Shown here in pieces: positions 1 to 64,000 of a stretch of 64,000 bases of DNA (positions within the stretch are counted from its first letter, which is position 1; every line of letters begins with the position of its first letter). The stretch lies in the IMG/VR virus record IMGVR_UViG_3300047311_000323, positions 96,001 to 160,000 of that record; one strand, given 5' to 3'. Both the position numbers and the translations under genes were made by a program. The DNA comes from a virus. Under the pieces are notes generated by a model. It ran no database searches and was not told the origin of the DNA. It saw only the letters and a program-made list of their open reading frames with translations.

Positions 1-458
1 TCCAAAGTAGTGCCAACTGACTTCATAGCCTTTTCAGCCACTGGTTGGGAGTATAGCTTGAGCGGAGCGTGCTTATCGAAAACGCTCTCCAAAGCATTGG
101 CCAAAACCTGGTCACCTACATGATAGGCGTTGGCTTTGACGGCTTCGTCACGTTGATAAGTGGTAATTTCTGGCTCGACTGCTTCGCCAAGCTCATCTGA
201 TAACAACTCAGCAACCTTGGTGCCATGTTGATACAGCTTTCCGTAAAGAGACTTCAACTCTGCTTTACGAATGAAATTTGTGTTGTTGTCAACCATCTTA
301 TCGATAATTCTGGACATAGATCCAAGAGTTTTATCTTGAGGATAGACTTCAACGTATCGTGCTAGCTTAGCAGCTAAAATCGGAGTTGGGATTCTCTGAT
401 TTTCGTCCACTGCTTTTGCTAAGGAACCTACTAGTTGATGTATTTTATCAAAGCTCAT
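1..458 (-). CDS. hypothetical protein, 3'-truncated by window edge (MSFDKIHQLVGSLAKAVDENQRIP...)
   Basis: Hand-translated open frame from ATG at 458 to the window start with no stop; not in the ORF track. Confidence 0.75.
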   Translation of the reverse strand, partial: MSFDKIHQLVGSLAKAVDENQRIPTPILAAKLARYVEVYPQDKTLGSMSRIIDKMVDNNTNFIRKAELKSLYGKLYQHGTKVAELLSDELGEAVEPEITTYQRDEAVKANAYHVGDQVLANALESVFDKHAPLKLYSQPVAEKAMKSVGTTL

Positions 459-473
459 TGAATACCTATTCCG

Positions 474-944
474 TTAAACCAGTTCCGGGTATCGTCTAGA
501 TACCTCTAGTCTAGCTGTCTCACTTAGTTCACTCAATAAAGCCTTGACGAGCTTCTTGTTAGTGGCTAGTTTTTCTGGTAGGTACTGCTCGGCCTTGTGC
601 AACTCTGTACTTGGAATACCGAGTTTAGAAGATGCCAATCTTACAAGGGGGTCACCCTTGTAAGAAATTTGCAAGTCATGACCGTTCTTGGTCACGAATA
701 CTCCCCAGGGATTAGAAGAGGCGGTCTTTTCGACTTCAGCCTCATTATCATCATATAGAGCAACGATGTAATCACCATCATCTGCGCTTTGAATTTGCCA
801 CAGATCGGCACCCTTGTCGCCATCCTTGAATCTAACTACATCAAAAGCAACAGTTTCTAACTGATCTTTAACGTCAGCAAGACGATATGCCTTTTTTTGA
901 ATTTGGGCTAAACCTGAGTAATCGATACTAAATTTTGGCATCAT
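474..944 (-). CDS. hypothetical protein
   Basis: ORF 474-1019; ATG at 944 preferred because GGGAG SD precedes it. Confidence 0.7.
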   Translation of the reverse strand: MMPKFSIDYSGLAQIQKKAYRLADVKDQLETVAFDVVRFKDGDKGADLWQIQSADDGDYIVALYDDNEAEVEKTASSNPWGVFVTKNGHDLQISYKGDPLVRLASSKLGIPSTELHKAEQYLPEKLATNKKLVKALLSELSETARLEVSRRYPELV

Positions 945-1043
945 GTCTCCCGTTGTACAGAACGTACCCTTCTTAAATAGAGTAATATTGATACTAATTC
1001 TGCACTTTATTGGTAGCAAACCTACTACGTAGATTTCAGATTA

Positions 1044-1484
1044 TTACCACTTTTCATCGCGGGCATCACTCATTTTCTTGAGAATATCCTTGATCTTCTC
1101 ATCATTTTCGATGATCTTACGGATTTTCTTTCTGGCTCCACCATAAATCTTCTTACCATTCTTGTAATCAACGTTTCCATTGAGAGACTTGGTAATGGAG
1201 CTTTGGTTGACATTCAGCATCTTAGCTATCTCCATTTGAGTATAGCCGTCAGCGTAAAGTCTAATTACTTCTCTTTGTCTTGGGGTCAGTAGTGTGTCTA
1301 CGACTCTCCAAAACTCTTTCTTGAGCTGTTCCTCCAGCTCGATTAAGTCTTCATTATACTCGAAAGGATTCAATCTTGCAGAGATACTATCTTCGTTGCA
1401 AAATGCCTCCATCATGTCATTTGAACAAACTGTTTCGAGTAGCACCCACTGATATTTATCTGATCTGTTTTTTCTACGTTCCAT
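1044..1484 (-). CDS. sigma-70 region 4-like HTH protein (putative phage sigma/transcription factor)
   Basis: LTPRQREVIRLYADGYTQMEIAKMLNVNQSSI matches the sigma r4/LuxR-type HTH. Confidence 0.75.
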   Translation of the reverse strand: MERRKNRSDKYQWVLLETVCSNDMMEAFCNEDSISARLNPFEYNEDLIELEEQLKKEFWRVVDTLLTPRQREVIRLYADGYTQMEIAKMLNVNQSSITKSLNGNVDYKNGKKIYGGARKKIRKIIENDEKIKDILKKMSDARDEKW

Positions 1485-1518
1485 CTTTGACCCCTCTATA
1501 GATAACAACACAAACACA

Positions 1519-1526
1519 ATATATCA
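1519..1526 (-). promoter_or_regulatory. TGATATAT recurrent upstream motif (putative phage promoter)
   Basis: Copy of a motif recurring in intergenic gaps upstream of minus-strand genes. Confidence 0.4.
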
Positions 1527-1556
1527 ATAGAGGAAAGATGGAAATTTCAAGAAATT

Positions 1557-2333
1557 TCAATCCTTGACGCCAAAAGACAGCTCACCGTAATCACTAATTC
1601 CTCCCTTAGTGATGTATTCATCTATGTCTTTGAAGTCGTCTGATAAGTAAAAATTGCGAATATTGGCCATATGGCCAAACTTACTGATAATCCGTTTCCT
1701 CCCTTTTTGTCCCGAAAAATCATTATCCAATAACAAAAACATGTTATTCGAGTATCTGCTAATGACAGAAAATTGATAGGGAGTCATAGAAGAAGTGCCT
1801 AAAGCGACAATATTTCTAAACCCTATCTCCATTGCCTTTATAACATCGAACTGGCCTTCTACGATATAGACGCAACCTCGATCTAATATATGTTGCTTAT
1901 TTTCGTAAAGTCCAAATACTAGATTACCCTTTCGGAAATCTAAAGAGTCTTTAGTATTCTTATACTTGGAGATTTTCTTTTCTTGCTGTTCCTTATCGGA
2001 AAGCAGGGTACGCCCAACCAGACCCACCGGCTGTCCGTAGGGGTTACGGAAGGGCATTACCAGAGGATAGTCCTCAAAGTAGCAGGTGGGTATCTTTCGA
2101 GGGAAAAGAGAGTCCTCGATTTCTCTATTGTAGAACAACCCTTCTTTTTGCAGGGCTTCCTCTCCAACCAAATCAACCAAAGCAGACAAATCTTGAACGC
2201 CTGGGAAATACCCAAACCGGAACAAATCTTGGCTGGTTTCATTAAGTCTGGAATCGAGATAGGACTTACTTGCTTGCGCTCCTGGATAATTATTCAACAG
2301 GAAGCGACATGATTCAACTATCTTGTCTAGCAT
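1557..2333 (-). CDS. dnaG: DNA primase DnaG catalytic core (Toprim_N + TOPRIM), lacking the zinc-binding domain
   Basis: PFRN..G..VG..GR, KYKNT, YIVEGQFDVI, ALGT and LLLDNDFSGQKG motifs; no N-terminal CHC2 finger. Confidence 0.9.
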   Translation of the reverse strand: MLDKIVESCRFLLNNYPGAQASKSYLDSRLNETSQDLFRFGYFPGVQDLSALVDLVGEEALQKEGLFYNREIEDSLFPRKIPTCYFEDYPLVMPFRNPYGQPVGLVGRTLLSDKEQQEKKISKYKNTKDSLDFRKGNLVFGLYENKQHILDRGCVYIVEGQFDVIKAMEIGFRNIVALGTSSMTPYQFSVISRYSNNMFLLLDNDFSGQKGRKRIISKFGHMANIRNFYLSDDFKDIDEYITKGGISDYGELSFGVKD

Positions 2334-2681
2334 TTATACGTCTTTGTTAGCGGTTCGTAGTTTGTCCTTCAGCATCATTTTGAAGGGCTCGCTGAGGTGG
2401 TCGTGCACTTTATTGCACCCCGGACAGACTATATCATCGTTGACGACCTTCGGCTGAGCCTCTTTTCCACACTTTGTGCACTTGACCCCGAAAGCGACCG
2501 CTTGTTTTTGCCTAAATTGTTTGAGCGCCTTCATCTGAACTTTGACGAAGTGCGTGACGTTAGGCATCTCCTGATCGCACAAGCTACAGTAGACTTTATC
2601 GGTTTTTGGATCCAAATAGGGCTCCATTTGGTTTCCGGTTCCCTTACAACCTTTGTGTTGGCAAAACATTGCGAATGGCAT
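2334..2681 (-). CDS. zinc-ribbon protein
   Basis: Three Cys pairs (CSLC, CTKC, CPGC) plus CQHKGC. Confidence 0.65.
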   Translation of the reverse strand: MPFAMFCQHKGCKGTGNQMEPYLDPKTDKVYCSLCDQEMPNVTHFVKVQMKALKQFRQKQAVAFGVKCTKCGKEAQPKVVNDDIVCPGCNKVHDHLSEPFKMMLKDKLRTANKDV

Positions 2682-3613
2682 TATACTACCTCATCTAGAA
2701 GAACGCCAATCAATTTATCAGTGTTCTTTGGATATTCAACGTCTAGAATCACCCTATGGTCTCCAGCGCCGCTTACTCCGCAATGAGGTATAATTACCTC
2801 ATCACAGTTTCTAGACTGCGGTTTTACTAGAATTTCCTTGTCACCATTAATAGTCTTCACCGTATGCTTACAGCCACGTAAAGCATCCAATAGAGGAATG
2901 GTTATATGGCTGACAACACTTGTACCCTCAATATTCAATCCCGGCTCTTGAGTTACGTGTATATGACAGAACGCATCGGTATGTTGATCGGCTAGCCCCA
3001 TAAAGGAGCCGGCGTAATTTCCCATGCCCTGAAGGCGCAAAGTATTGTTATCAAGAATGCCCGCAGGCACAGACACGTGCACAGACACGTCTGCCTGTAA
3101 GGTTCCACCACCATGGCAAACGTCACATTCGGCCATATTGGCCTGCCCATAACATTCGTTACAGGTCGTCACCATAACCATATTACCCTGTCGATTGATA
3201 ACCTGGCCACGGCCGCCACACTTCTTACAACCGTTGTTGAGCTTGACATTGCCAGCTCCTCCACAGTTTTGGCACTTGCTTTGTCGAGAATACTTGATTT
3301 CTTTCTTGCAACCTAGGACAGATTCCTTGAAAGAGATGGTTAGATTCACTTCAACGTTTTCTAGTTGAATGACTTGTTGTCGATGGAATCCACCTTGATG
3401 ATAGGCAGACCGTCTGTCTTGTGGGTCAGTACTCTTACCAGTTTGTATGACCTGATTGGCTTCATTAATTTTCTTGAATCTATCCTCAGCGCCCGCTTCT
3501 TTATTTATGTCGGGGTGGTACTTTTTAGTAAGTTCGCGGTACTTCTTCTTGGCGTCCTCCGGGCTGGTGCCCTGAGGTATTTCCAGAGTTGCGTAGGCTT
3601 CCTTAAGATTCAT
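2681..3613 (-). CDS. dnaJ: DnaJ chaperone (J domain, Zn finger, C-terminal domain)
   Basis: YHPD J-domain motif; four CxxCxGxG-type repeats; no G/F-rich linker. Confidence 0.92.
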   Translation of the reverse strand: MNLKEAYATLEIPQGTSPEDAKKKYRELTKKYHPDINKEAGAEDRFKKINEANQVIQTGKSTDPQDRRSAYHQGGFHRQQVIQLENVEVNLTISFKESVLGCKKEIKYSRQSKCQNCGGAGNVKLNNGCKKCGGRGQVINRQGNMVMVTTCNECYGQANMAECDVCHGGGTLQADVSVHVSVPAGILDNNTLRLQGMGNYAGSFMGLADQHTDAFCHIHVTQEPGLNIEGTSVVSHITIPLLDALRGCKHTVKTINGDKEILVKPQSRNCDEVIIPHCGVSGAGDHRVILDVEYPKNTDKLIGVLLDEVV

Positions 3614-4170
3614 TTTTTCTTACCCTTGGGCTTCACTAAGCCCGCTAATGTACGAGCGTGATAAAGGGCGACTGCCACACCGTCGGCTTTGTCGTAACTT
3701 TCCACTTTTATTCCGCCCTTCTTATTGTACTCGTAGGGGAACGTAATTCCTAAATGTTGGGCGACAAGGGCCGGCATTTCTTCTTTTTTTGGTAAATCCT
3801 TGCCGGTCTTTAGGCCATGACGAATAGTCATTACACTATAAAGAGTTGGGGATTTGCCCAAATAGTCATAAGCAGTCAGACAAATCATTCTGTTAAATGT
3901 AGTTAACATAATGACGGTTTTGGCTGTGCTCTTACCCTTCATAAATTGAATGATCTCTTCAATTGCAATATAGTCGGGTTTGGCATCCACAATAACCTTT
4001 TGGACTTGATTTCTGGTACTTACTATTCTCTCAATAATAGTACCCTTCTTGGCCGGCTTAAGATATCCAGCTTTGACGAATGAGATGTCGTTAGTTGTTT
4101 CGTCCCAACTTAATATGCAATAGCCAATCGTAGTAGAAGAGGCATCGAAGCCAAGTATAGTTTTTACCAT
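3610..4170 (-). CDS. ruvC: RuvC-like Holliday junction resolvase
   Basis: ILGFDASSTTIGY, IAIEE and DKADGVAVA acidic catalytic motifs; ATG at 4170 preferred. Confidence 0.8.
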   Translation of the reverse strand: MVKTILGFDASSTTIGYCILSWDETTNDISFVKAGYLKPAKKGTIIERIVSTRNQVQKVIVDAKPDYIAIEEIIQFMKGKSTAKTVIMLTTFNRMICLTAYDYLGKSPTLYSVMTIRHGLKTGKDLPKKEEMPALVAQHLGITFPYEYNKKGGIKVESYDKADGVAVALYHARTLAGLVKPKGKKK

Positions 4171-4189
4171 ACTTGGTAATATAACAAAC

Positions 4190-4228
4190 AAAAAAGAAAA
4201 GCCCACAACGGGGGAGTTGTGAGCTTTT
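4190..4228 (-). terminator. Rho-independent terminator downstream of the SSB gene
   Basis: AAAAGCTCACAAC-TCCCCC-GTTGTGGGCTTTT hairpin followed by a T-tract on the minus strand. Confidence 0.7.
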
Positions 4229-4253
4229 CAGTACTATCTAGGGAGTGATAGAC

Positions 4254-4985
4254 TTAGGACTGAGGTGCTTGTCCGTCTTCATAAGAAGGGAACGAGTTCT
4301 CTAGCTCTTCATCATCAGTCATGCTGACGGCTGGAGCGGCAGCCTTGGTGCTCTTCTTTGCAGCGGCAGCAGGAGCTGGTACTGTGGCAGGTGTTGCACC
4401 GGTGGTCGTTACACCATTAATCTTGTCCAATCTAGCCTGTACTTTCTCAGGGGTTGGTGGAGTGACTCTGCGCTTCAGGTCATCAAAATCAATGCTGTCC
4501 TTAATTACTTGATCAGCAGCCGATAGTGGCTCTTTTGGTAGGGCTTGGACACTGTAGTATCCGGTAGCTCCGCCGTTCTTATCAACTTCAACGTTGATGT
4601 CATACTTGGTAGGATCACCAAATCTTGCGTTCTTGTTGTACTTTCTAATCTGTGAGAACACAGCGAAAGAGATGTCAAGAATCTTGTAAGTGTTGGTCTT
4701 ACGGGAAATTACTCCGAGCAACCAACGTGGCTTGGCTTTGTCGCCAGTGGCGCAGAGTGGGCAGCTTCCGTGAATTGCGGAACACTGAACCTTCTGTCCG
4801 AAACCCGTGTCGCCGTCTTTCTTGTACTTATGAACCAAGTACTGGTGTGGCTGGGTCAAGAGCCTGATCTCATTTGGACCCTCATCTAAACGAAGAAAGA
4901 GGTCTTTGCTGTTTGTTTGTTTCTTGTTATCACCTGGAAAAACGTCTGAATTCCAGTCTACTTCACCGAATGTATTCGTTGTCAT
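4254..4985 (-). CDS. single-stranded DNA-binding protein (gp32-like)
   Basis: FLRLDEG.NEIRLL, HKY, CSAIHGSCPLC, aromatic OB-fold residues, Ala-rich linker and acidic tail; sits between ruvC and recA. Confidence 0.7.
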   Translation of the reverse strand: MTTNTFGEVDWNSDVFPGDNKKQTNSKDLFLRLDEGPNEIRLLTQPHQYLVHKYKKDGDTGFGQKVQCSAIHGSCPLCATGDKAKPRWLLGVISRKTNTYKILDISFAVFSQIRKYNKNARFGDPTKYDINVEVDKNGGATGYYSVQALPKEPLSAADQVIKDSIDFDDLKRRVTPPTPEKVQARLDKINGVTTTGATPATVPAPAAAAKKSTKAAAPAVSMTDDEELENSFPSYEDGQAPQS

Positions 4986-5067
4986 ATTGATCTCCTACTG
5001 TTATCTCTTTTGTACATTACTAGTACGTTATCTACTTAACAAAACCATCGATCGTATATCTATCACA

Positions 5068-5367
5068 TTAGTGTGTAAATCGTACGTAACGAGTGCGGGC
5101 GTGGTCAGTGGTGCGGTTGAATCTTACTCCGATACCCCTGCTTCGTAGTCTATTGGCTACTCTGTTAATTACCACTCTGAGAGCACCTGGGGAGCCGGGT
5201 AGAATTCCTCTTTGACGCCTGCTAGAAACTCTGTTCAAAGCAGTCATCAAATTTGTCATCGTTCCGATCCACTTGCTGCCAGATTGGTTGCTTACTATCG
5301 TATTTACTTTCGTGAACACTAAATCGTTCACATTGATTTCTCCTGTCATCTCATTACTCACTTTCAT
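5068..5367 (-). CDS. hypothetical basic protein
   Basis: ORF in operon-like run; Arg-rich. Confidence 0.6.
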   Translation of the reverse strand: MKVSNEMTGEINVNDLVFTKVNTIVSNQSGSKWIGTMTNLMTALNRVSSRRQRGILPGSPGALRVVINRVANRLRSRGIGVRFNRTTDHARTRYVRFTH

Positions 5368-5379
5368 ATTCGTAATATC

Positions 5380-5730
5380 TTACTTGGTTTCTTTACCTGG
5401 GTTATTCACAGTCTTTACTGCATTGAAGACTAAACTTCTAATGCTATAAACTCTGTGCAGTGGGAACAACATCTCTAATATAAGTTCTTTAGAGGTGCTT
5501 GTCAAGATATCGGAAAAACCTTTGATAATTTCATCATCGTCCTTATCACAGAAAATTCCTTTAACTTGGATAAAACCATTTTCTGATAGAGGCTTATCCA
5601 AAGAAATAAATCTCTGAAAATTACGAGTCTTCCCCGTAACACCATCATCTAATGTAACTAGGAATGGTGGCTTTTTAAGGGATGGCGCAATGGCCATTGT
5701 CAGACTGTTTGGGCCCAAATCAATTGGCAT
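5380..5730 (-). CDS. hypothetical protein
   Basis: ORF abutting recA. Confidence 0.6.
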   Translation of the reverse strand: MPIDLGPNSLTMAIAPSLKKPPFLVTLDDGVTGKTRNFQRFISLDKPLSENGFIQVKGIFCDKDDDEIIKGFSDILTSTSKELILEMLFPLHRVYSIRSLVFNAVKTVNNPGKETK

Positions 5731-5733
5731 GGT

Positions 5734-6957
5734 TTACTTACCTTTCTTCCGTTTCTTTACTTCTGTTGTATCATCGCCAGCATCGTCTACTATTGGAGCC
5801 AGAACAGCGGCTTTCTTTGCCTCTTGTTCTCTTCTAGCAGAATCTCTCTTGGCATCACGAGCCTCACCAATCTTTACGGTGAGTTCGGCAGCCAAGGCTG
5901 GGTCATCTTTGAGAGCTTCACAGAACTTTGGAAATCCAACCCACTTCTTGTCACCATATTCATGGGACACTGTGGAGGTCTTGACGACCACGTTGTAGTC
6001 CAAAGCTAATTGTGCAACTTCTTCGTGCTTGTCTATAACACCGATACCGAAGTTTACTTTGAATTCGCACTTACGTGGGTAAGGGCCGAACTTCGACTTT
6101 TCAATGGTTGCTCGCATCGTATGACCGATCTTTTGCTCTTTTTCATCCAAGATTTGTGCATCAGCACGAGCCACCGCTTCAAAGTAAACGTTGGCACTCA
6201 AGAAGTGAGCGTAAGTATTTCCACCGGAGAACGAGTGATCAACCCCATAAGGATCCATATTAGCTTTCTTGTGGTTGATGAAAATGAAGGGCACTTGCGC
6301 TCTGTTTGCATCAAGAGAAAGCTTACGGAAAGTAGTAGTTAAGAATCTGGCTAACAAAGCCATGTTCATCTTTCCAACAGCCGAAACATCTTCGCCTGGT
6401 GGAATAATGGCGCCTAGTGAATCCAATACAACCATGTTGATATTGAAGTCGCCAGCCATAATCATATCAAGTAATCCTTGCTTAGTCTTACCGACTAGCA
6501 AATGAGTCTTCTTGTCTTCCTTGGGAACACCAAGAATCATTTCGAAACAGCTACGACCAATAACGGCCGTCTCACCATCAACGACAATGATACGGGAAAC
6601 ATCCAAGCCCAAAATCTCTGCCCACTTAGCATCGAAGGTTCCTTCGGCATCAATGAACATCTGTTGGGTGCCAGGCTCAGCTTGCTGAGCTTCTTTGATA
6701 GCCAACATGGCCATGAGCGTCTTGCCGCTACCAGGAGCGCCGTAGAACTGAATCAATCTGCCTTTAGGTAGTCCTCCAGATGATAAAGCATCATCGAGAA
6801 CTAAAGAGCCAGATGGAGTTACCGGCAGCTTCTCTCCCATGGTTTCATGGGCAAGTCTGAAATCTAATTGTTCGTCGGCCTTAGCAAAACTTTGGAAAAA
6901 TGCGGTTAGCTTATCTGACTTCTTTTTCTTATCATCTGACATTTTATCTCCTATCAA
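5734..6957 (-). CDS. recA: RecA/UvsX recombinase
   Basis: GGLPKGR, Walker A GAPGSGKT, FIDAE, VVLDSLGA, FINH and IEKSKFGP. Confidence 0.95.
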   Translation of the reverse strand: MIGDKMSDDKKKKSDKLTAFFQSFAKADEQLDFRLAHETMGEKLPVTPSGSLVLDDALSSGGLPKGRLIQFYGAPGSGKTLMAMLAIKEAQQAEPGTQQMFIDAEGTFDAKWAEILGLDVSRIIVVDGETAVIGRSCFEMILGVPKEDKKTHLLVGKTKQGLLDMIMAGDFNINMVVLDSLGAIIPPGEDVSAVGKMNMALLARFLTTTFRKLSLDANRAQVPFIFINHKKANMDPYGVDHSFSGGNTYAHFLSANVYFEAVARADAQILDEKEQKIGHTMRATIEKSKFGPYPRKCEFKVNFGIGVIDKHEEVAQLALDYNVVVKTSTVSHEYGDKKWVGFPKFCEALKDDPALAAELTVKIGEARDAKRDSARREQEAKKAAVLAPIVDDAGDDTTEVKKRKKGK

Positions 6958-7460
6958 TCGTAGCCTTCGCCCGCATTGCTGGTCCCTGAACTATAACCGA
7001 GGATCGTCTTTCGCAGGCCCGCCGCAATGTCTTTAAAATGGTGGTGGGACTTGACTAAAATCTCGTATTTTCGTTCGAGGACGATCTTTGCGCCCTTGGC
7101 TTCCGCTAATTTGATTTGTACTTTTTCGACTTCAGGCGATGACTCTCCCGCCCATTTTTTCATGTCCACTGTCGTTCGAGCCCCATCGGGTGCTGCATAT
7201 TCTAAGGACACTTTATTCTTCGTACTGTTTACTTGCGATTCTAGATAACCTACTGTCTTTACAATCTTTGAAAGGTAACCGACTATAATGTCCGCACCTC
7301 TTAGAGATTGTTGCTGCAATAATTCAGCATGAGCCAAATCAATTGCGTCTATATCTCGTAGCTGTTCTAATACTTCCTGTATTTCGGTGAGGTCGAAATC
7401 TTTGAAATCTTCCTCTAAATTAGAACCTAAAACATCGCCTAGTCTTACTGTTTGGCTCAT
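6954..7460 (-). CDS. coiled-coil protein, possibly a UvsY-like recombination mediator
   Basis: Helical/coiled-coil sequence overlapping the recA start; function inferred only from context. Confidence 0.4.
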   Translation of the reverse strand: MSQTVRLGDVLGSNLEEDFKDFDLTEIQEVLEQLRDIDAIDLAHAELLQQQSLRGADIIVGYLSKIVKTVGYLESQVNSTKNKVSLEYAAPDGARTTVDMKKWAGESSPEVEKVQIKLAEAKGAKIVLERKYEILVKSHHHFKDIAAGLRKTILGYSSGTSNAGEGYD

Positions 7461-7513
7461 GTTTGTCTTTCTCCTGTAATATTGAATTAAACGAACTTTT
7501 TCTCGACAAATGG

Positions 7514-7816
7514 TTATTTGGAAGCCTTATTATTTTTCTTTAGTTCGGCCACCACTTCATCTATCTGTTGATGCATTAATCGCAGGTGTTGGTGCTGCAT
7601 TACTGCCATTAGAAATAGGAATACTTCCAAGCTGGTCCTTCGTTTAGAAGGTGGCTTTAGGAAGATAATAATACCGTCATCATTGGCCTCAAAAAGGTCT
7701 ATGAATAGGTCTTCGCCTTTACCCGTCATGTCGGTGTATGACTTGACGATTTTATTGTACATATCGTACTCGTCATCCGTCATTTCCACTTTCTTATTGT
7801 CAATGACTCTAATCAT
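7514..7816 (-). CDS. hypothetical protein
   Basis: ORF in operon-like run. Confidence 0.65.
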   Translation of the reverse strand: MIRVIDNKKVEMTDDEYDMYNKIVKSYTDMTGKGEDLFIDLFEANDDGIIIFLKPPSKRRTSLEVFLFLMAVMQHQHLRLMHQQIDEVVAELKKNNKASK

Positions 7817-7819
7817 GGC

Positions 7820-8665
7820 TTACCCTCTTGAGAAACTGCCTTTACCTGAGCCCAATCTCTTGGATGCTCCTTGAGCTTTTGCTTGCATGTTGACAAGCGC
7901 TCTCATATCCTTCTCATTAGCTCCGGCCGGGCCGTTACCCTTTTTCATGTTGGCCATGGCCAGAACAGCAGGCGGAATTTCGTCATCGTCACCATCGGCC
8001 ATAGAAGAAACTGGCAATCCCGAAGCAACTATATCACCGCTACCAATGACGGACTGGAATTCGGCAACAGCTTCAGGATCGGCTTCTGCCATTGATTCTT
8101 TGCTCATCATAGATGCCACACCACCTTCTTTGTTGGACATGGCTGCCGCGACTTCTCTTTTGACTTTTTCTGCAACTGCCCTAAGATCTTTAGTTTTGTC
8201 GGCGACACTTTTAGGGTCACCGTCCACGGCTTTCTCTTGCTTTAGCATATTGTTCGCACGATCATGGAACGTTTGGGTCCTATCATCAGTTGCCATCTTT
8301 TCAACAACAACATCCTGCTCAACTACCTTACCATCTTCATCAAGAGTCTTAATCCTCATAACGGACTTCTTCTTTTCTTGGAACTCTTCATCATCAAGAA
8401 CTTTGCGCATCTCTTTGATGGCTTCCTTAGGAAGATAGGCTTTGAGATCTGGAGAATCTGTTTTGATGTAGTTGTGGTTAGATAGCAGCCAGTCATCGAG
8501 TTGTTCTTGGTATTTCTGCATATCACCCATAGCAACAGCTAAATTGGCGAGGCAATTCTTAAGATGCTCTTCCATAATCTGTTTACCACAGAAGGGACAC
8601 ACATTAATTTCTATGGCGTGGGTCCATTTTGGATTGATTTCTGTTTCACAAGATACGCATTTCAT
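7820..8665 (-). CDS. hypothetical protein with N-terminal Zn ribbon
   Basis: MKCVSC...CPFC followed by a low-complexity tail. Confidence 0.65.
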   Translation of the reverse strand: MKCVSCETEINPKWTHAIEINVCPFCGKQIMEEHLKNCLANLAVAMGDMQKYQEQLDDWLLSNHNYIKTDSPDLKAYLPKEAIKEMRKVLDDEEFQEKKKSVMRIKTLDEDGKVVEQDVVVEKMATDDRTQTFHDRANNMLKQEKAVDGDPKSVADKTKDLRAVAEKVKREVAAAMSNKEGGVASMMSKESMAEADPEAVAEFQSVIGSGDIVASGLPVSSMADGDDDEIPPAVLAMANMKKGNGPAGANEKDMRALVNMQAKAQGASKRLGSGKGSFSRG

Positions 8666-8667
8666 GT

Positions 8668-9123
8668 TTAGATCACCCTTCTAAAACTTCTCAAGGATCT
8701 GGTTTGAATAGATCCGTCCGCACCTGCCGTCTTGACAAGATCACTTTCTTGAGTGATAACGGATTGGGCACGTGCTTGCTTATATCTAGCCCATTTGACC
8801 TCTTGCGGTAAAGAAGATTCATCTACAGCAATACAGCCTTCAATTTCTTTGGCTGTCTCCTGAATCTTTTCTGCCAATTCCTCGCTAAGAGCTTTCACAT
8901 ATTCTCTGTGTCTGTAGACGGAGACGGGGTTATTAGCTTCCCCATTGAGAGGAATTAGCCCCAATGAATTGATTAGTGCTTCATCTCTGGTAACCAATGC
9001 ATGCTCATACAATCCCTTCAAACGAAGTTCGAGGGGCGTAGGAGGATACTTTTCGTCATCCCCATTGGCTAGGTCACGAATACTTCCTCTATCTGATTGC
9101 TGCTGAACACGTCTAATTGGCAT
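8668..9123 (-). CDS. hypothetical protein
   Basis: ORF in operon-like run. Confidence 0.65.
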   Translation of the reverse strand: MPIRRVQQQSDRGSIRDLANGDDEKYPPTPLELRLKGLYEHALVTRDEALINSLGLIPLNGEANNPVSVYRHREYVKALSEELAEKIQETAKEIEGCIAVDESSLPQEVKWARYKQARAQSVITQESDLVKTAGADGSIQTRSLRSFRRVI

Positions 9124-9130
9124 TTATACC

Positions 9131-10198
9131 TTATTTCTTAGTTCTTCTAAAAGAGCCCTTGAATTTGTTTTCTGCAATTGCGTCTTTAGTAGGAGCATAT
9201 CTATTGATTACTCTTTCAAGAGCATCAAAATTATTATCATGCCAATTTAGCATTTGACTGATTTGTTCTTCACGAGCCTTATCATTTGCTTCGCAAAAGC
9301 CCTTATCTATCATCAATTGAGTTAGTTTGGTGGCGCGCTCAGTCTTGAGCTTTAGTTCTGCCTGAAATTCAGGAGTAGCTTCTTTGGCCGCCTTGGCTTG
9401 AGCCTTCTTTGTAGAGGCAAGGTCATGCAAACTACGACCAGGTGGACGGTTTGTTGGGGCACGCTCTTTACGATCGGATTCAACCTTCAAAGTGGATGGG
9501 CCTTCTTTTACTGGCTCCGTGTTAGCCACTCTATGAACTCTTGGACCAGGGCCTCTTACTGTCTTACCTTTGTTTAGCTTCCTCTTACCGGTTTTGATTC
9601 CAGCAGGCTTGACATCACCGAGTTTCTTACTGAGGTCTGTCATAAACTCTCTTAGCTCTTGAATAGCATCGCCTGGTTCAAACTTGGTTGGCTTATCGTC
9701 AATCATGCGAATCTCACGCTTTTCAGCCTCAGGAGCAATTTGATCTACCTTCTGAGCAATATGATCAATTGGTTCTTCGGTAAAATCTTCGACTCTTCCT
9801 AGATTAGGAATTCTAGACAAATCGGTAAGCTCCATGAACTTATCCTTAGTCAGTTGCAAATCTTTGAGAGTTCCTCTAGTCTTGTTGAACTTTTGTTGAA
9901 CCCAAGATAGGTCGTAATCTTCATCGAAATCTTTTTCATGTTTATCATCAAAGAAGGCTTCTAATCCTTTTAGGAATTCAGCTTTGTCTTTGGCACCTGG
10001 CACTGCTTCAGGATCTAATCCTTGAACAACAAGTAGGTGTCTCATTATAGAATTGATTGGGGCTAGGACTGTGCTAACTGCTGTGATACCACCGTCAACA
10101 TACTTCTTAAGTAGATCAGGATTTTCACTCAGAAAAGACTTAAGTAGTCTATCGGTTTCTTTTTGGAACAAGCTAGAAAGGCGATTGTGTAGTTGCAT
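9131..10198 (-). CDS. hypothetical protein
   Basis: 355-aa ORF, Lys-rich. Confidence 0.7.
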   Translation of the reverse strand: MQLHNRLSSLFQKETDRLLKSFLSENPDLLKKYVDGGITAVSTVLAPINSIMRHLLVVQGLDPEAVPGAKDKAEFLKGLEAFFDDKHEKDFDEDYDLSWVQQKFNKTRGTLKDLQLTKDKFMELTDLSRIPNLGRVEDFTEEPIDHIAQKVDQIAPEAEKREIRMIDDKPTKFEPGDAIQELREFMTDLSKKLGDVKPAGIKTGKRKLNKGKTVRGPGPRVHRVANTEPVKEGPSTLKVESDRKERAPTNRPPGRSLHDLASTKKAQAKAAKEATPEFQAELKLKTERATKLTQLMIDKGFCEANDKAREEQISQMLNWHDNNFDALERVINRYAPTKDAIAENKFKGSFRRTKK

Positions 10199-10200
10199 GG

Positions 10201-11088
10201 TTATCTCTTCTTAGATGGTTTTCTGCCACGCTTACGTGGGAGGTCGTCAGTTTCGGCAGTCTCTATAACTTGAGTTGCTGACTGTATTTCTTTTTGAGTT
10301 GGCTGGAATGCTACGGGAACTGAGAATCCGCCGGCTGGAGATGCGACGAATACTGCATTCAAGCTTGCTCCGCCAAATGGCGCACCACCCACTAGTTGGC
10401 TACTATTTACGGCAGCACCTTCCACAAGGGAAGAGCTGTTACTGAAGGTCTGGCTTGTAGAGCCGGTATAGTTGATCTGTTGTGGAGTTGTGTCAAAATC
10501 AACACTTCGTGATACCAGACCTTCAGTAACATTCCCGTACATACGCACGTCTGTTGCATCAGGAGATGCTAAGAAAACTTTAAGAGCTTGCTCATCGATA
10601 GCCAGAGAAGCAGATGAAGTGGCCGCTGTAGGAGGCGCGGCTTCAGCGGGCACAACATCACCAGCTTGCTTACCTTCCTTGAGCAAAGTCTTAACGGCTT
10701 TTAGGTGCTCAACGGATTCCTTATCTGGTAAGAATTGCTGGAAGTGTTTTTGCACTTCATCTGCTTCTGGCTTTCGACGAGAGTATCTTGGACTATCGGG
10801 GGAGGATAGTAATCGTAATTGGCAATTAGAGATAACGAAAGCGGCAAAGTCTTCTACAGTAGAGTCGTTTTTACTAAACTCAACTGTCTTCTTTAAGAAA
10901 AGAGACATTGCATCGCCTGTATGGGAATTGGCTGCCATGGACTGCTCCGGAGAATCATCCTCCACAAGGATGGTTCCTGAGTCTAGCTGGACCGCACCTG
11001 GGATCATACCTGCATGAAAATGTCTATTTGCAGTGAGGTATGACAGGTCGTGTCTATCTGCCCATTCCTTGAGTTTGATTTTGGTCAT
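10201..11088 (-). CDS. protein with N-terminal IS607-TnpA/MerR-like HTH, low-complexity middle and C-terminal AT-hook-like RKRGRKP
   Basis: IKLKEWADRHDLSYLTANRHFHAGMIPGAVQLDSGTILVE resembles the IS607 TnpA N-terminus; no serine recombinase motif; ATG at 11088 chosen (track start is 11148). Confidence 0.6.
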   Translation of the reverse strand: MTKIKLKEWADRHDLSYLTANRHFHAGMIPGAVQLDSGTILVEDDSPEQSMAANSHTGDAMSLFLKKTVEFSKNDSTVEDFAAFVISNCQLRLLSSPDSPRYSRRKPEADEVQKHFQQFLPDKESVEHLKAVKTLLKEGKQAGDVVPAEAAPPTAATSSASLAIDEQALKVFLASPDATDVRMYGNVTEGLVSRSVDFDTTPQQINYTGSTSQTFSNSSSLVEGAAVNSSQLVGGAPFGGASLNAVFVASPAGGFSVPVAFQPTQKEIQSATQVIETAETDDLPRKRGRKPSKKR

Positions 11089-11175
11089 GACTTCATTCCT
11101 TATTATGCATATACAATCGATATCATCTGTATCATTTTTCGACGACACCGTCGATTTTGTTATTATTCCATATCG

Positions 11176-11184
11176 TATATATCA
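11176..11184 (-). promoter_or_regulatory. TGATATATA recurrent motif
   Basis: Exact motif copy overlapping the dnaE stop, upstream of the next gene. Confidence 0.45.
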
Positions 11185-14100
11185 ATCATCCTCGGATTCG
11201 TCATCCAAATCAATCAACCCTTCGTCATACAAAGTATCCTCGATTTGATCGAGTATCTCTTGAGGACTCTTAGGTTTTTCGTCTTCTTCCTTAATTCCAA
11301 ACATTTTGGCCTTAGCCTCTTTGAGATTGATTTTCTTGGCTTTCAAGTCATCAGGCAAAGAGGGAGGTAAGGCAATATGGTATAATTGATCCAATATGAC
11401 GCCCATGTCATCTTCATAAGAATTGGTGTTCCCCGAGAAGAACAAGGCTATACCTGTATCGAATTTGGCCTTCTTGTTAATTTCTTGTATTCTCTCCTGC
11501 ACCGTCTTCCATCGATCCGGGAAGATGGTCAAAGTACACTGATCGCCGTTCTTATCCTCGAATACGGCCTTTACCATGGGCTGGCCATAATACTTGCCTT
11601 CCTTCTTTACGCGGAACTCGAAGAAGTCTCGGATGATGCCTTTGACAGACGACACGTTGGTTTTGTCTTTGGAACGCTTGATATCCTGGACCGTTACATG
11701 ATCCCCATCGAAGAACTTGCCATAAGCCAACGACGGTTTACAAGTAAACGACTCTCCCAGATAGTATTGCTCCAAAGCATACACCTCCGGCATAGTCCAT
11801 TCATTCTCAGCAGGCCATGGGTAAACAAACTGTTCCTGAGTCGGATCATGCTTCTTCAACCAGACCTGTAGCTTCTTACGATAATCGGATACATACAGAT
11901 AAATCAGCTTGCGAGGAATCTTGAAAGAATCCAACGCTCCGCATGCGGCAAGAGCCTGAATGCTATTAGCTCGCACTGCTTTAGAACTAATTCTAGTCAT
12001 AAAGTCAAAGAAGTTTGCAAATGGCCTCTTCGAAATAATATCGTTGATAGCATCCACCCCTACAAACTTAATTGCATCCAAACCAGTAATCAATCTGTTG
12101 CCATCTTCAATAGTGTACACCAATTGAGACTTATTGATATCTGGCGGAACAATCTTAACTCTACGCTTACGAATTTCCTTCTTGATCTTCTCAATGTTTC
12201 CCTTAGAGTCTGGGGCATTAGATTTAACTTCAGCCATTAAGTTAGCCATCAAGAACTCAACCGGATAATGAGCTTTCAGATATGCCGTCTTGTAACTTGT
12301 CATAGAATACAAGATTGAGTGGGACATATTGAAACCGTAACCCTGGAACTTGTCAACAACTTCGTCCCAGATACGCTTAGCAATAGCTTCATTGACGTTG
12401 TTCTCAACAGCGCCTTTAATGAAATCGTTTCTCCACTCCTGAGCCTTCTTAGGATTCTTACCTTTTTCCTTGGTTAGTTTCCTAAGACGGTCTGCTTCGT
12501 GCAAACTCCATCCAGCTACATCCTGAGCTAGATACATAAGACTTTCTTCATACAAACCGAACCCGAAGGTGTTATTGAATGCTCGACCCAATGTCGGATG
12601 CAATAATGAGAATGGCTTCTTGCCATCCTTGGTTTTGATGAAATCGTCACGCATATCACGAGCTGACGGACGAGCTAGAGAGTTGATGTAGCTGATGTCG
12701 TTGACAGACTGGGGCTTGATACGACGGCACAGATCAATCGTGCCGCCAGATGTTCCAAGCTGGAATACACAGAAGGTATCACCACTAGAAATGGTATCGT
12801 ACGTTTCCTTGTCGTACTCATCATAACTGATGACCTCTGGCAAATACTTGCCCGAAGCCTTGATGAGCTGAACGGCTTGACCAATAATATCCAGAGTCGA
12901 GAGACCCAAAGTATCCATCTTGACCAGACCATTTTCTTCGGCCTTGTCCTTATCATACTCAATTGCTAGTGCGCCATCTTTATCCTTTCTCAAAGGAACA
13001 AGTCCAGTGAGGGGACGAGCGGAGATGATAATACCACCAGCGTGAGTCGACCAAGCGCGGTACTTTCCACAGATCGCCTTGTACTGTTCGAACTGCGGAT
13101 ATTTCTTGGCGTACTCTGCAAAGAGTGGAACTTTGGCAAGCGCATCGTCAATGGAATGGATTTCTGCTGGGATGCAGTTGGCCACTTCATTACCGATTCT
13201 TACGGCGTCTTCTTTGGAACCACCAAGCTCGCAAACGCGGGCAATGTCTTTCACATACACCTTGGGTGTAATAGTGTTGACGTTGCTGACGTGAGCTACA
13301 TGGTCCGCACCATATTTCTGTCGGAGATAATTCTGAACTTTCTCACGACCTGACGGAGCAAAGTCCGTATCAATATCAGGGAAGCTCGACTTTTCCTTGT
13401 TGTGGAAACGAGCAAAGATTAGATTATACTTGATTGGGTCTGCCTGGTGAATTCCCAGCAGATAAGCAATCAGCGAGCCGCCCACTGACCCACGACCCTC
13501 ACCAACAGCAATTTCATGCCTTCTAGCCCACTCTATAAAATCGGCCACGATGAGCATGTAGCTGGAGAAGCCATGGAACTCCAGAACGTCTAGTTCTTCG
13601 TCTATGCGCTCCATATATTGCTTGTGCTGCTCTGGCGTCAGATTCTTGACACGAGAATCAAAACGAATGACGCAACGATAGCGTAAAAACAGTTTGTCCT
13701 CATCCAGCTTCTGAACGTCTTCCGGCTGCGTAGCAACCCAAGTACGAAACTCAGCATAGTCTAACTCATCCTTGACGGGGAACTGTGGCAATTCCTTACC
13801 CGTTGGATTAGAGTACTTAGGATCAATCCACTCTGGCTTCTCGCACAGATTGGAGAAATAGATGCTGTTGTCAACAAACGTCTGTGCATCTTCCTTGTAA
13901 ATTCTGGTAAAAAACTCTTTGACTTCATCACCAGTCTTGAGATAAAACTCAGGCACAGGATAACGAAGACGGAATCCAGAATGAATTGGCTGATGCGAAC
14001 CGATGGCCAAGAAAGCATCGTGAGTGCCCGACTCTTCTTTGGTCAGGTAGTGAGCGTTACAGGCAGCGACTACACGAACGTTGTGCTTCTTACCTAGCTT

Positions 14101-14697
14101 CACTAGTTGCCTGTTCAAAAAGTCTTGATCGATTTCATCGTTGAAGATGTTTGAACCGCGCTTCATATTGTTGGGCTGAATCTCAATGCCCAAGTTATCA
14201 CCGAACAAATCTTTGAGGCGTAGAAGCGTTTGTTCAGCTTCATCAAACTTGCCCTTCATGATGGGCTGGCTGATGATACCATTACCACAAGCAGTGAGAC
14301 AAATGAGACCTTCGGTATGCTCGGCCAGTAGCTTCCAGTCGAGAACGGAATAAACTCGCTTGCCAACGAAAGAACTCTGGTCAAATCCCTTTTTGTTCAA
14401 CGTCAACAGATTGCGATAGCCAGTAGCATTCTTGGCTATCAAAACAATGTGACGGAATTTCTCATTGACATTGGAGGCGTCATCTTGAAAATAACACTCG
14501 CACCCAATGATGAGTTTGACTCCAGTTTCTTTGGATGCTTTCCATGCATCCCAAGCACCAGCTAATGTGCCGTGGTCTGTGACTGCAACGGCTGTCTGCC
14601 CAAGTTCTTTGGCCCTTTTGAAAAGACCTTTAGGCGTGATAAGCGAATCGAGAATAGAAAACTCAGTCTGATTATGCAATGAAACAAAGTCGGTCAT
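11182..14697 (-). CDS. dnaE: DNA polymerase III alpha subunit (family C)
   Basis: PHP domain SLHNQTEFSILD/TDHG, GRGSVGGSL, PDIDTDF, STHAGG, KMDTLGL, FQL, GYGFNMSH and OB domain; GGAGG SD before ATG 14697; no intein. Confidence 0.97.
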   Translation of the reverse strand: MTDFVSLHNQTEFSILDSLITPKGLFKRAKELGQTAVAVTDHGTLAGAWDAWKASKETGVKLIIGCECYFQDDASNVNEKFRHIVLIAKNATGYRNLLTLNKKGFDQSSFVGKRVYSVLDWKLLAEHTEGLICLTACGNGIISQPIMKGKFDEAEQTLLRLKDLFGDNLGIEIQPNNMKRGSNIFNDEIDQDFLNRQLVKLGKKHNVRVVAACNAHYLTKEESGTHDAFLAIGSHQPIHSGFRLRYPVPEFYLKTGDEVKEFFTRIYKEDAQTFVDNSIYFSNLCEKPEWIDPKYSNPTGKELPQFPVKDELDYAEFRTWVATQPEDVQKLDEDKLFLRYRCVIRFDSRVKNLTPEQHKQYMERIDEELDVLEFHGFSSYMLIVADFIEWARRHEIAVGEGRGSVGGSLIAYLLGIHQADPIKYNLIFARFHNKEKSSFPDIDTDFAPSGREKVQNYLRQKYGADHVAHVSNVNTITPKVYVKDIARVCELGGSKEDAVRIGNEVANCIPAEIHSIDDALAKVPLFAEYAKKYPQFEQYKAICGKYRAWSTHAGGIIISARPLTGLVPLRKDKDGALAIEYDKDKAEENGLVKMDTLGLSTLDIIGQAVQLIKASGKYLPEVISYDEYDKETYDTISSGDTFCVFQLGTSGGTIDLCRRIKPQSVNDISYINSLARPSARDMRDDFIKTKDGKKPFSLLHPTLGRAFNNTFGFGLYEESLMYLAQDVAGWSLHEADRLRKLTKEKGKNPKKAQEWRNDFIKGAVENNVNEAIAKRIWDEVVDKFQGYGFNMSHSILYSMTSYKTAYLKAHYPVEFLMANLMAEVKSNAPDSKGNIEKIKKEIRKRRVKIVPPDINKSQLVYTIEDGNRLITGLDAIKFVGVDAINDIISKRPFANFFDFMTRISSKAVRANSIQALAACGALDSFKIPRKLIYLYVSDYRKKLQVWLKKHDPTQEQFVYPWPAENEWTMPEVYALEQYYLGESFTCKPSLAYGKFFDGDHVTVQDIKRSKDKTNVSSVKGIIRDFFEFRVKKEGKYYGQPMVKAVFEDKNGDQCTLTIFPDRWKTVQERIQEINKKAKFDTGIALFFSGNTNSYEDDMGVILDQLYHIALPPSLPDDLKAKKINLKEAKAKMFGIKEEDEKPKSPQEILDQIEDTLYDEGLIDLDDESEDD

Positions 14698-14816
14698 ACG
14701 ACCTCCTGATGGGTTGTGTATTGTAACACGTGCGTACATCTTACCCACTCTAGGGATTTTTCAGTCTAAGGGTAGACTGCGTGTACTGTGCCAGGGAATA
14801 CGGTGTGAAACTTACG

Positions 14817-15488
14817 TTACCTTGACAAGATAATCTTTAAATCTTTTTCGTCAAGGCTTTGGCTATTGTCGTAAAAATAGTTGATCTTCTTGAATTGATC
14901 TTTCCAAAACTTTTTATTATGAGTCTTTTTGGTAAGTAATTCTTGTAAATCATTGAATGATAATCTGCGATGACGGAACAGGGCGTGTGAAACCACCATG
15001 ACCGCATCCCAATGAGCATGAAGCTCTTGTTGAACTTCTCTCATTAGCTTTTGTTTATAAAGCGTTCTTTTAGGCCCTGGAGGTGCCAGGTTGTACTTTT
15101 TAATCACCTCTCGGGCTGATTTGTTGTCATCACTGGAGCCATCACTAATAAACGTTGGAGTTTGTCTAGATCCCGAAATACTTCTAAACAAAGAGGTTTC
15201 CGCAATCAAACCAGCGTAACTAATGCCAACTTCGGCTCTAACTAAGGTATTTAATAGGTCAGAATCTTGAATCTCATCAAAATCACTGGGATAATCGTAA
15301 TATGTAATTCCGTGAATTCTTTTTAATTTCTTATTTTCAAATACTGCAACTGAACTAACCTTCATTAGATGCAATAGCGCGTAAACTGTATGTCCAGCTT
15401 CATGATATGAAGTAGATATAAATTCGTGGGTTTTGGTAACTTTCTTTCTGATTTCAGCGATAGAACCTGTCCCATTTGCCATTATCAC
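14817..15488 (-). CDS. stand-alone M41 (FtsH-like) zinc metallopeptidase domain protein
   Basis: SYHEAGH zinc motif, SYAGLIAE and downstream SSDD. Confidence 0.65.
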   Translation of the reverse strand: MIMANGTGSIAEIRKKVTKTHEFISTSYHEAGHTVYALLHLMKVSSVAVFENKKLKRIHGITYYDYPSDFDEIQDSDLLNTLVRAEVGISYAGLIAETSLFRSISGSRQTPTFISDGSSDDNKSAREVIKKYNLAPPGPKRTLYKQKLMREVQQELHAHWDAVMVVSHALFRHRRLSFNDLQELLTKKTHNKKFWKDQFKKINYFYDNSQSLDEKDLKIILSR

Positions 15489-15763
15489 CCCATTCTGACA
15501 AGTAACGCCTCAAAATCATTGAGGGATTGGGTACAGTCTGCTTTTTTGCACTTTGCATTGAGCTTGTCCCCACCAAACGGACCTGTTACTATTAAGTCCG
15601 AATTATCGGCATACACCATGCCGGCTTTGGTAAAGTGGGGAGCCTCTGTAAACCCGTTACTTTTCAGAATGTCAAGCAAGGCTTGGTCCACAGGTCTGTC
15701 TAATTTGAAGACGATCTGTGTCTTGTTGCAACATGCTTGTATGAGGAACCTTTCAACCTTCAT
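15485..15763 (-). CDS. hypothetical protein
   Basis: ORF overlapping both neighbours. Confidence 0.65.
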   Translation of the reverse strand: MKVERFLIQACCNKTQIVFKLDRPVDQALLDILKSNGFTEAPHFTKAGMVYADNSDLIVTGPFGGDKLNAKCKKADCTQSLNDFEALLVRMG

Positions 15764-16083
15764 TAGGTTCCTTTGTTATCTAGATCCACGCCTTTGCTCT
15801 CTAAGCACAGTAGAGCATACTGAATCTTAGCTTGCTGATGCTTCTTAGCATCACGATGTGGAGCAGATAGTTCTTTGGACGTTTCTCTTGCAGCAGCAAG
15901 AGCCAAGTCGGCCTCTTCCTCTTTACTGAGAGTGTAAAGGTTACCCTCACACTCAACAATAATCTTCTTTAGCTCATCAACACCAGCCGCATCGGCCGTG
16001 TCTTTGAACTCTGGCATCTTCTTAATGAGATCGTCCCACTTCTTAGGTAAACTAGTCAATGGGGTATTGATAACTTTTGCCAT
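15763..16083 (-). CDS. hypothetical protein
   Basis: ORF in operon-like run. Confidence 0.65.
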   Translation of the reverse strand: MAKVINTPLTSLPKKWDDLIKKMPEFKDTADAAGVDELKKIIVECEGNLYTLSKEEEADLALAAARETSKELSAPHRDAKKHQQAKIQYALLCLESKGVDLDNKGT

Positions 16084-16098
16084 TTATACTTTCTCCTC

Positions 16099-17346
16099 TT
16101 AATCAATCAATTTTACTGTCTTAACTACATAGTCCATAGTATTCTCGTCTCTAATACGAGAGAATAGAATCTGTAGGTAACCTGTCTTATTCATTTGCTG
16201 AATAACTTCATCTAGACTTTGGGTAACCTTAGTTTGAGCTAGGTTCTGTTTGATAATCTCAAATACTTCTTGATCAGTCAACTGAGCATCGGGCTCAGCT
16301 TCTCTAATCTTATCCAAGACCAAAGATAGCTTCACATTCTGTGCAGCCATTTCAATCATTCTTTCTTTATCAGAGTCTGGCAATACATTCCAGTCTAGCT
16401 GGGACTGTTGCGTCAAATACTGAGCTTCTGATAGAGACATCCAATTTGGAACCTGGACTTCTGTTTCAGCAACTAGCTTCTTAGCGACAGCTTCATGAAT
16501 AGCCATCTTGTTCATGGATGCAGAGCGAGCAAATGCGGCTTGAGCCACAGTCTCCTGCAATTCGGCAAAGTTGGTTTTACCAATCTTCTTAGCCATCTCA
16601 TCATCCAATGCACATGGCACAGTCTTAGAACCCATCATCAAAGTAACTTTGAAGTGGATGCTCTTGCCTGACAAAGATGGTAAACCGCCTTCAGGGGACA
16701 CGAAATCAAATTCTCGCGTCTCGCCCATAGTCATGCCCAAAAGGTTGTTGTCAAAAGCTACTAGTGGACTGCTACCAATGGTAACCATTTCACCTTCAGC
16801 AATTAGACTATCAACCTTCTCACCATCTACAGTGCCGACGTAATCAATGATAACATTGTCTCCGGCCTGCACGAAATCCGTCTCGCCATATGGAGAGGTG
16901 TCGCCAAGTCGTACACGCAAGTCCTGCATCATCTTTTCGCCTAGCGAAGTGGCATCGGCTTGTTCATGAGGCTTTGGAATCTCAATGTCTTTCCAAGCTG
17001 GTAGTTCGAAATTTGGTTTCGTCAAAATCTCAAACTCACAAGTAAACTTGCCGCCATCAAGCAACAAGTTATTGAAACGAGGTGCTCCGTGTGGTCTAAG
17101 CTTCTTTTCGAAGAGAGTATTGTGGAAAGCATCTTCAGCTAGCGCGCGCTTGAGAGCGTCATCAATCTGCTGACGATAATGGATTCGGATATGTTCGGGA
17201 CCGGCCTTGCCTTCTCGAAATCCTGGCACTGGTGCCTTTTTGAAATGGGTTTCTACTTCCGCTCTCTTGTCAGAGATTTCTAGGAAGTTAGCCTCATAGT
17301 GAACGGCCAATCTGCATTGTTCAATTTCAGTTACATCAATTTTCAT
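16099..17346 (-). CDS. tig: trigger factor
   Basis: Ribosome-binding signature PGFREGK, FKBP domain (GDNVIIDYVG..DG; GM..GETREF) and SurA-like C-domain. Confidence 0.9.
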   Translation of the reverse strand: MKIDVTEIEQCRLAVHYEANFLEISDKRAEVETHFKKAPVPGFREGKAGPEHIRIHYRQQIDDALKRALAEDAFHNTLFEKKLRPHGAPRFNNLLLDGGKFTCEFEILTKPNFELPAWKDIEIPKPHEQADATSLGEKMMQDLRVRLGDTSPYGETDFVQAGDNVIIDYVGTVDGEKVDSLIAEGEMVTIGSSPLVAFDNNLLGMTMGETREFDFVSPEGGLPSLSGKSIHFKVTLMMGSKTVPCALDDEMAKKIGKTNFAELQETVAQAAFARSASMNKMAIHEAVAKKLVAETEVQVPNWMSLSEAQYLTQQSQLDWNVLPDSDKERMIEMAAQNVKLSLVLDKIREAEPDAQLTDQEVFEIIKQNLAQTKVTQSLDEVIQQMNKTGYLQILFSRIRDENTMDYVVKTVKLID

Positions 17347-17355
17347 CGGTTCCTC

Positions 17356-18141
17356 TTACCAGTTAACTTCACCGTAAACTTGTTGATCAAAAGCTTTACT
17401 CTTGCCGGCTGGGCACTGTTGTAGATAATCGCAATAGTTACAGAGATTGGTTGGGGTTGGCGGAAACTCTTTTTCCGCTCTCATTTGTGCAGCATACTCT
17501 TCGAACTTATCTTTCACCGATAGTATCTCGGCCAAAGAGAACTCCGTTGTAATATACTCAAAATCATGCCTCAACAACACATAAGAGCCCCTTACTTTCG
17601 TAATAGTGGGATCATCGTGAAGTAGCACGTAAGCATATGTCAAGAGTTGGAACCAATCATTCTTCAGATATTTTTTATGTTTGGTCGTTTTGTAGTCGGC
17701 CACGTGGATGACATTATCAGCATCCAACTGAATCCTGTCAATTGCTCCGTTTAAAACAATATTTTCAGTGATCGGAAAGTCGAATCTTTTTTCTGCCGCA
17801 ATTACGTTGGCTGGCATGCCGCTTTGTTTTTCTTTTGAAGCAAGCGCCAAATATCCGTTGAGAATTTCCCAGCATTCCTTTTTCATCTCTGGAGTCATTC
17901 TGTCTTTGAATTCCGCCCAAGCATGTTTGAATGCATCACCCATTGTAACATTGTATGGCAGCAAGCAACCATCAATATACTGCTTATGAAAATACTCTAA
18001 AGCTGAGTGGCAGAATTTACCAAAAGTGTGAAACTCCCATTCTTTGCGTGGCAATTTCTCAACATAACAAAACTTAAACTTAGCTTTGCAATCCAAAAAG
18101 GTTTTGGTCTTGCTAACCGATAGGCGCAATTCATCTGTCAT
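17356..18141 (-). CDS. PD-(D/E)XK nuclease (RecB/AddB-like)
   Basis: LSVSK..TFLDC..KF, GKFCH, GAIDRI, DYKT, QLLTY and C-terminal CxxC..C. Confidence 0.85.
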   Translation of the reverse strand: MTDELRLSVSKTKTFLDCKAKFKFCYVEKLPRKEWEFHTFGKFCHSALEYFHKQYIDGCLLPYNVTMGDAFKHAWAEFKDRMTPEMKKECWEILNGYLALASKEKQSGMPANVIAAEKRFDFPITENIVLNGAIDRIQLDADNVIHVADYKTTKHKKYLKNDWFQLLTYAYVLLHDDPTITKVRGSYVLLRHDFEYITTEFSLAEILSVKDKFEEYAAQMRAEKEFPPTPTNLCNYCDYLQQCPAGKSKAFDQQVYGEVNW

Positions 18142-18171
18142 TCGTAATTCTTCCGTTTAATGTGTAATACT

Positions 18172-18180
18172 TATATATCA
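18172..18180 (-). promoter_or_regulatory. TGATATATA recurrent motif
   Basis: Exact copy 30 nt upstream of ATG 18141. Confidence 0.45.
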
Positions 18181-18185
18181 AGTAT

Positions 18186-19109
18186 TCAGGGCAATTGTTT
18201 CCTGTCAAAATTAGGATCATCATAGTCTAGGATCTTAGATCCAAAAGCCCTAACTACTTTAGGCGCGCTCATTGAACTTTGATTGTACCCATACTTGGTA
18301 ACAAAATCTGTATTGTGGAACTGGAATTTTGGTTCCTTTGAGTTTGTAATATCTGCCTTCCAAGAGCCCATAGGACTTATAGGGTCTTTACCGGCGTGAT
18401 GGACTTTATGCATCAACATATACTGGCCTTGCCCTTTAAGTAGGATAAAATCCTGAGCCAGAACATTGTATATGTTTTGAGGGGCGGGAGGTGGGGTCGG
18501 AGTAGTTGGCGTCGAAACAGGACTATTGGGGCTAGGTGTCTTAACGGGCACTTTTGCGTTAACTGCCGTAAATGGTGCTTGAAACTTCTTCAAAGAAGAT
18601 TTGATCTCTTCAAGAAGTTTAACATACTGATCAGCGATCTGATGAATGGCCTTATCCTGTGAAGTACTTAGCTGATCATACGCCCCATTAAGCGTAGTTA
18701 GATCTTGCCCTTTGGACTGAAGAATTCTCACCAACTCTTCATACTTCTTAGTTGTCTCCTCGTAAGAAAGAATGAACTCCTTCTTCGTATCAAAAGACCT
18801 TTCATCGCCTTTGAAATATTCATACAAAATGTATTGCTCTAACGGTTCAATAAAACACTTATCAGGACCATTGATAATAACATCATCCGTTATTCTAGCC
18901 TCATAAGTGCTGCCCCCATCTTGAGCAGATCCCATCAAACTGTGCTTGGGGTTTGCATTTAGCACCTTGAGAAAATCGCCTTTTGTATTTCTCTTGCTGG
19001 CATCTTCGGCAATACCGGGCTTATATGCATAAGTCCTAAAGTCATCATTGCTGTTAACCTTTTTGGCTTTGCACTTTCTTGAGTACAAATCAATCATTTT
19101 ATCTTTCAT
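18186..19109 (-). CDS. hypothetical protein with Pro/Thr-rich linker
   Basis: 307-aa ORF. Confidence 0.65.
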   Translation of the reverse strand: MKDKMIDLYSRKCKAKKVNSNDDFRTYAYKPGIAEDASKRNTKGDFLKVLNANPKHSLMGSAQDGGSTYEARITDDVIINGPDKCFIEPLEQYILYEYFKGDERSFDTKKEFILSYEETTKKYEELVRILQSKGQDLTTLNGAYDQLSTSQDKAIHQIADQYVKLLEEIKSSLKKFQAPFTAVNAKVPVKTPSPNSPVSTPTTPTPPPAPQNIYNVLAQDFILLKGQGQYMLMHKVHHAGKDPISPMGSWKADITNSKEPKFQFHNTDFVTKYGYNQSSMSAPKVVRAFGSKILDYDDPNFDRKQLP

Positions 19110-19133
19110 TTTAGCTTTATCCTTGCAATGTCA

Positions 19134-19166
19134 AATATAAATAACCGGCGGGGAGCCGCTTGTCAA
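19134..19166 (-). promoter_or_regulatory. possible sigma70-like promoter
   Basis: TTGACA at 19161-19166 with a TA-rich hexamer about 17-21 nt downstream. Confidence 0.35.
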
Positions 19167-19207
19167 CGCCCAAATACTTTTTGGATTTACGGCACTATTG
19201 AGGAAAA

Positions 19208-20242
19208 TTAGAATAGAACGCGCCTGGTAAATGGCAGCCACTCGAAAACTACGCCAGCTCCGCTCTTGGTTCCCATAGCTGTTGCTGCCATGTTTCCGTC
19301 AAACGTTCCGTTGGGTTGGTAAGGTGCTGTGGAGATAATCCATTTGTTAGACCAGGAGTCTCTGTAATAATGTGTAATTGTATTGGTACGTGGGTTGTAG
19401 TGCGCTCTTACAAAAGAACCGCTTATTGGGGCTGAGGCATCTAGTCCAGTATTGAAATAGAAAGTGCCGTCCCTGGCTCTCTCAGGATTCTCTAGTGTGA
19501 AAAACTGTCTGTTAATCTGTGGAGGATCGTTTGGGTCCTCTTTGCTAAAGTCTTGGAAGATAACCATAGCCCTAGGGTCAAACAAATTGGTAAATTGCTG
19601 AGTCTCCTCTGGGCCCTGTCCTGAAGTCTGTCCCCTATCTATCTGAACGTCACTTGGGTACGGCAAAGTGGTTTTGCCTGGCATGTTACCAATATTGCCA
19701 CCTTGATTACCGCTAGCGTCTCTATCTGTGTAAGTGATTTGATAGTTGGTAGAATTGTATGGTTTGTTGGTGAATCCAGTAGGATTTCCCTTCCCATCAT
19801 ATCCGTTTGGAATAGCTGGCTTTGAAGGATCATAAACTGCGCCATCATATGGTCCCGCATTGGCCGGGTTAGTGTATCCCTGTTGCGGCTGGAATGGAGG
19901 AGTTCCAAATGGATAGGCGTCTGGAATAACGCTACCGGCTTCAGCGGTAGTTCCAGAGTGTGGCAAACGGGCATTGCCGTCTACAATGTTAGTCATATAC
20001 TGATCAACAACAATCGGAGATGAATCTACACCGTTAGTGGCTAGCGCTTTTAGTGTAACCAATAGCTGGTCAAATGGCAAAAAGATTGGACCTGTGTACA
20101 TGCTAGAGAACAAAGTTGGGTCAGTGCCATCTAGGGTATAGAAAATGGTAGCTGGAATATTGGTGGTAATAGAGACCGTCTTAGGTATTCCTGAGACTAC
20201 CTGTTCTGACGATTGTGTAATTGTAACGCTAATGACTGCCAT
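19208..20242 (-). CDS. Fn3-associated/chitobiase C-terminal-like domain protein (possible virion protein)
   Basis: TIFYTLDGTDPT motif; Gly/Pro/Asn-rich. Confidence 0.55.
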   Translation of the reverse strand: MAVISVTITQSSEQVVSGIPKTVSITTNIPATIFYTLDGTDPTLFSSMYTGPIFLPFDQLLVTLKALATNGVDSSPIVVDQYMTNIVDGNARLPHSGTTAEAGSVIPDAYPFGTPPFQPQQGYTNPANAGPYDGAVYDPSKPAIPNGYDGKGNPTGFTNKPYNSTNYQITYTDRDASGNQGGNIGNMPGKTTLPYPSDVQIDRGQTSGQGPEETQQFTNLFDPRAMVIFQDFSKEDPNDPPQINRQFFTLENPERARDGTFYFNTGLDASAPISGSFVRAHYNPRTNTITHYYRDSWSNKWIISTAPYQPNGTFDGNMAATAMGTKSGAGVVFEWLPFTRRVLF

Positions 20243-20243
20243 A

Positions 20244-20558
20244 TTATACCAAATTGAGGAATTTTGCGTTTCTTTCGGTCATCTGTTTCTTCAACATGAC
20301 ACGGTAGACTTTATGACCGGCTCGGCGAAAGACTCGGGCTAAATCTAAATAAACTTCCTCACCTTCTCTCCTATACAGAATTATGAACTGGTCATAATAA
20401 TCTAAAAACTCCAACTCAGGTGATTGACCTTTGAAGGAGCCTTTTTCAATATAGATTAGTTTATTTAAAGCGTAAAGAAGCAAGAAGCGATAGAATTTCT
20501 GTTCTCCTGTCGCCAGGTACTTGGGTACAAAGTTCCTTTTAAGGGCCTCAACGCTCAT
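20244..20558 (-). CDS. hypothetical protein
   Basis: ORF in operon-like run. Confidence 0.65.
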   Translation of the reverse strand: MSVEALKRNFVPKYLATGEQKFYRFLLLYALNKLIYIEKGSFKGQSPELEFLDYYDQFIILYRREGEEVYLDLARVFRRAGHKVYRVMLKKQMTERNAKFLNLV

Positions 20559-20586
20559 TATAAGGATATGTCACATTATACTTAGT

Positions 20587-21222
20587 TTATCGCTGTAAGC
20601 GTGGAACTATATTGTTTTTAACCTCTTCCTTCAAATCTTCTAGGGATTTGTTGTTGAATAATACATAGTCGAATTCTTCGTCTTTGATAGAGCTTTGACC
20701 AGTCTCACTAATGTGTTCAATAGGGGCCATACCCGTATCTCGATACAAACGAATTTGGAAAAAGCCCTTCTTCTTGAGGTGGTCAAACTCATTTCGGAAT
20801 CTGACATCGGTTACTACCAATATATTGGGAGGCGTCTTCTTCAAAAGAACCTGGTCATAACGGTGGTCAAAATTCTCTAACCAAACCTTATCATTGTAGT
20901 TACGGCCGACCTCAGTACCGATATCAATCAACGCCTGCCTGTATGTCAAGGGTTTGTCTCCTTTGAATGCACCAGGAATTGGTTCAGTGCGTAGGTGTGA
21001 TGGGCCGTATAGACATTCTTTATTGGCTCTTGGGAACATAACCATCACTATCTCTTTGATAGGATCGGCAAAGGCCATAAACTTACCTTGATAAGCCTGA
21101 AGATTGATAGCGTGTTTTGCCATGAACTCAGCGCTGTCTCGTTCATAGGCTTCCTGGTATAGAAGATTGGCTAACGTGTTCTTGCCAGTATTAGCTCTAC
21201 CAGTTATTGCAATTTTGTACAT
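20587..21222 (-). CDS. deoxynucleoside monophosphate kinase
   Basis: GRANTGKNT P-loop, FADPIKE, RQALIDIGTE.GR, VTDVRF.NE and HISE motifs. Confidence 0.88.
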   Translation of the reverse strand: MYKIAITGRANTGKNTLANLLYQEAYERDSAEFMAKHAINLQAYQGKFMAFADPIKEIVMVMFPRANKECLYGPSHLRTEPIPGAFKGDKPLTYRQALIDIGTEVGRNYNDKVWLENFDHRYDQVLLKKTPPNILVVTDVRFRNEFDHLKKKGFFQIRLYRDTGMAPIEHISETGQSSIKDEEFDYVLFNNKSLEDLKEEVKNNIVPRLQR

Positions 21223-21231
21223 CTGACCCCC

Positions 21232-23457
21232 TTACCACGAGGAAACTACTCGGGCACGTGATATCATGTTTATATCTTGTTCTACTAGAACGGCATGAGA
21301 AAACTTATCCTTCAAACGATCATTGTGCGTAATAACCAAAATGGAATAATCCTTCTGGAAAAACTTTACAATGTCCGCAAAGAAATCTACACTGGCCTTA
21401 TCCAAAGATTGGTCAATCTCATCCAATAGTAGGAATTTGACATCTACTCCACTCAATTTTTGGAGTAGAAATGAAAGTCCTAATTTCAGACTGAAGTTAA
21501 CGGCTAACTGCATGGCGCCAGAAATGTTCTCATAATAGCGCTTCTTGCCATTAATTGAATATTGAATATCCAATGTATCAGCTTGATCGCCAGTCTTTTC
21601 TACCGTCTTCTCAATAGAGAATGACAATTGAAGACCTGGCTTTAGTTGAGTTAGCAGGGCATTAGCCTCTATCTGCAAATCATCTAACACATTTTGAATA
21701 ATTAGATTTGGGATACCAGTGCTAGAGAAAGCTTGAACAACGGCTGGATACATACCCAACTTATCTTCAAGTTCTTTTTGTAGCTTGATATACTCAATCT
21801 TCTTGCGCTTCTCATCAGCTCGTTGATTCATTTCATGCTGTAAAACAGCTTTGTTACTATTGAAATGAGTTAGCTCTTTGTTGTTGAGAAGATTTTGATT
21901 CTCAATAACTTTAGCTTTCTGCTTGGCCTCGTGAATTTCCTTCTCCAGAACCTTAGCTTCTGTGATAGAGGAGTTCTGTAGATCTTTAGCGACTACATCC
22001 ATCTCCTTAATCTTATCTTCTAGTTCTTGGTTGAACTTATCCAAAAGAGCTTTGTATTCATCATGGATGGTGCGCCTATCAATCATCTCCTTCTTCTTGG
22101 AAGAAATCTTGCTATTGATACTCTCTAAATGTTGTTTGGAAAGCGTCAGATGATTGATGGTCTGCTGATGCACGGTGTTCTGCGTATTGAGGGCAGCAAT
22201 ATCCTTCTTGCAATTTTGCATATTGATTTGCTTCTCGCCTCGCTCCTCGTTCAGCTTCTCCTGACAGATTTTCCTGTGTTCTGCTGTGATGGGCTGGCGG
22301 CATTCCTCGCACTCACCATCATGCGGGATTGGCTTCCTCAACTTCTCCATCCTTGCCATATCATTTTGAATGGTAAGGTTTAATTGAGCAGACTTCTCTT
22401 TATTAGAGATAATCTGTTCTGACAGAATATCTATCTGATGGAAATCTAGTGCTGCCAGCTTAACCTGAGTTTCTTCAAGCTCTTTTAGCTCAACAATTGA
22501 CTCCTTAGCTAGCTTTACTATATTGGATTTCTTAGTGGTATACTCTTTGATAGATGTTTCTATTCTAGTCTTTTCGTTATTGAGAGTTTGCTCCCTAACA
22601 ACCAAAGCCGAAAACTTCCCCTCTAGGTTAGCATGGAGATTGACAAGCTGATTGATCTTTTCGTTAGCTAGAGTAATCTGAGCTTCGAAATCGCCTACTT
22701 TGGTTTGGCGGTCATCAATTTCCCTATCTACTGCTGCCAGTTTGCCAGCAATCTCTGCCAAGGCATGATCTGGGTCGCCAATGCTATCGATAAGCGTACG
22801 GAACCTATCTGCCTCTTTAGAAAGAGCAGAAGACTTGTCTTTAGCAATCTTTTCCAGCTTGGAATAGATGATTAGGTTTAAAGCATCTTTGAGAATCTTT
22901 TTACGAGTCTCGGGCGTGGCAGTCGTTAGTCCGCCGAAATCATGCTGCATGAAATGCACGAAAATCCTGAAGGACTTTAGATTTACCTTGACTAGCTTGC
23001 CAATTTCCTTTTCTGTATCAGGGGTGCGGCGGCCAGAAATGTCTTTCCAGTACTTTTCCTCATCATCCGCAACGGGAACATATCGGTCCCCACTAATACT
23101 ATGAAGGGCGTCGGTTTCCTCGCCCTCTAAACCGGTACGCTTGTAGAGCGTCAAATCACTTGTACCCTTGCGTGTACGTGTGCGTGTGGCTCTGTATTCT
23201 TCATCACCTACCATAAAATCAAAGGTGATACTGCACTTATCTGCGTCATCTCGAACGATGTTCTCCAAATTAACATCAGAGTGATTGAACAATACGTATT
23301 CAATAGCTCGGAAGATGGTTGTCTTTCCTACGCCGTTTGACACGTCATTGTTATTCTCGGTCTTGCCAACAATGAGAGCCGAACTGAATTCAGAGAAGTC
23401 AATATAGGCGTCATCATAGCACATGAAGTCCTTGATGTACAATCTGGATGGCTTCAT
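21232..23457 (-). CDS. sbcC: SbcC/Rad50-like SMC ATPase (gp46-like)
   Basis: Walker A NGVGKTT, coiled coil with CEEC zinc hook, ISGA signature, LLLDE Walker B, VITH. Confidence 0.92.
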   Translation of the reverse strand: MKPSRLYIKDFMCYDDAYIDFSEFSSALIVGKTENNNDVSNGVGKTTIFRAIEYVLFNHSDVNLENIVRDDADKCSITFDFMVGDEEYRATRTRTRKGTSDLTLYKRTGLEGEETDALHSISGDRYVPVADDEEKYWKDISGRRTPDTEKEIGKLVKVNLKSFRIFVHFMQHDFGGLTTATPETRKKILKDALNLIIYSKLEKIAKDKSSALSKEADRFRTLIDSIGDPDHALAEIAGKLAAVDREIDDRQTKVGDFEAQITLANEKINQLVNLHANLEGKFSALVVREQTLNNEKTRIETSIKEYTTKKSNIVKLAKESIVELKELEETQVKLAALDFHQIDILSEQIISNKEKSAQLNLTIQNDMARMEKLRKPIPHDGECEECRQPITAEHRKICQEKLNEERGEKQINMQNCKKDIAALNTQNTVHQQTINHLTLSKQHLESINSKISSKKKEMIDRRTIHDEYKALLDKFNQELEDKIKEMDVVAKDLQNSSITEAKVLEKEIHEAKQKAKVIENQNLLNNKELTHFNSNKAVLQHEMNQRADEKRKKIEYIKLQKELEDKLGMYPAVVQAFSSTGIPNLIIQNVLDDLQIEANALLTQLKPGLQLSFSIEKTVEKTGDQADTLDIQYSINGKKRYYENISGAMQLAVNFSLKLGLSFLLQKLSGVDVKFLLLDEIDQSLDKASVDFFADIVKFFQKDYSILVITHNDRLKDKFSHAVLVEQDINMISRARVVSSW

Positions 23458-24650
23458 TCTTTACCCTCAGTTTTATAGATGTTGTAGATTTCCATAGACA
23501 GCTCGATAAAGCCGGGTCTTGCAGCATCTTCTATATAGGTCTGCGCATAGGTTTTGATAGCCGCAGACACATCCATCTTCGAATCAATAGTGTTGGTATT
23601 ATCTTTCTTGATCAGATTAACCTTTTTAGATTCAGAAATGGCATTGACATTGAAGGCACCATTGCCAGTCAAATACTTTTCGATTATAGACTTGTTGATG
23701 GACTTGAGATCAGGAGAAGTTAGCGAAACTTCAACACGTACGATTGCTTGGTTCTGGACGCCAGCCTTCTTTACCTGCTCCAAAACATAGGCCGTAGTAT
23801 CTTCAGTATCCTTAGGAACACTGATAGTAATCTTTTGCAAAGGTCTAGTTGGCAGATATTCTTGGCTCCAGCCATTCTCCTCATCACAATTGAAAATGAC
23901 GATATGTTTCTTATGGTCGGTTTCACCGAAGTTAGAAATGTCCATACTTCCAATATGGGCGATGTAAGGATCCTTCTTCTTCATTACCTGCGGCTTATGA
24001 ACGTGTCCCATCCACACATAGTCGTATCCTTGGAACATATCCAAAGGACAAAACAACTCGTTAGTGAGGTCATCAATTTCATCACCAACTGGGATAGAGC
24101 CCTCGATGGCCAAATGTCCAATCACAACTTTGTGATAAGTGTCTGGGATACTGGCAAGCTCGTAGACAAGACTATCTCGAACCAGCGAAATTGCTTCCGC
24201 ATTCGATCCTACACTGAATGATTTTCTATCACGAAAGGGCACCATTGTAAAAGCGGTAGTGCCAATTATGATCGTGTTAATGTCCTTGTAGACACTAATC
24301 CCGTCTAGTTCGACCTCACTAATGATATCAAGCGGGGAAGTAGACACAAGTCCGCTACGTAAGATATCGTGATTGCCCACAATGATGTGGACTTGGACAT
24401 CATGCACTTGACATTTCTTGAGCCAAGCGATAAATAGTGTAATCAGAGCGGGATGGGGCTTTGGGTCTTCAAACACATCTCCTGTGAGGATGATATGATC
24501 AGCATGGTGCTCAATAGCACGATCCAACGTCCAATCCAAAAGATTAAGTTGATCAACGATGCGACTATTCAGTGTGGAACCGATACCACCTTTACCGATG
24601 TTCGTTCCTTTACCCAAGTGCACATCGCCAAGAATTATGGCATTTGTCAT
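23454..24650 (-). CDS. sbcD: SbcD/Mre11-like metallophosphoesterase nuclease (gp47-like)
   Basis: GDVH, TGDVF, VGNHD, GH and GHVH motifs; adjacent to sbcC. Confidence 0.92.
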   Translation of the reverse strand: MTNAIILGDVHLGKGTNIGKGGIGSTLNSRIVDQLNLLDWTLDRAIEHHADHIILTGDVFEDPKPHPALITLFIAWLKKCQVHDVQVHIIVGNHDILRSGLVSTSPLDIISEVELDGISVYKDINTIIIGTTAFTMVPFRDRKSFSVGSNAEAISLVRDSLVYELASIPDTYHKVVIGHLAIEGSIPVGDEIDDLTNELFCPLDMFQGYDYVWMGHVHKPQVMKKKDPYIAHIGSMDISNFGETDHKKHIVIFNCDEENGWSQEYLPTRPLQKITISVPKDTEDTTAYVLEQVKKAGVQNQAIVRVEVSLTSPDLKSINKSIIEKYLTGNGAFNVNAISESKKVNLIKKDNTNTIDSKMDVSAAIKTYAQTYIEDAARPGFIELSMEIYNIYKTEGKE

Positions 24651-25273
24651 GGTTTATATAGGGTTATGTATTCCTTGAAAAGCCCAACAACACGCTGTAA
24701 TGCCTCATTGTTAAGCTTCTTTCTCAGATTCAGCGTGTCGAATTTCTTGCACGCTGCCTCAACATATACCCCTGCTTCCTCGGTCGGATAAGTCAGATAA
24801 AACTCGCGAACGGTGTTTGAAAAGTCCATCATTAATTTGAGGCGCTCTTCAAAATCTTCGGGGTCATAGATGTTATCCTCATCTACATCGGAAGCATACT
24901 GTTGAAGTATTTTATAGGCTGCTTGTACTTTAGTGATACCATCCATAGCTGCCATGAATTCACAGCCATGTGCGTATTGACCACCAATCTTGCAACCGAA
25001 ACAATAGAAACTGTTTGTCTCAGGATAATAGTAGAAAGAGCCAGATCGTTCGCGGCCACCTTTATGTGACTTGAACGGGCACGTCGATTTCTTATTATGT
25101 GAGTCTAAATGAATATTGTAATGCTTGAAGAGCTTGACAATAGGGACCGTATTGGCCTTACTAATCAGCTCTTGGTAATAATCTTTTCCTGCAAAAGCTG
25201 CTGAAGGACTTCCAGTTTCCCCTGGTGTCTCGCCATCGCTATCGGATCTGGAGGTATTTGGTAGAGGGCACAT
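24647..25273 (-). CDS. stand-alone primase zinc-binding (zf-CHC2) domain protein
   Basis: CPFKSH..GRERSGSF.YY.ETNSFYCFGC...G; no TOPRIM domain. Confidence 0.8.
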   Translation of the reverse strand: MCPLPNTSRSDSDGETPGETGSPSAAFAGKDYYQELISKANTVPIVKLFKHYNIHLDSHNKKSTCPFKSHKGGRERSGSFYYYPETNSFYCFGCKIGGQYAHGCEFMAAMDGITKVQAAYKILQQYASDVDEDNIYDPEDFEERLKLMMDFSNTVREFYLTYPTEEAGVYVEAACKKFDTLNLRKKLNNEALQRVVGLFKEYITLYKP

Positions 25274-25351
25274 AATTGGGAATATTGCCCGAAGCGCTCT
25301 TTTTCTTCGGAAATTAAAGATAAAAGTAGCTCCTTGGGTGTCATGGTCAAG

Positions 25352-25897
25352 TTATTCACTACCTTTTTTCTTGTCAAGCGCTTTAGTAATTTCTTTGTTT
25401 ATGAAATCGGCCATTGCAACAGGATCTAGCTTCTTATTGAGTACAGATAGATGATACTCTAACTCATTCATCTTGTCTCTCTGATTGAAACAAGTTTTGA
25501 GAAGGAGGACAATCCAAGTTAGGGAGCCTTCACTTTCTCTTTCATTTGGGTCGCTATTAATCTCTGCTGCAAGCACAATCATATTCTGCAGCAGTTCTTT
25601 TTCAGATTCCGCATTGAATACGTTACGATTTTGAGGAAGAGTTTTATCAGCCATCGACTTTTGAAATTGCACGAACAGTTCGGCCGCGCGCTTCTTATAC
25701 CCAGACTGAACATCTTGAACTTGTTGAACTTGATGTTGGAATTCTTGCTGGGAAGGCTTTTTGCGCTTGCCATCAAACATGGATTGGCCCTGTGACTTTA
25801 CACCGCCTCTTGGCGTATACTCGTCTGGCCCTTGTAAAGACTGCTGTCCCTGATTTGGATGTCCTTGATTTGGTGGCGGTCCATTTCTATTCGTCAT
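25352..25897 (-). CDS. hypothetical protein
   Basis: ORF with GAGG SD. Confidence 0.7.
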   Translation of the reverse strand: MTNRNGPPPNQGHPNQGQQSLQGPDEYTPRGGVKSQGQSMFDGKRKKPSQQEFQHQVQQVQDVQSGYKKRAAELFVQFQKSMADKTLPQNRNVFNAESEKELLQNMIVLAAEINSDPNERESEGSLTWIVLLLKTCFNQRDKMNELEYHLSVLNKKLDPVAMADFINKEITKALDKKKGSE

Positions 25898-25907
25898 ACA
25901 ACCTCAA

Positions 25908-26294
25908 TTATCTCTTCTTGGAAGGAATGAGTGGCTTAGGGACACGTTTGATAATCACAAACTTGTCAGCCAACTCAACTGTGAAATCTGGAGACACGGC
26001 AGCTTCCAAAGAAGGAAGAGTTGCGCTAGAACGAATAGTTACATACAAGGCGCTTGGCTCTATCCCAACAAATGTGGCATGTTGAAAAACATACTGATCT
26101 GGTAGGCCGAACATGAGGATTGGGCGATTTTGAATCTCGGCCCAAATCTTGTCCGCTTCTGATTTGACAGGAGGCGCTGGAGGCGCAACAACTACTGGAG
26201 CTACAACCGGAGCTTCAACTTTCTTTACCTTTTTAACAGGCTTCTTGGTTGTTTTGGCGGCAGTAACTTTCTTGTTTTTCTTAGTCTTTGGCAT
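25908..26294 (-). CDS. hypothetical protein with Lys/Val/Pro-rich N-terminus
   Basis: ATG at 26294 with GGAG SD. Confidence 0.65.
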   Translation of the reverse strand: MPKTKKNKKVTAAKTTKKPVKKVKKVEAPVVAPVVVAPPAPPVKSEADKIWAEIQNRPILMFGLPDQYVFQHATFVGIEPSALYVTIRSSATLPSLEAAVSPDFTVELADKFVIIKRVPKPLIPSKKR

Positions 26295-26315
26295 AGTTTT
26301 CTCCACTTACAGTAT

Positions 26316-26624
26316 TCAAGAGTTACATATATCAGCAAAAGTGCTTCTAAAAGCGCTGGTTAAAACCAGCCCACTGATTCGCTTAACCTCTTTCCCGTCC
26401 TTCAGAACTAATACTTCGGGGACAGAATTGACTGCAAACCTCTTACATTGATTAGGAAAAGCGTCAACATCTACCGCAAAAAAGGAGATATCCTTATGTT
26501 TTTCTTCAATTTTGCTTATCATAGTAAGAAACTTATTATGGTACGGCATCCAGGAAGCATAAAAATATAAAGCCTGCAATGGCAGGTCAATTTGTAATTC
26601 CTCTTCTTGCGTGATGAATTGCAT
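26316..26624 (-). CDS. thioredoxin-fold protein lacking CxxC
   Basis: LYFYASW, FFAVDVD, FAVNSVP and KDGKEVKRISG; active site reads WMPYH. Confidence 0.75.
   Translation of the reverse strand: MQFITQEEELQIDLPLQALYFYASWMPYHNKFLTMISKIEEKHKDISFFAVDVDAFPNQCKRFAVNSVPEVLVLKDGKEVKRISGLVLTSAFRSTFADICNS
26326..26334 (-). promoter_or_regulatory. TGATATATG recurrent motif
   Basis: Near-exact copy upstream of ATG 26294. Confidence 0.4.
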
Positions 26625-26881
26625 TAGTTCTTGAGGTCTTTCTTTTCTTTATCAGAAGCTTCCAAATCCGCAATGAACTCTTCTATGTTCTTAGAGGCTT
26701 GGGCCCTCTCAATAACCACTTTAGCTACTCTTTTAGCAATTTCCTCAGTAGAAGAAGTTAATTCTTCTTGAGTGAAAACGCCCTTTTCAATTAGAAGCTT
26801 TTCAATAGCAGTTACGCGCAGCATAATATCTGCCATCATAATATCATTAGTTAGTTCTTGCTTATCTTTTTTGTCAGTCAT
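26624..26881 (-). CDS. hypothetical protein
   Basis: ORF; LLIEKGVFTQEEL helix. Confidence 0.65.
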   Translation of the reverse strand: MTDKKDKQELTNDIMMADIMLRVTAIEKLLIEKGVFTQEELTSSTEEIAKRVAKVVIERAQASKNIEEFIADLEASDKEKKDLKN

Positions 26882-26919
26882 TAGAATCTCCTGTATCTTC
26901 TATAACAGGAAGAATGGTC

Positions 26920-27447
26920 TTAGCGACCACAACACTTCTTATATTTCTTGCCAGAACCACAGATACAAGGTTCGTTGGGGCCAACTTTAGCTTTCTTGAT
27001 CACTGGCACCGGTTTAGGAATACTACGATCCATAAACAGCGTGGAATTCAAATGGTCCAGCTCGTGCTGACAAACGACCGCCACGAACCCACTAGCTACA
27101 AAGCTATGAGGCTCAGTCAGATTATTGACGATGTACACCTCCTGAAATCGTGTGGTATTCTCCGAACGACCAGGGAAAGACAAACATCCTTCATCTGTAA
27201 AAGTGGCAGGGTCGAACCCTTGGACTAACTTAGCGTTCACTAAGTTGAAACTTATCTTTGGCAAACGCACAATAGCAATATCTTTAGCGATACCTATTTG
27301 GGGCGCGGCTAAGCCGATGCCATTTTTTCCTAGACGATTAGCGTGCTCCAGCTCTTTTTCAAGAAGCTCTACTAACGAACCAACCTCGTCCATGGTCACA
27401 GGTTCGCAAAATACACGCAGCGCAGCTTCATTATTTGTGATTATCAT
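26920..27447 (-). CDS. def: peptide deformylase with C-terminal SEC-C motif
   Basis: [15 protein letters not shown] and QHELDH motifs; C-terminal [19 protein letters not shown]. Confidence 0.92.
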
Positions 27448-27477
27448 GTCTTACCTATATACCCCGAAGGATCGTAA

Positions 27478-27675
27478 TCACTTTTTACCACAGTTGCAAC
27501 CGCCGGACTTTGGTTGCAAGGGCGTAAGTTTTTTCAAACACACCGAGCAAATCTTATCAGTTGTGGAGCAAAGTTCACAGATTACGGCCACATTGACAAC
27601 GACCGTACCTTGACATCGCATGCACTGCTTCTTAGTGTATAGAAAGGCTAGCTTGGAACAGTTGGAACACATCAT
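27478..27675 (-). CDS. small Cys-rich zinc-finger protein
   Basis: Four CxxC pairs plus CNC in 65 aa. Confidence 0.6.
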   Translation of the reverse strand: MMCSNCSKLAFLYTKKQCMRCQGTVVVNVAVICELCSTTDKICSVCLKKLTPLQPKSGGCNCGKK

Positions 27676-27715
27676 GTTATCAATATTCCATCATAATACT
27701 AGACCGGAGGCCGCG

Positions 27716-27871
27716 ATGGATACGTTCTTTCCTTTTATCCACAAGATCGAAAAGAAAAAGAAAGAAGAGCTGCAACCTCTTTATATCGAACTCGAACCAC
27801 CACCTCTTGAGCGCAAGCAAAAGAGTGAAGAAGATGAAGAGACTCCACGAGTCATCATCATTGAGTTATGA
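27716..27871 (+). CDS. small hypothetical protein
   Basis: GGAGG SD before ATG 27716; MDTFFPFIHKIEKKKKEELQPLYIELEPP...RVIIIEL. Confidence 0.6.
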   Translation: MDTFFPFIHKIEKKKKEELQPLYIELEPPPLERKQKSEEDEETPRVIIIEL

Positions 27872-28126
27872 ATTCTTTTTAGCGTTGAAATCGTCCAAAA
27901 TACTGGAGGCTTCTTTGAATAGACCTCTAGCTTCAGCGAACCAAAGATAAGAGCTAATGATCTCACGAGCTTGACGATAATCCTCAGCAGGATCACACTG
28001 GTCAAGACAATTCTGGCAAATCTTAAAACGAGTTACATTGATTTTAGATAGAGCTACGCTCTGGAGTTCTTCAGAATCGAACTCCTGAGCACAAACAATG
28101 CAGTTACAAGATGTTACCGGGGTCAT
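27866..28126 (-). CDS. small zinc-finger protein
   Basis: CIVC and CQNC pairs. Confidence 0.6.
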   Translation of the reverse strand: MTPVTSCNCIVCAQEFDSEELQSVALSKINVTRFKICQNCLDQCDPAEDYRQAREIISSYLWFAEARGLFKEASSILDDFNAKKNS

Positions 28127-28135
28127 GGTGCTTCC

Positions 28136-28144
28136 TATATATCA
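28136..28144 (-). promoter_or_regulatory. TGATATATA recurrent motif
   Basis: Exact copy 9 nt before ATG 28126. Confidence 0.45.
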
Positions 28145-28180
28145 TGGGAAAGTATATAGGTATTCCATATTATTGACCGG

Positions 28181-28212
28181 AAAAACGGGGATAATGTTTA
28201 CATTATCCCCGT
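28181..28212 (-). terminator. Rho-independent terminator
   Basis: Perfect 12-bp stem ACGGGGATAATG/CATTATCCCCGT with a 4-nt loop, followed by a T-run on the minus strand. Confidence 0.8.
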
Positions 28213-28226
28213 CCAGCGACCCAGTT

Positions 28227-28736
28227 TTAGCCCTGTAGGAAGTCGTCCCAATCCTTATGCCAGTATTCCTGGGGATCCGCCACATAGTAATGGGCAGAAA
28301 AAGATGGGTGAGTTGGCTTCTTTAGGAGCTTCATATTGGCCTGTTCAGGCGTCTTGTCAGCTTTTTGGTTATTACATACCTGACACGAGACTACACAGTT
28401 CACGAAGGACGTAATACCCCCTTGTGCTCTTGGTAGAACGTGGTCGATAGTAATCTGAGAAGCGGTTAGCTTCCTACCACAATACTGACAGGTGCTTCTA
28501 TCTCTTTTCACCAAAGCCTTGCGGCTGAAGTTTGAGTTGAAGTAATTGCGTTTGACGTGAGTCTTCAATCTCAAGATAGAAGGGTGCTTAACCTTTCCAG
28601 AACCCCAGGTGATGAACTCGTCCCAAGAAGAGACAACTTCAACCTTGTCCTTGAAAAGCAACTTGAATACTTTTCTTTCTGGAATGAAAGAAAGCACCTC
28701 ATACGATGCATTTAGCAACAGCGTTTTCTTTGACAT
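28227..28736 (-). CDS. HNH endonuclease
   Basis: LLLNASYE, RDRSTCQYCG, TIDHVLPRAQGG, N.V..C..CN..K. Confidence 0.9.
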   Translation of the reverse strand: MSKKTLLLNASYEVLSFIPERKVFKLLFKDKVEVVSSWDEFITWGSGKVKHPSILRLKTHVKRNYFNSNFSRKALVKRDRSTCQYCGRKLTASQITIDHVLPRAQGGITSFVNCVVSCQVCNNQKADKTPEQANMKLLKKPTHPSFSAHYYVADPQEYWHKDWDDFLQG

Positions 28737-28754
28737 GATGTTTTATATCTCCGT

Positions 28755-29453
28755 TTACAATTCGGCAAGGGCATCGTATATGTCCTTACCATCAATCTCG
28801 TTACCTAGACAAGTCCAACCCGGTCGGAGTCTCCTGGCGAACAATTCTAGTTTACGAGCTAATGGAAACATGGTTTCCATTGATTCCTGCAAGTCATCCG
28901 GCTTGGCCGAATGTTTTAGGTTCTCAGCAAAGCTAACTGAGCGTTGTGATTTGTTAGCTAACTGCTTGAGAATCTTACCACGAGTTCCAATCAAACAAAT
29001 CTCGTGAGTCTGTCTAAACAATCGACCCATAAAGAAAGCTAGTTCCTCTGCTAAGTCTATTCTTAGTAGATTTTCCATAATCGACTTGACTGCTCGGTCA
29101 TAGGCGAATTTGTCATAAGCTACCTGTTGATGTTTCAATATGCTTTTCTTAATCCACTTAATGAAACGTTGGAATCTGTGCTTTTTGATTTTGACCCATA
29201 CATAGGTCTGCTTGTGGTCGAAGCCCCAAGCTTTCATGGTGTTCAGCCCATCTTGCAGCAATGAGCCTGGCACCCATAAACATAAGACTGCACCATCGGG
29301 ATCGCAAGCCTCTTCTACGGGCATCTCGCGAATTTGTTGCATTGTCATGGTGTCGTAGTTGGCCTTGGCCCCACGCTTGACATCCGACATTTTAAGAGAA
29401 TCCTTGAATGGCCAGGGAGGATCAGCCACAATTACCGAATACTTTTTACCCAT
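28755..29453 (-). CDS. MT-A70 family adenine methyltransferase
   Basis: VIVADPPW, LCLWV, AWGF, YVWVK, R..HE.CLIG.RG, HSAKP and LELFARR. Confidence 0.88.
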   Translation of the reverse strand: MGKKYSVIVADPPWPFKDSLKMSDVKRGAKANYDTMTMQQIREMPVEEACDPDGAVLCLWVPGSLLQDGLNTMKAWGFDHKQTYVWVKIKKHRFQRFIKWIKKSILKHQQVAYDKFAYDRAVKSIMENLLRIDLAEELAFFMGRLFRQTHEICLIGTRGKILKQLANKSQRSVSFAENLKHSAKPDDLQESMETMFPLARKLELFARRLRPGWTCLGNEIDGKDIYDALAEL

Positions 29454-29466
29454 AGGGGCCTCACAA

Positions 29467-30351
29467 TTACTTGATGATCATCATTGGTAATTCGAGAGGT
29501 GATTGGGCGCCATCCACTTGAATATCTTGTACCGCTTCAAGCTTCTCTTTGTTCATAGAAGCTTGCTTGGTGATCGTCACTCGATATGCTCCTATACCAA
29601 GGGAAGCCATCCATTTACCGGTTCCATTTGTTCTTGTTTTGAAAACTGGCTGTCCAGTTGACAGGTCCACAATCTCAACGGGTGCCAAGAAGAGAGACTT
29701 GCCATTTTTGTCAACACAGCGCTGCATGACAGGAATCTGTCCTTGCCCAGATGACATTGGGGTATCGCCCTCTGCCATAGGAACTTGCTCAGCATGCGAA
29801 AATGGTGATCCACCTGGATTAGGTGGCGCCAAGACATTACCCCTTCTACTTGAAGGCACATTGGTGCCTCCTGGGACCACTACAGTGGAGTCGGTTGCAT
29901 TGCGCCCTGGAGGAGGCTGCATTGGCTGCTGACGGCCTGGAGGCATCTTAGGAAGCTGCATTGGCATCTTCACTTCTTGCTCTGGACGTGGCAAAACAGC
30001 ATTGTCGCCTGCATAGGTTTCTGGTCGAGAACTACGACGGAACCCATGTGGCGTATTGTCTTGTGGAAGCTTGGATTCGGCTGTTACAGGAATGTTTCTC
30101 TCAGGTTCCCCGGCCGGAATTTGGTCAAACGTGGGTGGCACAATATTTGCCCTGGGCGGGGCAGTATTAACCGCTTCTACCATAACTCTGGGGGCAGAAG
30201 CTTGTTGTTTATCCAGCTTTCCAATTACATCATTTAGCTTATTGGACAATACCTTAATAACTAAGTCTTGTGATCTTACTATATCTAATAGTGTATTTAC
30301 CTTGGATTCCACATCCAATAGCACATCTGTGGCTTTTCTTGGTTCAGTCAT
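29467..30351 (-). CDS. hypothetical Pro-rich protein with C-terminal beta domain
   Basis: ORF; C-terminal RTNGTGKW..SL..G.YRVTI resembles a carboxypeptidase-regulatory-like beta sandwich. Confidence 0.6.
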   Translation of the reverse strand: MTEPRKATDVLLDVESKVNTLLDIVRSQDLVIKVLSNKLNDVIGKLDKQQASAPRVMVEAVNTAPPRANIVPPTFDQIPAGEPERNIPVTAESKLPQDNTPHGFRRSSRPETYAGDNAVLPRPEQEVKMPMQLPKMPPGRQQPMQPPPGRNATDSTVVVPGGTNVPSSRRGNVLAPPNPGGSPFSHAEQVPMAEGDTPMSSGQGQIPVMQRCVDKNGKSLFLAPVEIVDLSTGQPVFKTRTNGTGKWMASLGIGAYRVTITKQASMNKEKLEAVQDIQVDGAQSPLELPMMIIK

Positions 30352-30358
30352 AATACCC

Positions 30359-31081
30359 TTATTCTAAGAACAGGCCAACTTTTACCTTGACTCTCTTAAG
30401 AATAACTATATCATCAACTGGGACAGGATTACCATCACACATCTCATGTTCACCAAAGACTAAAGCTCTTGCCTGATCTTCGATTTCCTCTTTAGGGCCA
30501 GAACAGAGTGGCACACCTGCTACAATTAGTAGGAGGGAGTCATCATCCAGGCTCATCAAAACCGGTAATAGGTCTTCTGGATCGGCTGGGTGATGAGTCG
30601 CTTCAACCTCTTGTTCAATGGCTGAAGGAGGATAAACATCATAATGTGGGCGAATATCGGCAGCAGTTGGACCATTTTGGAATCCAAAAGCAGTGTCGCT
30701 CACATAGTCATTATTGTCAACCATTTGCTGATTAGGATCAAATTCCTCGCCAGTCAAATCATCAACGATTTCGCCATCTACGCTTGACCACGTATGTTCC
30801 ATATTGTTGCCCACATTAGGAACGGGCCCTCTTCCTCTACCAACAGGAGAAGTAGTTACCTCAGCATAGGGCTGACGTACTGGAGACCTTCTCGCTCTCG
30901 GGTTATCGAGAGGTAGTTGAGTGGGCCTGGTAGTTTTCGTACCAGGCACCACTGCGCCACCTTGATACTCTTGGGGTTCTTTACCATGAACCTGATACTG
31001 CGGGACATACGGTTTGTATGACGCAGGTTTGCTTCTCTCAGGATTCTTGATAAGTTTTATTTTTCCATCGGTATCAGACAT
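30359..31081 (-). CDS. hypothetical protein
   Basis: 240-aa ORF. Confidence 0.65.
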   Translation of the reverse strand: MSDTDGKIKLIKNPERSKPASYKPYVPQYQVHGKEPQEYQGGAVVPGTKTTRPTQLPLDNPRARRSPVRQPYAEVTTSPVGRGRGPVPNVGNNMEHTWSSVDGEIVDDLTGEEFDPNQQMVDNNDYVSDTAFGFQNGPTAADIRPHYDVYPPSAIEQEVEATHHPADPEDLLPVLMSLDDDSLLLIVAGVPLCSGPKEEIEDQARALVFGEHEMCDGNPVPVDDIVILKRVKVKVGLFLE

Positions 31082-31093
31082 GTTGTTCCCAGA

Positions 31094-31465
31094 TTATTCT
31101 GAGGAGTTACGCTTGTTCTTTCTCTCTTTGCGGTTTTTGGCGTGTTCTGTATGTCTACAGTCACCCTTGCTACAGAGTTCAAGTTGCTTCCTTACGGATT
31201 CGTTGCGCTTTCTCCTACGTTTATCAGATGGTTTCTCGTACGACTGCTTTTCCTTATATGACGAAAGAACTCTTTCTTTCTGCACTAAGGCTCGAAAAGC
31301 TCTTAGAGCTTTATCGAAATTGTTCCCATACACTTTAACTTCGAGGGGTTGGGCTTGCACTGCTTCAATGTGCGAATATTTGTCGTTGACGACGACTGGC
31401 TGCGATTCACCTCCCCTCGGTGCCTTTTTGTAATTCCTCTTACTTCTTCTATTCTGGTCTTTCAT
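31094..31465 (-). CDS. rpsU: ribosomal protein bS21 homolog with N-terminal extension
   Basis: LEVKVYGNNFDKALRAFR..VQKE.VL..YKEKQSYEKPSDKRRRKR. Confidence 0.85.
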   Translation of the reverse strand: MKDQNRRSKRNYKKAPRGGESQPVVVNDKYSHIEAVQAQPLEVKVYGNNFDKALRAFRALVQKERVLSSYKEKQSYEKPSDKRRRKRNESVRKQLELCSKGDCRHTEHAKNRKERKNKRNSSE

Positions 31466-31487
31466 TTAGAAAACACTATTAACCTTT

Positions 31488-32804
31488 TCACTTAAAGTAT
31501 TTATCGATATTAACGGAACCGCCATTCAATAGATTTTTGTCTTTGACTAGTCGGTTAAGGGCATTCTGTACATCTTTATTGGTTGGCTTTTTGCGATTAT
31601 GTGCTAAAGCTTCAAACATAGCAGAGATATACAATTCTTTTAAGTAAGCATAAGAAAACTCGTACTTGGCTGCGTATTTGGATAATTCCCTACACTGTTG
31701 AGCAGTGATGAGAGTTCCAAACCATCTCTTTAGATATATATAAGCCATTTCAGCATTTGGTAGAGGAATCTCGAATTTTCTGTCAAATCGTGAAGGTCTA
31801 TCAGTAATGTTAGTCTTCAGTTTTTTGACTTCGTTCGCAGTTGCAATAACCAGCAAACCGTTTTTCGCTGAGATGCCGTCCATCAAATTAAGGAAGGAAG
31901 AGATGTCTACGCTCTTCTCAAGTAACGAGTCTAAGTCTTCAAAGTAAAGCAGCGAAGGACTTTGTTCCTCCGCATAAGAGAAAGCTTCGCGCACTGCTTC
32001 ATCATTAGCTCCCGCTACGATGGTGACAGGTTTGAAATTGTATTGGGAGATGATGGTCCTGATGATAGAGGTCTTACCGTTACCCGGCTTACCATACAAC
32101 AAGATACCACGCTTCCAGGGGATTCGATTTTCTAGATAGAAATCCTTAGAGGCCAAGAAGTTCTCAACCAAGCCCCGGACTTCGTTCTTAATCGTCTCCG
32201 GCAAGAATAAATCTTCCCAAGAATGATCTTTGGTATAAGGAATGTCATCGCCCTCAATTACACGGATGTGTAGATTGCTGCGATCTCGTTCCTGAACCCA
32301 GTCGTCAAACTGATTACGGAACTTGACATAAGCCTCATAGTTCTTCTGAGAGACAAGTACGAAGAAACTGATTTCATCTTCCTGCTGATTGCCCTTGTGG
32401 AACAAAGCGCAGTGTAAGAATTCCAGTCCCTTGTACTTGATGAGGAAAACACCTTGCACGAAGAACTTTTCAAAATCATGCTCAGTGGTCCAAGAGATGT
32501 TTGAGTCTTTATACAAAGCCTCTACGGTTACACCGTTCTCTTCAGCAAATTGAAGAAACTGACCATCAATGATAATTCGATTGTGAATGAACTTCTCTAA
32601 ACGGTCCCTACTCTTCAAGAATAGAGAAAATTGCTTTACTGCCCAATCCATCAGATCAATGAAATTTGCTGGTGGCCTTGGATATTTCTCGTTTAGAACA
32701 AACTTGCCAGATGGCTCTAATTTAGCCAATCTCTCTGGTGAGAGGTGTTCCTGCTGCTCCGAGATTTCCGGAGTCAAGTAAGACTCTTCTTTATGAGTTG
32801 TCAT
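31488..32804 (-). CDS. AAA+ ATPase (BCS1-like)
   Basis: PWKRGILLYGKPGNGKTS, LYFEDLD, FLNLMDG and RPSRFDRK. Confidence 0.88.
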   Translation of the reverse strand: MTTHKEESYLTPEISEQQEHLSPERLAKLEPSGKFVLNEKYPRPPANFIDLMDWAVKQFSLFLKSRDRLEKFIHNRIIIDGQFLQFAEENGVTVEALYKDSNISWTTEHDFEKFFVQGVFLIKYKGLEFLHCALFHKGNQQEDEISFFVLVSQKNYEAYVKFRNQFDDWVQERDRSNLHIRVIEGDDIPYTKDHSWEDLFLPETIKNEVRGLVENFLASKDFYLENRIPWKRGILLYGKPGNGKTSIIRTIISQYNFKPVTIVAGANDEAVREAFSYAEEQSPSLLYFEDLDSLLEKSVDISSFLNLMDGISAKNGLLVIATANEVKKLKTNITDRPSRFDRKFEIPLPNAEMAYIYLKRWFGTLITAQQCRELSKYAAKYEFSYAYLKELYISAMFEALAHNRKKPTNKDVQNALNRLVKDKNLLNGGSVNIDKYFK

Positions 32805-32828
32805 GTATCAATTGTACTCGTTCTTTCA

Positions 32829-34622
32829 TTAAGCAACATTTGCAGTCGTTGGAGAGGCAATATTCACAGTGTGTTTACACTTTGGATATCCAGAGCATCC
32901 CCAGAACTTACCAGTCTTCGTAGTACGCACTGACATGGGGCTGCCACACTTCGGGCACATATTCGCACCATGTCCAAGATATGCCTTATCCAATTCTTTC
33001 TTGAATTCTGGATAAAACTTTTTCAACATATCGATATGATTAACTTTACCGCTTTCAATTTCATCAAGCTGCTGCTCCATCTTGGCAGTGTAATCATAGT
33101 CCATGAAGGTAAAGAATTGCTGCAACTCGTCGGTAATCTTCTTACCCAAATCAGTTGCATGGAACACACTACCCTTCTTCTCCACATAGTTACGATTCGT
33201 AATCTTGCTGAGAAGGTCAGCGTAAGTAGCCGGGCGACCAATGTTCTTGCTAACTAGCTCTTTGATGAGTTTGTCTTCAGAATAGCGCGCAGGCGGCTGA
33301 GTAGATTTCTTTTCCATTCTAACAGGGATTTTTCCTGACAGGTTAAGATCATCTCCAACAGCGAGAGATGGAATTTCAATTTTGCTATCGTCAGAGATTT
33401 CCAGGACTTCCAAGAATCCCTTTTCTTTAAGAGCTTTACCTGCCGCTTTAACTTCAGCAGCTTTATTGCCTTTGACATGAGCAGTCACTTTCAGTGTATT
33501 GTACAATGCCGGCATCATCTGGCTGGCGATGAACTGCTTCCAGATAACTTCATAGACCAACTTCTCGTCAGGATCTATCATAGCATAGTTATTGTTTGGT
33601 TCTAACGTCAAGTCAGATGGACGAATACACTCGTGAGCATCCTGAGACGCATCTTTGTTCTTGTAAGCATAAGCCTTCTTTGGAACAATGTACTTCTTAT
33701 CCTTAATCCAGGTGCGGACTTCTTCCAGAGCTTCATCACCAACTCTTACCGAGTCGGTCCTGATGTAGGTGCAGTAACCATTCTCGTAAAGAGACTGGGC
33801 AGCCTTCATGGTGCGGTCAGCACTGAATCCATGCTCTTTAGACATGATTCGCTGAAGTGTAGAAGTTACCAGGGGCGGCTGAGGGTACTTAGCCTCTTCC
33901 TGGGCTACAACCTCGGAGACAACGTATGAATTTACGTTCAACATGCTCTTGGCGGCTTGGGCATCTTTGTCATTGGTTGGGCGGCCTGAGAACTTGGTAG
34001 CAAACTCAGTCTTACCATCTTTGGACAACATAACCTGGATAGTCCAGAATTCCTCTGGAACGAAAACCTCAATCTCTCGCTCGCGGTCAATAACCATACG
34101 AGTTACTACGGACTGCACTCGACCAGCCGACAACTTGGGGCCAATGCAGTTCATTAGGAATGGAGACGCCATGAATCCTACCAAACGGTCTAGGATACGG
34201 CGGGCTTCCTGAGAATGAAAGAGGTCGATATCTACATCTCTAGGGGAGGCGACCGCTTTCTTAATCTTATCCTTCTTGATTTCGTTGAAGACAACCCTCT
34301 TGATTGGGAGGCCGGTATCCTTGAGGCGCTCTTGGAGATGCCAAGCAATGGCTTCACCCTCACGATCAGGGTCGCTTGCGATTAGAATGTTATCGCACTT
34401 CTTGGTAGCTTTGAGCAGCATATCAAGGGTATCTACCTTGTCTTCCTGTAAAACATAGTGCGGCCGGAAGTCTTTCTCAACATCCACTCCCAAACCAAAT
34501 CGTCCGCCCTTAGCCAAGTCAGTAATGTGGCCTTTGCTTGCCAGCACCACATAGTCTTTGCCGAGGTACTCTTGAATTTTCTCAGCCTTAGCTGGAGATT
34601 CTACGATAACTAATGTCTTCAT
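32829..34622 (-). CDS. topA: DNA topoisomerase IA
   Basis: LVIVESPAKA, ASDPDREGE, SAGRVQS, catalytic TYIRTDS, IGRPATYA and one C-terminal Zn ribbon. Confidence 0.96.
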   Translation of the reverse strand: MKTLVIVESPAKAEKIQEYLGKDYVVLASKGHITDLAKGGRFGLGVDVEKDFRPHYVLQEDKVDTLDMLLKATKKCDNILIASDPDREGEAIAWHLQERLKDTGLPIKRVVFNEIKKDKIKKAVASPRDVDIDLFHSQEARRILDRLVGFMASPFLMNCIGPKLSAGRVQSVVTRMVIDREREIEVFVPEEFWTIQVMLSKDGKTEFATKFSGRPTNDKDAQAAKSMLNVNSYVVSEVVAQEEAKYPQPPLVTSTLQRIMSKEHGFSADRTMKAAQSLYENGYCTYIRTDSVRVGDEALEEVRTWIKDKKYIVPKKAYAYKNKDASQDAHECIRPSDLTLEPNNNYAMIDPDEKLVYEVIWKQFIASQMMPALYNTLKVTAHVKGNKAAEVKAAGKALKEKGFLEVLEISDDSKIEIPSLAVGDDLNLSGKIPVRMEKKSTQPPARYSEDKLIKELVSKNIGRPATYADLLSKITNRNYVEKKGSVFHATDLGKKITDELQQFFTFMDYDYTAKMEQQLDEIESGKVNHIDMLKKFYPEFKKELDKAYLGHGANMCPKCGSPMSVRTTKTGKFWGCSGYPKCKHTVNIASPTTANVA

Positions 34623-34657
34623 TTTTACCAAGTCTTTCAATATTCTCGTATCATCCT

Positions 34658-35104
34658 ATGGATGTCTTTCACAAGAACATTACTAGTTTTTTCGATGAAC
34701 TATTAAACGATCTTCGTTGCCAACGAGATACGAAAGCCTACATCGTTAGCATTTACGGAAAATACAAGACCGCCGAGTTCGATCTATCACAAGATAGTGT
34801 CACTCTCCGGTTTGCGCAAGCCCGCAATAAACAAGATTTTTTGACCTACCAAAATTTGGGAGATTGGATTTTTTTCGCTAATACTTTGGCGCCTAATCAC
34901 CTTCATCATGCCAGTAAAGAATATTACGACACAGTCGCTAGACTTTCCTATTATTCATGCTACAAGCTAATCAATCGTCAATGGAAATTGTTTGAAGAAT
35001 TGGCAGACGACTTCCATACCTTAGAGGAACAGGTTCGCCAGCGCCTTCCTAAACTTAATAAACAAACTTCTGAGGGTATTTATATCGGCCCTTTCGATTC
35101 GTAA
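34658..35104 (+). CDS. hypothetical protein
   Basis: Isolated plus-strand ORF filling the gap between topA and the next gene; ATG 34658. Confidence 0.65.
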   Translation: MDVFHKNITSFFDELLNDLRCQRDTKAYIVSIYGKYKTAEFDLSQDSVTLRFAQARNKQDFLTYQNLGDWIFFANTLAPNHLHHASKEYYDTVARLSYYSCYKLINRQWKLFEELADDFHTLEEQVRQRLPKLNKQTSEGIYIGPFDS

Positions 35105-35546
35105 TTTCAGGACGTTTCTTTACCGATTTATCATTGAAAGCCCAGACCGTTGCGCCACATTCGCAACCAACGTATTCTACTACGTTATCGCGGTCCATAG
35201 CTTCTATGCCATGTGATTTATGTAGGGCTGGACTATACGACTTAGCTTCGATGGCAAAGGAAAGGTCCCCCAAATTATGGAAGTATCTGGGCTGAAACTC
35301 CTGGTACCAGTTTGATACCATTCTCTTTACCCACTTTTTAGCAAACTTGGAGTAAATCAAGAAGTGCTTAATCTCTTTCCACTTGAAAGGCTGCATACTA
35401 GCATAGTAGTAATCTGGGCCCTTTCCGCATTCTTTACAGATAGCACGTGGTAAAAAGGTGGATGAGATATTGATTCTCACTACTTCTTGTTTAGAATTCA
35501 TGATTAAAGCCATTGCGCGATTAAGTTCTTTAGTCCTACTGTCCAT
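35055..35546 (-). CDS. hypothetical protein with Cys pairs
   Basis: CKEC and CECG. Confidence 0.6.
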   Translation of the reverse strand: MDSRTKELNRAMALIMNSKQEVVRINISSTFLPRAICKECGKGPDYYYASMQPFKWKEIKHFLIYSKFAKKWVKRMVSNWYQEFQPRYFHNLGDLSFAIEAKSYSPALHKSHGIEAMDRDNVVEYVGCECGATVWAFNDKSVKKRPEITNRKGRYKYPQKFVY

Positions 35547-36906
35547 TAATCAGTTGCCTCGCCCTTTCCACAATCTTCTTACGAATCCTATTAACATAGG
35601 CCATACCACCCATTTGATAGTGGGGAGGTACTCGAAGATGTGTTACAGTAACCGTTGTGCCCGGTCTTACGTCCTGCATATAAATCTTGGAAAATGTATA
35701 CTCTTTAACTTTAGATAGAAGAGAGTTCTTTGTATCTTGCTCAATTACATTAAGCAGCTTCCCAATGTAATATGGTTTGGCGTAAGTTCCCTTCCTACCA
35801 CCAATGTAGAAATCTTCAGTCCCATTTTTAACAACTAGCTTTTCATTCACCATGCCGTCAAAAATTGATATCTCATCAAAAATGCCAAGGTTAGCATCCA
35901 TCAATGTATCTATCTTCACTGGCTTTCTATTCTTGATCACAACAAACGGCAAAGACGCCTCTAACAAGGAAACATACTCTTGAAATACCTTGTGTTGAAA
36001 CCCCATATGACTATCAGTAGTATTTAGCAGATAGGCGACCATCTCCTCTGGGGATCTCTCCAAAAGATTGCCAAAAGCCAAGTAAACACATTGTTTATGT
36101 CTTACTGTCGCATTAGAGCTGCTGTACGCCGCATTGTTGCTTTGGGTTTCGATAATCTCTTTGATCTTCTCTACTTTGTCTTGTAAATCTTCAGCAATCT
36201 CTAGTTGGGTGTGGATATCAACGTCACGTGATTGAATGTTGTCTTTCAACGAAAAACCATCATGTGACGCATCCAGAATCAACTTCTCTGGGTTAGACTT
36301 AGAGGTGGGATGATGCATTTTACTCATCTCACTAACGGAACCAGAAAAGAAACAATCGAAATACGGACAAGAAACCGTATATGAATTATCTATCGGATGC
36401 GGGATGAATCTCTCACAATCCAGACATCGATATCCATTTTTATTATGACGATAGAATGCTCTAAAGAAATACGCACGCTTTGGATCGTTTATGTTGTTCT
36501 TTAGCTCTAGCTCACACTCATCACAATATAGTACTTTGTTGAAAAACAAAACCGAATATTCTTTGCCCAAGAAAACACATCCTGGGCAGATATACTCGGC
36601 TTTATGTTTGAGGTTCGGGGCAGCTAGCTTTTTACAAAAAGCGTTGACTATATAGAAGAGGTAATCATTGATCTCATCAATTGGGGAGCCATTGTTGATG
36701 AACGTAACAGAGCCAGTTCTCAACTCATCTTTCAGCTCTTCGATTAGAGCGCGCAAAGATAGTTGATTACCACTCTTGAAATGAATACGATGTAGGGTGG
36801 CAATTCCTTGTTCGCGTTCTCTTAGGAAATCTTCCACCAGAGAATCAACGTCCATTAAATTGAGCGAGCTTACAACAGCTTCCATTAGACTCCGAAAACT
36901 TGACAC
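35536..36906 (-). CDS. hypothetical multi-zinc-ribbon protein (TAG stop, backup TAA at 35530-35532)
   Basis: 456-aa ORF with CPGC, CDEC, CLDC and CPYFDC. Confidence 0.75.
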   Translation of the reverse strand: MSSFRSLMEAVVSSLNLMDVDSLVEDFLREREQGIATLHRIHFKSGNQLSLRALIEELKDELRTGSVTFINNGSPIDEINDYLFYIVNAFCKKLAAPNLKHKAEYICPGCVFLGKEYSVLFFNKVLYCDECELELKNNINDPKRAYFFRAFYRHNKNGYRCLDCERFIPHPIDNSYTVSCPYFDCFFSGSVSEMSKMHHPTSKSNPEKLILDASHDGFSLKDNIQSRDVDIHTQLEIAEDLQDKVEKIKEIIETQSNNAAYSSSNATVRHKQCVYLAFGNLLERSPEEMVAYLLNTTDSHMGFQHKVFQEYVSLLEASLPFVVIKNRKPVKIDTLMDANLGIFDEISIFDGMVNEKLVVKNGTEDFYIGGRKGTYAKPYYIGKLLNVIEQDTKNSLLSKVKEYTFSKIYMQDVRPGTTVTVTHLRVPPHYQMGGMAYVNRIRKKIVERARQLINGQ

Positions 36907-37868
36907 ACTTCAGTTGCGTTTGTATATGCCACCTGGAAACGCTCCATATTGCGTAAGTTATCGCGCAACAGGGCATCGCCCCTTCCTAACAAATTCTCAG
37001 CGCCTACACTATCCAGAATTACCTTGGAATCAACATGACTTGCAACTTTGCAAGCAATCCGAGCTGGGAAATTCGCTTTGATAGCCCCATTGACAACATT
37101 TACGGAGGGACGCTGCGTAGATAGTAGAATGCTCATGCGAGCGGCTCGACACTTCTGTGCCAAACGGCAAAGGCGTTCAAAAAACATATCACCCTTGTCT
37201 TGCATGATTAGGTCGGCAAACTCATCAATGATAATTAGAATTGGTTTTAGACTTTGAGGACTCCAACCAGCCCGGAGCTTTTCATACCTGTCCTCCATGA
37301 TTTCGTTCATGTTAGCAAGAAGCTCAATCACATCATCATAGTTATGATAGACTTGAGTATTACGAACTCCTTGATACTGACCAAACTCAATGCGCTTAGG
37401 GTCAATTAAGTACAGGTCTGCATCATTGTAGTTAAACACGTTGGCAATGATATTGTGCAACAATGTACTCTTACCAGAACCGGTAGTTCCAGCAACCAAA
37501 CAATGTGGATTGTCGAGCAAGTCAGTCCAAATCTTGGACCCGTCAACCGTCTGCCCTAGCAAGCAAACAAGGCCCCCAGAGGGAACATCATCATTCGTAA
37601 AGATATCAAACAGCTTGAGAGGCTTCTCACGAGGTGAGGCAAATTCCACACGAACAACACCTTGCTCGTGGAGAACTTTGATGCTCGGCTTGCTCTTCTT
37701 TAGGGCAAGCGAAATTTCATCACCATACTTCTGAATCTCCCGCACCTTAGCACGAGGGTGTAGTTTGAGATCGTAATACACATAGTTATCAACCTGATGC
37801 ATACTCAGACAAGTAGCCTTGATGTTGAAACTGCTTAGAATATGATTGAATTCTTGAACGGTGTCCAT
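36885..37868 (-). CDS. FtsK/SpoIIIE-family ATPase lacking a membrane domain
   Basis: PHCLVAGTTGSGKS, LIDPKRIEF, IIIDEFADL, AQKCRAA, TQRPS, RIA.KV and AENLLGRGD. Confidence 0.88.
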   Translation of the reverse strand: MDTVQEFNHILSSFNIKATCLSMHQVDNYVYYDLKLHPRAKVREIQKYGDEISLALKKSKPSIKVLHEQGVVRVEFASPREKPLKLFDIFTNDDVPSGGLVCLLGQTVDGSKIWTDLLDNPHCLVAGTTGSGKSTLLHNIIANVFNYNDADLYLIDPKRIEFGQYQGVRNTQVYHNYDDVIELLANMNEIMEDRYEKLRAGWSPQSLKPILIIIDEFADLIMQDKGDMFFERLCRLAQKCRAARMSILLSTQRPSVNVVNGAIKANFPARIACKVASHVDSKVILDSVGAENLLGRGDALLRDNLRNMERFQVAYTNATEVCQVFGV

Positions 37869-37914
37869 GTTCTACCCGTCAATATAATCCTACAAATAAA
37901 GAATGCAAGGGGTA

Positions 37915-38319
37915 TTAGAATTTTACAAATAGCCCGGTTTTTTCAGCAATAATTTTGCGAAGGTCATTTAGTGTAGGTTTTACTAATCCTACCGACTGCC
38001 CGACCTTCAACTCCATGGAGTCTACTGTTCCATGGGGAAGCTCAACGACCAAATCACTTACTTGAGTTCCGACGACCTGAGTAGAGTGAGGTTCGCCGTA
38101 ACAAATCTCAGCGACTTTACCCTTGTGACAAAACACAATGTCGAGTGGGCTCGGCGTGTTCTTCATCCAAAATCTATTAACGCTTGGGTAAGCATAGATG
38201 AACGACATCACGGGGGGTGGCCACTCTTGATGCATAAGTCCCTTCTGCTGCTCTTCAGACGAAATGGCTAGCAAGGTTGGGAAGACGTTATTGTGGATGT
38301 AGATGTAACCCTGTTCCAT
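37915..38319 (-). CDS. DUF192 family protein
   Basis: QQKGLM, FWMKNTPSPLDIVF and VVELPHG. Confidence 0.85.
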   Translation of the reverse strand: MEQGYIYIHNNVFPTLLAISSEEQQKGLMHQEWPPPVMSFIYAYPSVNRFWMKNTPSPLDIVFCHKGKVAEICYGEPHSTQVVGTQVSDLVVELPHGTVDSMELKVGQSVGLVKPTLNDLRKIIAEKTGLFVKF

Positions 38320-38325
38320 ATGTCC

Positions 38326-39711
38326 TTAGAAGAATGAATTCGAGGCCATCTCTGGCTTCTCGGAAAAGTACAGGGCCCTAGTCATCGTGCGCAATGCGGA
38401 CATTTGACGATTAACTTTAGAGATAGCTTCTGATAGTTTCTCTTGATCAAAACCCGCTTCCAAAAGATCCATCACTGCATCTAAATCTTGTCTTAGAGTT
38501 TCGATTAGATTGTAAACTTCTAGTCTAGCACCGGAGGTAGCTCCAGGAATTAGCTGATGTCTAGTCTTACCAAATGACTGAGCTTGTTTTTGTGGAAGGC
38601 TTTTGTGCTGCTGTACAATGTCTTTGAAAGACTGCCCGCTGGTACCTAACTCTTGGTTGGTTGCACCTACGGCTGAATTGTAAGACATCTGTAGAGCGTC
38701 AAGTTCTTTAGAGGTTGGCTTCCTACTTTTGGGACGAGCTTTCAATTGCTCCATTGCGGAAACAAAAGCTCCGAACTGAGGATTCTTAGAAATGGCACCA
38801 ATATAGTTTGCATTGGCCTGGTAGTCTTGAACTATGTTTGCAGCATCGGAAGCAGTGGGCATTTCTCCTGGTGGAGCGCCTACTTCTTCTGGATCGCGGC
38901 CTTCATCGATAGCTCTTTGTCTTCTTGACTCTGGGTCTTCAATTACGCCACCAGGTTCTTTTACCTCTCCTGGCCTGAGAGCCTTGTAAGAACTAAAAAG
39001 TCTGTTGACAATGTTCCAATAATTCCAAACTGAGGTCATCATCTTATGAGAGCTTTCAATACTGCTGCCAGATGACTTCACAATTTCTTTGTGTAGGGCC
39101 TTGAGAGTCTTGTAAGCCTTTGCGCAGTTATCTAACATCGTCATGCGTAAACGACGCATACGGGCAGCTTCTCCAAATCCATATTTAGGATTGAATAGTC
39201 TGGTAACAAAACGGGTAACTGGATTAGAGGCTTGTGACTCCAAAGAGTATTTTTCCTCCATCTCAATAGCTAGCTTAATCAGCTCAGATTTTTTGATTGA
39301 AGCCTCTAGTCCCAGAGATAATTGCTTGGACAAATCTTGTTGTGGTTTTGGTGCCTCTGCGGCTGGAGGAGCTTTGCCAGGCTCTGGAAGTGGTAAATTC
39401 AATTGCTTAGGTTGTCTCTGACGACGATTCTTAGCGTACTCTAGCTGCTCTTGAATAACAGAATTGCCCTTGTTGACCAACTCTTGGAAATCACCCGACA
39501 AAGAACCAATGATAGTTGCAGGATCGGCTGGAATAGGCGTAGTAATACGAGAACGTTCCTTGAAAAACTTAGAAGGCCAACCATTCATTGTCTTTTTGAA
39601 GTGAATCAAATCGTTAATGAAAGTCGACACTTCTTTGTTCCAAGAAGCCTTGTTTTGTCGTAATCTCTCCTGAACTGGGTCAGTGGATGGTCTGCGCGCA
39701 GTCTTTTCCAT
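38326..39711 (-). CDS. hypothetical protein
   Basis: 461-aa ORF. Confidence 0.75.
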   Translation of the reverse strand: MEKTARRPSTDPVQERLRQNKASWNKEVSTFINDLIHFKKTMNGWPSKFFKERSRITTPIPADPATIIGSLSGDFQELVNKGNSVIQEQLEYAKNRRQRQPKQLNLPLPEPGKAPPAAEAPKPQQDLSKQLSLGLEASIKKSELIKLAIEMEEKYSLESQASNPVTRFVTRLFNPKYGFGEAARMRRLRMTMLDNCAKAYKTLKALHKEIVKSSGSSIESSHKMMTSVWNYWNIVNRLFSSYKALRPGEVKEPGGVIEDPESRRQRAIDEGRDPEEVGAPPGEMPTASDAANIVQDYQANANYIGAISKNPQFGAFVSAMEQLKARPKSRKPTSKELDALQMSYNSAVGATNQELGTSGQSFKDIVQQHKSLPQKQAQSFGKTRHQLIPGATSGARLEVYNLIETLRQDLDAVMDLLEAGFDQEKLSEAISKVNRQMSALRTMTRALYFSEKPEMASNSFF

Positions 39712-39731
39712 GAAAAGATATGTAATTATTG

Positions 39732-40178
39732 CTATTTGATGATTTGAACCGTCTTTTTCTTAAGGGTTCCTAGCCTAAGATTTCTTTTTGCTTTTCGTTC
39801 CTCTGACAGCTTCTTTTCCAGTTTCTGGTTAAAACTGACGATTGCTTGCCAAGAAAACCCTAATCTGTTGTCTAAATCACCTTCGTGAAGCCCAATGATA
39901 AATCCAGTATTATCAATACTGTAAGAATCAATAGAAATTCGTTGGTACCCCTGATCTTCTAACAAGGATACCAACGACTCCACAACATCACTCCAACAAA
40001 TCCGACCTCCGCTTTTAGGGGAGGATCTTTTAAGAGTAGCTTTGTAACCTGCTTGTGGTAACAAACTATCACAAAGCTTCTTAAAGTCTTCTAATGTAGT
40101 ACCTTCGGGACCACTAAAGAAATAGTGCTCCTGCCAGTCGTAGTCAGAATATACTAGGTCAAAAACGTTGTCGCTCAT
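39732..40178 (-). CDS. hypothetical protein (TAG stop, backup TAA at 39726-39728)
   Basis: ORF overlapping the upstream gene's stop. Confidence 0.65.
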   Translation of the reverse strand: MSDNVFDLVYSDYDWQEHYFFSGPEGTTLEDFKKLCDSLLPQAGYKATLKRSSPKSGGRICWSDVVESLVSLLEDQGYQRISIDSYSIDNTGFIIGLHEGDLDNRLGFSWQAIVSFNQKLEKKLSEERKAKRNLRLGTLKKKTVQIIK

Positions 40179-40888
40179 CTCTTTAAGTTATCTATCACCT
40201 GCTGACATTTTTCCAAAGAAAACACATTACCAGTGCGCACTCCAGATTCCATATCAATATAGTATCGCTTATTATTCGTATTGTTGCTTTCAATCAAATC
40301 AACAATCTTAGCTACATTCTCTGGCTTAATTCCGCCAGCATAACCAGTGAAATGCGTTTCATCAGGTGCAACTATCTCTGTAATCTCTCTGCCAAAACCA
40401 CCGGACCCATCATGCAAAATGTTGATAGGAAAGATGTTCCCTTTGAGAAATACTTCCATGAACTTAGCTTTAGTCTTGTTTTGCTGCAAGATAATCGAAT
40501 GACCATATTGCTTTAGTACCGACCAAAGACGTTCCGACAGTTTAAGATGATCTGGGTAATCCTTGATATTCAGATTCAGTTGAATGCGCTGAGCTTTTTC
40601 ACAAAGCTCCATAACGTCTTTCTCTTTTTCCAAATACCTTTCAATCACCGAGCCGCAAAGATGAAGAGAGCTGTGTACGTAAGTAGTGGCAGCGCTCTTC
40701 TCTAAGAACTCTTTACAGAATTTGTAAGAGGGGTATCTGTCGTAGTTACCAACTGATTTAGAATCGCTAAACAGAACACTCCACTCTACGAATCCTAGCC
40801 CCGCATAAGCGTTACTAATTCGTTCAAGCTCGGCAAAGTTGGTCTTTTCATCTACGCCAACAAATGATACCAGAGATAGATTTTTCAT
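40175..40888 (-). CDS. TIM-barrel protein, phosphoribosylanthranilate isomerase-like
   Basis: FVGVD, EWSVL, SLHLCG, IQLN, LHDGSGGFG, GYAGGI.PENV and IDMESGVR. Confidence 0.6.
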   Translation of the reverse strand: MKNLSLVSFVGVDEKTNFAELERISNAYAGLGFVEWSVLFSDSKSVGNYDRYPSYKFCKEFLEKSAATTYVHSSLHLCGSVIERYLEKEKDVMELCEKAQRIQLNLNIKDYPDHLKLSERLWSVLKQYGHSIILQQNKTKAKFMEVFLKGNIFPINILHDGSGGFGREITEIVAPDETHFTGYAGGIKPENVAKIVDLIESNNTNNKRYYIDMESGVRTGNVFSLEKCQQVIDNLKR

Positions 40889-41484
40889 ATGATATGATCG
40901 ATGATCCCGTATTCTTTGGCCGCCTTAGCGTCCATCCAAGTTTCGGTTTGACAGTCTGCCTTCACTTTTTCAAAAGTTTGGCCGGTATGCTTCGCCATAA
41001 CTTTTATCATTGCATCGTTTTCTGAGTCCACAAATTCCAAATAATTCTTGCTGTTAGTAAAGTCAAACCCTGGAATTGGGAATGTAAACTGCGAGCCGTG
41101 AATCATAACCTTGGAACTACGGAGAGCGTAACGCTTTCCCTTACTACCAGCCGCTAAAATCCATGCTCCAGCAGAATAAGCTTTGCCAATCAAAATGGTT
41201 TTGACTGGTGAGCGTACCATTTGCATAACATCATAGATGTTAGCCATACCAGTATTGGCTCCGCCATTGGTATGAATGTAGATACTGATTTCTGACTCGG
41301 GGTCTTGGTTATCGTAGTACAGCATCATAGCTGATAGCTCGGCTCCCAATCTATCCGTCACGCCTTCAGAAATGAAAATGGTTCGGCTCTTAGCTAGCTT
41401 GACATAACTTTCACCATAACCCATTGGCATTTGCATGCGGAAATGCTCGTGCTCATGATTATCTTGTTGGTCTTTCTTATTCAT
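40885..41484 (-). CDS. clpP: ClpP protease subunit (catalytic Ser and His retained)
   Basis: RTIFISEGV, IYIHTNGG, GKAYSAG (Ser), MIHG (His) and AKEYGIIDHI. Confidence 0.88.
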   Translation of the reverse strand: MNKKDQQDNHEHEHFRMQMPMGYGESYVKLAKSRTIFISEGVTDRLGAELSAMMLYYDNQDPESEISIYIHTNGGANTGMANIYDVMQMVRSPVKTILIGKAYSAGAWILAAGSKGKRYALRSSKVMIHGSQFTFPIPGFDFTNSKNYLEFVDSENDAMIKVMAKHTGQTFEKVKADCQTETWMDAKAAKEYGIIDHII

Positions 41485-41495
41485 GATAGCTTACC

Positions 41496-42086
41496 TTACT
41501 TATTAAACGAAATGATCTTATCAATGAAACCATACTTCATAGCATTCTTGGCATTTAAGAAAACTCGACGATCAAAATCCTTCTTGATTTGAGCAACTGT
41601 TTTCTTGGTAGTCTTTGCTAGAATTTCCATTAAGCGTTGATTGTCCAACTTCTCTTGCTCGAAAACGGCATGAGCGCCCGGCAAATCCGTATGCATATGG
41701 AAACTATGAACTAATTGAGTGGCAGAAATTACAGCGTGTGGAGTGGCGAATCTCATGCCAGGCGTTCCACCGGCCAATAAGATTACAGCCTCATCCATTG
41801 CTGCACCAATACATACTGTTTCAATTGGCGCATGAATCATATCCATAACATCGTAAATCATAAGAGAGTTACGAATATCGCCACCGTGAGTATTGATGAA
41901 TAGCGTAATTTTGCTTTCTGAATCTTCGTGATCTTTCAATAGTAAAGTGGCCACAATATCTGAAGCCAAATTATCATCGAGGTAGTCTGTCAAAAACAGA
42001 ATACGATCGCTTGATAGTTTTTGGTACACATCAACCGGCACTTCGCCATGTTCAGTCTGTTCAAGTACTAATGTATTCAAAATCAA
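41496..42086 (-). CDS. ClpP-like subunit lacking catalytic residues (ClpR-like)
   Basis: DVYQKLSSDRILFL, FINTHGG and YGFIDKI; nucleophile motif reads GAAMDEA and the MIHQ position reads ISATQ. Confidence 0.82.
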   Translation of the reverse strand: MILNTLVLEQTEHGEVPVDVYQKLSSDRILFLTDYLDDNLASDIVATLLLKDHEDSESKITLFINTHGGDIRNSLMIYDVMDMIHAPIETVCIGAAMDEAVILLAGGTPGMRFATPHAVISATQLVHSFHMHTDLPGAHAVFEQEKLDNQRLMEILAKTTKKTVAQIKKDFDRRVFLNAKNAMKYGFIDKIISFNK

Positions 42087-42436
42087 AACCTCTTTCTTTG
42101 CTTCTCTTCTGCTTCTCGTTCTTCAACGCAAGAAACACAACTTTGAAAATGTGGATTGCTTAATAGTCTTTTCTCGTGGATTGGTTCGCCGCAATCTTGG
42201 CAGAGTCCATAAGTTTTATCTTCGATACGTCTGAGAGCCGTCTCAATTTGAGATAACTTAGCAGAGTTGCGTGTATTGAACTGATTAGCTAAATCCATAA
42301 GTATATGGGCCTGAATCTCGTCCGTCTCATCGCCTTCAGTATCTACTTCGGTCTCTCGGTCAGATGCTTGTTTTAGCAATTCCTTTTGCTGTGCTAAAAG
42401 CAAGTCTTTTATCTTTTTCAAAAACGATTTATTCAT
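42083..42436 (-). CDS. dksA: DksA/TraR C4-type zinc finger protein
   Basis: Coiled coil with GDETDE; ALRRIEDKTYGLCQDCGEPI..KRL...P....CVSC. Confidence 0.88.
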   Translation of the reverse strand: MNKSFLKKIKDLLLAQQKELLKQASDRETEVDTEGDETDEIQAHILMDLANQFNTRNSAKLSQIETALRRIEDKTYGLCQDCGEPIHEKRLLSNPHFQSCVSCVEEREAEEKQRKRF

Positions 42437-42822
42437 TATAGGATCCTCAAATCGGAAACAGGTACTACAATAGTTCCCTGTGGTTTGGGCTGCTTTTGAT
42501 CATCCACCCTTTTATGGAAGATCAGATAAGCATGGTTTTCCGGCTCCTTCAACCAGAAAGCGGTAACTTCCCAGTCGTTATAAATCGCTTTTTTAGACTG
42601 GTCTGCAAACCTTAGATTGCGCGTGTTTTCCATCACCTGCGCTCTTTTGGGCCTGTATGGCCCATGGATATTCTTAGCTTTGAATTTCATCAGTTCAAGA
42701 AACAAAGAAGCCGCTTCATTGTGGGAAGCAGCCTTAATTTCCTTTGAGACTGGATCGTTTGGCTTATTTGGATCTATCCCAACGCAAACGTACACTACCG
42801 GTCGAGGACCTCTTTTACCCAT
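42436..42822 (-). CDS. hypothetical protein
   Basis: ORF in operon-like run. Confidence 0.65.
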   Translation of the reverse strand: MGKRGPRPVVYVCVGIDPNKPNDPVSKEIKAASHNEAASLFLELMKFKAKNIHGPYRPKRAQVMENTRNLRFADQSKKAIYNDWEVTAFWLKEPENHAYLIFHKRVDDQKQPKPQGTIVVPVSDLRIL

Positions 42823-42823
42823 C

Positions 42824-43150
42824 TTAATCCCCCTTCAGTTTCTTGTCAAGGTCCAGGGACTCGCACAATTTTTTGCGAATAGGCTTGGCCAAAAATAATC
42901 TCATCACTCGGTGTCCCGGAGATTCCATTACACGATGGAATCGTACATCATGATATTTGCGTGGTGGTGTATCCTTCAACATCAATCTTCCAAAATTGCC
43001 AATCTTAATCTCTTTGCCAGCTTTCAAATCTTTAGTCATCTCATCAAATAGAATGCTAATTACGCTAAATACATGATAATGATGAATCAACCTCTTGATT
43101 TTACGATTCACATAATGCCAGAGGTCACGCTTACTTATACTTAGCGACAT
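42824..43150 (-). CDS. HU/IHF-like DNA-binding protein
   Basis: LKAGKEIKIGNFGRL and arm region followed by F.....I. Confidence 0.7.
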   Translation of the reverse strand: MSLSISKRDLWHYVNRKIKRLIHHYHVFSVISILFDEMTKDLKAGKEIKIGNFGRLMLKDTPPRKYHDVRFHRVMESPGHRVMRLFLAKPIRKKLCESLDLDKKLKGD

Positions 43151-43527
43151 TACTTCCTCGTCAATTTTCTTTGATACTTAATTAGCTTATCCCAATGTCT
43201 GGCCTCTAAGTCCCAGTATTCAATATCTGGGCGCGCATTGCCAATAGAAGGAAAAGTATACTTCATCCGCATCTTCTCATTCAATGAAGAGTGAGTCATG
43301 CGAATATCCTGATTCAGATCGTCACCATACATAGTCTCATAGTCTTCATAACAGGTGCGACATATATTGTGTATAGCATTGTCTAATGCTAAAGTAATTA
43401 GCGTTAGGGAGTTCATGACATCTTTCTTGAAATAGATTTGTCCACAAATAGTAAACTTGTTACCACTGGACGGAGTATAGTCTACTAAATGTAGTTTACT
43501 CTTTCTATCTTGAACTAAAAGAATCAT
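43150..43527 (-). CDS. hypothetical protein
   Basis: ORF; H...CG...C..C. Confidence 0.6.
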   Translation of the reverse strand: MILLVQDRKSKLHLVDYTPSSGNKFTICGQIYFKKDVMNSLTLITLALDNAIHNICRTCYEDYETMYGDDLNQDIRMTHSSLNEKMRMKYTFPSIGNARPDIEYWDLEARHWDKLIKYQRKLTRK

Positions 43528-43997
43528 TTACCCTCACGCAATACGAATGTCATGTACTCATCGAAACGCTCACCACGACTTACTTGATTGCTGGCTCTGC
43601 TAAGAACTTTGCACTCCAATAACTGTTTGATAGAGAATCTCATCGTTGGGTCATTTTCTCCAGAACCTAGGGCTTGCATTTTCTCGCCAATTTCTATCGG
43701 TTGCTTCTTGACAAGATCACAGATGAATTTACACATCCTAGGATACTCTAGCTTGAAAAATGGTAATAGGCTAGCGTTTTCAGATGTGGTTTTGGTTTGC
43801 TTTTCGAATGTCAGAATAACATCCAGTAGTTTGGATCTTAGAATCTTCTTGGCTTCAATCGCCCTAATCTCTTGATCTATTTGTTCAATTTTCTTTTTCG
43901 CATCCCGGATTATTTCATCTGGAGTTTCAATGCCATGTTGAACACACTCGGAAATGAATTCGGCAACAAATGTTTGATCACTCTTCTTGCCCCTCAT
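43524..43997 (-). CDS. hypothetical protein
   Basis: ORF in operon-like run. Confidence 0.65.
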   Translation of the reverse strand: MRGKKSDQTFVAEFISECVQHGIETPDEIIRDAKKKIEQIDQEIRAIEAKKILRSKLLDVILTFEKQTKTTSENASLLPFFKLEYPRMCKFICDLVKKQPIEIGEKMQALGSGENDPTMRFSIKQLLECKVLSRASNQVSRGERFDEYMTFVLREGK

Positions 43998-44535
43998 CGT
44001 CCTCCCAATAGATATTTTGATGGAATTTGATAAATGATAATAGCTGTTTGTGCTGTTCGGAATAATTGGCAGCCTTAGTCCAGCCGAAACCTAAATCTCT
44101 GATTTGCTCCATGCCTGCTAAAAACGTGGCCTGCAAGTAAATGCTACACGGCATCCAATTGTCTTTATCGGTACTAACCGCAATCATCACTTCTGGATCA
44201 ACCTTCTCTTCAGCTTTCTTGGAGTAAACCATGTACACTCCGAAAGCGGGAGAATCTTTCAATTGAACTAGCAATGCGTATTCTGGGAAATCTTTTTCCT
44301 GAGTACAATCGGCCAACATCAAACGAAGCTCTTTAGAATCTGCTACCATAACTTGGCAGCCATATATGTTGTTTCGAATAACTTTGTTATCGATTTCGAA
44401 AGAAACTTTCTCTGGCAACATATGAGAATTGTCAATAAGCGATTTCGTTATATCTTGATTAACAAAATCGGATGGTAGTACACCAAGATTGGCTAGAATG
44501 TGAAAAACTATTTGTTCAGTTAGTTTTGAATTCAT
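43978..44535 (-). CDS. hypothetical protein
   Basis: ORF in operon-like run. Confidence 0.65.
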   Translation of the reverse strand: MNSKLTEQIVFHILANLGVLPSDFVNQDITKSLIDNSHMLPEKVSFEIDNKVIRNNIYGCQVMVADSKELRLMLADCTQEKDFPEYALLVQLKDSPAFGVYMVYSKKAEEKVDPEVMIAVSTDKDNWMPCSIYLQATFLAGMEQIRDLGFGWTKAANYSEQHKQLLSFIKFHQNIYWEDDEGQEE

Positions 44536-44876
44536 CTGCCATCAATCTTTTTGCTAATAGCCTGATTCATAACAGTACGAATGTCGGGGGTGGCACTAAG
44601 GTCCAATACTGGTAACTCTTTAGTAACTTTCTCGATATGAGCTTCGAAATTGAAGAAGTTGCCCGCTAGCCTGCGTTTAGCTAACTCTTCCATGCAAATA
44701 GTGGAAATCTTCTTCTCAAATCCAAAATAACGATCACAGACGATCATTTCACAGAGCTTCTCATTACTGTATTGAGGTAGGTTGGCCTTTATCTGATCGA
44801 TATCTAGCTTGACCTCCTCTGTATCTTCTCCGGAGTTCTCCTCCATCAAAAATTCTTCTAATTCTTTATTTGACAT
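44532..44876 (-). CDS. hypothetical protein
   Basis: ORF in operon-like run. Confidence 0.65.
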   Translation of the reverse strand: MSNKELEEFLMEENSGEDTEEVKLDIDQIKANLPQYSNEKLCEMIVCDRYFGFEKKISTICMEELAKRRLAGNFFNFEAHIEKVTKELPVLDLSATPDIRTVMNQAISKKIDGR

Positions 44877-45216
44877 TTTTCCTCAGCTTGGGTGGCGTGG
44901 ACATGCGAACTTTCAAGGAAGGTAATATACGACCGTCTCGATGATGATCAAAGAAATGCAATTTGGTATCGAAAAATAAACTATTGAAATTCAGAATCTT
45001 TCCGAGCACTAACAGGTCGCGGAAACTTCCAAAAACTGCTTTGATGATGATCCCCACCTCTGACTTGTCTAAGACTGGGTACCTGGCGTACACTCTGTTA
45101 ACCAGATCCTCATTATGCTTTAGACTAATAGGATGGTTCTCATTGAGATAATCTACCATCTGTTGATGAGTCATATCCTTGAAGTAAAAGGGAACGATTG
45201 TCTTCTGTTTTTTCAT
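44866..45216 (-). CDS. divergent HU/IHF-like protein
   Basis: LDKSEVGIIIKAVFGSFRDLLVLGKILNF pattern resembles the HU helix plus beta strands. Confidence 0.45.
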   Translation of the reverse strand: MKKQKTIVPFYFKDMTHQQMVDYLNENHPISLKHNEDLVNRVYARYPVLDKSEVGIIIKAVFGSFRDLLVLGKILNFNSLFFDTKLHFFDHHRDGRILPSLKVRMSTPPKLRKNVK

Positions 45217-45234
45217 CTGAAATTCCTACGATCG

Positions 45235-45243
45235 TATATATCA
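45235..45243 (-). promoter_or_regulatory. TGATATATA recurrent motif
   Basis: Exact copy 18 nt before ATG 45216, at the head of a long minus-strand run. Confidence 0.45.
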
Positions 45244-45401
45244 TAACTCCCCCTATAGATCCCCCATCGCGTTGTCGAGATCAAGTTCGAAATTGATATT
45301 CTTTGGGGAATTGCCTTAAAAATACTATTTCAAGAAAAGCTACCAATAAAAACATATCTTTGTGCGGTTTATGGCTATTCCGTTACCTCTAGGATCTACT
45401 A

Positions 45402-45854
45402 ATGGATAAATGTAGTAAAGTCGGGGCTTTGTACGTTGCTACTCTCAAGGCATTGTCCCTAATTCACCAACACAATCACTGGACTACCAAGGGCGCATCA
45501 TTCTATGGTGAGCATTTGCTTTTCGAAAGATTGTACAAATCCACTCTAGAAAACCTAGATTTGGCTGCCGAGAAATTCATCGGAGTCTTTGGTGATCAAT
45601 GTCTTGGCTACGATTTGCAGGCATCGCTATTGAACAAGGTTCTACTAAAATATAGGAATCTAGAAGGCTCCCCCGCTCAGATGTCGCTTGAAGCCGAGAA
45701 GGATTTTCTTAAGTTCTCCAAGGACGCTTACAATTGCTTTGAGGAAGAGGGTAAGCTGACGTTGGGATTAGACGATATGGTTATGGCAATTGCTAGCGCT
45801 CGTGAAGAAGCAGTCTATTTGTTGCAACAAAGTTTGGATGGAAAGCATGAATGA
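45402..45854 (+). CDS. Dps/ferritin-like protein
   Basis: HW..KG..FYGEHLLFE.LY.......D..AE ferroxidase residues. Confidence 0.8.
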   Translation: MDKCSKVGALYVATLKALSLIHQHNHWTTKGASFYGEHLLFERLYKSTLENLDLAAEKFIGVFGDQCLGYDLQASLLNKVLLKYRNLEGSPAQMSLEAEKDFLKFSKDAYNCFEEEGKLTLGLDDMVMAIASAREEAVYLLQQSLDGKHE

Positions 45855-46233
45855 TAAAGAAAAACTCATCCTTGGCAGACTTTTGAAGATTGCCAGCAGT
45901 CAGCAGAAGATTCTAGAGCGTCTTGCTCAAGTTGACCCAGCCGGAGATGCCGATAAAGCACTAAGTGATTTCATCAAATACCAGCTCGTTAGCTGGGGTA
46001 TGCCAAACGAAGTGGCTGCCAGTGAACATCACCATGCCGAGAGAGCTAGTAATTCAAAAAGTTATAATGTGACTGTAACTTTGAACTTACAAGATAAGAC
46101 CAAGAAGTCTATAGCCGAAGACCCAGCACGTGGGTTCGCGGCTTTTTTGACGAAGAAGTTCGCTGAAGTGTCGGCCAATCCACAATCGCCACTAAACGGA
46201 ACTACTGCCACTTTTACTGTTACCGCAGACTAA
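45847..46233 (+). CDS. hypothetical protein with LLKIA..QQKI...LAQ leader
   Basis: ATG 45847 overlapping the dps stop. Confidence 0.65.
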   Translation: MNDKEKLILGRLLKIASSQQKILERLAQVDPAGDADKALSDFIKYQLVSWGMPNEVAASEHHHAERASNSKSYNVTVTLNLQDKTKKSIAEDPARGFAAFLTKKFAEVSANPQSPLNGTTATFTVTAD

Positions 46234-46266
46234 TAATACAGTATTTAAGCTATACGAGGAGCTGTT

Positions 46267-46686
46267 ATGGATTCCAAAAAGGTTCTACAAAAATTACTAA
46301 AAATTGCTGAAAATCAGCAGAAAATCATCATGAAATTGGCTCAGGCGCAACAAGGATTGCCACCTGATTCGCTTCCTAACAGTCAGGTATCTGTTACCGA
46401 CAATTCGAAGCCGGCGCCATCTACTGATACACCACCAGCAGGTAGCAAGCCAAATGAGCCTAGCCGCACTCCAAGCAAGGCATTGTTTGATGCCGTGAAT
46501 GCCACCCCAGCTCTAAGAGGCGTACTAAGGCACGTCAACCCACCAAGTGGTAACGAGTTAAAGCTTATCTTTAGCCCAGGCAAACTAAACCAGGCCAACT
46601 TTGATGCAATCACTAAGATTTATCAAGGGCTTCTAAACAGCAATACGATTTTTACTAACTACAAGCTCACTTACGGCCAAGGTTAA
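46267..46686 (+). CDS. hypothetical protein with LLKIA..QQKI...LAQ leader
   Basis: GGAG SD; leader shared with the upstream gene. Confidence 0.7.
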   Translation: MDSKKVLQKLLKIAENQQKIIMKLAQAQQGLPPDSLPNSQVSVTDNSKPAPSTDTPPAGSKPNEPSRTPSKALFDAVNATPALRGVLRHVNPPSGNELKLIFSPGKLNQANFDAITKIYQGLLNSNTIFTNYKLTYGQG

Positions 46687-46994
46687 TCCTTACTAGGATC
46701 CCTTCGGACATAAAAGTCCAAGCTTCTGTATTGTAAAGCCATATTCAATGACTCGTATACGTTGATATTGTCTTTTAGAGATAGCGCAGTTAACGTCAAT
46801 AAAATCTCGCCTAACGTGCGAGATTTTACTTTTTGGCGATCTTCTTCTGGTATTTCTGTCTTGGCATCAATAACTTTGTAAAGACTAATCTTCATCATCA
46901 ATTCTTCGATGATCTGCTGAACGCTAGCATTAGCGCTTCCGTCTTTTTGAAATTCCTCAGATTGTTCCCAGAGTTTCTCGAAGTGAACAGACAT
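46683..46994 (-). CDS. hypothetical protein, possibly MazG-like helical fold
   Basis: IIEELM...LGEILLTL..L.....I...E.L pattern. Confidence 0.45.
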   Translation of the reverse strand: MSVHFEKLWEQSEEFQKDGSANASVQQIIEELMMKISLYKVIDAKTEIPEEDRQKVKSRTLGEILLTLTALSLKDNINVYESLNMALQYRSLDFYVRRDPSKD

Positions 46995-46995
46995 C

Positions 46996-47190
46996 TTAAT
47001 CTTCCAATTCTTTGTTATCCATTAATGCAATCTGAAGTTGCTCATCACCCTTATCAGAGATAAAGACAAGAAACACCGCGCCCATAGAGCAGTCAATCAA
47101 AACCGGAGCTTTGATCTTGCCAACATAAAAAACCTGGCCATCAATATCTTTTCTAGCCTTCAAGTCAATCGTAACGTTCTTGTTAGACAT
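46996..47190 (-). CDS. small hypothetical protein
   Basis: GGAG SD before ATG 47190. Confidence 0.65.
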   Translation of the reverse strand: MSNKNVTIDLKARKDIDGQVFYVGKIKAPVLIDCSMGAVFLVFISDKGDEQLQIALMDNKELED

Positions 47191-48031
47191 TGTTTCTCCG
47201 CATATCTTTGACATATTCAGCCATAGTTCGTTCGAGCGCCTCTTCGGTGTCACTCATCTTGAATCCAGCAGCCCTAAGCTTATCCGTATTAAGGATACAG
47301 TTAGAGCGCTTAGCTACTGTCATTTGGTCCAGTTGGCCCTCAGTGATAATTTCAAACTGATGCTCTGGTACATATTTCTGGTATTCTTGCATAATACGTG
47401 CCGCAGTCAATGGCTGCGGATTAGCAACATGAAAAATACCGCCAGGTCTATTAGTCGCGACCCAATCAATACAGCGGGTTAGATCGCTCATAAGAGTCAT
47501 GGAGTTAGGGATATCAATTACTTGTTTGTATCCCCTAAGTTTATTAATCAGATTGCGAGGAACGTCCTTGTCAGAGACAGGCATTCTAATGCGCAATGTA
47601 GTGACGTGAGGCATAGGGGCCAACATTAGGTCACAAGAGTACTTAGTTTTAGAGTAGAATGATGCTGGGTTAGCAAAATCCGTTTCTTTCCATCCTGGGT
47701 CCACAGCATATGATGTGTGACCTTTGTATGGCGAAGGGCCAAAATAGATACATCCAGATCCAACCTGAATCATGTGGATACCTAAATCGGCACACGCTTC
47801 TGCTATGAGAAGTGGGAGCGTTACGTTACCAGAGACCGTCTCAATCTTATGAGACTCGCACCAATCTACGTTTGGTCTACCAGTTTTACCCAAGCAGTTT
47901 ACCACAACGTCTGGCTTGTAATTCTCCAGGACTGAAATGATATAGCCTTTGCTTAAGCTAAAACGCTCAGTAGTTTTCTGATACGGTAGATGGTCGGCCA
48001 CAAAGCCAGAGCCAAGTGTCAATACTTTCAT
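47183..48031 (-). CDS. NDP-4-keto-6-deoxyglucose 3,5-epimerase/4-reductase (NRS/ER type; RmlD substrate-binding family)
   Basis: GSGFVA, KPDVVVNCLGKTGRPNVDWCESHK, SGCIY, SFYSKTK, LRIRMP and RSNCIL. Confidence 0.85.
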   Translation of the reverse strand: MKVLTLGSGFVADHLPYQKTTERFSLSKGYIISVLENYKPDVVVNCLGKTGRPNVDWCESHKIETVSGNVTLPLLIAEACADLGIHMIQVGSGCIYFGPSPYKGHTSYAVDPGWKETDFANPASFYSKTKYSCDLMLAPMPHVTTLRIRMPVSDKDVPRNLINKLRGYKQVIDIPNSMTLMSDLTRCIDWVATNRPGGIFHVANPQPLTAARIMQEYQKYVPEHQFEIITEGQLDQMTVAKRSNCILNTDKLRAAGFKMSDTEEALERTMAEYVKDMRRNNV

Positions 48032-48072
48032 TCTTCCTCAAATCGTTAATACAGTAATCGTGTGTTACTATA

Positions 48073-48810
48073 TCATTGATTTTGAGTCTTCGTGTAGAAG
48101 TAATTGTTTACAAAGGCAATGGACTCATGAGTTCCCGCATCAGACCATAGGCCACCAATTTTTGAATAAGACAAGTTGCCATCTGCTAGATAGTGGCGGA
48201 TGATGTCAGTAATCTCATACTCACCACGGGCGCTTGGCTTCAACCTTTCGAAGTATTCGAAATACTGTGGCGTAAATAGATAACAGCCAGAGATAGCCAG
48301 ATTCTTGTAGTTAGGATCCAGTTCTTTAGGTTTTTCCTCAATTTTTGCAATAGAGCCGTCCTCGTCAATAGAACAAACACCAAAACGCTTTAGTTCTCGG
48401 TGGTGGGATAATAGAATTTGCGCTCTTGGATTAGTCTTCCAATCTGGATTAGACCAGTGTGGCGTATTCTCAAAGATATTATCCCCAAGGATTACCGAGA
48501 AATCGGAGTCGTCATAGACGAATCTTTTGCACAAACTGATAGCGTGGGCGATGCCTTTAGGCTCGCTCTGATACACGTAGTTGAGATTCAGCCCATATCG
48601 GCTGCCATCTCCGAGATAACCCGCGACTTGAGCATAATGGTTGCCGCCCAAAATGACAGTTACGTCCTGGCAGCCCATATTCTTCAATGATTCGATAGGG
48701 TAATCGATGATGAATTTTCCGTTGACACCCAGCAAATGCTTATTTACAACATGCGTTAGTGGCAACAATCGTGAGCCGGTTCCCCCGGCCAGGATGATTC
48801 CGTTCTTCAT
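48073..48810 (-). CDS. rmlA: glucose-1-phosphate thymidylyltransferase
   Basis: GIILAGGTGSRLLPLT..VNKHLL, Q.EPKGIAHA, ILGDNIF, EEKP, PSARGEYEITD and WSDAGT. Confidence 0.92.
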   Translation of the reverse strand: MKNGIILAGGTGSRLLPLTHVVNKHLLGVNGKFIIDYPIESLKNMGCQDVTVILGGNHYAQVAGYLGDGSRYGLNLNYVYQSEPKGIAHAISLCKRFVYDDSDFSVILGDNIFENTPHWSNPDWKTNPRAQILLSHHRELKRFGVCSIDEDGSIAKIEEKPKELDPNYKNLAISGCYLFTPQYFEYFERLKPSARGEYEITDIIRHYLADGNLSYSKIGGLWSDAGTHESIAFVNNYFYTKTQNQ

Positions 48811-48832
48811 AACAGATCATATAACACTTTAA

Positions 48833-48907
48833 TGGTATCCCCGGTTGGACTCGAACCAACATAAGCCGCCTTAGGAGTGCGGTGCCCATCCCTTGGACCA
48901 CGGGGAC
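48833..48907 (-). tRNA. tRNA-Arg(CCT)
   Basis: Cloverleaf GTCCCCG...CGGGGAT-A-CCA; anticodon loop CTCCTAA; T-loop TTCGAGT. Confidence 0.9.
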
Positions 48908-48916
48908 ATCTCCCTA

Positions 48917-49453
48917 TTATGTCTTTTTAGTAGGAGAAACGATCATGCTCATAATCTTACCCTCAAGGGAAACTTGGGGATTTGGAGCTACTTGACCATC
49001 TAACCGCTTGAGAATCCACTCAAGCTTCTCTCTTCCAATATTCGCATGGACAATTTCACGACCACGGAAACGCACAGCAAACTTAACTCGATCACCATCA
49101 GCCAAAAACTCTTTAGCTTGAGCTACTTTGTGATTCAAATCATTTTCATCAGTGTTGGGACGGAAGGTTAGTTCCTTGAGTTCTTGCACTTGCTGACTCT
49201 TTTTGTTAGCTTGTGCTTTCTTCTTTTCCTCATACTTAAACTTACCATAATCCATAATCTTACAGACTGGTGGTAGGGCCTTTGGATTGATCTCTACTAG
49301 ATCAAGACCTTGATCTTGAGCCATCTTTTGGGCTTCAAAAGTATTCATGACACCAGCATTAGTGCCATCGGAAAGGACCACTCGAATCTGTGGGACTCGA
49401 ATGAATTTATTGATACGAACTCGATATTCACGCTGCTGATTATTTGTTTGCAT
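48917..49453 (-). CDS. infC: translation initiation factor IF-3
   Basis: RINKFIRVPQIRVV, GLDLVEI.PKA.PPVCKIMDYGKFKYE.KKK, KELTFRP.TD.ND and RFRGRE; ATG 49453. Confidence 0.95.
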   Translation of the reverse strand: MQTNNQQREYRVRINKFIRVPQIRVVLSDGTNAGVMNTFEAQKMAQDQGLDLVEINPKALPPVCKIMDYGKFKYEEKKKAQANKKSQQVQELKELTFRPNTDENDLNHKVAQAKEFLADGDRVKFAVRFRGREIVHANIGREKLEWILKRLDGQVAPNPQVSLEGKIMSMIVSPTKKT

Positions 49454-49862
49454 TCTCTTTTGTTTTCTCCTGTAATACTTCTTTTGCTGCTTCCAGCAAA
49501 TCTTCCAGTCTGTTATTTGTGTAAAACTCGCCTGGAATCCCACGAGTATTGTAAACTTTGTACCCCATGCCTGTCAAGGTCTCGAAAACTTTTTCATGGG
49601 TTGGGTTAATCATTGTTTTATCCAAGCCAACGCCGATGGCTAAAGCACAAAAATTCCCGTTCTCGTAATTGTAGCTATCTAGAACCATCTCGCCAGGATA
49701 ATCAATTACCCTTTGGATTTGTTCGGCAGTCAATTGTCGTAGACCATTCTTAAGACCAACTTTACGTGGGTCATCAAAATACTCTGAATGCTTAGCCACT
49801 CTATCTTTCTCTGGCTTAGCTAAGTACTCGAATATCTTAGGATCAATTCTACTAGAACTCAT
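49440..49862 (-). CDS. hypothetical protein
   Basis: ORF in operon-like run. Confidence 0.65.
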   Translation of the reverse strand: MSSSRIDPKIFEYLAKPEKDRVAKHSEYFDDPRKVGLKNGLRQLTAEQIQRVIDYPGEMVLDSYNYENGNFCALAIGVGLDKTMINPTHEKVFETLTGMGYKVYNTRGIPGEFYTNNRLEDLLEAAKEVLQEKTKENANK

Positions 49863-50341
49863 TTGGTTTCCGTAGGCTTCATGAATGGACCTTCTAATTT
49901 GGAAACGTCTATGCCGTACCGTTTAAGGCCCGACAAGTCTAGCTTCCAATCTATCTTGCTACGCTCCCGCCAAACTTTGAATGCTTCGGAAATTTTTGCT
50001 TGAGCTTCCTTCTTCTTGAAGCCATTAATCTTCATGAAGTGTTTGAGGGCTTGCTCTTCTTTGCCTTGTACTCTGGCAAATCCAAAATGTTTGACCATGT
50101 GGCAATCAGGGCACAACGCAATCATGCCAGCCAAATGTTGGATGGCAGTCCGCTCATTGTATTCCCAAATCTCATGACATTCTACTGGATGTGCTGGACC
50201 TTCCCCGCCACATATCTGGCAGACATTATAGGCCCGGTCTGCAACCATACCTCGTAAAGCATTCCATTGCTTTGCAGTTAGTACAGCTCGAACGTTATTC
50301 ATCCACGAGGTCCGAGGGACCAATTCAATAGTTAATTTCAT
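49859..50341 (-). CDS. HNH-like nuclease-fold protein
   Basis: CQICG, ECHEIW and LCPDCHMVKH. Confidence 0.7.
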   Translation of the reverse strand: MKLTIELVPRTSWMNNVRAVLTAKQWNALRGMVADRAYNVCQICGGEGPAHPVECHEIWEYNERTAIQHLAGMIALCPDCHMVKHFGFARVQGKEEQALKHFMKINGFKKKEAQAKISEAFKVWRERSKIDWKLDLSGLKRYGIDVSKLEGPFMKPTETK

Positions 50342-50604
50342 CGACGCCTGAATAGTAATTTCTCTGCTCTTTCTTCGCCTAGCTTTTCCTTTAGCACAAT
50401 TTCGGCTCGTTGTAGGAAAGCCTCTCTACGGGTTAGTTTATCTTTACCCCAGTAGGAAATAGATAGAGCACCAATAATGCTGGTAGGAGATAAAGCATCC
50501 AAATCAGCATGATCAAACCACAAATCTACAAATGCAAAATCACCATCACTAAGATGTTCTTCCAGAAGGGCTATTACACCTTCTACCTGCGCTTGGTCAT
50601 TCAT
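50338..50604 (-). CDS. hypothetical protein
   Basis: ORF overlapping both neighbours. Confidence 0.6.
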   Translation of the reverse strand: MNDQAQVEGVIALLEEHLSDGDFAFVDLWFDHADLDALSPTSIIGALSISYWGKDKLTRREAFLQRAEIVLKEKLGEERAEKLLFRRR

Positions 50605-50783
50605 TCAGATTTGCTCAATCGGTAAATAAGCGAAAACATTTCGTTTTGCAAGGATTCAGTAGAAACAGGGGTACCATCATCGTTAGCCAATTTGGTCATA
50701 CCGGTTTTGTGCCTGTTATCTAATTCTGCACGAATTTCTCGTACACGAGTCGTCATTTCTGTTCTAGTCATAAACTGGGTCAT
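50601..50783 (-). CDS. small hypothetical protein
   Basis: ORF directly downstream of a TGATATATA motif. Confidence 0.55.
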   Translation of the reverse strand: MTQFMTRTEMTTRVREIRAELDNRHKTGMTKLANDDGTPVSTESLQNEMFSLIYRLSKSE

Positions 50784-50789
50784 ACTGAC

Positions 50790-50798
50790 TATATATCA
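50790..50798 (-). promoter_or_regulatory. TGATATATA recurrent motif
   Basis: Exact copy 6 nt before ATG 50783. Confidence 0.45.
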
Positions 50799-50813
50799 TT
50801 TTAGTAGTTTTAG

Positions 50814-50887
50814 TGCGCCGTGTGGGATTTGAACCCACGACCGTTCGTTTTAGAGGCGACCGCTCTGCCAGGCTGAGCTAACGGCGC
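50814..50887 (-). tRNA. amber suppressor tRNA (anticodon CTA) no. 1
   Basis: Perfect 7-bp acceptor GCGCCGT/ACGGCGC, D-arm GCTC..GAGC, anticodon loop CT-CTA-AA, T-arm GTGGG-TTCAAAT-CCCAC; A73; CCA not encoded; anticodon stem has only 3 Watson-Crick pairs. Confidence 0.8.
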
Positions 50888-50897
50888 ATTGAGTGCA

Positions 50898-51047
50898 TTA
50901 CTGCTTATTTGCTGAGTCTACTTGTATTACAGCTTTAGTAGCAGTTTCGCGCCCGTTCTTTTCGCGCCATTCATCAAGAAGGCGCCAGCTCACTCCTAAG
51001 ATTGTACCACCCACCAACGACAATAACATAAATTCAACTAGCCACAT
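50898..51047 (-). CDS. small membrane protein (49 aa)
   Basis: Hand-translated MWLVEFMLLSLVGGTILGVSWRLLDEWREK...; hydrophobic N-terminus; below track cutoff. Confidence 0.5.
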   Translation of the reverse strand: MWLVEFMLLSLVGGTILGVSWRLLDEWREKNGRETATKAVIQVDSANKQ

Positions 51048-51054
51048 GATTACC

Positions 51055-52065
51055 TCAACTTAATGCCATCATCCTATCAATGGATATTCTGGCTTGGTTC
51101 ATTAATTCTTCTGACATATTGATCTGCGGTGTCAGGTCTCTCAAAGAGAGATATACCTTCTCCAAGGTATTCTTCTTCATGAACGGACACTCGTTGCACG
51201 CACAACTTGCTTCAGGCGGTGCAGGAATGAAAATCTTATCTGGAGCGGCCTTCTGCATTTGATGCAAAATACCTGCTTCTGTTGCTACAATGAATTCTTT
51301 GTTTGGACTGCTGACAGCATATTTGAGAATGCCAGTCGTCGATCCAATGAAGTCTGCCATCTTCAAGATAGGTTCTTCACATTCGGGGTGAGCCAAAACT
51401 AGTGCATTAGGATTACGAGTCTTGATACCAATCAGTTTGCGCTCACTGAATGTCTCATGAACGATGCAGGCTCCTTGCCACATGATCATAGGGATGCCAG
51501 TTTTCTTCATGATATAGTTGCCAAGATTTCTATCTGGAGCAAAGAGAATCTCCTTGCCAGACTTGGCAGCTTCACGAACAATCTTTTCTGCATTGGATGA
51601 CGTACAAATGTAATCTGACAATGCTTTGACTTCAGCCGAACAGTTGATGTAACTGACTACCACTGAATTGGGGTGCATGCTCTTCCAAGCGGCGAATTTA
51701 TCAGCAGGGCAACCATCTGCCAGAGAACAACCAGCTTCCAAGTCAGGAAGGACTACAGTTTTCTGAGGGGAGAGGATCTTGGCTGTCTCAGCCATAAAGT
51801 GCACGCCAGCAAAACAGATAACATCAGCATTAGTCTTTGCAGCTTCTTGGGAGAGTTGTAAGGAATCTCCGATGAAGTCAGCAACATCTTGAATTTCAGA
51901 ATCCTGATAGTAGTGGGCCAAGATAACGGCATTGCGTTCTTTTTTGAGGAAAGCAATTCTCTCTTCAATGTCGAAGATCGATAGTCCGTCATACGTGCCA
52001 TCAGCCTGGGCCTTACGTTTCGCTTCTTTGAATTCACTTGCTGAGAAAATAGGTAGTTTATTCAT
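51055..52065 (-). CDS. nadA: quinolinate synthase NadA
   Basis: [50 protein letters not shown] and C.CNECPFMK. Confidence 0.96.
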
Positions 52066-52231
52066 TGTACTTTTCCAAAAAGTGTTGCACAGCCAAACTC
52101 AAATCATCTTCTGATTTGTTGTAGTTTTCGTTGGATACATGTGCGCCATCACTCCAGGCAGCGTAAAGATACCCAGCATCATATGCCTGCTTAATGAGTT
52201 TCTCGAAATCTTCTTTAAAATCTTGTTTCAT
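52058..52231 (-). CDS. small hypothetical protein (57 aa)
   Basis: Hand-translated [23 protein letters not shown]...; overlaps the nadA start. Confidence 0.45.
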
Positions 52232-52305
52232 TGGCTCCCGCAGAGGGGCTCGAACCCCCTTCTTCCGTTTTAGAGACGGCGCTCTACCAGTTGAGCTATG
52301 CGAGA
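52232..52305 (-). tRNA. amber suppressor tRNA (anticodon CTA) no. 2
   Basis: Acceptor TCTCGCA/TGCGGGA, G73, encoded CCA; anticodon arm CCGT-CTCTAAA-ACGG; T-loop TTCGAGC. Confidence 0.88.
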
Positions 52306-52309
52306 ATAG

Positions 52310-52430
52310 GGCCCCAGGGTTGGATTCGCACCACCCTCCGTTCGGTTAAATACCGACTGCTCCTTCATAACCTTACTTTCTTTCCCACCACGTTCGTGGG
52401 CGCTTTCGGGTTTTACTGAGCTACCGGGGC
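52310..52430 (-). ncRNA. tRNA-like RNA with a roughly 45-50 nt structured insertion in the D-loop
   Basis: Acceptor GCCCCGG/CTGGGGC, D-stem GCTC/GAGC around a 55-nt loop, anticodon-like arm GTCGG-TATTTAA-CCGAA, T-like loop TGCGAAT. Confidence 0.6.
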
Positions 52431-52437
52431 ATATCTG

Positions 52438-52761
52438 TTATTCTAAGGTTGAAATAATGTCGGCAGGCCCTTTATATTTTGGATTCCATCGATATTTACC
52501 AACGGCTTCCTTATTATCATTTGGAGATTCGTACTCTAATGCTCCGATAGCAACCAAAGAGTTCAAAAGCGCAAACAATGTATCACCCAATGGATTTGGT
52601 TCTCGTATGGTGCTTTTGGCACCATGCCAAGTATCATGATCAAAAGGTGCGCCATACTCCGGCCAAAACCCCAAAGTTGCTCCTAGTTCATAGGCGGCTG
52701 CATCCCAATAGACCCAGCCAGCTAAGCGTTCTTGAAGTGATGCAATACTAGTCTTTTTCAT
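52438..52761 (-). CDS. hypothetical protein
   Basis: 107-aa ORF. Confidence 0.65.
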   Translation of the reverse strand: MKKTSIASLQERLAGWVYWDAAAYELGATLGFWPEYGAPFDHDTWHGAKSTIREPNPLGDTLFALLNSLVAIGALEYESPNDNKEAVGKYRWNPKYKGPADIISTLE

Positions 52762-52919
52762 AGGTCACACGCACATGATTTGTTACAATTTGCACACTCA
52801 GAAACGAAGCACTCTTCACAGAAGTCTTCCGACTCACAAGTGTGATCTGGGCAGAAAAGCGATGGTGAATCGCAGCATGCTCCAGAACATGGGCACAAAT
52901 CATTATCCTTCTTGCTCAT
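52758..52919 (-). CDS. small Cys-rich, metallothionein-like protein (53 aa, 12 Cys)
   Basis: Hand-translated MSKKDNDLCPCSGACCDSPSLFCPDHTCESEDFCEECFVSECANCNKSCACDL; its TGA overlaps the next ATG. Confidence 0.6.
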   Translation of the reverse strand: MSKKDNDLCPCSGACCDSPSLFCPDHTCESEDFCEECFVSECANCNKSCACDL

Positions 52920-53142
52920 CGTCGTCTTCCTCGGCCCCTCTTTTCATAAGGGCATTCAATTCTTCACGTGGAATATCGGGCCAATTATCAGGTCTTCCAT
53001 CTTTAGGAAGTGGGAAAATAGCTCCAGCCTCTTTATCATGGAAAATGCAAAGCAATCCTGCTTTACCTTCATGAACATAAACGCCAGTGGGCATACCACA
53101 AAAACATTCAGGCCCACGCTCTTTATCAATCCATTGACTCAT
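52903..53142 (-). CDS. hypothetical protein with CFC...CIFH metal-binding pattern
   Basis: 79-aa ORF overlapping both neighbours. Confidence 0.6.
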   Translation of the reverse strand: MSQWIDKERGPECFCGMPTGVYVHEGKAGLLCIFHDKEAGAIFPLPKDGRPDNWPDIPREELNALMKRGAEEDDDEQEG

Positions 53143-53489
53143 TTTCCACCTCTCAAAGCTAGGGGCAATCGGCTACAAAGCTTTTTAGACTTAGGACCGG
53201 GAGCCAAAGCAATCGCCGTAATCTGATTATCAATATCAGGCTCTCTGAATACAGAAAAACTAATATCATGGAACGTAGCCTGTTTCGCTAAGTCCATCAG
53301 TTCCTGCTCATCAGTCACTGACAACAATCCAAGGTAATTGGATTGCTCAAACCACAACTTATCAATCTCCGGATGATCTGCCGTAAACTGACGCAAAGCA
53401 TGCATGCTTTGAACTGCTTGATATCCTGGTTCCAAATCTGCACGAGTAATAACATAAAGCTTGTCGCCTTCTTTAACCTATAGACACAT
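53139..53489 (-). CDS. Pth2-like peptidyl-tRNA hydrolase with in-frame TAG at codon 4 (read-through required)
   Basis: GGAGA SD then ATG TGT CTA TAG GTT AAA GAA GGC GAC AAG...; KLYVITRADL.PG.QA.Q..HA, V.DE.EL and EPD...ITAIALAP...L..LPL Pth2-type motifs. Confidence 0.75.
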
Positions 53490-54069
53490 GATTATCTCCA
53501 AATAGTTTGCGGCAAATTGCTTTACCGCGCTTGTTAATTTGACTCCACTTAATCTTGAATGATTCAGATTCAATGCCGCCAAACATCTTTGCATTGCTAT
53601 GCACCTCAGCTAGCCCGGCCAACAACAATGTCGTTGCCTCTCGGTGCTGACAAAACTCATCTACGTCTACTGCCTTCATGGTATGAATCTTCATATCATG
53701 CAGAATGAGTTTAGCAATAGTCTTATTAGAACTAATCCTCAGCCATGTCTGATAAGACATCCAAGGATGGTTAGGGAAATGTCTACGACCCCGTTCATCA
53801 ACAGTTAGACAGTAGGGCTTGCCGCAATCATGAAAGACTGCGTAACCCGCAATAATATCGTCTGGAAGCAAGGAGGCTAACAACTGCTCTCGATACTCAC
53901 TCATCCAGTCGGGTAATCTCCAACCTTCGCCTATCTGGCCGGTTTTCAAAAATGAAATCAATTCAAAAATGTGCTCTTTAACAGAGACGCCGTGTTGGTA
54001 CACGGATTGGCTATCCGTTTGGGGACAGCTTTGCATATCAGAAATTAAACGATTCTATAGGTAACTCAT
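53473..54069 (-). CDS. HD-domain phosphohydrolase with in-frame TAG at codon 5 (read-through likely)
   Basis: ATG AGT TAC CTA TAG AAT CGT TTA ATT TCT GAT ATG...; H...HDCGKP....HFPNH, like the HD domains of tRNA nucleotidyltransferases; track start 54036 is the downstream alternative. Confidence 0.72.
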
Positions 54070-54076
54070 AGTGCTT

Positions 54077-54085
54077 TATATATCC
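54077..54085 (-). promoter_or_regulatory. GGATATATA recurrent motif
   Basis: Near-exact copy 7 nt before ATG 54069. Confidence 0.45.
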
Positions 54086-54087
54086 AG

Positions 54088-54579
54088 TTATTGATTGATT
54101 ATTTCTTCTAACAAAACTCTAGAATTCATTAACTCTAGTGGTTTGTGCGTATCTAGTTCCCAAGTTACATGGTGACGTGTGCCGCCCATATAACGCTCAA
54201 AATGTAGCATTGTCGTGCCATTACCCTTATCCTTTTTTAGAACAGGGACAACAGTAGCAATCAGCTCACCTTCTGTAACTTTATATCCCACTTTGATATG
54301 TGGCAGTGGTTTGATTTCACAATAACCAAGCACACAATGAGCGCCTTCAATTAGAATAGACCAAGTCTCTAACCACCATGGACTTGGAGGATTAGCATTG
54401 GGCCCAGTGAAGTTCTCAATATGAACTACCTCACCATCCTCAATAGCCTGAATCTCTTGGCCGAAGCCACAATAGATGTCTACGCCTGGGTGGTAGTAGA
54501 AGGAACGTTTGAAAGCAAAATCGCCCACTGCTCCCTCTTCGGGAATAGCGGGCGTTTTATCTCTAAGTGGCCATTTCAT
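54088..54579 (-). CDS. M23 family metallopeptidase (possible cell-wall hydrolase)
   Basis: HPGVDI, AIEDGEV, VKVGYKV..GE.IA.V and MLHFE. Confidence 0.8.
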   Translation of the reverse strand: MKWPLRDKTPAIPEEGAVGDFAFKRSFYYHPGVDIYCGFGQEIQAIEDGEVVHIENFTGPNANPPSPWWLETWSILIEGAHCVLGYCEIKPLPHIKVGYKVTEGELIATVVPVLKKDKGNGTTMLHFERYMGGTRHHVTWELDTHKPLELMNSRVLLEEIINQ

Positions 54580-55099
54580 GTTTTGCTACTGCTTTACAAA
54601 ATTCTATTAGTTGTATGTCAGAAAATGATTGACGAGCCAGGTTTGCCATTACAGATATGAAACGCACATTTCCCTGCATATAACCTTTTGAGTTATCGAT
54701 TCTGTCAATGCTCGCGTTGTACGGACTATACTCTTTCCAGCCATCTGAATCGTACGGAAGGATTAAGTCTAATCCGGTAAATGGACACTTGCCATTTTGT
54801 GATTCCCATAAAACCTTTAGATGTTCAATGGTCAAATCACATCCATAGTTTTTATTGCGATCTCTATACTCGGCACGCAACACGAACCATCTAAATGGTG
54901 TAAACTCATCTCTTCGATTATCAGAGCGAAGATTTTCAGGATTACCTTTTCTAGGATTATCCTCGTTGTTTTTAATCGCTGCACAAGTTCGGGTACAGAA
55001 AAATTCTGTCCTGTTGCGCTTGATTTGTCGATTATATTCTCGAAGGTCTTTGGCAAAAGAATTGCCACAGCTACCACACTTTATTTTAATCGTCTTCAT
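54563..55099 (-). CDS. putative His-Me finger (HNH-like) endonuclease with N-terminal Zn finger (TAG stop, backup TAA at 54557-54559)
   Basis: CGSCG, FCTRTC, CPFTG and ASIDRIDNSKGYMQGNVRFIS. Confidence 0.65.
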   Translation of the reverse strand: MKTIKIKCGSCGNSFAKDLREYNRQIKRNRTEFFCTRTCAAIKNNEDNPRKGNPENLRSDNRRDEFTPFRWFVLRAEYRDRNKNYGCDLTIEHLKVLWESQNGKCPFTGLDLILPYDSDGWKEYSPYNASIDRIDNSKGYMQGNVRFISVMANLARQSFSDIQLIEFCKAVAKHEMAT

Positions 55100-55142
55100 A
55101 CAATCACATATAACACGTAGTGTGGAGGTGTTCGGTAATTAT

Positions 55143-55494
55143 TGGTGGAGATGCAGGGTACTGCCCCCTGGTCCGCGATATGCCCTTATCAAAACTCATT
55201 CACAAACTTAGTTGATATTAGCGTCATCAACAACGCTGCAAGAATTTGCTCCGGCTGGCTATCTACTGTTAATCTTGTTGTTGAACATCGTAGCCCTGTT
55301 CATCAACCAGCTTTGTGGGTTGGCGTTCCTTTGATTACTCAAGCAGTCTTATCTGGGAACGAATGGTGCCGTTAGGCGGCCATTGCAAATGCATTATCGT
55401 TTGCATTTATACGTCAATTGCTTTTAGAGGGGCAATCATCCTCTGTTTGCGTCATTCTGATAACTCGTTACCACGTCGAATCTATGTCATCCCC
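55143..55494 (-). ncRNA. ssrA: tmRNA, one-piece; tag peptide (A)ANDNAFAMAA
   Basis: 5' GGGGATGAC...GATTCGAC; 3' CAGGG-GGCAGTA-CCCTG-CATCTCC-A-CCA with G3-U70; tag ORF 55372-55404 GCA AAC GAT AAT GCA TTT GCA ATG GCC GCC TAA. Confidence 0.95.
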
Positions 55495-55501
55495 ATAAAT
55501 G

Positions 55502-55524
55502 AAAAATCCCACGAGGTGTGGGAT
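55502..55524 (-). terminator. hairpin plus T-tract between the tRNA-Thr cluster and tmRNA
   Basis: ATCCCAC/GTGGGAT 7-bp stem followed by TTTT on the minus strand. Confidence 0.5.
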
Positions 55525-55597
55525 GGAGCTAATGATGAGAATCGAACTCATGTAGCTGCGTTACGAGTGCAGCGTAATACCACTATACTACATTAGC
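55524..55597 (-). tRNA. tRNA-Thr(CGT)
   Basis: GCTAATG...CATTAGC-T-CCA; loop CTCGTAA. Confidence 0.9.
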
Positions 55598-55600
55598 GTG

Positions 55601-55675
55601 TGGAGCTGATTGTGGGAATTGAACCCTCATTTCCGCGTTACTAGGGCGGAGTAATAGCCGTTATACTAAATCAGC
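55601..55675 (-). tRNA. tRNA-Thr(AGT)
   Basis: GCTGATT...AATCAGC-T-CCA; loop CTAGTAA. Confidence 0.88.
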
Positions 55676-55678
55676 TTA

Positions 55679-55753
55679 TGGAGCCCAAGTCGAGAGTCGA
55701 ACTCGATTTTCGTCTTTACCAAAGACGGGTAATAACCGTTATACTACGTGGGC
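55679..55753 (-). tRNA. tRNA-Thr(GGT)
   Basis: GCCCACG...CTTGGGC-T-CCA; arm CGTCT-TTGGTAA-AGACG. Confidence 0.9.
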
Positions 55754-55762
55754 TTATCGGTT

Positions 55763-55836
55763 TGGAGCTGATGCCGAGAATCGAACTCGGTTCTCCTCGT
55801 TACAAGGGAGGAATAATACCATTATACTAAATCAGC
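55763..55836 (-). tRNA. tRNA-Thr(TGT)
   Basis: GCTGATT...CATCAGC-T-CCA; loop CTTGTAA. Confidence 0.9.
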
Positions 55837-55848
55837 TTATCGTGGTAC

Positions 55849-55878
55849 ATAATATAACCACTTATTGATAGGTGTCAA
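55849..55878 (-). promoter_or_regulatory. sigma70-like promoter for the tRNA-Thr cluster
   Basis: TTGACA (55873-55878), then 16-18 nt, then TATATT/TATTAT, about 13 nt upstream of the first tRNA. Confidence 0.55.
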
Positions 55879-56036
55879 TCCTCATAATTTTTTAAATTTG
55901 AGGTAAGGTGCCATCCGTCGCACCCACTACAATGATAAGCACGGAGGTTCCGGTCGTCAATTAATAAGATAGCCGTGTCCGCATCTTTCTCAGTATTGTA
56001 TCGTTTCTTATTGGGAAACGTAAAACACTTCTTCAT
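55875..56036 (-). CDS. small zinc-finger-like protein (53 aa)
   Basis: Hand-translated MKKCFTFPNKKRYNTEKDA...RAYHCSGCDGWHLTS...; below track cutoff. Confidence 0.6.
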   Translation of the reverse strand: MKKCFTFPNKKRYNTEKDADTAILLIDDRNLRAYHCSGCDGWHLTSNLKNYED

Positions 56037-56041
56037 TGTAG

Positions 56042-56830
56042 TCACCGACCAAAGCTTTCTTGTCTAAAGATATCTGCACCATTCTTAAAGATGTTAGATA
56101 GGAAGGATTGATCTTTGGTAAAGATTGGTGGCTCCAAATTGAGATGCCACTTGTTCCTCATTGATTCTCCTGAGACAATAGGAACTTTGTAGGCAGCAGC
56201 CCCTCTCCTGAAAGAAACTGGATAGTCGTTGAAGTTGATATCCACTTCCTGATGGAGCAAATCAACCTTCTCATCCACACTCAACCCAGCCATCATCTCT
56301 TTGATATTGTTCTTATCGTATTTCTTGATAAGTTCATACAAGCAAGCAGACTGAATTGAAGTATGGAAGTTCTGCTGTTGTTTGTAAATAATGGTATTGA
56401 CCGCCTCACCAAGAGTTGGCACAGCGAATACTTGAGAGGTAAAGATTGGGGCGCCAGTTACATTAAGACCAATTTTATCTGCGACTTCATTGAAATGCAT
56501 GGTGGCAGTAGCCGAAGTAACTGAGCAAATCTTTTGCAGTTTGTTGTCATACCAAGGACTGGTATCATTGTTCTGGTCGTTACGAGCCACAATAACAATC
56601 TCGTCATTGTGCTGGTAGGCAAAGAGGGAGCCCTCTACCTCTTGGCAAAGTTTTAGAGTTGTGGAAAGAATGCACTCGGCAAATTTTGGACAATAGGGCT
56701 TGTCAAGCAACTGGGTAATTTTAGAGAAACCTCGCCCGTTGACGCAGATAATGATTGGTACTCGGTCGAGTAACCTGTAGTCGGTGACCGATTGGTATCG
56801 TTCAACGCGGTCTTTCAATTTGTTTGACAT
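56042..56830 (-). CDS. tRNA-His guanylyltransferase (Thg1/TLP) family protein with degenerate first metal-binding Asp
   Basis: RVPIIICVNGRGFSK.T..L.KPY, AYQHNDEI, W..NKLQKI.SV.SA and RRG. Confidence 0.82.
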   Translation of the reverse strand: MSNKLKDRVERYQSVTDYRLLDRVPIIICVNGRGFSKITQLLDKPYCPKFAECILSTTLKLCQEVEGSLFAYQHNDEIVIVARNDQNNDTSPWYDNKLQKICSVTSATATMHFNEVADKIGLNVTGAPIFTSQVFAVPTLGEAVNTIIYKQQQNFHTSIQSACLYELIKKYDKNNIKEMMAGLSVDEKVDLLHQEVDINFNDYPVSFRRGAAAYKVPIVSGESMRNKWHLNLEPPIFTKDQSFLSNIFKNGADIFRQESFGR

Positions 56831-56845
56831 AATAACGAATATAAC

Positions 56846-57472
56846 TTAACGTGGTTGTTGTGGCTGTACTGGATTGTATTGAGCCAATTGTCTTAACGTA
56901 TTGGAAATATTATCCTTTATGTTACCAGGCATTTTTTGTGCCACCGGACCAGTTGGGCTTAATTGGCTTAGATTTAGATAAGGTTGTGATTGAAGGGTAG
57001 CAGCATTCCATGCTGCAATCTGATTTCCAGTTACTTTTTGAGGGAATTGATTGCCGCCATTCAAATAGGATTGGTAAATCAATTTGGACAGATTAAGTAG
57101 GTTTTTAGCGTCTACTGAGGATTCTCCGCTAGGATCTACGTTAAAGTTATTGTTCTTGAGAGTTTGCCAGTTATGCTTGCCCTCACTAGAATAATGTAGG
57201 GCCGTATTGAGTAGCCTTGCCAGACTGTCTATAAAGCCGACGCTAGCCGAATTGTATACATTGCCCATCCATCCCCAGGCCCCAGAGGCAGTAAAGGCTG
57301 GCGGAGGCGGTATAACGGCCTGTGTGGTTGACGTAGGGGTGGTTGGAGTAGTTGGTGATGGTTGAGTAGTCGGGGAGGCAGGAGAAGCCGGAGAAGCTGG
57401 AGACGCAGGTGCGCCTGGAACAGCTTGTGCCAATTTAGCCAGATATCTCAAACGTAACTTCAAGGGTAACAT
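56846..57472 (-). CDS. hypothetical protein with PAS/PTT low-complexity repeat
   Basis: 208-aa ORF; start context ATG-TAG-ATG. Confidence 0.7.
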   Translation of the reverse strand: MLPLKLRLRYLAKLAQAVPGAPASPASPASPASPTTQPSPTTPTTPTSTTQAVIPPPPAFTASGAWGWMGNVYNSASVGFIDSLARLLNTALHYSSEGKHNWQTLKNNNFNVDPSGESSVDAKNLLNLSKLIYQSYLNGGNQFPQKVTGNQIAAWNAATLQSQPYLNLSQLSPTGPVAQKMPGNIKDNISNTLRQLAQYNPVQPQQPR

Positions 57473-57487
57473 CTACATAATACTATT

Positions 57488-57682
57488 TTAGTAGTCATCG
57501 TCCCTTACATACCGCAAGTCTTCCCGTTCACGTTTACGAGCCTCTTCCCGGCGCTCTTCTGCTTTACGGGTAGCCTCATCCATGGCATCCAAGGCTTCCT
57601 GATCGATTTCCATTTCTATGATTTCGTCAGTCTCAAGATCCCACACTGGTATCTTTACCGTTTTCTTCTCGTCTGGTTCCAT
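57488..57682 (-). CDS. small acidic hypothetical protein
   Basis: ATG 57682 (MEPDEKK...) preferred to the track start. Confidence 0.55.
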   Translation of the reverse strand: MEPDEKKTVKIPVWDLETDEIIEMEIDQEALDAMDEATRKAEERREEARKREREDLRYVRDDDY

Positions 57683-58067
57683 TGGCGGCCTTCTTTGCTC
57701 GATAGTCAGCAATCGCAGATTTGATTGCATCTTCCGCCAAGACTGAGCAGTGGATCTTGACAGGAGGTAGGTTTAGCTCTTCTACTATAGCAGAGTTTTT
57801 GAGAGCTTCGGCTTCATCAACAGTTTTGCCTTTGATCCATTCCGTAGCCAAAGATGATGCGGCAATAGCGGAACCACATCCAAACGTTTTGAACTTGGCA
57901 TCTATAATCATATCGGTGTTAGGATCAACTTTGATCTGGAGGCGCATCACGTCACCGCAAGCTGGCGCTCCAACTAGACCAGTTCCAACATTTGGATCAC
58001 TCTTATCTAATGTGCCCACGTTCCTGGGGTTTTCTGCGTGGTCGATTACTTTTTCGCTGTATGACAT
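57633..58067 (-). CDS. iscU: Fe-S cluster scaffold IscU
   Basis: YSEKVIDH.ENPRNVG, GAPACGDVM, KTFGCGSAIA and LPPVKIHCSVLAEDAIK. Confidence 0.96.
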   Translation of the reverse strand: MSYSEKVIDHAENPRNVGTLDKSDPNVGTGLVGAPACGDVMRLQIKVDPNTDMIIDAKFKTFGCGSAIAASSLATEWIKGKTVDEAEALKNSAIVEELNLPPVKIHCSVLAEDAIKSAIADYRAKKAANGTRREENGKDTSVGS

Positions 58068-58132
58068 GCTCGTATCCTTTTCTATATGCCGAAAATATGC
58101 ATCCGAACATCATCAAGTTATATGAGGATATC

Positions 58133-58885
58133 ATGACGACTTCTATTATGTTGGTGACCTATAACAGGCTCGAATTTACAAAACGTATGTTTGATAACTT
58201 CTTCAAAACTACTGATGGACCATATCGATTACTAATTGTAGATAATGGATCTACTGATGGAACAAAAGAGTGGTTAGAGAAGCTACCAGAACAATTATCA
58301 GTTGATTGCAAGATACATTTCAATCCTACAAATAAGGGAATTGCAATGGGGAGAAACCAAGGTCTTTTGATGGCTAAGAAATATGGGCCAGATGACGAGT
58401 TCCTTGCCACTATCGATAATGATGTTGAGTTCCCTGATAAGTGGCTCTCGCAATGTACAGACATTATCTCGGATAAAGATGGTTACAGGCTTACTATTGG
58501 TGTAAGTTTTGAAAATGATAACTATGAACTAGTTACAAGGAAAGATAAGACTTTTCAGCTTAAAAAGGCTGGTAATCTTGGAACTGCTTGTTCTGTTTTC
58601 CACCGAGAGCTACACAAGAAGATTGGTTACTTCACCACGGATTATGGAATCTATGGAGAGGAAGATGCCGATTTCTTCTTTAGAGCCAGGCTAGTTGGCT
58701 GGGAAGTAGGCTATCTAAAAGATAAGGGCCATCATTTTGATGAAACAGTAGTTGCTACTGAGGGGTATCGAGAATTCAAAGATGCCGCCCACAAGAACAA
58801 TTTAGTAAAATTCCAGAACAACTGTTACGCCTATACATACCGAATCAAACCAGTTTTTATTCCGTATCATGGCCCGTCAATGTGA
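58133..58885 (+). CDS. GT2 family glycosyltransferase
   Basis: IMLVTYNR, LIVDNGSTDGT, N.GIA.GRN, IDND and YGEEDADF; GAGGA SD before ATG 58133. Confidence 0.88.
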   Translation: MTTSIMLVTYNRLEFTKRMFDNFFKTTDGPYRLLIVDNGSTDGTKEWLEKLPEQLSVDCKIHFNPTNKGIAMGRNQGLLMAKKYGPDDEFLATIDNDVEFPDKWLSQCTDIISDKDGYRLTIGVSFENDNYELVTRKDKTFQLKKAGNLGTACSVFHRELHKKIGYFTTDYGIYGEEDADFFFRARLVGWEVGYLKDKGHHFDETVVATEGYREFKDAAHKNNLVKFQNNCYAYTYRIKPVFIPYHGPSM

Positions 58886-58917
58886 ATAAAATCTAATTAG
58901 ATCAAGATTGGAAGATA

Positions 58918-60708
58918 ATGTTTGACGGAAAATACTTCGATTGGAATCAGAAGCGTATCAAAGGCATCGTAGACCACTACAGTTACAAATTCTTCTACGG
59001 TAAGAAATTGGCTGACTTAGGCTGTGGTTATGGTGATTTGAGTGGCACTTTGTATCGTCTTGGCGCAGAAATAACTGCGGTAGATGTTCGACAGGACCAC
59101 CTCAAAGTTGTATCTAAGAAATTCCCAGGTGTCAAAGTAGTAAGGACCAACTTAGAGGGACCATGGCCTTTCTTTGGAACTAAGTTTGACATGATACTAG
59201 ATTTAGGTTTAATCTGTCATTTAGCTACTATTGATGAACATATCAAAGCTGTCTGCTCATCGACTACATATTTAGTTTTAGAAACAGCGGTTTGCGATTC
59301 TGATGATCCAAACAAAATCATTCAAGTGCCAGAAGCTAAAGAGATTTATGATTTATCATTCAATGGCACTGGCTCTCGTCCAAGCGCCGCTTATATCGAA
59401 AGGCTATTGACCGATTGTGGTATGACTTTCAGACGCATGGACAGCGGCAAATTGAATTCTGGTGACTACAAGTATGATTGGGTTGCTAAAAATGACAACA
59501 GCACCGACATTCATAAAAGAAGATTTTGGTTTTGTGTCAAAGGTGAAGCTGGATATATGATGCCCTTTGTCGGCGGACAGCCGGCAGTAGTTGTTCAACC
59601 TCCACCAGCGGGACCGAACTTTGCATTTGGTTTTAATCCACCACCTTCCACTTTTGCATCTGTAATACAGACTAGTGGAATACCAACTATTTTGACTTCA
59701 AATCCTAGGGCGCCAATGCATTCTCGCATGGTAGCAGAGGGATTGAGGAATCCAAGCGTGGGCACATCGTACCCGTCAGGCAACTATGTTGAACTTAAGG
59801 ACGACTCGCTCAGTTTTCAAGTCATGCGTAATAGTAAAGAATTCGCGCTCCTGACCCCCGAAAGTTATGCGCCCCCTGTTACTTATCAAAATTCAGGAGT
59901 CATTTTCCCGAATTCTCCAAGTTCAAGATACTGGTTCAAAAAGATTGCACCCTTCTTCCCCAATCTTGTAGTTTCTTCTAAGGCTCATACCATGATAGGC
60001 TTTAACAAGTCTACAGATATGCCAAACATAGTTATGTGTTCCTTAGATAATCTAACTATAAATGACAGAGTTTGGGTTGATGAATGGCTACAGGGTAGTT
60101 TGCAACAATCACATATAGACAAGCTAAGGTCTTGCAAAATTATTCTTACACCATCACTAACCAATATGCAAGAAATACTTCAGCACCTACCTGATGCTAG
60201 TGTGCGCCGAGTGGAAAGGCCCTGGCCGATGTTGGCTGCCGAAGCCTTCAAATTTGATTACTTCCTGTACTTTGAGAAGGATGAGAAGATAACACGCTTA
60301 CTTCTAGAGTCTTGGGAAGAACGATTTGGCCAATTGATTGTAGTGGGCTCTCGCGTTAAACTGCCAACATTTGCTGAGTTCGTTTCTGATACAGTCTCTT
60401 ATAGTAGTGTATCTGGTTTGCTAATGGGCGCCAAAGCTATAGTTGACGTATCATTCAATACATATTACACGTCTGGTATTCTAAAATTAGCTAGCGCCTT
60501 ATCACTACCTATTATTACAAACAACCAAGCCTATTTGAGTGCGCCTAGCTCTACTATAATTTCACAAGACAACTCTACCTATCCATCGCCTAAAGATATA
60601 CATAAAGCAGTGGCCGCATTTATGGATATGCCAAAAACACCGGCTAAATTTGATGCCGAGTATAATCAGGGACTAGTTGTTGCAGTACAGAAATTGGTGG
60701 GTGTTTAA
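58918..60708 (+). CDS. class I SAM methyltransferase fused to an unknown (possibly glycosyltransferase-like) domain
   Basis: LADLGCGYG and AVD in the N-terminal ~200 aa; Pro-rich linker; C-terminal domain unassigned. Confidence 0.7.
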   Translation: MFDGKYFDWNQKRIKGIVDHYSYKFFYGKKLADLGCGYGDLSGTLYRLGAEITAVDVRQDHLKVVSKKFPGVKVVRTNLEGPWPFFGTKFDMILDLGLICHLATIDEHIKAVCSSTTYLVLETAVCDSDDPNKIIQVPEAKEIYDLSFNGTGSRPSAAYIERLLTDCGMTFRRMDSGKLNSGDYKYDWVAKNDNSTDIHKRRFWFCVKGEAGYMMPFVGGQPAVVVQPPPAGPNFAFGFNPPPSTFASVIQTSGIPTILTSNPRAPMHSRMVAEGLRNPSVGTSYPSGNYVELKDDSLSFQVMRNSKEFALLTPESYAPPVTYQNSGVIFPNSPSSRYWFKKIAPFFPNLVVSSKAHTMIGFNKSTDMPNIVMCSLDNLTINDRVWVDEWLQGSLQQSHIDKLRSCKIILTPSLTNMQEILQHLPDASVRRVERPWPMLAAEAFKFDYFLYFEKDEKITRLLLESWEERFGQLIVVGSRVKLPTFAEFVSDTVSYSSVSGLLMGAKAIVDVSFNTYYTSGILKLASALSLPIITNNQAYLSAPSSTIISQDNSTYPSPKDIHKAVAAFMDMPKTPAKFDAEYNQGLVVAVQKLVGV

Positions 60709-61664
60709 TGTTGAAAGTACTTTACTTACCAATTGGCAGTCAAACGGGCATGGTCGAAGGTTTTAGAAATGCAGGAGCTGATCTAGAAGCGTTTGATTTC
60801 TGGGGATTATGGGAGCGCACGAAAAGCAAAGGAGCTGTAGAAAGTGAATTTTTGACAAAAGTTAGAAACTTTCAGCCAAATCTAATTCATATGCAGCTTC
60901 AATTCACTGGACTAATAGATGCGAGTGTAATTGCTGAAGCTAGAAAAATAGCACCCGGCGTAGTTATTACTAACTGGACGGGTGACGTACGAGCTGATGC
61001 TCAGAGATCATTTTGTGATGTGGCTCATCAAGTAGATTTTTCTTTAATATCTAGCACGGGCCAATTAGATATGTACAAACATGCTGGCTGTCATAATGTT
61101 AAATATTGGCAGATTGGATATAATCCTAAATCCAGTTATCCTATGAATCTTGATTCGCACAAATATGATGTTAGCTTTTTAGGTAATAATTACGGCCATA
61201 CGTTTCCGGATGGTGGCCTAAGGGTGGGCGCGACTGATACGCTAAGAAACATATTTGGCACACGATTTGGTTTATTTGGATCTGGTTATCATCCACACGC
61301 GCCTTCCGTAGAGCCTATGCAAGCTAATGAGATATACAATCAGAGTATTTGCGCATTAAGCATTAGTAATTTTAATAGTGTGTCTCATTACTTTTCTGAC
61401 AGATTATTATCCTGTATGGCATCAGGGCGCCCCACTATATCTTGGCATTTTCCCGGATTTGAAAGCTACTTCATTGAAGGTAAAGAAATATTCATTGCGC
61501 GCTCGGCAAAAGACATCGTTGATATCGTTAATTACTGTAAAGCTAATCCAACTATTGCAACGCAAGTTGGAATAAACGGATATCAAAGAGTTCTAAAAGA
61601 ACACACATTCACTTCAAGAGTTATGGAGCTGTTGCACATAACTAATTTAATCCATTTGGTGTAA
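60708..61664 (+). CDS. CgeB-like / GT1-fold glycosyltransferase
   Basis: KYDVSFLG, IYNQS...LSI, YFSDRL...MASG and F.EGKEI. Confidence 0.8.
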   Translation: MLKVLYLPIGSQTGMVEGFRNAGADLEAFDFWGLWERTKSKGAVESEFLTKVRNFQPNLIHMQLQFTGLIDASVIAEARKIAPGVVITNWTGDVRADAQRSFCDVAHQVDFSLISSTGQLDMYKHAGCHNVKYWQIGYNPKSSYPMNLDSHKYDVSFLGNNYGHTFPDGGLRVGATDTLRNIFGTRFGLFGSGYHPHAPSVEPMQANEIYNQSICALSISNFNSVSHYFSDRLLSCMASGRPTISWHFPGFESYFIEGKEIFIARSAKDIVDIVNYCKANPTIATQVGINGYQRVLKEHTFTSRVMELLHITNLIHLV

Positions 61665-61666
61665 TC

Positions 61667-62233
61667 ATGATAAGGCTCCTTTACAATTACTATGAAGATA
61701 AAAACCCTTTACGCAAGAGGGAGATTGACTATTGTTTGCAAAGAAATCTTGCTAATAAACTTATTACAACTGTGATTTTTGAGTCGGCCACCAAACCAAC
61801 TTACGAATTCTTTTTTCAACAAATCAATAAGGTAACTGGACCAGATGACATCAATATCATTTGCAACTCTGATATCTTTTTTGATGACACCATAGCGTTG
61901 ACACAGAACATTAAAAACAAACAGCTTTATGCCTTAAGTCGATGGGATTGGTTAGGTAATGATGCGCTCGTCAGATTTTTTGATAGACCGGATAGTCAGG
62001 ATACTTGGATTGTCAAGGGTAAAGTGGAGGGAGTTTTCGGTAATTTCACACTAGGAATCAGAGGGTGTGATAATAGAATTGCTTACGAATTCAATAAAGC
62101 TGGCTATGGAGTATCTAATCCTAGTAAATCAATCAAAACTTATCACGTTCACAATTCGGGTGTTCGTAACTATACTATGGTAGATGTAGTTCCGGAACCA
62201 TATCTAACCATACCAACTTCGAGTTTAACATGA
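61667..62233 (+). CDS. hypothetical glycosyltransferase-like protein
   Basis: ICNSDIFFD (DXD-like), ALSRWD, DSQDTW and GCDNRIA. Confidence 0.6.
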   Translation: MIRLLYNYYEDKNPLRKREIDYCLQRNLANKLITTVIFESATKPTYEFFFQQINKVTGPDDINIICNSDIFFDDTIALTQNIKNKQLYALSRWDWLGNDALVRFFDRPDSQDTWIVKGKVEGVFGNFTLGIRGCDNRIAYEFNKAGYGVSNPSKSIKTYHVHNSGVRNYTMVDVVPEPYLTIPTSSLT

Positions 62234-62955
62234 CTATAGAAACAAATACCCCCATTTTTACACTAACCTCATTATGCCCTCGTGAAAATCAATTTGCACT
62301 ACAAAAAGAAAGTATCACATCTTGGATTAAAGCTGGGTGTGAAGTTGTCGCGTTTCAATCATCTGAAGATATGAAACATCTTAAATCTAGTGAGTGGGAT
62401 GGCGTACGCTTTGTTGAAACAGAATCTTCAAAACAATTTCCAAATTACGTCCCAATTTCCAATATGATTGAATGGGCAGCCAAACAAGAAGGACATTCTT
62501 TGCTCATTAATGCTGATTGTAGATTAGGCGTTAGTCCACAGATAATGAAATCTTTAGCCGTAAAATCAAAAGATGGACTTGTTTATCTTGTGCGACATGA
62601 TGTTGATGAGAGTGGGCAAATACAAAAATATGATAGTGGTATTGATGGTTTTCTTTTACCAAATGAGTATGCATCGTTAATTCCACATTCAGATATATAT
62701 TGTATGGGGAAACCGTGGTGGGACTATCTTCTACCTATGTCAATATTGCGTAACAACAAAATAATTGCTTCACCATCATTCCAAGTACTATATCATACGA
62801 TACATCAAATACGATGGAGTCATGAAGAGTGGGAAATTTGTAGAGATGAAACATATCGTCTTTTTGATTGGAAATCTGGTCCAGCGGAAATGTTAATCAA
62901 CATCATCAAGAATACACAAACTATAAATTATGATCCATCTTGGGAGACTAAATGA
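62230..62955 (+). CDS. hypothetical glycosyltransferase-like protein
   Basis: LLINADC, GIDGF and MGKPWWDYLLP. Confidence 0.55.
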   Translation: MTIETNTPIFTLTSLCPRENQFALQKESITSWIKAGCEVVAFQSSEDMKHLKSSEWDGVRFVETESSKQFPNYVPISNMIEWAAKQEGHSLLINADCRLGVSPQIMKSLAVKSKDGLVYLVRHDVDESGQIQKYDSGIDGFLLPNEYASLIPHSDIYCMGKPWWDYLLPMSILRNNKIIASPSFQVLYHTIHQIRWSHEEWEICRDETYRLFDWKSGPAEMLINIIKNTQTINYDPSWETK

Positions 62956-63854
62956 GAGTAGTGTTCTTTAATCACTGGCACAATGGAGATATCCATGTTT
63001 CACGTGGATTTATTCGAAAAATAATGGAAAAATTACATTCGGTAGACCCTCAAATTACTTTTACATATAGTCATAAAAATGATCCTAGTCTACTAAAAGA
63101 TATACCCAATTTAGGATTTGACCCCAATGGGATATACCAAATTGGTACACATGATAGTGCGGCAAAAAAAGAAGATACTCTTTATATTAATACATGGTAT
63201 GCTCAGCAAAATTATAGGTACATGAATATTTATGGTATTTCTTTTGATACGTTGTATGCGGCTTTTGATGATACCTGTAAAAATGTTTGGGGATTTTCTT
63301 TGAGTGATATTTCACCAGACCCAAGTGTCTTCTTTCCATCAATTGATTACACGAAATTTGAAATCGAACATGCCAAAATTTGGTTAGATACTCATCCAGG
63401 TAAAAAGATTTTCGTTTGTAATAGTTATGCTCTATCTTCACAGTCTCATAATTTTTCTATCACACCATTAATAATGGGTTTGGCTAAAAAACATACTGAT
63501 AAGATTTTCATCTTATCCAACAAAGAGGGCGAAAATCTTTTGAGCAATGTTTTTTGGTCTAGTGACATAATTAAAAAACCAAGTTGTGATTTGAATGAAA
63601 ACTCATTTTTATCAGAACATTGTGATGCCATTATAGGAAGAGCAACTGGGGCTTTTGCTTTTTCACTTACTTCAAATAATGTAATGAAAAGGAATTGCAA
63701 ATTCTTATGCTTTACAAATATATTGCCACCATCCAATGGAAAATTCTGGCTGTCTAGTATACTGCAAGATAAAATCAACTATACTGCAGATATGATAATT
63801 ACAAACGAATCAAACACTGAAGTAATTAGAGATTTGATTGAGGCACAACTATGA
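62952..63854 (+). CDS. hypothetical glycosyltransferase-like protein
   Basis: FFNHWHNGDIH, INTWYAQ and CD.IIGR.TG. Confidence 0.55.
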   Translation: MRVVFFNHWHNGDIHVSRGFIRKIMEKLHSVDPQITFTYSHKNDPSLLKDIPNLGFDPNGIYQIGTHDSAAKKEDTLYINTWYAQQNYRYMNIYGISFDTLYAAFDDTCKNVWGFSLSDISPDPSVFFPSIDYTKFEIEHAKIWLDTHPGKKIFVCNSYALSSQSHNFSITPLIMGLAKKHTDKIFILSNKEGENLLSNVFWSSDIIKKPSCDLNENSFLSEHCDAIIGRATGAFAFSLTSNNVMKRNCKFLCFTNILPPSNGKFWLSSILQDKINYTADMIITNESNTEVIRDLIEAQL

Positions 63855-64000
63855 TATACAATACGGGACACAAGTTTACTAAAATTATTGAGCCCCCATC
63901 ACAAGAAGATGTTTACAACTGCCCTCATTATTTCGGAATGAGCTATGATCAAGTAAAAGAATCTGGTGCGCCAGAATTTCTCATTAAACTTTTAGACCAG
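63851..64000 (+). CDS. hypothetical protein, truncated by window edge
   Basis: ATG overlapping the upstream TGA; open for 50 codons to the end. Confidence 0.6.
   Translation, partial: MIYNTGHKFTKIIEPPSQEDVYNCPHYFGMSYDQVKESGAPEFLIKLLDQ

What the first reader, a model, noticed from the sequence alone, without database searches (positions are those of the whole stretch)
53473..54069. HD-domain gene with the same CTA-TAG at codon 5
Seen: ATG AGT TAC CTA TAG AAT CGT TTA ATT TCT GAT ATG CAA (TAG at 54055-54057), in frame with the HD ORF. ATG 54069 sits 7 nt after the GATATATA motif, the same geometry as the uninterrupted genes at 28126 and 50783, while the internal ATG 54036 has no SD. The identical CTA-TAG hexamer at the start of two adjacent genes is unlikely by chance. 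The HDxGKP...HF.NH pattern resembles HD domains of tRNA nucleotidyltransferases (inference: tRNA 3'-end repair).
Basis: partly seen in the sequence, partly recalled or inferred. Interest (0 to 1): 0.82.

Follow-up and report, generated by a model that had tools for sequence, protein, structure and literature searches.

The report
Amber-gated tRNA-repair genes in phages
Two neighbouring phage genes for tRNA-end enzymes each begin with a few codons and then an in-frame TAG stop that a nearby phage suppressor tRNA most likely reads through; the same arrangement recurs in dozens of unrelated large phages, which would identify the long-unknown targets of these phages' "orphan" suppressor tRNAs.

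Summary
The HD gene reads ATG AGT TAC CTA TAG (TAG 54055-54057), in frame with the ORF. The next gene (PTH2-like) reads ATG TGT CTA TAG (TAG 53478-53480). Two tRNA(CUA) genes lie 1-3 kb downstream.

The evidence is comparative, not within-genome. "ATG + 1-5 variable codons + TAG" precedes the conserved protein in 17 non-redundant HD and 29 PTH2-like genes, from IMG/VR contigs, huge uncultured phages and cultured phages (XacN1, Xoo-sp13, RAS14, RsoM2USA, pT24, ME3, Arash, fHe-Yen9-04). A tRNA(CUA) is nearly always close by. In 31 control loci, 47 of 52 such TAG patterns sit at these genes, against 0 of 31 TAA/TGA patterns.

Codons between the TAG and the first canonical start are under protein-level selection and belong to the confidently modelled folds. 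GAP32-type phages carry the TAG at codon 47 instead. Atu_ph07, which has an opal suppressor, carries TGA.

The HD protein's closest structure is the HD region of a tRNA nucleotidyltransferase.

Best reading: suppressor-tRNA-dependent translation gates a tRNA 3'-end maintenance module. Why it is gated is unknown. I found no prior description, and the XacN1 authors reported they could not find their suppressors' targets.

The parts
53473..54069 (-). HD-domain gene, CCA-enzyme-type HD phosphohydrolase (phrog_14850). 198 codons including the gate; stop TAA 53475-53473.
54058..54069 (-). Four-codon leader, ATG AGT TAC CTA (M-S-Y-L), of the HD gene.
   Evidence: The leader varies in sequence and length among relatives (MSYL, MSHL, MSDYL, MSL, MP, ML, MKKT, MK and others).
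54055..54057 (-). Gate codon TAG (codon 5) of the HD gene, followed by A.
   Evidence: A start-proximal TAG is conserved in 17 non-redundant HD genes.
54077..54084 (-). GATATATA motif 7 nt upstream of ATG 54069. Possibly a -10-like promoter element giving a leaderless or near-leaderless mRNA (inference).
   Evidence: 10 on the coding strand against 2 on the other. The 7-nt spacing is kept in L008, L009, L012 and L014 although the spacer sequence differs.
53139..53489 (-). PTH2-like gene (Pfam PF01981; Pth2 fold). 116 codons including the gate; overlaps the end of the HD gene.
53478..53480 (-). Gate codon TAG (codon 4) of the PTH2-like gene, followed by G.
   Evidence: A start-proximal TAG is found in 29 non-redundant PTH2-like genes.
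53496..53499 (-). GGAG Shine-Dalgarno sequence 6 nt upstream of ATG 53489.
   Evidence: Read directly from the sequence.
52232..52305 (-). tRNA(CUA) no. 2. Trp-type body, U1-A72, G73, encoded CCA, anticodon loop CUCUAAA.
50813..50887 (-). tRNA(CUA) no. 1. G1-C72, A73, no encoded CCA, anticodon loop CUCUAAA. Most similar to the XacN1 and RAS14 suppressor tRNAs.
55143..55494 (-). Phage tmRNA. Context: it belongs to the same translation-maintenance island.
   Evidence: Rfam RF00023, 100.6 bits. Also present in relatives.

Best explanation
The HD gene and the PTH2-like gene are each translated from an ATG that lies 2-4 codons upstream of an in-frame UAG. Full-length protein is made only when that UAG is decoded by a phage-encoded amber-suppressor tRNA(CUA), two of which lie just downstream on the same strand. 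Without suppression, RF1 ends translation after a 3- or 4-residue peptide.

The UAG therefore acts as a translational gate. It couples the output of two tRNA 3'-end enzymes to the presence and activity of the phage's own suppressor tRNA, in competition with host RF1. The two enzymes are a Pth2-fold ester hydrolase and an HD phosphohydrolase of the type fused to CCA-adding enzymes.

Shown here: the anatomy, its conservation, protein-level selection across the gate, linkage to tRNA(CUA), and the two folds.

Inferred: that the tRNA(CUA) is what decodes the UAG, which amino acid goes in (Gln or Trp is most likely for tRNA no. 2), the enzymes' substrates, and the purpose of the gate. My preferred purpose is a feed-forward interlock or timer, so that these enzymes appear only once phage tRNAs are matured and charged. 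I hold that at low confidence.
For: 1. In-frame 'ATG + 1-5 codons + TAG' directly precedes the conserved protein in 17 non-redundant HD and 29 non-redundant PTH2-like genes. Identities to the query go down to about 35-50% and the leader peptides differ.

2. Control over 31 non-identical loci (360 kb): 47 of 52 such TAG patterns fall at these gene starts, against 0 of 15 TAA and 0 of 16 TGA patterns.

3. Codons between the TAG and the first canonical start are under purifying selection, with synonymous changes at invariant Leu, Ile, Gly, Asp, Lys and Tyr. They are part of confident folds: the HD helix at residues 2-9 has block pLDDT 97, and PTH2 strand 6-12 has pLDDT 96 and aligns to residue 2 of Pth2 crystal chains.

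4. There is no canonical start between the TAG and those residues in the window's PTH2-like gene, in RAS14 or in Atu_ph07.

5. A tRNA(CUA) lies within a few kb in nearly all loci. One is present in every cultured phage checked: XacN1 and RsoM2USA from their papers, RAS14, GAP32 and Xoo-sp13, ME3, Arash, pT24, and Bxz1 and Pier.

6. 34 of 42 distinct tRNA(CUA) sequences keep the anticodon loop CUCUAAA.

7. GAP32, XbC2 and fHe-Yen9-04 carry the TAG at codon 47 of the HD gene instead. This is an independent position and again TAG.

8. Atu_ph07 has an opal (UCA) suppressor according to PMC6102473. One of its PTH2-like genes has 'ATG + 5 codons + TGA' in frame.

9. The base after the gate TAG is A in 39, G in 6, C in 1 and T in 0 of 46 cases. 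From my own knowledge (Bossi 1983; Miller and Albertini 1983), a 3' purine favours amber suppression.

10. TAG ends only 4 credible genes in this genome, and 3 of them read TAG-NNN-TAA.
Against: - There is no direct evidence of read-through: no proteomics, ribosome profiling or reporter data.
- The HD gene has an internal ATG (54036) that could give a slightly shorter protein without suppression.
- In many PTH2-like genes the codon after the TAG is ATT, a rare start codon. In Bxz1-type phages it is GTG, so some initiation just after the stop cannot be excluded there.
- The aminoacylation identity of the tRNAs is unknown, and tRNA no. 1 has a weak anticodon stem and no encoded CCA.
- Many of the loci are related, so the counts are not independent events.
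- The gating logic has no demonstrated benefit.
- L021's PTH2 gene and the HD genes of ME3, Arash, L023 and L025 lack a TAG, although in all but L023 the partner gene has one (L023's neighbouring PTH2-like sequence looks degenerate).
- The archaeal Pth2 'GKGK' and 'DAGHT' stretches are not conserved in the phage protein, so its chemistry may differ.
Confidence: 0.78

Rival explanations
1. Start-stop minigene with re-initiation. Ribosomes translate the 2-5-codon mini-ORF, terminate at UAG, and the same ribosome re-initiates at the next codon or a nearby one, such as ATT, ATC or GTG, or the internal ATG of the HD gene. The tRNA(CUA) would then be irrelevant to these genes.
For: The codon after the TAG is ATT in 17 of 29 PTH2-like genes and ATC in 3. 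It is GTG in Bxz1, Pier and Phabba. The HD gene has a conserved Met 6-7 codons downstream. Very short ORFs are known regulators of downstream translation, and minigenes are linked to peptidyl-tRNA drop-off and Pth (my own knowledge).
Against: - The codon after the TAG is AAC, AAT, ACC, CTT or AAA in most HD genes, and GTT, GTA, ACG or AAC in several PTH2-like genes. These are not start codons.
- ATT to GTT changes keep a hydrophobic residue rather than start potential.
- The stop is always TAG, never TAA or TGA. Re-initiation would not require that.
- A TAG at codon 47 in GAP32-type HD genes cannot work this way.
- The tight linkage to tRNA(CUA) would be left unexplained.
- Atu_ph07 pairs a TGA with a UCA suppressor.
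Confidence: 0.1
2. Genome-wide TAG reassignment (genetic code 15, TAG=Gln), as in crAss-like, Lak and other recoded phages. The two TAGs would then be ordinary sense codons that happen to lie early in the gene.
For: Suppressor tRNAs and depletion of TAG as a terminator are hallmarks of recoded phages and their close relatives (Borges et al. preprint). TAG ends only about 2% of genes here. Some of the huge-phage relatives may be recoded; I did not test this.
Against: - In this genome no other gene shows an in-frame TAG flanked by coding sequence.
- TAG still terminates 4 credible genes.
- The TAG keeps its position (codons 3-6) in the same two gene families across distant genomes. Scattered sense-codon use would not produce that.
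- In 31 loci almost all such TAG patterns are at these genes.
- XacN1's authors found no other read-through targets.
Confidence: 0.06
3. The TAGs are inactivating mutations or annotation and assembly artefacts, and the genes are pseudogenes or start downstream (ATG 54036; TTG 53435).
For: Gene callers and curators of many public records chose downstream starts or split the genes.
Against: The same feature is found in dozens of independent assemblies and cultured phages. Purifying selection acts on both sides of the TAG. Downstream starts delete conserved, structured elements. An ATG is always present 1-5 codons upstream.
Confidence: 0.03

Closest known systems
Stop-codon recoding in phages by phage-encoded suppressor tRNAs (code 15 or code 4 phages; Ivanova 2014, Borges et al. 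2021/2022, Peters 2022)
   Same: A phage-encoded tRNA(CUA) decodes in-frame TAG in phage genes inside a standard-code host. TAG is depleted as a terminator. A regulatory role for the recoding has been proposed.
   Different: In those phages many genes, mostly late, structural and lysis genes, carry scattered in-frame stops. Here the code is otherwise standard. The TAG is confined to one small module (PTH2-like and HD genes), sits at a fixed position at codons 3-6, is physically linked to the tRNA gene, and is conserved across unrelated phage lineages.
Autoregulatory recoding of translation-factor genes (prfB +1 frameshift at an in-frame UGA; infC AUU start)
   Same: A translation-related gene carries an early recoding signal whose efficiency reports on the state of the translation machinery. 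Here that state would be RF1 against suppressor tRNA at an early UAG.
   Different: There is no frameshift. The sensor depends on a dedicated tRNA gene, not on the product itself. No feedback of HD or PTH2 on suppression has been shown.
Synthetic suppressor-tRNA feed-forward gates (for example PMC7969014, amber codons near the start of a gene plus an inducible suppressor tRNA)
   Same: The circuit logic is the same: the gene is expressed only if both its mRNA and a suppressor tRNA are present. Placing the gate early minimises wasted product.
   Different: Those gates are engineered. This would be a natural, evolutionarily conserved counterpart.
Lambda 'bar' minigenes and peptidyl-tRNA hydrolase
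   Same: A 2-4-codon ORF ending in a stop lies in a phage genome, with a functional connection to peptidyl-tRNA hydrolase biology.
   Different: bar minigenes are free-standing and toxic in pth-deficient hosts. Here the mini-ORF is in frame with, and continuous with, a hydrolase gene, and it always ends in TAG next to a tRNA(CUA).
HD domain of class-II tRNA nucleotidyltransferases (CCA-adding enzymes), and Pth2 (PF01981)
   Same: HD protein: best structural match is 3wfo_A residues 253-448 (Z 13.4), with a shared HDxGKP...G..F..H motif. PTH2-like protein: Pfam score above the curated cut-off and TM 0.76-0.79 to archaeal and human Pth2.
   Different: The HD protein is a stand-alone 190-residue protein with no nucleotidyltransferase head. 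It is fused to the PTH2-like domain in XacN1, Xoo-sp13, RAS14 and pT24. The Pth2 'GKGK' and 'DAGHT' segments are replaced in the phage family.

Membership tests
Programmed amber read-through by a suppressor tRNA | In-frame UAG inside a reading frame that is conserved as protein on both sides | tested here: met
   The downstream side is fully conserved. The upstream side is only a 1-5-codon leader with a conserved ATG.
Programmed amber read-through by a suppressor tRNA | A tRNA with anticodon CUA and canonical structure available in the same genome | tested here: met
   (Rfam 59.7 and 49.2 bits against a gathering score of 29).
Programmed amber read-through by a suppressor tRNA | Demonstrated insertion of an amino acid at the UAG (protein spanning the stop) | not testable with these tools
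   Needs mass spectrometry, a reporter assay or ribosome profiling.
Genome-wide TAG reassignment (code 15) | In-frame TAG in many genes, and TAG not used as a terminator | tested here: not met
   Only these two genes carry it, and 4 credible genes end in TAG.
HD phosphohydrolase superfamily (PF01966) | H...HD...D metal-binding motifs on an all-helical HD fold | tested here: met
   Invariant H21, H75-D76, H92, H96, D120, H124 and H152. HD-fold matches at Z 8-13. The window protein itself is below the Pfam threshold; 2 of 14 family members hit PF01966 at E 0.0012.
HD domain of class-II tRNA nucleotidyltransferase (CCA-adding enzyme) | Closest structural and sequence similarity to that HD domain rather than to other HD hydrolases | tested here: met
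   3wfo_A at Z 13.4, rmsd 2.9 A over 155 residues; the next entry scores Z 10.1. Foldseek places the same entries on top at E 6e-3. The profile hit has E 0.04.
HD domain of class-II tRNA nucleotidyltransferase (CCA-adding enzyme) | 2',3'-cyclic phosphodiesterase or phosphatase activity on tRNA or nucleotides | not testable with these tools
   Needs a biochemical assay.
Pth2 peptidyl-tRNA hydrolase (PF01981) | Pfam score above the curated cut-off, and the Pth2 alpha/beta fold | tested here: met
   29.8 bits against a cut-off of 23. Profile against 2zv3_A gives E 7e-8. Foldseek gives TM 0.76-0.79 at E 3e-7.
Pth2 peptidyl-tRNA hydrolase (PF01981) | Conservation of the catalytic residues described for archaeal Pth2 | tested here: inconclusive
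   In the alignment to 2zv3_A the 'GKGK' and 'DAGHT' segments are replaced by 'PGY--QAV' and 'EPDIDNQ'. A different set of residues is invariant (R12, D14, H26, E79, D81, Q85, T87). I did not map the residues in 3D.

The most novel reading that the evidence does not exclude
Many large phages that otherwise use the standard code carry a self-contained three-part module: a dedicated amber-suppressor tRNA plus PTH2-like and HD tRNA-end enzymes. The enzymes' translation is gated by a UAG in the first few codons. The tRNA would then serve not to expand decoding but as a molecular key or sensor, reporting tRNA maturation and charging or RF1 activity, that controls a tRNA-maintenance or counter-defence function. 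This would be a natural tRNA-based translational switch, and it would explain the 'orphan' suppressor tRNAs of jumbo phages and cluster C mycobacteriophages.
Probability: 0.55. Interest if true: 0.88.

Novelty: new variant of a known kind. Interest (0 to 1): 0.82.

Why it matters
1. It gives a concrete answer to a question left open in print. [quoted passage not shown] The RsoM2USA paper only speculated. The targets appear to be 2-5-codon leaders that gene callers never annotate.

2. It describes a natural, conserved, tRNA-gated translational switch in phages that otherwise use the standard code. This differs from wholesale recoding and resembles synthetic amber-gate circuits.

3. It ties together a recurrent "translation-maintenance island" in large phages (tRNAs, tmRNA, Thg1-like, PTH2-like, HD). 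It also points to an unexplored link between suppressor tRNAs and tRNA 3'-end chemistry, which may be relevant to tRNA-targeting anti-phage defences.

4. It exposes systematic mis-annotation in public records of well-known phages: truncated, split or missing genes.

5. It can be tested directly in culturable systems, such as Bxz1 in M. smegmatis, GAP32, Arash, XacN1 and pT24.

Tried and rejected
- Within-genome enrichment of "ATG-few codons-TAG-ORF": none (TAG 26, TAA 23, TGA 32).
- CTATAG hexamer as the functional element: not enriched (8 against 12.6 expected) and not conserved.
- "ATG TAG ATG" at 57478, before the gene at 56846-57472, as a third gated gene: not conserved in relatives. Rejected.
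- Six other minus-strand candidates for start-proximal TAG: five are alternative frames inside longer genes and one (window 84612) lies in the overlap with the upstream gene, ahead of a normally starting gene. Rejected.
- Codon-score scan for internal TAGs with coding sequence on both sides: it found only antisense frames.
- Tandem back-up stops after TAG terminators: 3 of 4 credible genes read TAG-NNN-TAA. The background of close stops is 25-32%, so this is suggestive only.
- A crude pattern search for tRNA(CUA) in five phage records found nothing. The Rfam tRNA model followed by ARAGORN then found one each in GAP32, Xoo-sp13 and pT24.
- Relatives of the Atu_ph07 TGA-gated gene in IMG/VR: only the phage itself came back, so that cross-check rests on one genome. 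No HD homologue was found in Atu_ph07.
- Pfam gave no significant family for the window's HD protein alone.
- Literature searches found no description of this device. The library is incomplete, so this does not prove novelty.
- Amino-acid identity of the suppressors: only similarity to Trp-type tRNAs (no. 2) and Sup/Lys/Trp-type tRNAs (no. 1). Not resolved.
- I did not search for pyrrolysine machinery. ARAGORN's "tRNA-Pyl" label follows from the anticodon alone.
Full report
**The observation**

On the minus strand the window reads ATG(54069) AGT TAC CTA TAG(54057-54055) AAT CGT TTA ATT TCT GAT ATG(54036). This is in frame with an ORF that ends at TAA 53475-53473. The next gene overlaps the end of the first and reads ATG(53489) TGT CTA TAG(53480-53478) GTT AAA GAA. 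It is in frame with an ORF whose first canonical start is TTG 53435. A GGAG lies 6 nt before ATG 53489, and a GATATATA motif lies 7 nt before ATG 54069.

The hexamer is not enriched (8 found, 12.6 expected). Within this genome, "ATG + up to 6 codons + stop + long ORF" is no commoner for TAG (26) than for TAA (23) or TGA (32).

**Context**

The window is part of a single 198,396-bp virus record with no close relative among deposited phages. Two tRNA genes with anticodon CUA lie within 3.3 kb downstream of the two genes on the same strand, at 52232-52305 and 50813-50887. Close by are:
- a tmRNA (55143-55494; Rfam 100.6 bits);
- four tRNA-Thr genes;
- a Thg1-like gene;
- an M23 peptidase gene, an HNH endonuclease gene and NadA.

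The whole genome encodes only tRNA-Thr x4, tRNA-Arg x4, tRNA-Glu x2 and the two tRNA(CUA).

TAG terminates only 4 credible genes out of about 200, and 3 of those read TAG-NNN-TAA. No other gene shows an in-frame TAG with coding sequence on both sides. The genome is therefore not wholesale-recoded.

**The two proteins**

*The downstream gene is PTH2-like.*
- Pfam PF01981 scores 29.8 bits against a cut-off of 23, and the match begins at residue 10 of the extended protein.
- A family profile matches solved Pth2 enzymes end to end. Against 2zv3_A the E-value is 7e-8, and "KLYVITR" aligns to chain residue 2.
- The AlphaFold model (pLDDT 95.9) has its first beta-strand at residues 6-12 after the TAG. 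It matches Pth2 structures at TM 0.76-0.79.
- A start at TTG 53435 would delete that strand.

*The upstream gene is an HD phosphohydrolase (phrog_14850).*
- The model has pLDDT 93.6. Residues 2-9 after the TAG form a helix with block pLDDT 97.
- The best structural match is the HD region of a class-II tRNA nucleotidyltransferase: 3wfo_A, Z 13.4, rmsd 2.9 A over 155 residues. This is above all generic HD hydrolases, which score Z 10 or less. HD domains of GlyRS beta-subunits, which bind tRNA, are also listed.
- A weak profile hit (E 0.04) aligns FHDxGKP...G..F..H.

The activity is not tested.

The two domains are fused in XacN1, Xoo-sp13 and RAS14 (HD then PTH2) and in pT24 (PTH2 then HD). They therefore most likely act together.

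**The decisive evidence is comparative**

In IMG/VR, all 21 PTH2-like loci and 15 of 18 HD loci have "ATG + 1-4 codons + TAG" in frame, directly before the conserved protein.

The same holds in huge uncultured phages:
- LR745206, in both genes;
- LR756500, LR756501, LR756502 and LR756504.

It also holds in cultured phages:

| Phage | Gene | Reading |
|---|---|---|
| XacN1 | HD-PTH2 fusion | ATG AAG TAG |
| Xoo-sp13 | HD-PTH2 fusion | ATG AAG AAG TAG |
| RAS14 | HD-PTH2 fusion | ATG AAG TAG (no internal ATG nearby) |
| RsoM2USA | HD and PTH2-like | TAG in both genes |
| pT24 | PTH2-HD fusion | ATG AAA TAG |
| ME3 | PTH2-like | ATG ACT TAG |
| Arash | PTH2-like | ATG CTG TAG |
| fHe-Yen9-04 | PTH2-like | ATG TCT CAC TAG |

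In total I read 17 non-redundant HD cases and 29 non-redundant PTH2-like cases. The TAG is at codon 3-6, and the leader peptides are unrelated in sequence.

As a control I scanned 31 non-identical loci (360 kb, coding strand). The pattern occurs 52 times with TAG, and 47 of these are at the starts of the two gene families. It occurs 15 times with TAA and 16 times with TGA, none of them at those starts.

**The region after the TAG is translated**

- In the HD family, L3, I4 and M7 are invariant or nearly so.
- Invariant residues are encoded by different synonymous codons in different genomes: Leu by TTA, CTA, TTG or CTC; Gly by GGC, GGT or GGA; Lys by AAG or AAA.
- Homologues without a TAG (ME3 HD, L023, L025) continue as ordinary protein there.

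**Linkage to the suppressor tRNA**

Nearly every IMG/VR locus has one or two tRNA(CUA) genes within a few kb of the module. Every cultured phage that I checked has one:
- GAP32: one, 2.2 kb downstream of its HD gene. Xoo-sp13: one.
- pT24: one of only four tRNA genes.
- Arash: the record labels it tRNA-Phe.
- ME3 and RAS14.
- XacN1 and RsoM2USA, according to their papers.

The 42 distinct tRNA(CUA) sequences differ in their acceptor stems, but 34 of them share the anticodon loop CUCUAAA.

**Three further observations favour read-through over re-initiation after a minigene**

1. GAP32, XbC2 and fHe-Yen9-04 carry the in-frame TAG at codon 47 of the HD gene, where it splits the gene into two annotated ORFs.
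2. Atu_ph07 has an opal (UCA) suppressor (PMC6102473). One of its PTH2-like genes has "ATG + 5 codons + TGA" in frame, and there is no canonical start between the TGA and the domain. This is a single case without relatives.
3. The codon after the TAG is usually not a possible start: AAC, AAT, ACC or CTT in HD genes, and GTT in this phage's PTH2-like gene. The base after the TAG is a purine in 45 of 46 cases. From my own knowledge, that context favours amber suppression.

**Cluster C mycobacteriophages**

Bxz1 and Pier read TTGACA-18 nt-TAC(T/C)GT-6 nt-ATG TAG GTG before the PTH2-like gp154, and a tRNA(CUA) follows 250-300 bp downstream. Phabba reads GTG TAG GTG. The GTG after the TAG could itself be a start, so these cases are only suggestive. 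They do offer a tractable experimental system.

**Interpretation**

The best-supported mechanism is that the tRNA(CUA) decodes an early UAG and so gates translation of a two-enzyme module for tRNA 3'-end maintenance (confidence about 0.78).

The purpose of the gate is not shown. An early position is the cheapest place for a gate, because only a 2-5-residue peptide is wasted. Possible purposes are:
- a feed-forward interlock or timer tied to the maturation and charging of phage tRNAs (my preference, at low confidence);
- a sensor of RF1 against suppressor, analogous to prfB autoregulation;
- feedback of the enzymes on the suppressor tRNA itself;
- a limiter of dosage.

Rival readings are re-initiation (0.10), wholesale code 15 (0.06) and pseudogene or artefact (0.03).

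**Novelty**

Amber suppression by phage tRNAs and stop-codon recoding are known. I found no description of a conserved, gene-specific, start-proximal gate on PTH2 and HD genes linked to the suppressor gene. The XacN1 authors state explicitly that they could not find the targets of their suppressors. I therefore class it as a new variant of a known kind.

They are not independent evidence.

Noticed in passing
window 55524-55836 and 48833-48907; genome 197341-198397 (outside the window): The phage's tRNA set is oddly narrow and complete: all four Thr anticodons, four Arg anticodons (CCU, UCG, ACG, UCU), two Glu, and two CUA suppressors. The pattern suggests replacement of whole isoacceptor families rather than codon-usage tuning.
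   Followed up: partly
window 55143-55494 (-): Phage-encoded tmRNA (Rfam RF00023, 100.6 bits), next to the tRNA-Thr cluster. Relatives have it at the same place.
   Followed up: partly
window 35536, 39732, 54563 (gene ends, minus strand): Three of the four credible TAG-terminated genes read TAG-NNN-TAA, i.e. a back-up stop two codons later. This fits tolerance of amber read-through, but the numbers are too small to be significant.
   Followed up: partly
window 54077-54084, 50790-50797, 28136-28143 and 7 other sites in the genome: The GATATATA motif occurs 10 times on the coding strand and 2 on the other. In most cases an ATG follows 2-10 nt downstream. The 7-nt spacing to the HD gene's ATG is kept in relatives. 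It may be a -10-like promoter element producing leaderless mRNAs.
   Followed up: partly
window 51055-52065 (-): A full-length quinolinate synthase NadA (Pfam E 7e-122) sits between the two suppressor tRNA genes.
   Followed up: no
window 56042-56830 (-): Thg1-like tRNA-His guanylyltransferase / 3'-5' polymerase gene (PF04446, E 4e-18). It adds a tRNA 5'-end function to the same island.
   Followed up: no
public records: L047 (XacN1 ORF364), L053 (Xoo-sp13_327), L048 (RAS14), L002 (pT24 BPT24_235), L004 (ME3_195), L151 (Arash gp84c), L001 (RsoM2USA), L049 (fHe-Yen9-04 g408/g409), L050 (GAP32_398/399), L149 (Atu_ph07 AUZ95035): The gate causes systematic mis-annotation. Genes are truncated to internal starts, split in two at the TAG, or left unannotated.
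   Followed up: yes
L151:674-748 (Arash, OQ632216:49176-49247); L156:1365-1435 (Phabba): tRNAs annotated as tRNA-Phe (Arash) and tRNA-Arg(tct) (Phabba) are read by ARAGORN as tRNA(CUA).
   Followed up: partly
L147 / L149 (Agrobacterium phage Atu_ph07, about 198981-199001 in MF403008): This phage has an opal (UCA) suppressor. Its PTH2-like gene has 'ATG ATT GGC GAA CAC TTT TGA' in frame upstream, with no canonical start before the domain. The gate codon matches the suppressor's anticodon.
   Followed up: partly
I did not examine it.
   Followed up: no
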